IMG/VR virus record: IMGVR_UViG_3300008007_000039
Coordinates: 1-35,727 of that record
DNA: 35,727 bases
Origin: a virus
Taxonomy: Duplodnaviria; Caudoviricetes
Reading direction: 5' to 3' (one strand)
Shown here: positions 1 through 35,727 of the stretch, piece by piece
How the letters are laid out: the number at the start of each line of letters is the position of its first letter
Numbering within the stretch: position 1 is the stretch's first letter
Program-made: the position numbers and the translations under genes
Notes under the pieces: generated by a model
The model's database searches: none
Told to the model about the DNA's origin: nothing
What the model saw: only the letters and a program-made list of their open reading frames with translations

Positions 1-321
1 TGTGTATTCAAGGCCATCAAAGGTCACTGTCTGTTCTAATGGTGGTTTCTTTTCAAGCTCTTCTTGTCTTGCGATAACAACCACATCGCCAATCTGATAT
101 TGACTAAATACCTTATCCATTGGTCTTTCAGATTTTGATGGATTCGTTAATGCAGCAGAGCATGAATAGGTGTTCTCTGTTGTAATTCTAACGCCTGTCT
201 CTCTGTCTATTGCGCCAGAGATTACTTCAGTCCAAGATAATTCATAGAATGCGTCTGCAAAAAATTCACTGGCTTGAAAGCTTTTAAATAGCTCATTAAA
301 TATCTCATTTGCACCAGCCAT
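1..321 (-). CDS. Putative head-closure / head-tail joining protein (partial, runs off window)
   Basis: Hand-translated open frame MAGANEIFNELFKSFQ...TVTFDGLEYT; its ATG overlaps the TAA of the 321..866 gene (TAATG); position right after the adaptor gene. Confidence 0.55.
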   Translation of the reverse strand, partial: MAGANEIFNELFKSFQASEFFADAFYELSWTEVISGAIDRETGVRITTENTYSCSAALTNPSKSERPMDKVFSQYQIGDVVVIARQEELEKKPPLEQTVTFDGLEYT

Positions 322-866
322 TAACCTCTCCCGACAGTCATTGAGTATTTACCAGTCCCTGATGACACGTATGGCTCAAGAACGAGAGAAACTTCATCTT
401 GAATTATTGAAGGCTTTGCACTTAGCTGTGCATTTGGAGAAAAGTATTCTTGATATCCAAGTCCATCCATGCCCTGCTTTTTAACGCCGGTAACACTATT
501 ATCTGCAACTCGATTTGACTGCAAAACATACCAAGCTTGAAGTGCTGTTGCTTCTGCAATTTCTTTTGGGAAGATAGTGTAATCTGTTATCGATACTCCA
601 CGAGAATCGTACAAATAAAGCCTTGGGAAAAACAAAGAATAAGTTTCGTCGTACAACTCACCATTAAATGATTTGCCGTAGACAAGATCAATCTGCTTGG
701 TTGCAGTAATGACTGCTTTTGCTATTTCTTCATCGGTTATCGTGCCAATGATCTTGTATGGATCAGTAAGCCAAAATACTTTTGTATCTGCCACAGAAAC
801 ATAAGAGTTAGCTGTTGCACCAACATCTGAAATAACATCGAACCCAGTAAAATTTTCTGTAGCCAT
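321..866 (-). CDS. Head-tail adaptor / head completion protein (DnaT-like phage family)
   Basis: N-terminal 'ANSYVSVAD', 'ITATKQID', 'LFFPR', 'PKEIAEATALQA' pattern typical of this siphovirus adaptor family; downstream of capsid genes. Confidence 0.7.
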   Translation of the reverse strand: MATENFTGFDVISDVGATANSYVSVADTKVFWLTDPYKIIGTITDEEIAKAVITATKQIDLVYGKSFNGELYDETYSLFFPRLYLYDSRGVSITDYTIFPKEIAEATALQAWYVLQSNRVADNSVTGVKKQGMDGLGYQEYFSPNAQLSAKPSIIQDEVSLVLEPYVSSGTGKYSMTVGRG

Positions 867-903
867 AAAAAAAGCCTATAAAAGTATAGGCTCTATTATA
901 TCA
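867..903 (-). promoter_or_regulatory. Extended -10 promoter (TGATATAAT, 895-903) followed by a terminator-like hairpin + T-run abutting the ATG at 866
   Basis: Minus strand reads TGATATAAT-AG-AGCCTATA-CTTT-TATAGGCT-TTTTTT-ATG. Confidence 0.6.
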
Positions 904-929
904 TTGATTAAAATTAAGATTTGATGAGA

Positions 930-1253
930 CTACTTTGTACCGGTAATTTTAAGTTTATAATGCGTAGCACCGACAATGCCTGCTGGTGTTACAGTTACTG
1001 TTTTAATAGGCCCAGCAGCACTCGCATAGTCACCTAGAGATGTACTGTCTATTGATCCATTAGTGAAGTCACTATCATCACCTGCACCATCAATTCGACC
1101 AGTCACTGTTAGAGTTCCAGCAGATGGCGTCACTTCTGTGATGTATTGATCAGAGTAATAGGTTGCTGCCGCAGTCCAATTAGAGAACTCCTTATCAACA
1201 CTGATTGTCTGTGCAGATCCAACAACTCCCATCACTGTATATGTTCTTGCCAT
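930..1253 (-). CDS. Small beta-rich virion protein (possible capsid decoration)
   Basis: 107 aa, Thr/Gly/Ser/Ala rich, GAGG RBS, inside the head module. Confidence 0.45.
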   Translation of the reverse strand: MARTYTVMGVVGSAQTISVDKEFSNWTAAATYYSDQYITEVTPSAGTLTVTGRIDGAGDDSDFTNGSIDSTSLGDYASAAGPIKTVTVTPAGIVGATHYKLKITGTK

Positions 1254-1283
1254 GTTCTTGCCTCGAAATTTTATTAGTTTGAA

Positions 1284-3290
1284 TTATATCACATTAGTTG
1301 GTCTTAAAGCGCCATAAGCTGGAACCAATACTTTAGGATCCTCTGGTTCATAACCGTAAGCTGGAGGCAGTGAATTAACAGCTCTCCAAACAATGCTAAT
1401 CATCTGCGTGTTACTCGTTCCTGCTGCGTTGGTAGCCGTTACCGTGATAGTCTCTGTTTCTTCAGTATCGTTAGCAAGCCGTGTTAGTGCACCCGCATTA
1501 CTTAGCGAGTAACTAGCTTGATCAGCGCCTCCAGTTATCGTCCAGCTCGTTGCAGCATCACCGCCTGCGATTGTAAGTGTTCTGCTTAGTGCTTGTCCTA
1601 CTTTTGCGTAGATTGTCTTTGTTGGTGCCAATACAGGCGCTAATTGCGCTCTAGTCGTTACGCTGAATGAATCGCCAGCTACACCACCTGATACAACTCC
1701 ACCAAACGAAGCACTGGCTTGCAGTCTGACGTATATTGTAACACCGTTACCAGCGTTTACACTTGCGCCGAAACCTGATCCTGAGCTTAGCGATACTTCG
1801 GCGGTACCTGTTGCAGTCCAATCGATTGCAGTTGTGATTCCACTTGTAACGAATGATCTAGTCACATAAGCGCTAGGCTCAGCACCTGTTGTGTCAGCTC
1901 CTAAGTCTGGTACATCAGGCGTAACATCGTGATTAACTGTGACTGTTCGCGTTACTTGGTCAGCCGCATTGCCTGCCGCATCACTTACGTTGTAGTATTT
2001 GTAATAAGTCCCTACTGTAGTGTCATCAACCGAACCAGTCACTACGATATTTGCAGTTATATCGCCGTCAACATTATCGCTAGCCGTTGCACCAGCATCG
2101 ACCCAAGTATCACCGGCTGTAATTGTGTCTGTACCGCTAGTTAATGTTATTACTGGCTTGGTTACGTCTGGGCCAGTGTATGCACTTAGATTTAGTGTGT
2201 ATGGATACCAGAAAACACCGCCACCCAATCCTCCAGCATCAAACTTGCCAATAACCAGGTCAACACTAGCGGCATCTGTGTAAAAATACCCATTTTCGAG
2301 AACTTCTGTGCCGCTAACTATTGGGTAGTAAACTAGGTCATTGTGATTTAATGATATGCCACTTATTTCATCATTTAGCGTGCCAGCACCAGTGTCTGGG
2401 AACGTCAATTGGGTTAATGAATAGCCTGTTCTTGATCGTATTATTATATTACCAAAATCAAGCGTTCCTGCGTCGTACTCAACAGTTAGCGTCAAAGGGT
2501 AATTCAAATTAAATAAGTGCGATACGTCGGATAATGCTGTTAAGTCAGTTGGAACAACTAAATTTGGGAGCGTGCCGGTATATGGTACGCTTACACCATT
2601 AATATAAACAACGGGAGTTCCTGTCAATCCATCGCCAGTGTAAATATTTATTGATGTTCCTTCGTTAACATCGGTATCAGCACTTGGACTGCCACCGCCA
2701 ACGACTGACCATATAGGGGTACCAGCACCAGCAAAGCTAGGATTATCACCATCAACAGTTTCGCTGATCGGTGGAGTAGCTGACTCACCGTCGAAACTAA
2801 AAATCATATTATTCGCGGTATTAACGTTGTCAATAAAGCTAAATGCGCTAACAGTCAGTCCACTGAACGTATTGAAGTTTTCACCCAAGTTACCAAAAAG
2901 CGGTACTGTGTGCCAAGTTGCTGCTGATGTTCCTACACCCTGAGATACGCCGTTTATGTACAGAGTAGGTATTGTTGCTGCTGCTAACTTCTCTATCTTG
3001 ATCGTATTTACATCATCAAAAACAACATCAGATAGAAAACTACCCCACGAAACACTAGCAGCCGCTGCATTCTGCATAGTGAATGATGTAGCACCTCTTG
3101 AAAAATAAATCCGATTAGCGCTTGCACCTTGAGCAATTGTGCCCATTAGTCGCTCATTTGATGTATCGCCACTTGGCATGTAAACGCTAAAATTAAGCTC
3201 CCAGTCACCTTGCGAGCTACCGTTTAGGGTGTTGACCAATGCGTTAGCAAAAACAATGCGGCAATTTGTGAGCGTTACTTGATTAGCCAT
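1284..3290 (-). CDS. Large surface-exposed virion protein with Ig-like domains (DUF5011/HYR-like and C-terminal cadherin/He_PIG-like), possible lectin-like N-terminus
   Basis: Segment 'DVTKPVITLTSG...DAGATASDNVDGDITANIVVTGSVD...GTYYKYYNVSDAAGNAADQVTRTVTV' is the classic DUF5011-type Ig motif; C-terminal 'ITVTATNAAGTS'. Confidence 0.7.
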   Translation of the reverse strand: MANQVTLTNCRIVFANALVNTLNGSSQGDWELNFSVYMPSGDTSNERLMGTIAQGASANRIYFSRGATSFTMQNAAAASVSWGSFLSDVVFDDVNTIKIEKLAAATIPTLYINGVSQGVGTSAATWHTVPLFGNLGENFNTFSGLTVSAFSFIDNVNTANNMIFSFDGESATPPISETVDGDNPSFAGAGTPIWSVVGGGSPSADTDVNEGTSINIYTGDGLTGTPVVYINGVSVPYTGTLPNLVVPTDLTALSDVSHLFNLNYPLTLTVEYDAGTLDFGNIIIRSRTGYSLTQLTFPDTGAGTLNDEISGISLNHNDLVYYPIVSGTEVLENGYFYTDAASVDLVIGKFDAGGLGGGVFWYPYTLNLSAYTGPDVTKPVITLTSGTDTITAGDTWVDAGATASDNVDGDITANIVVTGSVDDTTVGTYYKYYNVSDAAGNAADQVTRTVTVNHDVTPDVPDLGADTTGAEPSAYVTRSFVTSGITTAIDWTATGTAEVSLSSGSGFGASVNAGNGVTIYVRLQASASFGGVVSGGVAGDSFSVTTRAQLAPVLAPTKTIYAKVGQALSRTLTIAGGDAATSWTITGGADQASYSLSNAGALTRLANDTEETETITVTATNAAGTSNTQMISIVWRAVNSLPPAYGYEPEDPKVLVPAYGALRPTNVI

Positions 3291-3293
3291 TTA

Positions 3294-5159
3294 TTACACT
3301 CCATACTTAAGTAGGACGCGATCCTCAGCGCCATCATTATTCGGCCCAACTCTATCCAGCAAGAAGTACCAATGTCCGCCAATCGGGTCAAAGCTTGCAC
3401 CAATCATCATGCTATATCCTTCTGGTACATACTCAGCGTCAACAATCTCCATGAATGGCAGATTTAAAACGCCAAAGTCATACGGTTCTATATCCCATGG
3501 ATTTGTCGCAGCTAAAACGTCAGATTTTTTAAACAACCAGTAATAATTATATCGGTCTGATTTAACGAAAGGGGAGTCACCACCGCTCAATGGGTCGCCT
3601 GCGTCATTTGCAATTTTGTATTGCTCACCCCATCGCAAGCCATCATTTTTACCAACGCACATTATCGTATCGGTGCTTGGCAAAAATGCCATCGACCTAA
3701 TAGTTGTTGTCTTGTTATACACAGCATTAGTTATTGTTGCATGATCAACACCCATAATGTGAGTCGCACCAGTAGGATCATATGGGTAATTCATAAATAT
3801 ACCCTGATCAGAAATAGCACCATTTAAACTTGGATTAGCTGTTAAATCAGTTAAATCTAGACCTCGACAACTAGGCCCGATGCTCAGTGACCCATCAATA
3901 GAGTCGTTAGCTGCATAGCCATAGAAGTGTGCACAACCAAACGCCGCTTGATCTTCTGTTGGAATTGAGCCAATCCAACCCGCTGCGGATCTACCACCAG
4001 CCAAATCATACAAGCCATCAATTGAACTTGTTGAAATGCTTGTTTTGTCGTTAATAACAACCGTAGTTTCAGGTCTGTTTAAGTTGTCATACCAGTTGAT
4101 TGCATTAACTATTAATTCTGAATCGGTACCGTTCGAGTAGATCCCAGTTATTCTGTCCAAATACGGAAATCCAACAGCCTCATCTGATCCTAAAAACACG
4201 TTATAAAATGGCTGTGTGTTTGTTGCTACATTAAGCGCACTATGATCTGTAGAGTTAATAAATTCAGGTAATGAAAATTCACCGACCATCAATGCACCAG
4301 CACCTGAGCTAACCTGCGCGCCGGCTACAAAAATGGAATTCCTAGCATTATCATAATGGAAATAACAGTTAGAGTTGTACCTGATAGATCCATCATTAAA
4401 TGTTCCATTTGGTATTCTACAAGCACCAACTAAGGATAACTCTTTAATATTCCATAAGTCAGCACCAAAGGGTCGATCTGCTGCTGGTCTTAGTGAAGAT
4501 GGTGATCGGCCATCATATGTTGGGCTTGTTGATTGCTCTGTAAGTGACACTGATATAGCTGGATCTCCAGCCAAACCATCATCATCAAATTCGACGTAAG
4601 TCTCGTACAGAGTTCCACTATCCCATAAACAGACACGATGTCTTGATCTGCCTCCGCTAGTAAATGTACCTATACCTGTGTCGGCGTAACTTACCGCATT
4701 TCCTGAGTCATCAACGTTTTCATATTGAAGCTGCTGTCCATCTGCAATAGTAACCCCCATTCCAACGAAAACACTAAATACGCTTGCTCCTGTTAGGTCA
4801 GCATTTGCCGCTATTACATCAATAACAGTGGTTCGATCTCGACGGTAGTTTACTGGCACAGAATTGCCATCACCAGAATTGTCAAATATGGTTAGTGATA
4901 CCACATGATTTGGAGATGTAAGTGGTATGGTTACACCTGCGGCGGTAGGAACTATCTCGAAATGATCAGCACCTACATTATTGACGCCGTACCAAGTTTG
5001 AGCCACTGAATATGCGCCGGAAGTCAACTTAATTCCTGCGCCAGCGTTGTTTAGCTCAGATCCAGTTACTGTGTACATATTGTACACGCGACCACCGCCA
5101 ACTATCTCAGTTACAATTGTATCGCCTTTTTTGATCGTAGAATTGATACTTATAGCCAC
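3294..5159 (-). CDS. Large putative virion appendage protein (beta-rich, function unknown)
   Basis: 621 aa ORF, GTG start after GGGG, preceded by TGGTATAAT (5200-5208), tightly coupled to the Ig-domain gene. Confidence 0.5.
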   Translation of the reverse strand: MAISINSTIKKGDTIVTEIVGGGRVYNMYTVTGSELNNAGAGIKLTSGAYSVAQTWYGVNNVGADHFEIVPTAAGVTIPLTSPNHVVSLTIFDNSGDGNSVPVNYRRDRTTVIDVIAANADLTGASVFSVFVGMGVTIADGQQLQYENVDDSGNAVSYADTGIGTFTSGGRSRHRVCLWDSGTLYETYVEFDDDGLAGDPAISVSLTEQSTSPTYDGRSPSSLRPAADRPFGADLWNIKELSLVGACRIPNGTFNDGSIRYNSNCYFHYDNARNSIFVAGAQVSSGAGALMVGEFSLPEFINSTDHSALNVATNTQPFYNVFLGSDEAVGFPYLDRITGIYSNGTDSELIVNAINWYDNLNRPETTVVINDKTSISTSSIDGLYDLAGGRSAAGWIGSIPTEDQAAFGCAHFYGYAANDSIDGSLSIGPSCRGLDLTDLTANPSLNGAISDQGIFMNYPYDPTGATHIMGVDHATITNAVYNKTTTIRSMAFLPSTDTIMCVGKNDGLRWGEQYKIANDAGDPLSGGDSPFVKSDRYNYYWLFKKSDVLAATNPWDIEPYDFGVLNLPFMEIVDAEYVPEGYSMMIGASFDPIGGHWYFLLDRVGPNNDGAEDRVLLKYGV

Positions 5160-5215
5160 GTCATAGCCCCATTGATTTTAGCTGGATTATAATTTGTTAA
5201 TTATACCATGTATGG

Positions 5216-5860
5216 CTATATGTCGCCTATTGGTGTGTCTATGGAAAGCTCGCCCTGATACCAAGTTGCAGTACCTGTTAATGCCGTTGCATTTGATTGG
5301 TCTAAGTTTTGTATTCTGTAAAGATACGTATTTCCTTTCTCAAGTACGCGCTCAATGTCTTGAAGCAATCCAACACCGGTAGCACCAGGAGATGGTTTAT
5401 TACTGTCGTCACCTAATGCGTAATTTGTCGCACCAACTTGAACGCCTTCTGAGATAACATCAGCCTCTTGAATATACTTAATAACGACATCTCCATTCGT
5501 GGTTCCGAAGTCCCTCATATTAAAGTGAGGCAGAACTAGCCCAGCACCAGCAGATAGTGCTGGTGACTTAAATAGAGTACTTGCAATGAGCTGAGACCTG
5601 AACTGAGAGTATATTGATTTTATGAGCACATGATTGCTTGCGCCGACTTCCATTGCTAAATAAGCAGATCCATTTGGCGCTATAGAAGGATTATAAAAGC
5701 CGAGCTGGTATTGGTTCCCTAGCTTGCAATTAAGTTCAATAAAGCTCTGGACTGTCATCGCCTTATTGCCATCAAATAACTGAGTAGGTAATCCAACTTT
5801 AAATCTGTAGTCGTCATACATAGACGATGTAGGTATTCCGGTATGCATTCCTTTAGTCAT
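5216..5860 (-). CDS. Hypothetical protein, probably structural
   Basis: 214 aa ORF in the head module with its own extended -10 promoter. Confidence 0.55.
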   Translation of the reverse strand: MTKGMHTGIPTSSMYDDYRFKVGLPTQLFDGNKAMTVQSFIELNCKLGNQYQLGFYNPSIAPNGSAYLAMEVGASNHVLIKSIYSQFRSQLIASTLFKSPALSAGAGLVLPHFNMRDFGTTNGDVVIKYIQEADVISEGVQVGATNYALGDDSNKPSPGATGVGLLQDIERVLEKGNTYLYRIQNLDQSNATALTGTATWYQGELSIDTPIGDI

Positions 5861-5897
5861 AAAAAATGCCGGTTAGAATCTAACCAGCATTATAACA
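5861..5897 (-). promoter_or_regulatory. Extended -10 promoter (TGTTATAAT, 5889-5897) overlapping a hairpin + T-run abutting the ATG at 5860
   Basis: Minus strand reads TGTTATA-ATGCTGGTTAGA-T-TCTAACCGGCAT-TTTTT-ATG. Confidence 0.6.
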
Positions 5898-5917
5898 TTT
5901 AACTGATATTAAAATTA

Positions 5918-6427
5918 TCAGATTTTTACGAAGTTTTCAAAACCGAATTTTACAATTGCGTCTTCAAAATCACCCTTGAATTTTGGGCCTTTCTTTTTCT
6001 CGTATTCTTTGCCATCAGGTGAGCGATAAATTCCTGGCTCTACATCTGCTGGAGCTGGAATCTCAAAAGCCTTTTGCTCTGCTACCGGAACTGGAATGTC
6101 GGCTTTCGTAAGCTGCTCTGTAAAAACCTTATCCAATTCTGCGTAATCATAAGATGTTGGCTCTGGGTCTACAGCAGTTTCTTCTTTTTTGTCATCTTTT
6201 TTAATGCCATCACGAAAGTATTCGATGTCAATAAACTTTGATTCAGCCCAAGAAGTGACTCGCTCATTAACGCAATCCATAACAACAACATCACAGTTAT
6301 CTTCAAAGCCTGATTTCAATGAGCCGTTGCAAAACAGTACATGATTGCCTTTTTGTGTTTCATTATGCTGGTAGGCAAAATGCTCACCAGTAACCACTCC
6401 TTTGTCGATAAATAATAATTTCTTCAT
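5918..6427 (-). CDS. Hypothetical protein downstream of major capsid gene
   Basis: Start revised to MKKLLF (ATG 6427, GAGG RBS); preceded by TGGTAAAAT (6457-6465). Confidence 0.6.
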   Translation of the reverse strand: MKKLLFIDKGVVTGEHFAYQHNETQKGNHVLFCNGSLKSGFEDNCDVVVMDCVNERVTSWAESKFIDIEYFRDGIKKDDKKEETAVDPEPTSYDYAELDKVFTEQLTKADIPVPVAEQKAFEIPAPADVEPGIYRSPDGKEYEKKKGPKFKGDFEDAIVKFGFENFVKI

Positions 6428-6466
6428 AAATTTTCCTCGCAATTAATTGGAATATAATTTTACCAT

Positions 6467-6492
6467 AAAAAAAGGGAGCTAAATGCTCCCTT
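6467..6492 (-). terminator. Rho-independent terminator after major capsid gene
   Basis: AAGGGAGC-ATTTA-GCTCCCTT followed by a T-run on the minus strand. Confidence 0.8.
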
Positions 6493-6507
6493 GGTTTTTG
6501 AACTTAA

Positions 6508-7485
6508 TTAGGCAACTGCTGAATCAGCAACAACCTGACATGCACCGCACAACTTAGGATCGAATACACGAGTCCAGTTAGCAGCGGTTGCAATAGTAGC
6601 AGCGGTAGGGTTAATACCAGAAGCTGTTTTGTAAGCGTAACCCAACACTTTCAATAAGTAGTTGTATTCGCCGTGGTAACGGTAACCTAAGTTCTCTTTA
6701 CCAGTAACACGATCAATTACGATCTCAGTGTCACCGCGCTGTAAAGTAGAAGCAGCACCTTGCATCAAGCCGAAGATACGGTTTTTCAAGTCACCAGCAC
6801 CAGCATCATACTGAAGCGCTTCAATGTCAGAGACAATGATTGGCTTGCCCATTGCGCCTTGAGTAACACCAGTTACGATCTGAGCGCCAGCTACAGTATC
6901 GATCTGATAGTTATCCATCTTGTCTTCTACCAAGTCATAGAAAGCTTCTGAGTTCATCAAGAACGCAGTGATTTCACGGCCACGGTCGCCAAACATGCGC
7001 ATTGCTTTGGTGAAGTGTTTCACGTTAGTCGTTGCAGCAGCAGCAGATGCATCAACCAAGCCAGTGCCAACTTCAGTTGTACCGATCAAGGCAGCAACAA
7101 CGTGATCCAAGGCTAATTTCAAGTAGTCACCAGCAGCTTGACGACCGATAATGGTAGCCATTTCAGCAACAGATCGACCTCGGCGTTTGAAGTTTTCGTC
7201 AGTTTCAAAAACTGGGCCGATACGCTGAGCTAGGTCAACGCCAACCAATTCTTGAAGCGCCATGCGGTTATCGGAAACGCCCGCATCAGATGTTACGTCG
7301 CGGCGAGCAATCAAGCCAGCAACTCGGTCATAACCAGCTTCTTTAAAGAAAGAGCCGATATAAACCTCAGAACCCATCATGATAGTCATGCCAGATTTTT
7401 CGTTAAACAAATCTACTTCTTGTGCCAAGCCTTCCAGCCAGCCTTGGTAGAATTCTGTTTGATATTCAGGAGACATTAAAGCCAT
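6508..7485 (-). CDS. Major capsid protein (HK97-fold, Gp13-like family)
   Basis: 325 aa, follows scaffold, strongly biased codons, 'FGDRGREITAFLMNSEAFYDL', 'GKPIIVSD', 'NPTAATIATAANW' motifs; own promoter (TGCTATAAT 7560-7568) and terminator. Confidence 0.85.
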   Translation of the reverse strand: MALMSPEYQTEFYQGWLEGLAQEVDLFNEKSGMTIMMGSEVYIGSFFKEAGYDRVAGLIARRDVTSDAGVSDNRMALQELVGVDLAQRIGPVFETDENFKRRGRSVAEMATIIGRQAAGDYLKLALDHVVAALIGTTEVGTGLVDASAAAATTNVKHFTKAMRMFGDRGREITAFLMNSEAFYDLVEDKMDNYQIDTVAGAQIVTGVTQGAMGKPIIVSDIEALQYDAGAGDLKNRIFGLMQGAASTLQRGDTEIVIDRVTGKENLGYRYHGEYNYLLKVLGYAYKTASGINPTAATIATAANWTRVFDPKLCGACQVVADSAVA

Positions 7486-7617
7486 ATTTTGTACCTCTAT
7501 ATAAATTACTAAGCGTGTAGTATTGAAAATTTAGTTGCCTAGCAACTTATAATATGCGTATTATAGCATATTCAAAAACAGTGTTTTTAAGGGGTTTTCA
7601 CTCCTTGTATTTTTATA

Positions 7618-8412
7618 TTATTTTCGTGAACGAGCCAGTAACTCACCGTAGGCTTTTGGGCCTTTCTCACGGATGAACTCTTGCTTCTGAGCATCAGTCC
7701 ATTTCATAGGATCACCACCAGCCGGAGCACCAGCAGAGCCCTGTGAGCCAGAACCAGAACCGCCATTCCAGAACAGACCGTTTGTCACCTTCATCTTATC
7801 GTAATAATCAGAGTAAGAAACTCGCTCACCATTTGTATCAAGGACAGCTTTACCACTAGCATCAAGCGCTAATACCTTTCCTGTTTCTTGATCGATCTCC
7901 ATCTTATTTGCATTCAACGCAAAGAAGTCTTCAAAATAATCGCCTTTGAACGAATCGTCTTTACCAGTTAAGTCACGCAGATATGTTCGCTTCTGCATGG
8001 TGCTTACTTTATCTTGATAGCTTGAAAGCTCCGTCTCATACTGATTAATTCGCTCCTGTGCGGTCTTGAACTGATTTTCAAGCTCAGATGCTTTATTCTT
8101 CCAAGGCTCAATAGCGCCTTCGGTAGCAATCGCTTTTGCTTCTTCTGTTTTACCGTTCAAAACCATGTCAACAAATCGGTCATGCTCTCGCGCAGATTTT
8201 ACCCGCTGCAACTCAGCAATGTCTTTTTCATCAACACCATTAAACCGCTCTTTTTGCTTTGCAAGCTTTCCAAGCAGTTCTGAATTTTTGTTTTTCAGTC
8301 CTTCAATCTCAGTGATTGGGACGTAGTTTTCGTTAATTGTTTCTTCTGCGATTTTTGTTGCTTGAAGCTTTATTGCTTCTTGTACTTCTGGATCGTTAAA
8401 ATCAATAGCCAT
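7618..8412 (-). CDS. Capsid scaffolding protein
   Basis: Coiled-coil 'IEGLKNKNSELLGKL', Gly/Ser-rich C-terminal linker, between portal and capsid; promoter TGGTATAAT 8476-8484. Confidence 0.8.
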   Translation of the reverse strand: MAIDFNDPEVQEAIKLQATKIAEETINENYVPITEIEGLKNKNSELLGKLAKQKERFNGVDEKDIAELQRVKSAREHDRFVDMVLNGKTEEAKAIATEGAIEPWKNKASELENQFKTAQERINQYETELSSYQDKVSTMQKRTYLRDLTGKDDSFKGDYFEDFFALNANKMEIDQETGKVLALDASGKAVLDTNGERVSYSDYYDKMKVTNGLFWNGGSGSGSQGSAGAPAGGDPMKWTDAQKQEFIREKGPKAYGELLARSRK

Positions 8413-8489
8413 TTATTTTTACCTATCTTGTTTACGCCTTGCGTTAGAAGACCTACTCCTAACTCCGAGTTCAGGATTATACCACGAGA

Positions 8490-10001
8490 TTATGCGTCTC
8501 GTGGCTTGTCGCTGATTTGTTCATTGCCAGCGCCTGCCAGCAATCCTTGTGATGTTTGTTGAGCTTTATCGAACTTTGCCTTTTGCGCTTCTTTTGCATC
8601 AAGAAATTCCATTTCTTTTTTAAGTTCTTCTTCTAGTTTTGCAGCATCATCGGCAAGATTGAAGTCTGGAGATAAAAGCTTACGCTGAAGTGCAGCCTCA
8701 ACAATTGCTTTGCGAGATATGTCTTGGTTTCGTCGCATCTCCATAAGAATACGCATCTCTTTATCGCTTTCGAGAGAATTAAACTCAGGAGAAATGTAAC
8801 CTTTAATGTCTTTAGACTTGCCAATGGTATAGCTTTCCATTTGGCGCAGGATATCTTCAACGTGTTGTGATAAAGATACTGCAAAAGATCTTAGTGCTGC
8901 ATTTGTACCTTGAGACTCAATGCTCGTCTGTGTAGCTGTTAACGTGCCAGGCCGTAGGGCATTGCTATCAATAGAGAATGTGCTAATGCGTTGTTGAATA
9001 CCTTCAAGCTGCTTGTTTCCTTCTTGAATTGCACCAGAATCAACTTGTATCCAGCTCAGCTCAGGCGACTTGTCACCAGACTCTGGCATACGTACCATCA
9101 TGTAAGATGCGAGCATCTCGATTTTGAAATCCATTGGTACGTTTTTAGCAGCAAGTATCGGCGTCAGCGCATAAAACATCATGTTCTTTATATCGCTGTA
9201 AACCTGAAAATGTTCGATTGTTAATTCTGCTAATGTCTGATATGGAGACTCGGCAAGAAGTGTGCCTTTCTTATTTGTGTAGAATACTGAGACGGGAACC
9301 TCATCTAGGATTCGCTGACTGCCATTTCGATATCGAGTGATCTCACCTTCTACGGTATTCTTTTCGTCACCATCAATATAGATAGTCCAGTAAGTCGGTG
9401 TTAATTCAAATACAGATCTAACGATTTCTGATCCATGCTCTTCACTATCGGTAATGTAATCGAAGTAAAACTTAAGATAGCTTAGTCTGCCTGTTTTTGG
9501 GTTTGACTTGAACGAAATAACATCGTCAATATCAATCTCTCGTGCATATGGTCGCTTTCCGTCATTGTCGTAGTCAATCATCACCATTGACAACCCTTTA
9601 TACATTGAGGCTTGCAATTGGTTTTGAATTAGCATAGTAAGATTGTTTTCTGCCAAGTCCATATTACCAATCCACGTTCGGAATGGCTCAGGTAGGTCGT
9701 CATTTGTCTTTTCGTCAACGGACACCATGACATTATTTGCAAGGATCTTGCCGCTGTCAGAAGTTACTGTGCGTTTAAAATAGTTGGTAAGAAATGTTCT
9801 CATGACTCGCAGAGCATAAAACTCATTTGGCTCATTTGGGAATCTAGGAAGGTATTCTGTTTCTACTACCTTATCACCAATAATATCACTGACGCCACGC
9901 AAAGCTGGCAGCCCAACAATAAGATCACGAACTATTCTATTACGCGAGTATTGCTTAGCAAAATACTGCGAACGCATTTGAAAGCCACTTGTTTTTAGCA
10001 T
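8490..10001 (-). CDS. Portal protein (DUF4055-like)
   Basis: 503 aa after terL; 'YLPRFPNEPNEFYALR...FLTNYFKRTV', 'LAELTIEHFQVYSD', 'TATQTSIE' motifs typical of this portal family. Confidence 0.85.
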   Translation of the reverse strand: MLKTSGFQMRSQYFAKQYSRNRIVRDLIVGLPALRGVSDIIGDKVVETEYLPRFPNEPNEFYALRVMRTFLTNYFKRTVTSDSGKILANNVMVSVDEKTNDDLPEPFRTWIGNMDLAENNLTMLIQNQLQASMYKGLSMVMIDYDNDGKRPYAREIDIDDVISFKSNPKTGRLSYLKFYFDYITDSEEHGSEIVRSVFELTPTYWTIYIDGDEKNTVEGEITRYRNGSQRILDEVPVSVFYTNKKGTLLAESPYQTLAELTIEHFQVYSDIKNMMFYALTPILAAKNVPMDFKIEMLASYMMVRMPESGDKSPELSWIQVDSGAIQEGNKQLEGIQQRISTFSIDSNALRPGTLTATQTSIESQGTNAALRSFAVSLSQHVEDILRQMESYTIGKSKDIKGYISPEFNSLESDKEMRILMEMRRNQDISRKAIVEAALQRKLLSPDFNLADDAAKLEEELKKEMEFLDAKEAQKAKFDKAQQTSQGLLAGAGNEQISDKPRDA

Positions 10002-10306
10002 TATCTATCTCTTCTATTAATTAGCGCTAGTTTCGGAGCTGACAAGTGAATGCTGGCTTCCGTGTCTTCGACATTAGACCCGTAAATCTTCAACCAGTCA
10101 TTAACTGGAAGTTGTTGATTAAATGTAAGTGCAATTGTTCTTGGGTGGTATCGTTCAACACCCCAGTCTGACGACTGTATTCTCCATAAGCTTGCTTGTT
10201 CGTTCTTTAAAATAGATAGTAGCTGGAGAGTTACATTTTCATCTCCATAAACTATATCTATGTACGCCGAGCTATCGCCGCTCGGTCTTCGTCTAAGTGT
10301 TAACAT
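10001..10306 (-). CDS. Hypothetical protein between terL and portal
   Basis: Start revised to MLTLRR (ATG 10306) with GGAGGA RBS and TGATATAAT (10326-10334); its TAA overlaps the portal ATG. Confidence 0.65.
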   Translation of the reverse strand: MLTLRRRPSGDSSAYIDIVYGDENVTLQLLSILKNEQASLWRIQSSDWGVERYHPRTIALTFNQQLPVNDWLKIYGSNVEDTEASIHLSAPKLALINRRDR

Positions 10307-10346
10307 AACATCCTCCTTTTTTATAATTATATCATTTCCTGCTAAG

Positions 10347-11816
10347 TTAGTATGTTGAGTACGGATTGCTTGAGCCAGTCTCTGCTGATAAGTTGTACCC
10401 ACTATCAAGCTGAGTTGTGCCAAATTTTGTTAGCTCAGTACAAGCCCAACAAAGGGCGTCCATACGGTCTGGGCTCTTTGAATTCTTTTCCGTTGGGTTC
10501 CAGTTTGTCATCTCAAGCTCAAGATCACTAAACTCACCAACGTGGTGAACTTCATGTCGCTCATACACGGCTGCAATTGGCTCAGCGCGAACCTCTTTAC
10601 CTTTTGTTGCGTGAACAAGCTTAACAGGAGGCATAATCATAGACATTTTGCGTTTAGCTGCGTTGCGAATAATGGTAGAAACCATGTCACCGCCTTGGTT
10701 TTTCTCTGCTACAATTCTTACATCGGCTGGATATTTGTTGTATTTGTTATACATACGTATCACTTCATCAGCCCACTTCTCAGGGGATGCCATCTGCATA
10801 CTCGCATCCTCAAGTACGTAGCAATGCCCTGTGTTGTCTTGCCCAACAACGACTATACCGGTCAAGTCAGAATTTTCATTTGCAGTTACCGCTGGATCAA
10901 CACCAACTACTATTCGACGCAAGGAATCAAAATCAAAATCACTTGGCTTAACCCTAGTTGCCATAATATCATTCATCTGGAACATAGCGAATAGATTATC
11001 ATCAAGGATTTCCGCAAGACACTCCTGCCTATATAGTCTCTCTGTTAACTTCTTTTTTAGACCTTCCTCATAAGAAGCTGGTAGAAAATAATTCATTGAT
11101 GTTATACCCTTAATGAGCTTCACATCAGGATCGCTTGCTAGATCTTTAATAACTTGAGTTGGTCTTGGTGTTGTCGTAATAAGGAGTCGCGGATTTCTAC
11201 CTGATCGGAGAATAAGTCTAGCATCATCCAGCGCCTCTTGAGCGTAAGTCCAAGACGCTAATTCGTCGGCTACCACCATGTGTGCAGACATACCACGGCT
11301 CTTGCCGCTACTCTCAGCACTGAACGATAGTATCTGCGTTCCATTTGGTAGGACAAGACTTAAATCTGACTTGTTAAATACGCTGTTTTTTAATATGCTT
11401 GGGTGTATGGCTTTCAGTATCCCTGAGTCACCGCCCCAATTGACTCGCTTTAAACTGTTAAAGTCTGCACCAAAAAGAGCGATAACCTGATTTGGTTCTT
11501 TCATTGCTTCTTTGATCAGAATGTTGCTTGAGCTATGTGTCTTACCCCATCCTCGACCAGCTAGGTATAGGATTGTCTCAACATCCCACTCAACAAGCTG
11601 CTCAGGTCGCAACCAAAGTTCAGGATCGTGTAATATGTCAAGATAGCGAGGGTCTTGATTGGAGAGTGTCGCTATTGCGGTCTTTGCTTGCATTGGATTA
11701 CTGTGAATCCATTTCCTAGTTACCTTCCAGTCTTCAGGTTTGTCCTTAAAAACCGTGTTCAAGACATTAATCTCATCGTCTGTCTCGTAAAATCTATCGC
11801 CCACACTATTCTCCAT
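10347..11816 (-). CDS. terL: Terminase large subunit
   Basis: Walker A 'AGRGWGKT', Walker B 'VVADE', 'ITTTPR', RNase-H-like nuclease 'VVGVDPA' and 'SPDRMDAL'. Start codon uncertain. Confidence 0.95.
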   Translation of the reverse strand: MENSVGDRFYETDDEINVLNTVFKDKPEDWKVTRKWIHSNPMQAKTAIATLSNQDPRYLDILHDPELWLRPEQLVEWDVETILYLAGRGWGKTHSSSNILIKEAMKEPNQVIALFGADFNSLKRVNWGGDSGILKAIHPSILKNSVFNKSDLSLVLPNGTQILSFSAESSGKSRGMSAHMVVADELASWTYAQEALDDARLILRSGRNPRLLITTTPRPTQVIKDLASDPDVKLIKGITSMNYFLPASYEEGLKKKLTERLYRQECLAEILDDNLFAMFQMNDIMATRVKPSDFDFDSLRRIVVGVDPAVTANENSDLTGIVVVGQDNTGHCYVLEDASMQMASPEKWADEVIRMYNKYNKYPADVRIVAEKNQGGDMVSTIIRNAAKRKMSMIMPPVKLVHATKGKEVRAEPIAAVYERHEVHHVGEFSDLELEMTNWNPTEKNSKSPDRMDALCWACTELTKFGTTQLDSGYNLSAETGSSNPYSTY

Positions 11817-11838
11817 TTCAACCAAAACCGGTTGGTTC

Positions 11839-11870
11839 TTGACACATAAAATCGATCTGCTATTATAACA
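11839..11870. promoter_or_regulatory. Overlapping divergent promoters (plus: TTGACA-16-TATTAT with TGC; minus: TGTTATAAT)
   Basis: Both -10 elements use the same TATTATAACA at 11861-11870, at the divergence point of the late and plus-strand blocks. Confidence 0.55.
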
Positions 11871-11895
11871 TCCACTTTACTATGAGGAGATTAAT

Positions 11896-12156
11896 ATGAG
11901 TACACACAATGTCGTTACAAAAAATGTCGTTATCAAGAAAGGAACCAGCATGTCAGCCATTCTAGGCTGTCTGTTCGTCACACTTAAATTAGCTGAGCTT
12001 GGCTCAATCGCATACTGGAGCTGGTGGTTAGTTTTACTGCCGTTTTACTGGCCTATTCTGTTTATTGTGCTAGTGTTCTTTGGCGTGTTTACGCTTCATG
12101 TGATAGATCTTATTGTTGACACGGTTAAGAATTGGATGAAAGGAGTTAAGAAATGA
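11896..12156 (+). CDS. Small membrane protein (phage 'WSWWLVLLP' type)
   Basis: Two hydrophobic segments, 'FVTLKL...IAYWSWWLVLLPFY', GAGGAG RBS. Confidence 0.7.
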   Translation: MSTHNVVTKNVVIKKGTSMSAILGCLFVTLKLAELGSIAYWSWWLVLLPFYWPILFIVLVFFGVFTLHVIDLIVDTVKNWMKGVKK

Positions 12157-12482
12157 AAGTGAATACATTTAGCCTGTATAGTGGATATACTTGGTTTGGG
12201 GAGCTTCACTGGAAAAAAAGTAAGCCGCAGCACACCATTGATGGGTTCTTTAGGGACGCCGGTCAAATAGAGATAAATCTGCTTAATGTGAGTACTGTTT
12301 TTGATGTTGATAGTTCCTATTCAACATTCAATAAGGATGAGAACTATAGGACTGAGCATAAGGTTAGATTCACCAAGGTGCTAATGTGTGACGGTCGGGA
12401 GATCCTTGTTTCTCTAGAAGAAGGTGCAATCATTATAAACAAGATTCGAGAAATTGAGAGCAAGACAGGAGGATTTCGATGA
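12153..12482 (+). CDS. Hypothetical protein
   Basis: ATGA overlaps on both sides, RBS. Confidence 0.6.
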   Translation: MKVNTFSLYSGYTWFGELHWKKSKPQHTIDGFFRDAGQIEINLLNVSTVFDVDSSYSTFNKDENYRTEHKVRFTKVLMCDGREILVSLEEGAIIINKIREIESKTGGFR

Positions 12483-12685
12483 AAGCGCGAGTGAATAAGT
12501 TTGGAAATGTCGTGTTGACGCCAGAGAGCGAGGCCGAGCACTTCATACTGCACCATACTGAGTTTGAGACGGTTGAGGAGGAGTATGGCGGGAGTGTTGT
12601 TAATGTGCGCTGTGAGTTTGATGATTACGACTTTTTTGAACAGCTAAGAGAGGCGCTTGAGTCTAACGGGGTGTTGTTGAAATGA
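12479..12685 (+). CDS. Hypothetical protein, paralog family A (copy 1)
   Basis: GGAGG RBS; N-terminus similar to the 16100 and 18465 ORFs. Confidence 0.65.
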   Translation: MKARVNKFGNVVLTPESEAEHFILHHTEFETVEEEYGGSVVNVRCEFDDYDFFEQLREALESNGVLLK

Positions 12686-13242
12686 CTGAAAAAGATGTGC
12701 TAAAGAGCATTGCTAGGTCATACGATTTAAAGAAAAAATTTAGTGTCATGATGCCAAACTGCTTTATTGCCAGCGATAATGAGGCGGATATGTTTTGCAT
12801 TCAAAAAAATAAGATCTGCCACGAATTCGAGGTAAAACTGTCTCGTCAAGACTTCTTAAAGGACAAAAAGAAAAGAATAAAGTACCGAGAGGTAGATGTA
12901 ACACTGGATGTATTTCATGGCAATGAATATCAGAGATGGGTGGCGGATGGTCGTATTGCAGGGACTGAGCCATGGAAGATGAATAAGCTTGAGTGCTATC
13001 GGCAAGGGCTTGGTACTCCGAATTACTTTTGGTATGTGCTTGGGCCAGATGTAAAGCTAACACCTGATGAGATTTCCGAAATAACTGAATTTGCAGGTAT
13101 CTACGTTGTTGGTAATGGCTTAAAAATGAAGCAAAAGGCCAAGAAATTGCATAACAGGAAAATAGATGATGCTTTTTATATAAATGTATTGATGAAGGGT
13201 TGCTATCGTTATTTGGATTTATTTTCCGCTGGAATGGATTGA
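12682..13242 (+). CDS. PD-(D/E)xK nuclease-fold protein, MmcB-like
   Basis: 'EADMFCI...HEFEVKLSRQDFLKD...PNYFWYV...AGIY' motif pattern. Confidence 0.65.
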   Translation: MTEKDVLKSIARSYDLKKKFSVMMPNCFIASDNEADMFCIQKNKICHEFEVKLSRQDFLKDKKKRIKYREVDVTLDVFHGNEYQRWVADGRIAGTEPWKMNKLECYRQGLGTPNYFWYVLGPDVKLTPDEISEITEFAGIYVVGNGLKMKQKAKKLHNRKIDDAFYINVLMKGCYRYLDLFSAGMD

Positions 13243-13266
13243 CAGAAATGCTGCATAGAGTAGAAT
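13239..13266 (+). promoter_or_regulatory. sigma70-like promoter
   Basis: TTGACA-16-TAGAAT. Confidence 0.55.
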
Positions 13267-13301
13267 ACTGTTCGATTGCTGTTAATTGAACGGAGGCTTA
13301 A

Positions 13302-13526
13302 ATGGAGTATGTCAGTTTTGGTGGGGTTATGGACTTTAGGATGATGTCGATAGAGACGATGAAAACAGTGTCTATCAGTGAATTAAGACTAGAACACGCC
13401 AGAGCATCAGCGAAACTGATGGAAATATCTTAACTCGAAATGCAAGGTGAAGACAAGCAAGACCTAAATAGGTTAAAGCTTGTCATAAGCGGGTATATGA
13501 GGTCAATTGAGATGGAGATTTTATGA
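13302..13526 (+). pseudogene. Small gene interrupted by an in-frame TAA (13431-13433)
   Basis: GGAGG RBS + ATG 13302; the frame stays open for 30 codons after the TAA and ends in a TGA overlapping the next ATG (ATGA). Confidence 0.55.
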
Positions 13527-13720
13527 AAGAGTATAAGTGTATTAATGAGCATGAAATAAGGCTACACAACGACATACATAGGGTGTGCGTTGGTGACAAG
13601 GTTGAGGTTGACTTAAATGAACGCAATGGCGATATCCTAGTTGGCTATCACGGGAACGGGTTTATTGAGTGGAAGCGAGTCCATGCCAGTGTGCTGAAGG
13701 ACTTCAAGGAGGTTGTATGA
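13523..13720 (+). CDS. Hypothetical protein
   Basis: GGAG RBS, ATGA overlap. Confidence 0.6.
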   Translation: MKEYKCINEHEIRLHNDIHRVCVGDKVEVDLNERNGDILVGYHGNGFIEWKRVHASVLKDFKEVV

Positions 13721-13917
13721 CCGATGAAGAGATAATAAATGAGCTTAAACACACTTTACTTCAGGTGATGTTGCTGGTAAGATCAAAGGATATTGATGGT
13801 CTTGGATCTCTGTGTGATGGCGATCATCAGTGGACGCTGAGAGATGAAATCGTGTTTTTTATAGATACTAAGTTGAAGGAGGTTGAGAATGAAAGCAAAA
13901 ATAACCATAAGTCGTAG
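13717..13917 (+). CDS. Hypothetical protein
   Basis: Start revised to MTDEE (GGAGG RBS). Confidence 0.55.
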   Translation: MTDEEIINELKHTLLQVMLLVRSKDIDGLGSLCDGDHQWTLRDEIVFFIDTKLKEVENESKNNHKS

Positions 13918-14268
13918 AGGAATGAGCAAATCAGAATCTGATTTTTATATTGAAATTAAAGATGAAAATAGCGGGGTAAAAGTCGCTGAAGTTAAAATGA
14001 ATGCAGATCAATTTGCCCATGCAATGACTGGAATGTGGAATGTCGATTGTGAGTGGGAATTCATGCCGATCCAAAAAGTGAGCTTGCTGGCTACCGAGCA
14101 ACGCCAGAAGAGGTGCTAGAGGATTTTAAGAGATTTGACTACGAATGGATGCTTTGGCATGATGGAACTAGATCGCAACAGCGCGGGAGCGAGCATCAAT
14201 ACACTATTTACAAGTTTGTCGATCCAGAGTCTGATGAAGGCAAGCAGAAATTAAGTGAGCGTTATTAA
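13889..14268 (+). pseudogene. Probable single gene split by a frameshift/deletion near 14060-14070
   Basis: MKAKITISR...CEWEFMP has a good RBS and then turns non-protein-like, while the overlapping frame DPKSELAGY...YKFVD lacks a convincing start. Confidence 0.5.
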
Positions 14269-14521
14269 TTTAATTGCGTGGAGGTTGAAAATGGAAACAA
14301 ATAATTGGCTTATGGAGGTAAAACTATGGTATATCGGTGCAGTTGATTATGTCAGAATGGCTGTTCTTGAGCGATTGTTAAAGGACTCTATTTACATCGG
14401 TGAAGGCGCTAAACTCACTATTGGTGAAGAGTTTGACATAGATTGCAAGCACCTGTACATCAATGGACTGATTGTTGTTGTGGACGATATTATTGACATC
14501 AAGCAAGAGACGGGTGGTTAG
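14255..14521 (+). CDS. Hypothetical protein (start uncertain, ATG 14291 plausible)
   Basis: ORF in co-oriented run; GGAGG upstream of 14291. Confidence 0.5.
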   Translation: MSVINLIAWRLKMETNNWLMEVKLWYIGAVDYVRMAVLERLLKDSIYIGEGAKLTIGEEFDIDCKHLYINGLIVVVDDIIDIKQETGG

Positions 14522-14544
14522 GAGTGCGGTTAGGAGTGTGGTTA
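14515..14544 (+). repeat. 12-bp tandem repeat (YGGTTAGGAGTG x2.5)
   Basis: tggttaggagtg-cggttaggagtg-tggtta. Confidence 0.7.
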
Positions 14545-14572
14545 TGCGCTAATTATTAACTTAGGAGGATGT

Positions 14573-14842
14573 ATGATTGAAGAGATCAAAGCTGGATTTA
14601 ATGTTGAGCCACTAGGATTCGACATGGAAGGCAACCCATTTTATATAGGTAGCAAGTTAAAGTTAAGCTACGGAATTCCAAGTGCTATTGCTGTGTTTGA
14701 TGTCGGTATTGGAGTTGGTGAATTTAATGGAAAAATCATCTTGACAACGAAGGATGCACAGCCTAATATCATCAGCTTAGATGAGTATATTGCTAGTGGC
14801 AATATGAATAGTACGATTGTTTTGGAGGTTGATCATGGCTAA
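14573..14842 (+). CDS. Hypothetical protein
   Basis: AGGAGG RBS. Confidence 0.65.
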   Translation: MIEEIKAGFNVEPLGFDMEGNPFYIGSKLKLSYGIPSAIAVFDVGIGVGEFNGKIILTTKDAQPNIISLDEYIASGNMNSTIVLEVDHG

Positions 14843-15050
14843 ATACAAAGAAAAGATCGTTTATCGTGATGGTAATTTCATAATCGCAAGATGCCAGAAT
14901 CGAGGCTATGAGCCATATCATGCGCTTAAAGAAGAAAGAAAATTCCTGTGGATTAAGTACCGTGAAGTAATTAGGTGCGCATATGGTAGTTCTTGGCTTG
15001 AGTATCTAAAAAATTTAATTAAAGAAACAAAGGAGTTTGACCGTGATTAA
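14835..15050 (+). CDS. Hypothetical protein
   Basis: Start revised to MAKYK (GGAGG RBS). Confidence 0.6.
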   Translation: MAKYKEKIVYRDGNFIIARCQNRGYEPYHALKEERKFLWIKYREVIRCAYGSSWLEYLKNLIKETKEFDRD

Positions 15051-15420
15051 GTTAATTATAGATAAATATGTAAACTGGCGCGCAAGCAAGGTACGTGCTG
15101 GGTTTAGATTATTGTGCAATAAGCTTGCTGCTGGTGAGGTCAAATGGGTTGGCAAGGAGCGTGGAGGTGTCCGTGGATATATAGGCGGAACCGATCTTTA
15201 CCTTCAGCTTAACCCTGTTGGTTATTACTACAATCTACTTATTGACAACGCTACTGTTGAGATGACAAATGACGAGAAATGGCTGTTTAAGAGGTCTTTG
15301 GCAATACACTCCAAAAAAGAGCAGGAAGTGTACGATAGTAAGATGAAAGAAAGAAAAGACCTGCATAGAGATCGAGTTGATGCTGAGTTAGCGCTTGTTG
15401 AGGCTGGTTATGAAGAATAA
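15037..15420 (+). CDS. Hypothetical protein
   Basis: AAGGAG RBS; GTG 15043 is an alternative start. Confidence 0.6.
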   Translation: MTVIKLIIDKYVNWRASKVRAGFRLLCNKLAAGEVKWVGKERGGVRGYIGGTDLYLQLNPVGYYYNLLIDNATVEMTNDEKWLFKRSLAIHSKKEQEVYDSKMKERKDLHRDRVDAELALVEAGYEE

Positions 15421-15556
15421 GCCAGTGACTATCACAGGACTGCCGCCAGAGAAGCTTGGTAGTGTTGTGGATGGATACGTGACTGCTGGTGGGTATGTTG
15501 AAGTGCGTCACAATATGTCTAGCAATACCTACGTTGTAAGTGTTAGATGGGATTAG
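15410..15556 (+). CDS. Small hypothetical protein (48 aa, not in ORF track)
   Basis: GAGG RBS, MKNKPVTITGLPPEKLG...VSVRWD*. Confidence 0.5.
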   Translation: MKNKPVTITGLPPEKLGSVVDGYVTAGGYVEVRHNMSSNTYVVSVRWD

Positions 15557-15598
15557 TTAGCTGATTGGTGTATTGTTTGGCTAGTTGGATAAAAAGGG

Positions 15599-15627
15599 TT
15601 GCTTTTTGGTTTAAATGGGATTAAAAT
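15599..15627 (+). promoter_or_regulatory. sigma70-like promoter
   Basis: TTGCTT-17-TAAAAT upstream of AGGAGG/ATG 15666. Confidence 0.6.
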
Positions 15628-15665
15628 GGTAATTAGGTTGAATTGGATTAAATTAGGAGGTTGTT

Positions 15666-16094
15666 ATGAAAGAGTTTGAATATAAAGGTTATAAGCTAAA
15701 AGAAGGTGTTGTTTATTTTGATAATGACAGTGAGTTTGTGTTGTTTAAGGAAGGTAATGGCGGAAGGATTCTATTCTGGTTTCTGGACAGTACTTGGGAT
15801 AGCGTAAGCTTGGATTCTGCTACTTACTTCGAGACTGTTTTTGATGAAGAGTATTTAAATAGGCTATATGAAGTGACTGGTGATGGTTTTAAGCCAGTAG
15901 AAAAGGTATGGGAGCCTGAAGCTGGGAAGGTTTACTTGTTTTCGGATTATTCGCTTGAGGAGTCTATTTCAAATGGTGGTCATACCATTTCAAAGCTAAG
16001 CAGAAAGCACGATGGTGAGTTTTGCTGGGTATGCGCTAATGGTAGTGCTTACAAAAACATTTACAAGGTTCCGGCTGAGCTGCTGGGTGAATAG
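15666..16094 (+). CDS. Hypothetical acidic protein with internal duplication
   Basis: AGGAGG RBS; 'GYKLKEGVVYFD' / 'WEPEAGKVYLFSD'; resembles the 20165 ORF. Confidence 0.65.
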   Translation: MKEFEYKGYKLKEGVVYFDNDSEFVLFKEGNGGRILFWFLDSTWDSVSLDSATYFETVFDEEYLNRLYEVTGDGFKPVEKVWEPEAGKVYLFSDYSLEESISNGGHTISKLSRKHDGEFCWVCANGSAYKNIYKVPAELLGE

Positions 16095-16099
16095 GATGT

Positions 16100-16342
16100 A
16101 TGAAAGCTGAAATATTAGAAAGTGGAAAGATTAAGCTAACTGCCGAGAACATGGCAGAAAAGGTGTTATTGAATCAGATTGTTGTAGATTGTGGCACAGA
16201 GAGTGTTGGCAAGCGTTTCGTTGTGAGCGGAAATATCGAGGAGCCGGTCGATATTCCGTGGCGACTGTATCATCCGCATGTCAATGAGCCCTATGTTTTA
16301 GATGGAAGTGGACTGAGACGTGTCGGGGATAATGGATTATGA
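16100..16342 (+). CDS. Hypothetical protein, paralog family A (copy 2)
   Basis: MKAEILESGKIKLTAENMAEKVLL. Confidence 0.65.
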   Translation: MKAEILESGKIKLTAENMAEKVLLNQIVVDCGTESVGKRFVVSGNIEEPVDIPWRLYHPHVNEPYVLDGSGLRRVGDNGL

Positions 16343-16497
16343 AGCAGTTTTTATCGACATGTATTCATGGTAACTGGCATATTGGCTGGGAAAGCTTTGA
16401 GAGGCCTAAATTTGGCGCTTATGCTAACTATGCTGCTGGCTGGCATTATGTTATTCATATTGGCAAGTTCTATGTCGGTGTGAGTGATTGGGGCTGA
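16339..16497 (+). CDS. Small aromatic-rich hypothetical protein (52 aa, not in ORF track)
   Basis: ATGA overlap; MKQFLSTCIHGNWHIGW...VSDWG*. Confidence 0.5.
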   Translation: MKQFLSTCIHGNWHIGWESFERPKFGAYANYAAGWHYVIHIGKFYVGVSDWG

Positions 16498-16581
16498 CTG
16501 GCTGATTGTGGTTGAGTGATTGGCTGATTGGTATTAGATTGGACTGATTGGTATTATATTGGTATTTAAATAGGAGGTAGC

Positions 16582-17106
16582 ATGGATTTACGCAATAAGA
16601 AGATGAAAGTAACACCAGAACAGAGTGAGGTTGTTCAACGCTATGCATTTTTGCATGGGTTCAAGTGGGCTGATGGCAGTGATCAGGTTGGACATAAAGA
16701 TAAGCCATATCTGTTTTTTTATGATGACATGACGGCAACTCATTCGGTTGATCAGTGGGCATTTGATGATCATTTGCATGAGGAGCTTATGTATGATGAG
16801 TTTCTTGTTGGCAAGCTGATTGAGGAGGTTGCTGGTGTCGAGCTATTGGCCGAAATGATTATGAAATGCGAGACAATGACAGGTGATTGGCTAAATGCAC
16901 TTGCTAATGCCAAAGACAGGGTGGCTATGGAGAAAGAGCAGGTGCGTAAGACTGCAATGGTTAAGGAAATGACCGATGCGTTCAATGGGGCTATGAAAGG
17001 TATCAGCGATGCTGAATTGTATGGTAACGCTGATGAATGGCAGGACAAGGGGTTTCTCAGTGTCGTTGAATGGCTTGAGTCTAAGTATGATTTGGTGGAG
17101 AAATAA
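16582..17106 (+). CDS. Hypothetical protein
   Basis: AGGAGG RBS, 174 aa. Confidence 0.7.
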   Translation: MDLRNKKMKVTPEQSEVVQRYAFLHGFKWADGSDQVGHKDKPYLFFYDDMTATHSVDQWAFDDHLHEELMYDEFLVGKLIEEVAGVELLAEMIMKCETMTGDWLNALANAKDRVAMEKEQVRKTAMVKEMTDAFNGAMKGISDAELYGNADEWQDKGFLSVVEWLESKYDLVEK

Positions 17107-17108
17107 GT

Positions 17109-17456
17109 ATGGCTAGTAAGAGCTTAAGTATCAAAGTGGATGTTATGAATATTGACAAGGTTAAAACACTGATAGATCTATTGGGTGAGTATATTGATGA
17201 GCTGCCTGAAGAAGTCGTGTCTGCACTGGAGTTGCTGGCTGATTGTGATGAATGCGAGATAACATCCGATAGCGTAGAAGTTGCGAGGCTTGGGTATCCG
17301 GCAAGGGTTATATGCGATGGTATTGAGGTTGAATCGGTTGTTAGCATCAATAAGGTGCTGAAGCGTGTCACTTACCTTGATGGCGTTGAAACGAGGCTCC
17401 TATACCCAAATACAGTGGTTGTTGAGGGTGTAAATGGTGCGTTGGTTGTTTTTTAG
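17109..17456 (+). CDS. Hypothetical protein
   Basis: GGAG RBS, co-oriented. Confidence 0.6.
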   Translation: MASKSLSIKVDVMNIDKVKTLIDLLGEYIDELPEEVVSALELLADCDECEITSDSVEVARLGYPARVICDGIEVESVVSINKVLKRVTYLDGVETRLLYPNTVVVEGVNGALVVF

Positions 17457-17474
17457 ATTAAAATAGGAGGGGTC

Positions 17475-17594
17475 ATGAAGCTTGAGGAATTGATTAAAGA
17501 ATTAGAGGTATTGGATCAAGATAAGGTTGTTGATGGCTTTGGTGAGCCTATTACGAGTGCTCACATTAAGTTGTGGGGGCTTGATAATGTTTGA
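17475..17594 (+). CDS. Short, possibly truncated hypothetical protein (39 aa)
   Basis: AGGAGG RBS; MKLEELIKELEVLDQDKVVDGFGEP...*. Confidence 0.45.
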   Translation: MKLEELIKELEVLDQDKVVDGFGEPITSAHIKLWGLDNV

Positions 17595-17850
17595 GAGTGA
17601 CGATAGTATTGCGTATTTTGCAATAATGCAGTGGGTTAGGTACATAGAAACAGGTAGTTTTACTGGCCTAGACAAGAAGAAAATGCTTGAGCTTGCTGAG
17701 TCGGATAGGGGCGTGAAGCGGATTGCTGAGTCGCTACCTGTTCTGGCGCAGGAGCAACAGGAGTTCGTCTATCGACTAGAAGATTTAGCTGCAAAGATTA
17801 TTAATGAGAAGCCGCTTAGTGGTGTAGATGGGAGGAGTGAGGCATCATGA
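17587..17850 (+). CDS. Hypothetical protein
   Basis: Start revised to MFESDD (GGGGG RBS). Confidence 0.6.
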   Translation: MFESDDSIAYFAIMQWVRYIETGSFTGLDKKKMLELAESDRGVKRIAESLPVLAQEQQEFVYRLEDLAAKIINEKPLSGVDGRSEAS

Positions 17851-18083
17851 ATTACGAGAAATTGTTTCAAGATGTAAAAAGTGGGGAGTTTGATAGTGGT
17901 AAGCTTGAGCTTGTCATGGGGGATGATGGCGGTTATTGGCGTGGTATGACCGAGGATTACGATGAAAATGAGCGGCTTGAGAAGTTGGCTGATGATAGGT
18001 ATGGTACGTTAGGTGGTGATGTCGACATAGTAGATGTCATAAACGCCGCTGGTGCCGCTGGTGTGAATTGTAATCGGTGTTGA
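17847..18083 (+). CDS. Hypothetical acidic protein
   Basis: GAGG RBS, ATGA overlap. Confidence 0.6.
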   Translation: MNYEKLFQDVKSGEFDSGKLELVMGDDGGYWRGMTEDYDENERLEKLADDRYGTLGGDVDIVDVINAAGAAGVNCNRC

Positions 18084-18105
18084 TGAATGGCTTGAAGGGG
18101 AGGAT

Positions 18106-18453
18106 ATGAAAGTATCAAAAGAAGGCTTGAGGGAAGGAGCTAGGATAGCGTTCAGAGATAGGATCGTCAGAGGTTATCATGAGCTGAGAGGCGATGAAGT
18201 TAGTGAGGCAATGCTAGCCATTAATATGTCAGTGGATCAGTGGCATACCTTCATAGGGATGTGTGAGGGGTTGATTGGCGATGACGAAATTGATCAGTTT
18301 TTAACCCATAAATCATTTATTGTTAGATGGCATGTCGCTGTTTACGGTAGTGATTGCCATAGGGATAAGCTTGCAAATGACGAGCATATGTTTGTGCTTG
18401 ATGAGGTTTCTCGGTTTAGAGATTTTGAAATGTCACATGAGTTTGATGAATAA
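18106..18453 (+). CDS. Hypothetical protein
   Basis: GGGGAGG RBS. Confidence 0.6.
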   Translation: MKVSKEGLREGARIAFRDRIVRGYHELRGDEVSEAMLAINMSVDQWHTFIGMCEGLIGDDEIDQFLTHKSFIVRWHVAVYGSDCHRDKLANDEHMFVLDEVSRFRDFEMSHEFDE

Positions 18454-18464
18454 TAGGAGGGGTT

Positions 18465-18647
18465 ATGAAAGCAGTTTTGAACGAGAATGGGCGGATTACG
18501 TTGATCGCAGAAACCGTCGCTGAGAAGGTTGTACTGGACATGATCGATGTAGGTGATGAATGGCTGATACAAGACAAGTTTGATTTTCAGTGGATTGAGG
18601 GTGGAGATAAGGGTGGAAAGTTGGTGTTTCCAGAAGGGGTTAGATGA
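18465..18647 (+). CDS. Hypothetical protein, paralog family A (copy 3)
   Basis: AGGAGG RBS; MKAVLNENGRITLIAETVAEKVVL. Confidence 0.65.
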   Translation: MKAVLNENGRITLIAETVAEKVVLDMIDVGDEWLIQDKFDFQWIEGGDKGGKLVFPEGVR

Positions 18648-18750
18648 TGGTGTTAGCTATGTTAGCAAGAGGGTTGCTTGTGGTGATGGGGTTATTACTG
18701 GTGAGTTTGTAGACGCGCATTAACATGGTTTAAGTTTGTTTATTAGAGCT

Positions 18751-18776
18751 AAAGGGTGGATTTCCACCCTTTTTTA
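18751..18776. terminator. Rho-independent terminator between convergent genes
   Basis: AAAGGGTGGA-TT-TCCACCCTTT + TTT. Confidence 0.8.
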
Positions 18777-18805
18777 TTTGGCTAAGTATATGGATGGCTT
18801 TTATT

Positions 18806-19105
18806 TTAAGCTGATTCACTCAATTTAGTACACAATAGATAACCTTCAAGCTGCCAAATCTTATTTCGGGCATTATCGCGCGCTATCTTTCTACCAATTT
18901 CTTCATCAAAATTAGCTGGTGACGCTGCTGCACTCTCGCCTGTCACCGTAAATCCATTGCGCAAAGTAAGCGCGCAGACCGTTAGAGTGGTGTTCGGAAA
19001 CACATAATATTGCTCAGATTTGATAGTTGCATCGATCAAATCTGGCGTCAGTCTTGGTGCGTTTAGGTTCTTTTCCTGTATCTCTTTCTCGATTATTTCT
19101 TCCAT
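18806..19105 (-). CDS. N4 Gp49 / Sf6 gp66 family protein
   Basis: 'APRLTPDLIDATIKSEQYYVFPNTTLTVCALTLRNGFTVTGESAAASPANFDEEIGRKIARDNARNKIWQLEGYLL' matches the family signature; own TGCTATAGT promoter at 19177-19185. Confidence 0.85.
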   Translation of the reverse strand: MEEIIEKEIQEKNLNAPRLTPDLIDATIKSEQYYVFPNTTLTVCALTLRNGFTVTGESAAASPANFDEEIGRKIARDNARNKIWQLEGYLLCTKLSESA

Positions 19106-19719
19106 TTTTAGTCCTATTTCGGTTGTTTTTGGTGGGTACTATGCTTTATTTTTGCTCGATTTCTGAGCAGATTCACACTATAGCACACTTGGTTTATGGA
19201 TGTTTTTTGGTGTTTTATCAGGGTATTGGGTGTGGGATGGGTTGGAATTTGGGTTGGAATTAGGTTGGATTGGTATGGAGCTGTCCGAAAAACAGGCTGG
19301 GATTTCGGCGGGACAGTGGTGTTTTAGGTGGTGATTTGGTTAGTTGAACGTGGTATTTTTGGATGAAAATTGATGGGTTTTGGGGTGTTTTCATTTGGTG
19401 TTTTGGATGATTTGAACGGTGGTTTAAATGGTAAAAATAAGTGTGTTTTTGGTGCGTGTTTTGGTTGGTTTTGAGGTGGTTTTTAGTAGGTATTTGAACG
19501 GTGTTTTTATAGGGGTTTTAGAGTGGATTTCATGGGTATTAAATGGGTGCATTTGGTTATTTTTTGTACTGTTTTTGGTGTTAGTTTTGGTAGAATTTCA
19601 GGAGGATTTGAAATATCTGCTGGTTAGGTCGTCAAAATGTACTGTATGAAATGGTTATAAGAATGATTGAAATGTGTTGTTTTTGGAATATAGGAGTGAG
19701 ATTCGGTTGTGACAGAAGT

Positions 19720-19968
19720 TGTCCAAGTGGACAGGATTTTAATAAAAGGAGAAAAAATCGAATAAAAGGAGAATCGTTTCTCCTTAAATAAAACAGTGTT
19801 CGAGCCCAGTAAAGTAGGGGTATATAGTAATATATATATAATAAAAGTATTTAAATAATATAAATAATATAGTTAAGTTTCCTACAGCTTTCCCCCACCC
19901 TATTACTTCCCTTTGATCCCTCCTTTTTTATTTTAAATAAAATTTTAAGATGGTTGTCAAAATGACAA
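19720..19968. other. Candidate phage replication origin / protein-binding hub
   Basis: AATAAAAGGAGAA direct repeat (19741, 19761), AAGGAGAA-TCGT-TTCTCCTT inverted repeat, about 55 bp nearly pure A/T (19821-19875), flanking palindromes TGTCC-N4-GGACA and TTGTCA-AAA-TGACAA. Confidence 0.4.
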
Positions 19969-20100
19969 GGTAGTGTTTTGAAGTGCGGTTGTGTTCGGAG
20001 TGAGATTTTGATGGGAAAAATGGAGTGGATTTCGAGGTGAAAATTTGGGGTGAAAATGGCTGTGAAATTGGTGGGATTTTCAGGGGGTGAAAATTAGGGC

Positions 20101-20129
20101 TTGACACAGGGTGAATTTATGGGTAAGAT
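20101..20129 (+). promoter_or_regulatory. sigma70-like promoter
   Basis: TTGACA-17-TAAGAT upstream of AGGAGG/ATG 20165. Confidence 0.7.
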
Positions 20130-20164
20130 TCATGGTGAATTTTGAGGGGTGAGAGGAGGTTGAA

Positions 20165-20632
20165 ATGGGAGTTGGTGAAATGGGTGAAGTTCGCGAAGGC
20201 TGTGTTGAAGTCCTTGGCTACGAGATTGAAACTGGGAAGCCATACTGGGATTGTGATGGAGATATTGTTCGGTTTGGATTTGCTGACGGAGGTTTGCAGA
20301 TTGCTAAGTTGTTTTTTTGTGGTTGGGATGATTATGGCGCTTGGCACTCAGAAGGTGATCGTGGATTGAGTTACGTTAGCTCGTTGATTTTGATTGAGAC
20401 TGGTGAGAAGGTTCGGAAGGTGCTGAGTGAGCATGAAGCTTTGGAGGAGAAGCTTGGATTCAAGATCGAGATCGGGAAGCTGTATCAGTTTTTTGATGAC
20501 GAAGAATGGGTGATAGGGGTGTTGACTGCGATTGAGCTTGATGACGACGACGGTCTAGTGTTTGAGGCTGACGGATGCGCATGGTGGCAGAATATCAAGG
20601 TGATCTCTATTGACGAATTAGGAGGGTTTTAG
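20165..20632 (+). CDS. Hypothetical acidic protein with internal duplication
   Basis: 'LGYEIETGKPYWD' / 'LGFKIEIGKLYQFFD'; own promoter and terminator. Confidence 0.7.
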   Translation: MGVGEMGEVREGCVEVLGYEIETGKPYWDCDGDIVRFGFADGGLQIAKLFFCGWDDYGAWHSEGDRGLSYVSSLILIETGEKVRKVLSEHEALEEKLGFKIEIGKLYQFFDDEEWVIGVLTAIELDDDDGLVFEADGCAWWQNIKVISIDELGGF

Positions 20633-20700
20633 GGGGTAGGCAGTAGGGTAGCCTAGGTGTAGGGTAGAAAACGTCTGAAATAGTTAAATATGAATGCGAG

Positions 20701-20722
20701 AAGGGGCTTAATAGCCCCTTTT
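20701..20722. terminator. Terminator between convergent genes
   Basis: AAGGGGCT-TAAT-AGCCCCTT-TT. Confidence 0.75.
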
Positions 20723-20767
20723 GTACGAGTGGATTGTGGGATTTGGTTTGAAGATTGGAATTAGTGG

Positions 20768-21010
20768 TTAGTTTTTGGAGATTGGTGGGAACTGATAGAC
20801 GATTTCAGTTGGATGCGGTTTGACTTGCATACCAAGAGTCAATGGGTCTGTGCATTGCTTGGTGTATGGATCTTGGCTTGGATTGAGCTGTGTGTCTTGG
20901 ATTACCTGTCTGTGCTTGTCAAACGCTGCCAGACTTGCAAATACACGGCCACATGATGAGCATCCGCATCGTGATCCTCTGAGTGCTGCTTCGTAAATTG
21001 GTGATTTCAT
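20768..21010 (-). CDS. FDxHR-type putative zinc-binding protein
   Basis: CxxC ('CSSC') + 'FASLAAFDKHR' + 'CTDP'; AGGAG RBS; promoter TTGACA-17-TAAAAT at 21040-21068. Confidence 0.7.
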   Translation of the reverse strand: MKSPIYEAALRGSRCGCSSCGRVFASLAAFDKHRQVIQDTQLNPSQDPYTKQCTDPLTLGMQVKPHPTEIVYQFPPISKN

Positions 21011-21231
21011 AACGACTCCTTTGAGTTAATTGAGTGTGAATTTTATGTGAAAAATTTTAGGATGTCAAGATTGGTGAGTGTAGGTAGAGTGGGTAGGAAG
21101 GGGGGTGGACTAGGGGGTCTAGTATGGTGGATATTAGAGGAAGCTAATGTACCTGAATTAAAATTTGAAAAATAGTGAAGTGGTAGGCCTGTACATCCAT
21201 ACAGTATCAAAAGGGGGTGTAGGCGGGGTAC

Positions 21232-21338
21232 TTATCCACAGGATATCCACAGGATCGACGAAGTTATCCACAAGATACCCACAAGATACTAACAAGTTAT
21301 CCACAGTGTAAAGCCTGGTTATCCACAGGATATCCACA
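21232..21338 (+). promoter_or_regulatory. Array of co-oriented DnaA boxes
   Basis: TTATCCACA at 21232, 21264, 21297, 21319; ATATCCACA at 21243, 21330; degenerate ATACCCACA 21275 and ATACTAACA 21286. Confidence 0.85.
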
Positions 21339-21477
21339 GCCATTCTGTATATCAATACAGTAGTCCAACTTGGAATAATTGAGATTGAATACTGTATATC
21401 CATACACTGTTTAAGTGTACAGATATGGCATACAAACGTGTCAATACTGTATACATATCCAATAGTCCAACCAAGAC

Positions 21478-21547
21478 TAATCCAAGCTAGAACACTGTAT
21501 ATCCACCCATAATCCACCCCATAATAATCCAAGCTAGAACACTGTAT
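21478..21547 (+). repeat. 23-bp exact direct repeat TAATCCAAGCTAGAACACTGTAT x2
   Basis: 21478-21500 and 21525-21547 (47-bp period), each ending in a LexA half-site. Confidence 0.9.
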
Positions 21548-21684
21548 GCCTATCCAGTAATACAACTTAGAATAGTCTATGCTGAAATACTGTATATCCG
21601 ACCAGTAATCCATAGCCATGAACAAATGAATATAGCCTATGCAAATTTGCATACCCTGTCATAATGACAACGTACGACACTAAC

Positions 21685-21702
21685 TGTAAAGATAGGTTTA
21701 CA
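21685..21702. promoter_or_regulatory. TyrR/PhhR-type box
   Basis: TGTAAA-GATAGG-TTTACA is an exact match to TGTAAA-N6-TTTACA. Confidence 0.55.
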
Positions 21703-21996
21703 TTGGCTAGCTTGACATTTGGTTGGTGTTGTGCTATGGCGCTGAAGCTAGGACACCATAGAAAGCCGTATGCGCTGCGATGCATTGAAGCTATACCCTA
21801 GTACGTGATAGGTATAGAAAGGCCGTCGTGAGGCGATATAGGCTGGCGTGAATGGTTGGAATGAGTGCGGTATAGTATAGGCTAGGCAGTAGAATGGTAT
21901 TACATTGGTATTATTAGAATGGGAGTGAATTATTGTTGCGTTAAACGCAATATTTAGTGCGCAAAGTATCTCGCACTATAGTACGAACTAGGGACG

Positions 21997-22018
21997 AAAA
22001 AAAAGCCCGAATGGCTTT
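21997..22018 (-). terminator. Rho-independent terminator
   Basis: AAAGCC-ATTC-GGGCTTTTTTTT on the minus strand. Confidence 0.7.
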
Positions 22019-22031
22019 ATAGTTGGAAGGC

Positions 22032-22154
22032 TCAAAAGTACTGCAAAGCAGTGTAGATCATGCCAATTGCGTAAGTCATATACCAGTTGTAAGAAACAAG
22101 AATCCAAACTAATTTAATCGGTAACAATGCTAGCTTGAGAAGTGACTTGATCAT
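22032..22154 (-). CDS. 40-aa hydrophobic/membrane peptide (not in ORF track)
   Basis: MIKSLLKLALLPIKLVWILVSYNWYMTYAIGMIYTALQYF*; AGGA RBS, promoter TTGACT-17-TATAGT (22189-22217), terminator downstream. Confidence 0.65.
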   Translation of the reverse strand: MIKSLLKLALLPIKLVWILVSYNWYMTYAIGMIYTALQYF

Positions 22155-22431
22155 GATGGTAGTTCCTATCTAGTGAGTTGATGAACGAACTATAGCTATA
22201 TTATTTAAGTGAGTCAAATAATATTTGTAACAAAGTGTAAAAAGTTGAATGGTCGGACAAGAACCAGGATAAATAATCTAGGTCGGGCTTTGCGTGTTTT
22301 CCGTCATAATAGACTAAAACTATCGTCTTAATAGCCTACCCCTATTACGAAAAGGGGAAAATGATACACTATATCATTTACAACTATATCAATATCCGTT
22401 TATATTCAATCTATCTAATATAACACGCACC

Positions 22432-22456
22432 AAAAAAGGGCACTGATTAGTACCCT
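22432..22456 (-). terminator. Rho-independent terminator
   Basis: AGGGTACT-AATC-AGTGCCCT-TTTTT. Confidence 0.75.
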
Positions 22457-22468
22457 GTTCAATTACCA

Positions 22469-22696
22469 TTAATAATTATCAATATGACCGTTCAACGGCG
22501 ATAGAGTCACACCATGATCACGCCACTTGAATTTAAATGTATTCCCTTGCTTTAGCGTTGGAAAACAATTGAAAGCTTTTGAAACATCATTCTGAAAAGC
22601 ATCGACAACCAGGATTTCAACTTGCTCTTTTGTTAATGTCATTTGCTTTACTATTTTGCGACCATTGCGCAAAGTGCACCCAATTAATACAGTCAT
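22469..22696 (-). CDS. Hypothetical early protein
   Basis: AGGGG RBS. Confidence 0.6.
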   Translation of the reverse strand: MTVLIGCTLRNGRKIVKQMTLTKEQVEILVVDAFQNDVSKAFNCFPTLKQGNTFKFKWRDHGVTLSPLNGHIDNY

Positions 22697-22707
22697 TTTA
22701 AACCCCT

Positions 22708-22995
22708 TTATAAAGTATATTCCAGCTCTGGAATAAAACGCTTTATTAATTCAGCTCTAGCAAATTGACCTTGTTTTAATGTCAATCGCTCGTAACCGGT
22801 CATAATTTCAAAACATTGATAAGGTTCACGCTTAAACTTTACGATCTTTAAGCTACTTTGAGATGAGAACGCTATATCATACCCTATATTCTCTGATTCA
22901 TTGACAATTAAAGCTATATTGCCAGATCTACCAGAAACTAAAACAGGTTTACCGTTTATCATATCCAGCGCTTTCTTTATATCCGCTATTTTCAT
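22708..22995 (-). CDS. Hypothetical early protein
   Basis: Start revised to MKIAD (AAGGG RBS); TTGACA at 23057-23062 upstream. Confidence 0.6.
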   Translation of the reverse strand: MKIADIKKALDMINGKPVLVSGRSGNIALIVNESENIGYDIAFSSQSSLKIVKFKREPYQCFEIMTGYERLTLKQGQFARAELIKRFIPELEYTL

Positions 22996-23023
22996 TTTAA
23001 AACCCTTATTCAATTAATTCAAA

Positions 23024-23146
23024 CTACACAAACACAACACCCGCACACAACACCCGTGTCAATACCAAACCTACATTTCTCACGTAGTAGCGCGTTTTAC
23101 CGTTTACCGTGTTTACCACTTCTCTCAATTCGCTTTGATAGATCAT
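23024..23146 (-). CDS. Short ORF (40 aa), possibly truncated by a promoter cassette
   Basis: ATGA overlap with upstream gene; C-terminal half runs through a TTGACA promoter. Confidence 0.35.
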   Translation of the reverse strand: MIYQSELREVVNTVNGKTRYYVRNVGLVLTRVLCAGVVFV

Positions 23147-23313
23147 AATTCACCCGCTACAACATTTAAAACCCATTTCAAACTAACACGTTGCCAGCCA
23201 CTAACGACAATTCCAGCAACTTCACACGATAGCCAATAATGCCCACAATTACTACGTTTAACAAGCCAAACTTTTTTGCTATTAAAACGATCCACAAATT
23301 TGTCAATTGTCAT
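23143..23313 (-). CDS. Small hypothetical protein (56 aa, not in ORF track)
   Basis: AGGTGAG RBS; MTIDKFVDRFNSKKVWLVKRSNCGHYW...*. Confidence 0.6.
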   Translation of the reverse strand: MTIDKFVDRFNSKKVWLVKRSNCGHYWLSCEVAGIVVSGWQRVSLKWVLNVVAGEL

Positions 23314-23317
23314 GATC

Positions 23318-23503
23318 TCACCTTTTTTTATAAACTCTATTTATAAGCTCTATTGTTTCTTTTTCACGGTTTTCAATCTGACATTTAGCATGCGCAGTAA
23401 ACAGCTTTATATAGTCACTTGGCTTTCCTCCGAACTTTTCGGCACGCTCTTTTGCGCTTGGCACCAAAACTACTTTTATTTGTTGCTCGTTAAGTTTAAA
23501 CAT
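23318..23503 (-). CDS. Hypothetical early protein (starts MFKLNEQQIK)
   Basis: GAGGTG RBS; shares leader and first codons with 25036..25551. Confidence 0.65.
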   Translation of the reverse strand: MFKLNEQQIKVVLVPSAKERAEKFGGKPSDYIKLFTAHAKCQIENREKETIELINRVYKKR

Positions 23504-23549
23504 AATCTCACCTCTTAAATTTTGTCTTAATTGACGCCTATACAATAAA
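23478..23549. repeat. 72-bp exact repeat, copy 1 (-10, leader, RBS, first codons)
   Basis: Identical to 25526-25597. Confidence 0.9.
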
Positions 23550-23575
23550 CCCAATTTAAACCGTTGTCAGCAACA

Positions 23576-24010
23576 TTAATCAGCTGGATTATTTTTTATT
23601 ATTGATCTAATATTTTCTTTATTTTTACGCCAGAATTTTAGCGCTTTTTTTCCATCCATTTCTAAAATTCTATTATCATTAAATCCAAACCAATTCTCTA
23701 TCCGGTGATTTTGGCACCCTATTTGAAGTGAATCTTTTGTATACGAAATGTTGTATTCATCAAAAATAAACAACGTTTTGATATTTTTTGAATTACCTAT
23801 ACAATTACTTAAATTAGCACCAGTCAAATTAGCATAAGTCAAATCAGCATCAGTCAAAATAGCATCAGTCAAATCAGCATGACTCAAATTAGCATCAGCC
23901 AATCTGACACCAGTCAAATTAGCATCAGTAAAATCAGCACGCTTACCACCATCATTATTTAGCCATTTCTTATGAAGCTCTAATATCTCATTCAATTCTT
24001 TTTGATTCAT
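23576..24010 (-). CDS. Pentapeptide-repeat protein (copy 1)
   Basis: A(D/N)LxX repeats encoded by 15-nt tandem DNA units, followed by an 'LQIGCQNH..W' C-terminal domain. Confidence 0.9.
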   Translation of the reverse strand: MNQKELNEILELHKKWLNNDGGKRADFTDANLTGVRLADANLSHADLTDAILTDADLTYANLTGANLSNCIGNSKNIKTLFIFDEYNISYTKDSLQIGCQNHRIENWFGFNDNRILEMDGKKALKFWRKNKENIRSIIKNNPAD

Positions 24011-24050
24011 AATCTAACCCTCAATTAATTTAAATTTAAACAACACCAAA

Positions 24051-24079
24051 ACAATAAAGCTATTTCAAACCAGTGTCAA
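24051..24079 (-). promoter_or_regulatory. sigma70 early promoter
   Basis: TTGACA-17-TATTGT; spacer similar to those at 23542-23570 and 25590-25618. Confidence 0.75.
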
Positions 24080-24158
24080 TACCCTTAAAACAAAATAGGG
24101 TTAAACGTTTCAATTCGAATTGTGTTTTACATGATAAAGCCCCAATATTTAAAAGTAT

Positions 24159-24506
24159 TTAAAAGTATTTAAAAGTGAATTTTAATTTGTTCGGTGGTAA
24201 TACACTACCGTCAATCAGCGGTCCGCCAGCTTGCTTGAACTTGCTATTACAAAAATCTAGCGCCTCTTTTCTAGAATTACAATACCCACTAGCAACTACT
24301 CTATGCAGTGAACGCCACTCGCTAGAATCATAAACGATTTCGCACACGCAATACAAGCCCTTTTTGCGCGGCTTGAAAAGCTTTTCACGCACTTCTTTTA
24401 AGCTAGTAATTCCACTAACTAGAATTTCCCCGCCTTTCAAAAAATGAATTTTATTCATTTCCGGCGCGTATGTATGCCGTTCAAGGATGTATTTCATTTC
24501 ATTCAC
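24159..24506 (-). CDS. Hypothetical early protein
   Basis: 115 aa ORF after promoter TTGACA-17-CATAGT (24555-24583). Confidence 0.55.
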   Translation of the reverse strand: MNEMKYILERHTYAPEMNKIHFLKGGEILVSGITSLKEVREKLFKPRKKGLYCVCEIVYDSSEWRSLHRVVASGYCNSRKEALDFCNSKFKQAGGPLIDGSVLPPNKLKFTFKYF

Positions 24507-24715
24507 ATTTCAGTTAATTCAATCTATTTTTTAATCTTACTGCCAACAAACAGAACTATGCCTAACAAAATTGCCAATGTCAACACACAACAAAAAGAAA
24601 AACCAAAAATACTTACTAAACCAAAAACACGCGCAATAGTAAACAAGCCAAGCCACGCGCAAATAAACAGAAAGCACGCGCAAAAATCAATTGCAAATTT
24701 CATCTTCTTTACTCC

Positions 24716-24743
24716 AAAAAAAAGGCGTCACCTTAATAACGCC
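24716..24743 (-). terminator. Rho-independent terminator
   Basis: GGCGTTA-TTAAGG-TGACGCC-TTTTTTTT. Confidence 0.75.
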
Positions 24744-24751
24744 CTATCCAT

Positions 24752-24865
24752 TTAAATCTTACCGGTTACAATTCCAGCGAAGCAAACAGCTATGAAAATC
24801 AAACCGGAAACCAGATCAACCCCAAACACTAAAGCCATGACCGCCAAAATAACTAGAAACTTCAT
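24752..24865 (-). CDS. 37-aa membrane peptide (not in ORF track)
   Basis: GGGGG RBS; MKFLVILAVMALVFGVDLVSGLIFIAVCFAGIVTGKI*. Confidence 0.55.
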   Translation of the reverse strand: MKFLVILAVMALVFGVDLVSGLIFIAVCFAGIVTGKI

Positions 24866-24878
24866 TAATTACCCCCAT

Positions 24879-24911
24879 AATACAACCAACAATACAACCA
24901 ACAATACAACC
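24879..24911 (+). repeat. 12-bp tandem repeat AATACAACCAAC x2.75
   Basis: Direct reading of sequence. Confidence 0.8.
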
Positions 24912-24917
24912 CACAAA

Positions 24918-25034
24918 TTAACAATAAATACGCTTTAGTGCTCGACGTTCGCCACGTTGTTTCCGCTCTTTATAAGCTTCAACACGTTCACGTTTATCAA
25001 GTTTTTGACCTTTTTCGGTTTTAATCATTTTCAT
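24918..25034 (-). CDS. 38-aa basic peptide (not in ORF track)
   Basis: MKMIKTEKGQKLDKRERVEAYKERKQRGERRALKRIYC*, starts 1 nt after the upstream stop. Confidence 0.5.
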   Translation of the reverse strand: MKMIKTEKGQKLDKRERVEAYKERKQRGERRALKRIYC

Positions 25035-25035
25035 T

Positions 25036-25551
25036 TTAATAGTCCTGTAATAGTTCGTTTAATGTTTCAATTTGTTCACTTGTAAAAACAGAAACCATGT
25101 CAAAATAGATTTGATTGCAAGCTTTATAAATTAATTTTGCTTTGCGTGAATCAGTATCATAACCAAGGTCGCCGCACCAACCTTCAAAGCTATAATCGTG
25201 CGCTTGCATATCAAGTAATAAACAATAAAGAACATCAGCCGCTTGTGGCGCAATTGCCGCCATTTTTTTAGTTGGACTTACACCGCCAATAACGTGGAAA
25301 ACATCGCTATTAAATCCGCCAATAAGATCAAAATACTTTTTGCCTGCGGATTGTACTCTACCAGATACCGTTACACGGTGACCTAAACCGGTATTAAAAT
25401 TAAACGATTTTTTTCCAAAAGAGGCGCGCCACAAGTCGCTAGGCCATTCGTTATCATGCTCGTTATTTGAAGCATAACGCACTGAATAATTTACATTAAT
25501 TAATTTTAAATATTCTGCCAATTTGATTTGTTGCTCGTTAAGTTTAAACAT
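25036..25551 (-). CDS. Hypothetical early protein (starts MFKLNEQQIK)
   Basis: 'FNTGLGHR...DVLYCLLLD...SFEGWCGDLGYDTDSRKA' looks like a conserved phage family; promoter TTGACA-17-TATTGT at 25590-25618. Confidence 0.7.
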   Translation of the reverse strand: MFKLNEQQIKLAEYLKLINVNYSVRYASNNEHDNEWPSDLWRASFGKKSFNFNTGLGHRVTVSGRVQSAGKKYFDLIGGFNSDVFHVIGGVSPTKKMAAIAPQAADVLYCLLLDMQAHDYSFEGWCGDLGYDTDSRKAKLIYKACNQIYFDMVSVFTSEQIETLNELLQDY

Positions 25552-25597
25552 AATCTCACCTCTTAAATTTTGTCTTAATTGACGCCTATACAATAAA
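25526..25597. repeat. 72-bp exact repeat, copy 2
   Basis: Identical to 23478-23549. Confidence 0.9.
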
Positions 25598-25914
25598 GCT
25601 ATTTAAAACCGTTGTCAACTATTTTTTTTCACTCATAAAAAGCCACCATTCAAAGCAAACAATCGCCAGTCGACCAGGAAACAACCAGAAAACAGCCAAC
25701 CAAAAGCCAAGCCCAACGACAAACCAACCTTATGTACACCTACTGCTCATTGGCTGAAATATTGCTTTTCCCCGAAAAAACATTGCTTGCATCTAAATTT
25801 AACATGCTTGCACCTTTTAACTTTTGCCTTTTTCCCAAAATTACAAAGCCTATTACCTACACTTATCAACATCTATAGGTGCTTTTACCCAAAATCCATA
25901 TCAAGCACTTAACC

Positions 25915-26337
25915 CTATTTAAAAGAATCTACCTTTTCCCCAAAATGGCGATGGCATAACCTTGCCATATTGACATACATGTCTTCAGGTGTTGGCTGCC
26001 ATTGATTCCAGTATTTTGTCTCCCATAATCGCCGAACAAAGCTACCACTAATCTTGCAGAACTTCTCCTGATCAACGTCAAAGCCACGCTTCACGCACTC
26101 ATCAAACACAGAATTATGACGATGAAACAGCCACTTTAATTTGTTAAAGAAAAATGACTCGTGCCCTTTTCCGAGAATATAGTTGTCTGCTATTACAACG
26201 CCTGCCAAAGCATTTTCAATACCATACTTTTCGATGCGATCAAGCACCTTATTGAATGGCCTTGTAATCTCTTTATACTCAGCCATAAGATGCTTGTTTG
26301 TTAATGTCTCTACTGGAACACAGTTAATACGTGTCAT
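25915..26337 (-). CDS. denV: Pyrimidine-dimer DNA glycosylase / endonuclease V
   Basis: N-terminal 'MTRIN...L..KHLMAEYKEITR' with catalytic Thr2/Glu, 'LGKGH..FF.NKL..L..R', 'KRGF' as in T4 DenV. Confidence 0.9.
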   Translation of the reverse strand: MTRINCVPVETLTNKHLMAEYKEITRPFNKVLDRIEKYGIENALAGVVIADNYILGKGHESFFFNKLKWLFHRHNSVFDECVKRGFDVDQEKFCKISGSFVRRLWETKYWNQWQPTPEDMYVNMARLCHRHFGEKVDSFK

Positions 26338-26389
26338 AAGCTACGCCACTCCAATTCAATTCAATTCAAGAACAATCATGCCTACTACT

Positions 26390-26854
26390 TTAATAAGCTG
26401 GATTATTTTTTATTATTTCTTTGATAGTTTCTTTATTTTTACGCCAAAATTTGAGTGCTTCTTTTCCATCCATTTCTAGAATCATATTATTGTCAAAACA
26501 CCACCATTCCTCTATTTTATGAAGCTCACATCCAATTTGAAGTAAATCTTTTGTATATGAAATATTGTACTCATCGAAAATAAACAACGTTTTAATATTT
26601 GTTGAATTACCTACGCAATTCCGCAAATAAACATTAGTCAAAATAGCATTAGTCAAACTAGTACGATAAAAATTAGCATTAGTCAAATTAGCATTAGTAA
26701 AATTAGCATTACTTAAATCAGCACCACTTAAATCAGCATTACTAAAATCAACATAACTCAAATCAACACCACTCAAAATAGCACGTTGACCACCATCATT
26801 ATTCACCCATTTTTTGTGAAGATCTAATATCTCATTCAATTCTTTTTGATTCAT
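26390..26854 (-). CDS. Pentapeptide-repeat protein (copy 2)
   Basis: Paralog of 23576..24010, 10 aa (two repeats) longer. Confidence 0.9.
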   Translation of the reverse strand: MNQKELNEILDLHKKWVNNDGGQRAILSGVDLSYVDFSNADLSGADLSNANFTNANLTNANFYRTSLTNAILTNVYLRNCVGNSTNIKTLFIFDEYNISYTKDLLQIGCELHKIEEWWCFDNNMILEMDGKEALKFWRKNKETIKEIIKNNPAY

Positions 26855-27062
26855 AATCTAACCCTTTCAATTCAATTCCAGAACAATCATACATAGGCGA
26901 TCCAATCGCGTCAACTATTTTTGTTTCAGTGCAATTGTTTTTAATGTAGTTTTTTATTGCTTTTTCTTCTCCGTAATAAAAGCAAATAAGAAAAGAAAGA
27001 AAAACAATAACAATAAAAAAAACAACCCCAATTAATACAGCAACTTTTTCAGAAGTATTCAT
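26832..27062 (-). CDS. Single-pass membrane protein
   Basis: GGGGG RBS before MNTSE; hydrophobic N-terminal helix. Confidence 0.55.
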   Translation of the reverse strand: MNTSEKVAVLIGVVFFIVIVFLSFLICFYYGEEKAIKNYIKNNCTETKIVDAIGSPMYDCSGIELKGLDYESKRIE

Positions 27063-27083
27063 ATCGCAATCCCCCATTATCAA

Positions 27084-27410
27084 TTAACACTCAACGCAAG
27101 TATTTGCATTGGTCTTCACCCATTCAATAGCCTCTCCAATAGTCTTTGCGCTACTCAATAAAACATCTTGCTGACCACTTGCAAGCCAAAACTTACCATC
27201 TGGATCTCGATAGCCAGTTTCAACATCTCGAAAGCCGAAGCCAGTCATTCGATCAAGAATCGTTAGACTGCCTAAGTTTGAGTGAAAGTACAGTTGATAG
27301 TTTTCTTCGTTGTTGTACTCAGACTCTGTAAACAGATCGATGGATAGCTCATCATCTGCTTGCACCCCTGTATGAATCCATTGCCCTTTTTCATGCTGAT
27401 ACTTTTCCAT
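27084..27410 (-). CDS. Hypothetical protein
   Basis: Start revised to MEKYQ (GAGGA RBS). Confidence 0.6.
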   Translation of the reverse strand: MEKYQHEKGQWIHTGVQADDELSIDLFTESEYNNEENYQLYFHSNLGSLTILDRMTGFGFRDVETGYRDPDGKFWLASGQQDVLLSSAKTIGEAIEWVKTNANTCVEC

Positions 27411-27411
27411 G

Positions 27412-27564
27412 TCATTCTTCCTCGTCAAGAATTTCAGAATCGTAAACCGATTCAAATTCACAGTTAGCCTCTTCTACTGCTTTACCCTTAGCCTCTTCCG
27501 CTGACTCAGCATCAACCAAAACAATAGCAGAATGTTTTTCTGTTACTTTTACCTTGTACCGCAT
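27412..27564 (-). CDS. Small hypothetical protein (50 aa, DpnD/PcfM-like pattern)
   Basis: MRYKVKVTEKHSAIVLVDAESAEEA...; GGGG RBS. Confidence 0.55.
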   Translation of the reverse strand: MRYKVKVTEKHSAIVLVDAESAEEAKGKAVEEANCEFESVYDSEILDEEE

Positions 27565-27566
27565 AA

Positions 27567-28208
27567 CTATTCCCCCTTACTTACCCTATAGTCTGTTTCT
27601 GAAAAATCAGCGAAGTTTTTACCGACTGTCCCATCTGCTTTTAGAATTGCACCGAAAACCTTCCAACGCAAATCGTACGAAAACCGTGGCGCGCATATTG
27701 ATGTTATCTTTATTTTCTCGCCTTTGTGTTTCCAGCCGACCATATCCACTATGTCGCCAATATTAAATGGGCATGTTTCTAACGCATAAGCGTTTTTAAG
27801 GTTTTCAAGCTTTATAGCAGCTTCTGTTGCTTCTTTTTTTGCCAACTCTATTTGATCTTCTGTAGTCATTACACTCTCAACATCATTTGACACTAAATCC
27901 GCAAACCAATACTCCTCACCAATTTCCACATCCTCGATCTTAGCAGGCATTGGAATCTCGATCCCACCTAAATCAAACATCCTCCCTTTTACCCGATAGC
28001 GATCAACATCCCCTGAAAAGTCATGGCTACCACCATCCCCCAAATCGCCACGAAAACCACGGAATTCAATCTCATACCCATTCGCGATAGCATCACCAAT
28101 ATGCGATAAATCACCATCAACCAATCTCTGTAATCCGCCCACAAGCGTTTCTTTGTGAACTAAACTACTAGCCAATATTGCTTTTACCCGTTCTTCATAA
28201 GTCAACAT
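27567..28208 (-). CDS. Hypothetical protein, possibly a fusion of two genes
   Basis: AGGAG RBS; internal Met 'VMTTEDQIEL' begins a compositionally different half. Confidence 0.55.
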   Translation of the reverse strand: MLTYEERVKAILASSLVHKETLVGGLQRLVDGDLSHIGDAIANGYEIEFRGFRGDLGDGGSHDFSGDVDRYRVKGRMFDLGGIEIPMPAKIEDVEIGEEYWFADLVSNDVESVMTTEDQIELAKKEATEAAIKLENLKNAYALETCPFNIGDIVDMVGWKHKGEKIKITSICAPRFSYDLRWKVFGAILKADGTVGKNFADFSETDYRVSKGE

Positions 28209-28233
28209 GCTTTTCTCCTTTTGCCATCCTAAT

Positions 28234-28542
28234 CTACTTAAATGTCAAACAACCAAAAAACATATCAGCGACATACCCAGCATACTTCTCAACATCCTGC
28301 CTAATCAGAACCGCCGCAGTATAATCACTTTCAACTTCTGATAAGTATTCGAAAAATGAAAAGCTACAATCAACAACTCCATCATCAATAAGCTCAGCTA
28401 TAAGCTCATCAATTTGATCGTACTCCCAGTCAATAATTAAACCCTCTACTCTACCCACCAGCCGTTGATAGCGCGTATCTTCGTCATCCTGCACATCTAT
28501 TTCATGTTGCAAGCTCATTTCTCGCTTGTCTAGTAAACTCAT
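28234..28542 (-). CDS. Acidic hypothetical protein
   Basis: AAGGAG RBS; promoter TTGACA-17-TAGTAT at 28577-28605. Confidence 0.65.
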   Translation of the reverse strand: MSLLDKREMSLQHEIDVQDDEDTRYQRLVGRVEGLIIDWEYDQIDELIAELIDDGVVDCSFSFFEYLSEVESDYTAAVLIRQDVEKYAGYVADMFFGCLTFK

Positions 28543-28791
28543 ATCGACTCCTTACAAGATCGTTTCTAATGTGATAATACTAATGCCTAATCAGTGGCGT
28601 GTCAACACTTTTGTTTGAATTAATCGTCACCCATAATGGCGTGAACTGCTGCGGCTATCAATAGGAATGTTATAGATATTAACAGGGCTATCATTACTTA
28701 CCCATTAAGTTTTCAACCATACCCAGTGCCTCTCGTGCCTGTTCTGTCCATTCTGGCTCGTCTGCTCGGTCACAGAACGTCTCGACATCGT

Positions 28792-28959
28792 TTACCGCTC
28801 GCGCCAATTCTGCTTAGATCGAATCCTGCAAGCCTGCGCTGTGCTTATTTCAAAGTAATAGCTTAGCTCTGCCAGCGTGCATTTATGCTCAAGTCGTCTA
28901 AAACTTCGCAATTTGCCACTGTTCATTTTTGGCTTGCAGAAGCCTCGGTTAGTTTTCAT
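28792..28959 (-). CDS. 55-aa HTH-like peptide (resembles DNA-binding tails of HNH homing endonucleases)
   Basis: 'TLAELSYYFEISTAQACRIRSKQNW' helix-turn-helix pattern. Confidence 0.35.
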   Translation of the reverse strand: MKTNRGFCKPKMNSGKLRSFRRLEHKCTLAELSYYFEISTAQACRIRSKQNWRER

Positions 28960-28966
28960 TTTCTAT

Positions 28967-29842
28967 TTAATCGCTATAAATATCGCAGCTTTCAGAACAC
29001 CCACCAGATTGATCAAGTTCATCAAACATTGAATATTGAAGCTCTGGCATGTAATCGACAAATTCGTTAAATGGTTCTCGACTTGACGCAATTATGTCAC
29101 TCGTTGTTCTGTACTTTCTAAACCACCTTCTAGTCAATTCATTTCCAGCATCGTCATACATTTTTGCGCCGCTAAAGCTATAATCTCGTTCCATTCTTGC
29201 CATAAAATCAAATCTTTCTGGCTCATGCTTTGCAATGGTCATAAGCTTGCGATCTGATTTTTTCCAGCACGTAACGCAATTGCCGTAGTGCTCAGGAACT
29301 TCTAAGTCAAAGTCCTGACCAGCCCACCAGTACCTAATTTGTTCTTTTGTCGTTGGATGCCAGAATACTAGCGGATAAAGTAACTTTTTATCGTTGTAGT
29401 CTGGGTTTATACGGTCTATCTCGTCAACCCTTATGCCGATAGCAAATGGCGGTTTTTCGTTAAACTTCTCCTTTATATATGAATTCATTGAGTTCAACTT
29501 CAATTCCCTGTTGCAGTGCGGGTAGTCCTTGTTAGGTATGCCGTATTTTTTAACTACTTGCTCGAATGGCTCACCATTTCTACTTGCTGTTTCAAATGTA
29601 ACGACCTTGTGAGTTGATCCTTTCCTTTCATTGTGATGCACGACAGCTTCAACCCAAACTAAATTCAACCCCCATCTTTTATCGCAATCGTTGACAAACC
29701 TAAGCGTCCTTTCGTCTTCCAAGCCGGTGTTGGCAAAGATAAAATTTAGTTCATATTCATCTGATTTATTATCGATCAGCCATTTAGCCATGTATGCGCT
29801 TGTTCGGCCGCCGCTGAAACTTACGCTCAAATTAGTTTTCAT
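28967..29842 (-). CDS. PAPS-reductase-family (PP-loop) protein
   Basis: 'VSFSGGRTSAYM', 'FANTGLE..RTLRFV', 'HCNRELK', 'GIRVDE', 'YPL', 'GNCVTCWKK', C-terminal 'CSESC'. Confidence 0.85.
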   Translation of the reverse strand: MKTNLSVSFSGGRTSAYMAKWLIDNKSDEYELNFIFANTGLEDERTLRFVNDCDKRWGLNLVWVEAVVHHNERKGSTHKVVTFETASRNGEPFEQVVKKYGIPNKDYPHCNRELKLNSMNSYIKEKFNEKPPFAIGIRVDEIDRINPDYNDKKLLYPLVFWHPTTKEQIRYWWAGQDFDLEVPEHYGNCVTCWKKSDRKLMTIAKHEPERFDFMARMERDYSFSGAKMYDDAGNELTRRWFRKYRTTSDIIASSREPFNEFVDYMPELQYSMFDELDQSGGCSESCDIYSD

Positions 29843-29938
29843 AATGCAACCCTATAGATTCTTTACTGGTAACTATACTGCAAGACCTTTGATATTCTGC
29901 AACAACTAGCAATCTGGCTAGCGATATTGTTTCAATCA

Positions 29939-30109
29939 TTAGAACTTACCCTTTTTGGTTTCTGCCGCTGGTGGCGTGTAGTTTGTCATTTCTTCGTATT
30001 GACATATAGCCATGTCATGTTTGAGATAATGCGTTTTTGTTTCGCCGTCTCGGTTTTTTGCCACGTCGATTTCAGTCACCGGTTCGACAATTCGGCCCCA
30101 TGTGGTCAT
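29939..30109 (-). CDS. 56-aa ORF carrying the C-terminal motif of a DnaB-type helicase (fragment)
   Basis: MTTWGRIVEPVTEIDVAKNRDGETKTHYL...; ATGA overlap with the upstream gene. Confidence 0.55.
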   Translation of the reverse strand: MTTWGRIVEPVTEIDVAKNRDGETKTHYLKHDMAICQYEEMTNYTPPAAETKKGKF

Positions 30110-30468
30110 TCTTCCACCGCCTCGGCGTTTAGCCTCATTAGCCGCTCATACATTGACCCCATGCCGTACTTTTTGACGATAGCGGAAGCGGCTTCCTCGG
30201 TCAATTCATATTCAATATCATCTATCATTCCACTTTCGTAGTCTCGGTAATAAGTCGCATTAAGATTGTAAATTCCATCTTTCATATCAATGTTTTTAGT
30301 CAGCGCTCTTAAAGCGTCTTCAGCGCCACAGTTAGCGCACTCATCGCCAATAACATCACCAACTTTTGATGTTTTACGCAGTACCCGAAATGTCTTTTCA
30401 GCGTGCAACGTATCTTTGCTAAACCAAGTATTCGAGCTGACCCTCACTTTGCATACAAATTCACTCAT
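30106..30468 (-). CDS. Hypothetical protein
   Basis: AGGAG RBS, overlap with neighbours. Confidence 0.6.
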   Translation of the reverse strand: MSEFVCKVRVSSNTWFSKDTLHAEKTFRVLRKTSKVGDVIGDECANCGAEDALRALTKNIDMKDGIYNLNATYYRDYESGMIDDIEYELTEEAASAIVKKYGMGSMYERLMRLNAEAVEE

Positions 30469-30937
30469 CGCCTTTCTCCTTCATCACTGGACTAATGTCT
30501 ACGCCAGATTTGGTTACCATTGAAATATGCCACTCATAAACCAGATCAACAACCTTTTCATCGTTCGACGTTGGATATGACAGCATGCCTCTGATTTCGT
30601 CTTTTATTGCATCACGCTTTTTTTGTTCAATCTGATCGGCTTTTTTGATTGGGCGGAATTGTTCAGGGTTAACCCTATAGTCATAGCTTTGTTCGTGATG
30701 ATTCCAAAACACAATATGGCAGTCGCCGCCATTTGTGTCATACGTGGTAATGGTTACTCTATGCCAATAGGGTTTTAGTTCGTATTCTTCACCAACCTCC
30801 GGCAGCCACTGGCTTTCAGTCTCGACGACATCAGTGTCGTTAACATCAGGCTCATTATTCGCACACGCATCAAATACGCTTAGCTTATCAACTACTGGCT
30901 TAGCTTCGCTTGTGTAGTACTCGTCTGTTCCTATCAT
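30461..30937 (-). CDS. Hypothetical protein
   Basis: GGAGG RBS; promoter TTGCAT-17-TATAGT at 30968-30996. Confidence 0.6.
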   Translation of the reverse strand: MIGTDEYYTSEAKPVVDKLSVFDACANNEPDVNDTDVVETESQWLPEVGEEYELKPYWHRVTITTYDTNGGDCHIVFWNHHEQSYDYRVNPEQFRPIKKADQIEQKKRDAIKDEIRGMLSYPTSNDEKVVDLVYEWHISMVTKSGVDISPVMKEKGDE

Positions 30938-30997
30938 TTCATTCACCTCCAATTAATTAATAACAACACTATACCTGCAAACAAAACTCAATGCAAC

Positions 30998-31022
30998 AAA
31001 AAAGGCACATAAAAGTGCCTTT
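30998..31022 (-). terminator. Rho-independent terminator after putative terS
   Basis: AAAGGCAC-TTTTAT-GTGCCTTT-TTT. Confidence 0.75.
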
Positions 31023-31040
31023 CAATTTATTGTTTTTATT

Positions 31041-31454
31041 TTAGTTCTTAGTTTGTTCTAGGATCTGAGCAAACAGCTTGGTTGCGGAATCGTCTGCTTT
31101 GATGGTTGTCTCACTTTCAACAACTTCTTTATCATGCCATCCAACATAAGGTCGGTTCTTGATGTTATACTTCAAGGCATTAAAGTTGCTGAATTGATTG
31201 ATGACACCCTCATCGCCACGAGCGTAAGCCTCTGCTAACTCTTCCCAGTAAATAGCAGCTTCAGCCCTAAACTCTTGAACGGCTTGTTCAAATTCAGGCT
31301 CATCCTTGCGCATCCGGTCAAATGTTTTTTGATCGATGTGCAAAACCCGCTTCTGAAGGTAGCGTTGAGTCTTGCCTTTCATGCCGCAAGCAATCATCGC
31401 CTCCTTCCAGCCTTCAGGAAGGTCGCTTATCATTTTCTTTGGAGCACCAGCCAT
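31041..31454 (-). CDS. Putative terminase small subunit
   Basis: N-terminal 'AGAPK', HTH-like 'LHIDQKTFDRMRKDEPEF', 'YWEE', 'FN..KY.IKNR...GW.DK.E' pattern typical of TerS; late-type promoter TGCTATAAT (31484-31492). Confidence 0.65.
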   Translation of the reverse strand: MAGAPKKMISDLPEGWKEAMIACGMKGKTQRYLQKRVLHIDQKTFDRMRKDEPEFEQAVQEFRAEAAIYWEELAEAYARGDEGVINQFSNFNALKYNIKNRPYVGWHDKEVVESETTIKADDSATKLFAQILEQTKN

Positions 31455-31514
31455 GACAGCCTCACTTATAATTTGTTTATGCTATTATAGCATACAAGAT
31501 AACAAGCGATAATC

Positions 31515-31805
31515 CTAGTAAAGGTTCTCCGAATAAAGAACTCCTGCTTTAGATACATTTCTAATTATCTGCCCGTTTTTCTCCGCAATAATCCAAGCTT
31601 CCTCTCTCGTGTGATAGTTTCCAAACTGATCAATGAATCCTTGATCGCTTCGGCGATCATTATGCTTACACTTGCCGTGAGCTTTTATATATTCATTTGC
31701 TTGCTCGCTCATGCGCCTGTCCCAGTGTCTAGCTCCTATTAAAACAGCTTCATAGCCATCGTCAAAAACAACTCGATTTGCGGCGCATACTATTCTTACA
31801 TCCAT
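31515..31805 (-). CDS. Conserved-looking phage hypothetical protein
   Basis: 'RIVCAANR...GARH...QGFIDQFG.Y.TREEAW.IA..NGQI...LYSENLY'. Confidence 0.75.
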   Translation of the reverse strand: MDVRIVCAANRVVFDDGYEAVLIGARHWDRRMSEQANEYIKAHGKCKHNDRRSDQGFIDQFGNYHTREEAWIIAEKNGQIIRNVSKAGVLYSENLY

Positions 31806-31806
31806 G

Positions 31807-32214
31807 CTAATCAGGCTCCTTGAAAGTTACCTTGGCTACTGCATCATTGACAACTTTCTTAGCGCCTTTCACTGTCTCACCAGCATCGAGCTTTACCTTA
31901 ATAAGCTTCTTTGACGCGACCTTCTTTGTCTCAAAGAACTCATCTGGCAACTCATCTTCGTTTTCAATGACAATCACCTCGCGGCCTTTCGGAATCTTGA
32001 TCTCAAAAATATCCTTGTCAACATGCTTGACGCCATCACTCTTCATGTGGCTTGTGATCTCGGCCAACACAAGGTCGATTTGCTCTTGCAGCTTGTCTTG
32101 AGACTCTTTTAGCGAGTCAAGCTCAGTCTTTTTTGCTGCAACATCGAAGTCAACCACATTTTTCTTATTTTGCAATGATGTCAATGCTTGCACTCTTTCT
32201 TCGTAAAAATTCAT
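31807..32214 (-). CDS. Siphovirus Gp157-like protein
   Basis: Coiled-coil N-terminus, 'V.IENEDELPDEF...K.SKK.IK..L.AGE.V.GA'. Confidence 0.7.
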   Translation of the reverse strand: MNFYEERVQALTSLQNKKNVVDFDVAAKKTELDSLKESQDKLQEQIDLVLAEITSHMKSDGVKHVDKDIFEIKIPKGREVIVIENEDELPDEFFETKKVASKKLIKVKLDAGETVKGAKKVVNDAVAKVTFKEPD

Positions 32215-32582
32215 ATTGCCTCTCCTGTTATTGTTTGTGATTTTGTTAATATGCAATCAAGTATCGCATTGCATATGTTTTTGGTTTTGTTTTTTGGCTC
32301 TGACGCCCATGATCCAATTACCCACTCATTAAAGCAATTTTCAAGTCTTACATAGCACTTAGACTCAGAGTTATTGATCTCTATCGTACCGCCAATTGCA
32401 GTAAGAAGCTCCATTGCATGGCCTAAATCGTTGTTCGGGTGAAAGCTAATTGTGTCAAAAGCATTATCATTATTGGTTAGCGATACATAACGATTACCTG
32501 TCATTAGTGATCTTGCTGGGCTTGCCTTTAGCCCGCAAATCTTGCAAGCCTTTAATATTCTCCGCTGAGTATCGATATTCAT
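32211..32582 (-). CDS. Hypothetical protein
   Basis: GGAGG RBS; 'FHP.ND.GHAMELL'. Confidence 0.6.
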   Translation of the reverse strand: MNIDTQRRILKACKICGLKASPARSLMTGNRYVSLTNNDNAFDTISFHPNNDLGHAMELLTAIGGTIEINNSESKCYVRLENCFNEWVIGSWASEPKNKTKNICNAILDCILTKSQTITGEAI

Positions 32583-32607
32583 AGACCCTCCTAATTAATT
32601 TCAAATT

Positions 32608-32678
32608 TGGCACCCCGTGCAGGATTCGAACCTGCATATCCAAAGTGTCTATGTTTTTCAAATTAAAGCTAACTTGGA
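32608..32678 (-). pseudogene. Degenerate tRNA (pseudo-tRNA)
   Basis: Perfect T arm GCAGG-TTCGAAT-CCTGC and encoded CCA, D-arm-like TAGCTTTAATTTGAAAAAC; acceptor pairs only 4/7 and no anticodon arm can be folded. Confidence 0.6.
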
Positions 32679-32685
32679 TTATTTA

Positions 32686-32816
32686 ACGCACACGGCTTGG
32701 GACTGGCTGGGATTCGAACCCGTTAACCAGATATGTGCCTCAAGGAGGCATCATCCCTCTTGAAATTTGATTGGCGTGATTAAAGCCGTAGCTCATAGCG
32801 TCCAATCCCTATGCGT
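32686..32816 (-). ncRNA. Candidate structured RNA with T-loop hairpin and possible pseudoknot
   Basis: Terminal pairing ACGCA/TGCGT, GGG-TTCGAAT-CCC, TGCCTC/GAGGCA hairpin, ACGGCTT/AAGCCGT long-range pair. Confidence 0.4.
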
Positions 32817-32850
32817 GTAAGCAGCCGCTTACGTCCGGCTAGTCGTTTTG

Positions 32851-33201
32851 CTATTTTACATCAACTCGATCATTTGCGGCTTGATCAGAGTACTCGAAAC
32901 CATTATACCGCTTACTAAGCTTTTCAATGTTTGCATTAAGCACCTGTTCACGAGTAATGTCAAGTCCTTGTCGCAATCCTTCAAGATAAAACTCAAGATC
33001 ACCCATTTCTTTGATAACAGAATCCTTGTCAAGCTCTCGATTATAAGCAACATACTTCTTGATTACGTCAACCAGCTCACCTGCTTCACCAGCAACACCT
33101 AAACTCATGTGGATTGCATGAGCTTTTTCTGGTGTAAGTGTAGCTAATATTTCTTCACCAGACTTCGCAAGTTTTGCAACCATATCACCGTAATCAATCA
33201 T
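32851..33201 (-). CDS. MazG-like nucleotide pyrophosphohydrolase
   Basis: 'LGVAGEAGELVDVIKK', 'KEMGDLEFY', 'NIEKLSKRY'. Confidence 0.9.
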   Translation of the reverse strand: MIDYGDMVAKLAKSGEEILATLTPEKAHAIHMSLGVAGEAGELVDVIKKYVAYNRELDKDSVIKEMGDLEFYLEGLRQGLDITREQVLNANIEKLSKRYNGFEYSDQAANDRVDVK

Positions 33202-33382
33202 GGATCACCTTTACATACGGAATTCCAGCCTGAACCTTAATAATCTGACCACCAACAACCTGATGCATTGGGTCACGGCCTTTATAGGTATCTCTACCAA
33301 TCGTAAACTCAGGCAGGTTATCGTTTGCAAGTGTTTCTTTTGCTACGACACTCAATTCTTTCGCTTTATTTTTCTTCGACAT
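33194..33382 (-). CDS. Hypothetical protein
   Basis: Start revised to MSKKNK (AAGGAG RBS). Confidence 0.55.
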   Translation of the reverse strand: MSKKNKAKELSVVAKETLANDNLPEFTIGRDTYKGRDPMHQVVGGQIIKVQAGIPYVKVIHD

Positions 33383-33578
33383 CTTTAATCTCCTTCTCAA
33401 CTGATTCAATAACATTCTCTAATAGTTTTATCTTGTTGTCAACATAGGCCTTCATATTATATGAAAATTCTTTGTTTAGCTTTCCAATAACGAGAAACAT
33501 AGGTAGTAACAATAAGAATAAAACAAGAATAACAAGCTCTCTTATCGCTACCCATAGATACCATAATACTTTAAGCAT
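33366..33578 (-). CDS. Small membrane protein
   Basis: Hydrophobic N-terminus, GGAGG RBS. Confidence 0.55.
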   Translation of the reverse strand: MLKVLWYLWVAIRELVILVLFLLLLPMFLVIGKLNKEFSYNMKAYVDNKIKLLENVIESVEKEIKDVEEK

Positions 33579-33831
33579 TCACAACCTCCAAAAACTCGTT
33601 TGAGCTTTTTAGTTTAACATCTAAATCTAGGTGACGAGTATAGATAACGCCATTATCCGTATTTAGCACGTAAAACGTCTCTTCCATTCCAAAATAGCCT
33701 TGCGTGTATGCGTATAGTGTAATGCCAGACTTGTATATTGGACTATGCACACTTCTTACAGCTTTTTGCGTCTGCAATACTCTAGCAAGATCTTCGCACT
33801 TGCTTGCAAACTCTGTAGCACTCATCTTCAC
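33571..33831 (-). CDS. Hypothetical protein
   Basis: Overlapping co-oriented ORF. Confidence 0.55.
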   Translation of the reverse strand: MKMSATEFASKCEDLARVLQTQKAVRSVHSPIYKSGITLYAYTQGYFGMEETFYVLNTDNGVIYTRHLDLDVKLKSSNEFLEVVNA

Positions 33832-34148
33832 AGCGGAATCACTCGACCCCCAATATGCGCTTCAATTGCTGTTTCACAATTGATTGACCGCCAGCATCTT
33901 TCTGCTGGATCGCCTTTTGCAAGCAGAGACTGATCACAAACAGAAATTAAGTTTGGATTATTTTTCTTGCGAGTAGCTACCGCTTGTTTTGCTGAATCAG
34001 ATGCAGCTTCGCCTTTAATGCCCTTCGCTGTTTTTGGGTTGAAAGCCATGACACGCTCAGTGCCATCAGCTTTGATAAATTTTACAGACATAACTCGTGA
34101 GTTGCTTGATGAGATTAAATCTTTTAGTGTTTTAACTTTATCAATCAT
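33828..34148 (-). CDS. SH3/Sm-like beta-barrel (WYL_2-type) protein
   Basis: 'V.F.KADGTERVM' and 'WRSI' motifs; AGGAG RBS; promoter TTGACA-17-TAATAT at 34180-34208. Confidence 0.6.
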   Translation of the reverse strand: MIDKVKTLKDLISSSNSRVMSVKFIKADGTERVMAFNPKTAKGIKGEAASDSAKQAVATRKKNNPNLISVCDQSLLAKGDPAERCWRSINCETAIEAHIGGRVIPL

Positions 34149-34219
34149 TTTGTTTCTCCTGCCGTTGTTTGATGTAAGTATATTAAGCCTACACCAAACA
34201 ACTGTCAACACTTTTTAAT

Positions 34220-34807
34220 TTATTTTTTTAACTCTGCAAAAGCAGCTTGTACACACTTAATTTGATGAATGCAGTCATCAACTGGATTGTGCTGCACGCC
34301 AACAAAATCAAGCTCTTTCTTTGGATTGACTCCTGTAACCGCCTCACATGTCTCCATTAGCGTCCTGAAGTCTGAGTGCTCCCAGTGACTAACATTACTG
34401 CTAAAATCTATTCCAACAGCCTCGCAGGCTGAATAGAGCCATAGGTTGTCTGCAAGGATGCCATTTCCCCATAGGCGAATATCGTCGTCCTTGAACTCAG
34501 CTTTTAGCTCACCAATCCACTCAAAAAACCACTCAAGAGCAACACCAAGAAGCTCATTGCCGGTTGTTTGAGAGCTGTACATACTCTGCTTTGCGGCATC
34601 AGACTGCTTGCGCCAAAAATCGATGGTGCTGTCTGTTATCTTTAATCCAGACATAACAGACGACGCAAGCGTCACTCCTGAATGAAAGTGGTGTTCAATA
34701 TCTTGAGTATTGCCTTCTGGATCAAACACAACAGCAGCAATCTCCATAATCGCAGGAGAAATGCCTACGCCCATTGTCTCTAAATCCAACATAATATGAA
34801 TTGTCAT
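34220..34807 (-). CDS. DEDDh 3'-5' exonuclease (exonuclease VIII/Rv2179c-like)
   Basis: 'IMLDLETMG', 'T..FW.KQS', 'WGNG..AD', 'DFRT', 'HNPVDDC.HQ'. Confidence 0.85.
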   Translation of the reverse strand: MTIHIMLDLETMGVGISPAIMEIAAVVFDPEGNTQDIEHHFHSGVTLASSVMSGLKITDSTIDFWRKQSDAAKQSMYSSQTTGNELLGVALEWFFEWIGELKAEFKDDDIRLWGNGILADNLWLYSACEAVGIDFSSNVSHWEHSDFRTLMETCEAVTGVNPKKELDFVGVQHNPVDDCIHQIKCVQAAFAELKK

Positions 34808-34818
34808 AAAGCCTCCTG

Positions 34819-35688
34819 TTAAAAATTATTAAGTGCTGGCAATCCAACACAAAGAACGTTTACGCCTAATGGCCCCCAAGTCTCGTGCAGCACCTGCTGA
34901 CGATCATCAATCACAGCCTGTACGTTATACACATTTCGGATATGTGTGTCAAACAATTCCCGCTTGATAATGCTGTCTCTGCGCATATCGCCAGCTTCAC
35001 GCATAAACAGCTCAAAATCGCTACCGAAATGATCGTATAGCCATTGCTTGGTAATGTCATAGCAAGATCCATCTCGACCACTCAGGAACACAATGCCGTA
35101 ACCCTGTGCGTTTAACCCTTTCACAATGTCCATGACCCAAGTCTTAGGCAAGTCTTCACCGACACGCTCCCAGTCGTACCAGCCTCGCCCTTGTGATTCT
35201 GCTACTGTTCCATCAATGTCAACAACATAAACCTTTTCACCATCACCAGCGACATACTTACCATATTCATCACCTTTGTACTGGCACCACTGGCGTAAAA
35301 TAACATCACTACCGACACCGCCAAATCGCTGATTGTCTCGTGAAATGGCGTCTCGAAGATCAACGTCGAAGTGCTTTTCTTCGACTTCATACCCCATCTC
35401 AATCAGCTTATTAGCCATGTCGATCCTACGACCGATATTCAAATTGGTATCAGCAAGAATAACATTCATCCCCTGTAATGCAGCGTACTCAATTAACTCC
35501 CAGTACTTGCGAGTAACTTCATCTTCATTCTTTTTGTTGAATGTCCAGTTATTCCAGATCTTGGACCCACCATTAAATCGAATATCGTCTCGACACACAA
35601 CAATCCAGTCGGCACGATTCCGAACATACTCTTCCGCCCAAGTAGTCTTTCCGCTACCGCTAATTCCTACACAAATAATTGCTTTCAT
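34819..35688 (-). CDS. pseT: Polynucleotide 5'-kinase / 3'-phosphatase
   Basis: P-loop 'GISGSGKTTW', 'RDDIR', 'DTNL'; HAD domain 'DIDGT', 'SGR', 'IDDR'. Confidence 0.92.
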   Translation of the reverse strand: MKAIICVGISGSGKTTWAEEYVRNRADWIVVCRDDIRFNGGSKIWNNWTFNKKNEDEVTRKYWELIEYAALQGMNVILADTNLNIGRRIDMANKLIEMGYEVEEKHFDVDLRDAISRDNQRFGGVGSDVILRQWCQYKGDEYGKYVAGDGEKVYVVDIDGTVAESQGRGWYDWERVGEDLPKTWVMDIVKGLNAQGYGIVFLSGRDGSCYDITKQWLYDHFGSDFELFMREAGDMRRDSIIKRELFDTHIRNVYNVQAVIDDRQQVLHETWGPLGVNVLCVGLPALNNF

Positions 35689-35727
35689 TTATTACTCCTT
35701 TCGAAAAAACATGTACAATTTTTTCAA

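Follow-up and report, generated by a model that had tools for sequence, protein, structure and literature searches.

Phased DnaA-type boxes and tandem LexA-type boxes in a gene-poor gap of an uncultured tailed phage share their order with the T5 injection-stop core

The stretch of DNA analysed here, which we call the window, is an entire virus record of 35.7 kb and represents a fragment of the genome of an uncultured tailed phage from aquifer (groundwater) metagenomes. The terminase, portal, scaffold, and capsid genes lie on the minus strand at 6.5-11.8 kb, and the capsid protein is at most 34% identical to those of cultured phages. Small genes occupy the plus strand at 11.9-20.6 kb and the minus strand at 22.5-35.7 kb, several of the latter behind TTGACA promoters, and they run towards each other into a gene-poor gap (20.6-22.4 kb) with terminator-like hairpins on both sides. 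An array of DnaA-type and LexA-type boxes lies in this gap, and the features of the region are as follows.

20701..20720, no strand: GC-rich hairpin, likely a terminator, between the converging ORFs left of the array
20768..21010, minus: 80-aa ORF with a phage FDXHR zinc-binding domain (PF24071), downstream of the promoter at 21040..21068
21040..21068, minus: strong sigma70-type promoter (11/12 match in the promoter scan), which fires away from the array
21049..22350, no strand: predicted terminal repeat or packaging-start segment, placed weakly and with approximate edges from raised contig depth and GC-skew peaks
21158..21652, minus: 164-codon antisense ORF, probably not a gene, which crosses the whole array; gene callers list the ORF on 36 contigs
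21187..21206, no strand: LexA-type box 1, a full CTG-N10-CAG site that departs from the 20-bp consensus at 5 positions
21232..21338, plus: phased row of DnaA boxes in ten slots of 11 bp, of which 7 have at most 2 mismatches to TTATCCACA and 4 are exact
21343..21607, no strand: degenerate ~47-48-bp tandem repeat, each unit opened by a LexA-type box
21638..21653, no strand: perfect 16-bp palindrome, single copy in the window
21652..21671, no strand: TGTCA-N3-TGACA palindrome (core 21657-21669), whose inverted twin of 20 bp (85% complementary) is at 19953-19972
21685..21702, no strand: exact TyrR-type palindrome TGTAAA-N6-TTTACA, 0.025 expected per whole window, 10 bp upstream of TTGACA
21712..21740, plus: weak promoter-like site (TTGACA, 17 nt, TG-n-TATGGC), read by eye and under the scan threshold
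22002..22018, minus: terminator-like hairpin, which shields the array on the right side
22360..22378, no strand: Fur-like 19-bp palindrome, 4 mismatches to the Fur consensus, a score that one further site in the window equals
22437..22456, minus: terminator-like hairpin at the end of the leftward early-gene cluster

The DnaA boxes are all on the plus strand with a period of 11 bp and gaps of mostly 2 bp. Exact copies of TTATCCACA start at 21232, 21264, 21297, and 21319, the boxes at 21243 and 21330 have one mismatch, and the box at 21275 has two; a 21-bp direct repeat of two DnaA boxes (at 21232 and 21319) lies inside the row. An earlier reading of this DNA from its letters only (the sequence-only reading) had counted eight DnaA-type boxes. 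Seven of these stand, and the eighth, the slot at 21286, has four mismatches and counts by position only. Of the eight LexA-type boxes that it had counted, five are full CTG-N10-CAG sites (21189, 21345, 21407, 21542, and 21590) and the other three have the left half only (21392, 21447, and 21495). Taken as 20-mers, six of the eight start units of the ~47-48-bp repeat, with full boxes at 21343, 21540, and 21588 and half boxes at 21390, 21445, and 21493; an extra full box lies within the repeat at 21405, and the 20-mers at 21390 and 21405 share 5 bp. In some units the LexA-type box is followed by a second motif resembling TCCAA-N-TTGGA, and the invariant columns of the repeat include the CTGTA half-site. 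The large number of sites is due to local tandem duplication.

Significance was judged by 2000 shuffles, none of which reached the observed count for any motif. In the segment 21151-21720 the four exact DnaA boxes compare with a shuffle mean of 0.011 (0/2000 shuffles reached 4), and the five full LexA-type boxes compare with a mean of 0.10 (0/2000 reached 5). The claim that these are non-random sites resembling host DnaA and LexA boxes is therefore borne out. Over the whole window exact DnaA boxes are confined to the array, with none in the remaining 35,157 bases, and no further WTATCCACA is present in the window outside the array. The exact TyrR-type box at 21685-21702 and the two further palindromes (21638-21653 and 21657-21669) that had been reported were found as well. 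The names TyrR, Fur, and IHF are used here for likeness to those motifs. The LexA consensus TACTG(TA)5CAGTA and the DnaA consensus are those quoted in the accessible text of PMC6015884.

The sequence-only reading had further held that the array contains no credible gene and overlaps no promoter. The antisense ORF does cross the array, but it was rejected as a gene: the only homolog found was the ORF itself, and neither PHROG nor Pfam gave a match. No strong promoter lies under the boxes, whereas four weak 9/12 matches do overlap them; the region has 26 such matches in total against 20.9 +/- 5.0 expected, which is chance level. A structured RNA at the array was also rejected because Rfam families gave 0 matches in 18500-26000 and the fold z of -2.8 is a value that DNA palindromes give.

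Other observations were made elsewhere in the window. A 40-codon hydrophobic ORF on the minus strand (22032-22154) lies between a 10/12 promoter (22217) and the terminator (22018), within the predicted repeat. The segments 23474-23569 and 25522-25617 form a 96-bp near-identical duplication that comprises a promoter, a ribosome site, and the first codons (MFKLNEQQIK); it heads two different early genes, and many assemblies break there. Two related early genes with pentapeptide repeats are found at 23576-24010 and 26390-26854. Inside a gp49/66-family gene, at 19015-19083, 7 of 8 runs share a joint with 19 identical extra letters, which probably comes from another organism's homolog. The segment 19100-19970 holds a non-coding G/T-rich tract and, after it, a strongly AT-rich stretch together with palindromes and the TGTCA-N3-TGACA twin, and similar G/T-rich tracts are present at the inner edge of the terminal repeat of KASIA and in the gap of Lactococcus phage AM1; it is possible that this segment is an origin or a second end signal. 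The segment 31807-32256 encodes a Mu Gam-like / Sipho_Gp157 protein (phrog_253), a candidate DNA-end protector.

Several lines of evidence bear on whether the array sits at a genome end. Cumulative GC skew has one peak at 21228, which precedes the first DnaA box by four bases, and another at 22296, and in phage KASIA, whose arms likewise run outward, the peak is 2 bases from the end junction of the record. Depth on the contig carrying the array exceeded that of the neighbour listed on the right in 8 of 8 runs (median 1.7x) and that of the neighbour listed on the left in 7 of 8 (median 1.3x), a comparison in which depth is one figure per contig, which cannot place ends, the neighbours were hand-picked, 7 of the 8 runs may be one campaign, and GC bias may enter (right flank GC 0.36 against 0.40). 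In three runs the contig breaks at 22342-22395 and depth falls beyond. Taken with the convergent genes, the skew peaks and the raised depth weakly suggest that the array lies in a terminal repeat of ~1.3 kb, and both such a repeat and a packaging start fit the depth and skew data. A T5-like 10-kb repeat reaching from terL to the array was rejected because 12-21 kb shows no doubling of depth.

No close DNA relative of the element was found among 50,697 phage records, 13 of which gave box matches of 47-53 bases only. Searches with the flanking proteins found no relatives in viral contigs and, in metagenomes, only a 99.97% identical copy (L277); metagenome run X22 differs from the window at one place in 21172-21578. 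A search of 185,579 prokaryote genomes found no capsid relative. Among complete relatives G001 is the nearest, with a capsid identity of 74%; its 104 kb contain a single WTATCCACA and no cluster of LexA boxes, and the contig stops at the corresponding point of convergence without an array. Since no DnaA/LexA array was found in KASIA either, the module is optional. A homolog of T5 A1, P0019 (45% identity), lies outside the window on the longest contig, of 80,606 bases, to which L277 also belongs and which it shares with proteins of the window phage, and therefore an A1 homolog is probably present elsewhere in the genome of this phage. G001 has an A1 homolog with 41% identity at 78701-80122, and KASIA has one in a DNA-metabolism module. 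However, because 1,134 phage records carry A1 homologs and KASIA has A1 without an array, an A1 homolog is no sign of two-step injection.

The T5 injection-stop core (IRD'-spacer-IRC' and its inverted twin IRC-spacer-IRD), as given in the accessible text of the Davison preprint (10.1101/866236), is like the window in that a same-strand DnaA pair is followed by a CTG-N10-CAG box. The junction in the window where a DnaA pair passes into LexA aligns with the T5 core (51 nt, 72.5%, E 0.002 in a comparison of 1.4 kb with 5 kb), and T5 has a near-perfect LexA box adjoining DnaA boxes at 9411 and in the inverted twin at 6213. Both regions are non-coding gaps where small genes converge, both have a palindrome with an inverted twin upstream, and the T5 core is tied to a terminal repeat as the window copy is to a predicted one. 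The two also differ. The box period is 11 bp in the window and 12 bp in T5, the DnaA boxes form one long row in the window but pairs 52 bp apart in T5, and there are eight LexA-type sites against one. The capsid module of the window is unrelated to that of T5, and the predicted repeat of ~1.3 kb has no room for pre-early genes whereas the T5 repeat of ~10 kb carries dmp, A1, and A2. In the window there is no inverted twin of the DnaA/LexA core, where only a 20-bp palindrome has a twin, and no dmp, A1, or A2; the window thus lies outside the strict T5 injection-stop system. To our knowledge, decades of interest in the T5 injection stop have yielded neither a named host factor nor a tested mechanism. 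The accessible text of the Davison preprint (10.1101/866236) describes the T5 DnaA boxes, proposes a stop by membrane-bound DnaA, refers to a supplement that lists further repeats, and mentions neither LexA nor Fur as a protein, while that of a paper on BF23 (PMC10644984) calls experimental studies lacking. The statement of the sequence-only reading that no such element had been described must therefore be narrowed to the LexA pairing. In T5 (L274 9550-9720) the repeats adjoining the DnaA boxes read like Fur boxes by the Fur consensus.

Other cultured phages also have DnaA boxes near their ends. Shigella phage A7 (Berlinvirus, NC_048180) has an exact 177-bp terminal repeat that is mostly DnaA boxes and holds all 8 WTATCCACA, 4 per end. 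A7 resembles the window in its phased same-strand DnaA boxes, which in A7 fill the end repeat, and it differs in having no LexA box and a repeat of 177 bp. Our literature search found no paper on rows of DnaA boxes in A7-type terminal repeats. Matches are near the record ends in phiEap-1, Kp7, LIT1 (a DnaA pair ~0.85 kb from the genome end), and BD1, and they are internal, in intergenic gaps, in Lactococcus AM1 and Pseudoalteromonas H101. A match in Acinetobacter phage B9 turned out not to be a DnaA array.

Pattern scans of viral contigs gave at least 120 loci with a DnaA pair, at least 116 with LexA near DnaA, and, as controls, at least 119 with a TyrR-type box before TTGAC; the loci of at least 3 kb that were kept among the matches listed numbered 78, 80, and 66, respectively. 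Among the matches listed, 39 of the 78 DnaA-pair loci had a terL match. In the LexA set the same was true of 17 of 21 loci with at least four DnaA boxes and of 9 of 59 with a smaller number, while the listed controls, with flanks of half the length, had a terL match in 0 of 66. When the listed matches were grouped into 64 sequence clusters, terL was within the locus in 8 of 25 clusters with arrays (at least 4 boxes) and in 3 of 39 without (Fisher p 0.018), an association biased upward since 7 of the 9 terL seeds were taken from array loci; the other 17 of the 25 listed array clusters had no terL match. Where both were present among the matches listed, the array was upstream of terL in 41 of 43 loci, and PHROG scans confirmed terS/terL adjoining hand-picked arrays. 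LexA accompanied DnaA rows in only 5 of the 78 listed loci picked by the DnaA pair alone. The TyrR box had been read as part of a combined module; among the matches listed it was within 500 bp of a DnaA pair in 0 of 120 loci, and a DnaA or LexA cluster was present at 0 of 119 TyrR-box loci, so it was rejected as a recurring part. Two viral contigs of 129-145 kb (L064 and L072) have ~20 DnaA boxes within 300 bp around position 3000. Tandem runs of 3-11 LexA boxes occur in the unrelated viral contigs L282 (3970-4095), L287 (4010-4080), L288 (4000-4210), L291 (745-1085), and L294 (4000-4085), which make up 5 of 14 loci and mostly have no DnaA rows. The run in L291 is upstream of a replication protein, that in L288 is upstream of a terS-like gene, and that in L287 adjoins Fur-like sequence.

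The sequence-only reading took the array to be a titration decoy, by which amplified genomes would late in infection soak up LexA and DnaA and thereby bring about SOS recombination, a division block, and no host initiation. Cellular pools of LexA and DnaA are about a thousand each, and 100 genome copies would bring 500-800 LexA and 700 DnaA sites, which is of that order. The multiplication of LexA boxes by tandem duplication is in keeping with a decoy, and the LexA-box runs of other phages, mostly without DnaA rows, are what selection for site number would give; those in L282, L287, L288, L291, and L294 are better decoy candidates than the window array. On the other hand, LexA autoregulates, a single copy at entry cannot titrate, and the TyrR box is not a recurring companion of such arrays. 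The several same-direction high-affinity DnaA boxes resemble datA, and excess datA delays initiation according to a title cited in PMC5742627, but there is no IHF site between the boxes by a strict consensus. Moreover, T5, which has the same DnaA-LexA core, degrades host DNA within minutes in an A1-dependent manner (10.1101/866236, accessible text), so that derepressing host genes would gain little, and the A1 homolog P0019 shares the longest contig with proteins of this phage. A decoy would work without helical phasing or a set position, yet the DnaA boxes here are phased like those of oriC and such arrays in other phages lie at genome ends or just upstream of terminase, which titration leaves unexplained. 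Titration is not supported as the best reading, and a role in cis at a genome end fits better; we consider a decoy unlikely, although it keeps some weight.

It is less likely again that the array senses the state of the host, with LexA, DnaA, and a TyrR-like factor controlling the leftward promoter at 21068, the rightward one at 21712, or a weak one at 21690 before the antisense ORF. The TyrR-type box just upstream of TTGACA would suit such control, as would the LexA boxes that stand directly before the terS start codon in several unrelated contigs, and there are precedents in E. coli uvrB, co-regulated by DnaA and LexA (PMC6015884), and phage GIL01, controlled by LexA (PMC4551915), where, as in the window, LexA or LexA and DnaA sites are clustered on one stretch. 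However, in the accessible text of those papers the sites overlap mapped promoters, whereas those of the window have no strong promoter beneath them. The LexA box nearest to the strong promoter is ~120 bp upstream, promoter matches beneath the boxes are as frequent as chance predicts, 0.5 kb of sites is far larger than an operator, and the antisense ORF has no homologs. The oriC-like phasing of the DnaA boxes could point to a DnaA-dependent replication origin or a replication-restart site, but this is improbable: the cumulative GC skew is at a maximum here, as at a terminus or end, and not at a minimum, transcription converges on the array, the flanks lack AT-richness (GC 0.37-0.41, compared with 0.30 at 19.75-20.0 kb), an IHF consensus is missing from the 1 kb on either side of the DnaA row, and the T5 origins are described as central in the accessible text of 10.1101/866236. 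An internal predicted origin is given in that of PMC11512268. We give the least credence to sites for a phage protein, such as the small terminase, or to mere repeat expansion, with the likeness to host boxes incidental. The LexA-like units do make up a tandem repeat that is decaying and have a further motif in common, and relatives are without the module, but four exact TTATCCACA and five exact CTG-N10-CAG, invariant repeat columns that coincide with the CTGTA half-site, and the pairing of DnaA and LexA motifs in unrelated phages all argue against it.

The explanation that we favour, while holding it at somewhat less than an even chance, is that the array is a landing pad that acts in cis at the end of the phage genome, predicted to be coated by DnaA and LexA before any phage protein is made. 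What can be seen directly is the boxes, how they are phased, an order in common with T5, and the position of such arrays at ends or near terminase in other phages. We infer that the array lies in a terminal repeat of ~1.3 kb, is bound by host proteins, and serves in the handling of the end. On entry of the DNA, host DnaA would polymerise head-to-tail on the phased boxes, as on oriC arrays, and LexA dimers would load beside it and extend the coat; tandem duplication of sites would make the coated stretch longer. The coat would anchor the entering or exposed end in the cell and would slow end-directed nucleases or sensors until the phage Gam-like protein (31807-32256) is made. The accessible text of PMC5742627 describes oriC oligomerisation arrays with same-direction boxes 2-4 bp apart that carry head-to-tail DnaA oligomers. 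The window is like the low-affinity arrays of E. coli oriC in its closely spaced same-direction boxes and unlike oriC in having mostly high-affinity boxes, no adjacent unwinding element or IHF consensus, and a terminus-like skew. A simple roadblock would at best delay RecBCD since RecBCD evicts tandem arrays of tightly bound proteins in vitro (10.1101/142224, accessible text). The landing pad is weakened by the relatives G001 and KASIA, which have no array. A broader proposal, which is conceivable but rather doubtful, is that a gene-free end cap has evolved repeatedly in unrelated lytic phages, in which DnaA/LexA arrays would recruit these host proteins to the first-entering DNA, anchor it, and for the seconds that precede any phage protein hide it from nucleases and defences that sense ends; the T5 stop would be one derived use, and once the genome is amplified the array would also act as a LexA/DnaA sponge.

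In open-licence PMC and bioRxiv we found no paper on combined DnaA and LexA arrays or on site decoys in lytic phages, a search to which subscription papers or supplements could add one. What is already known is T5's DnaA boxes, which are in print; the pairing with LexA was found in no paper. The window is an unusually rich example of a DnaA-LexA module, with the roles of its boxes predicted from sequence. That the core is present, expanded, in an unrelated phage and likely within a short repeat at the end detaches the module from two-step injection and points to host DNA-binding proteins being put to general use at the ends of phages. The finding also names two host proteins and the exact boxes for mutation in T5 and in T7-like coliphages.
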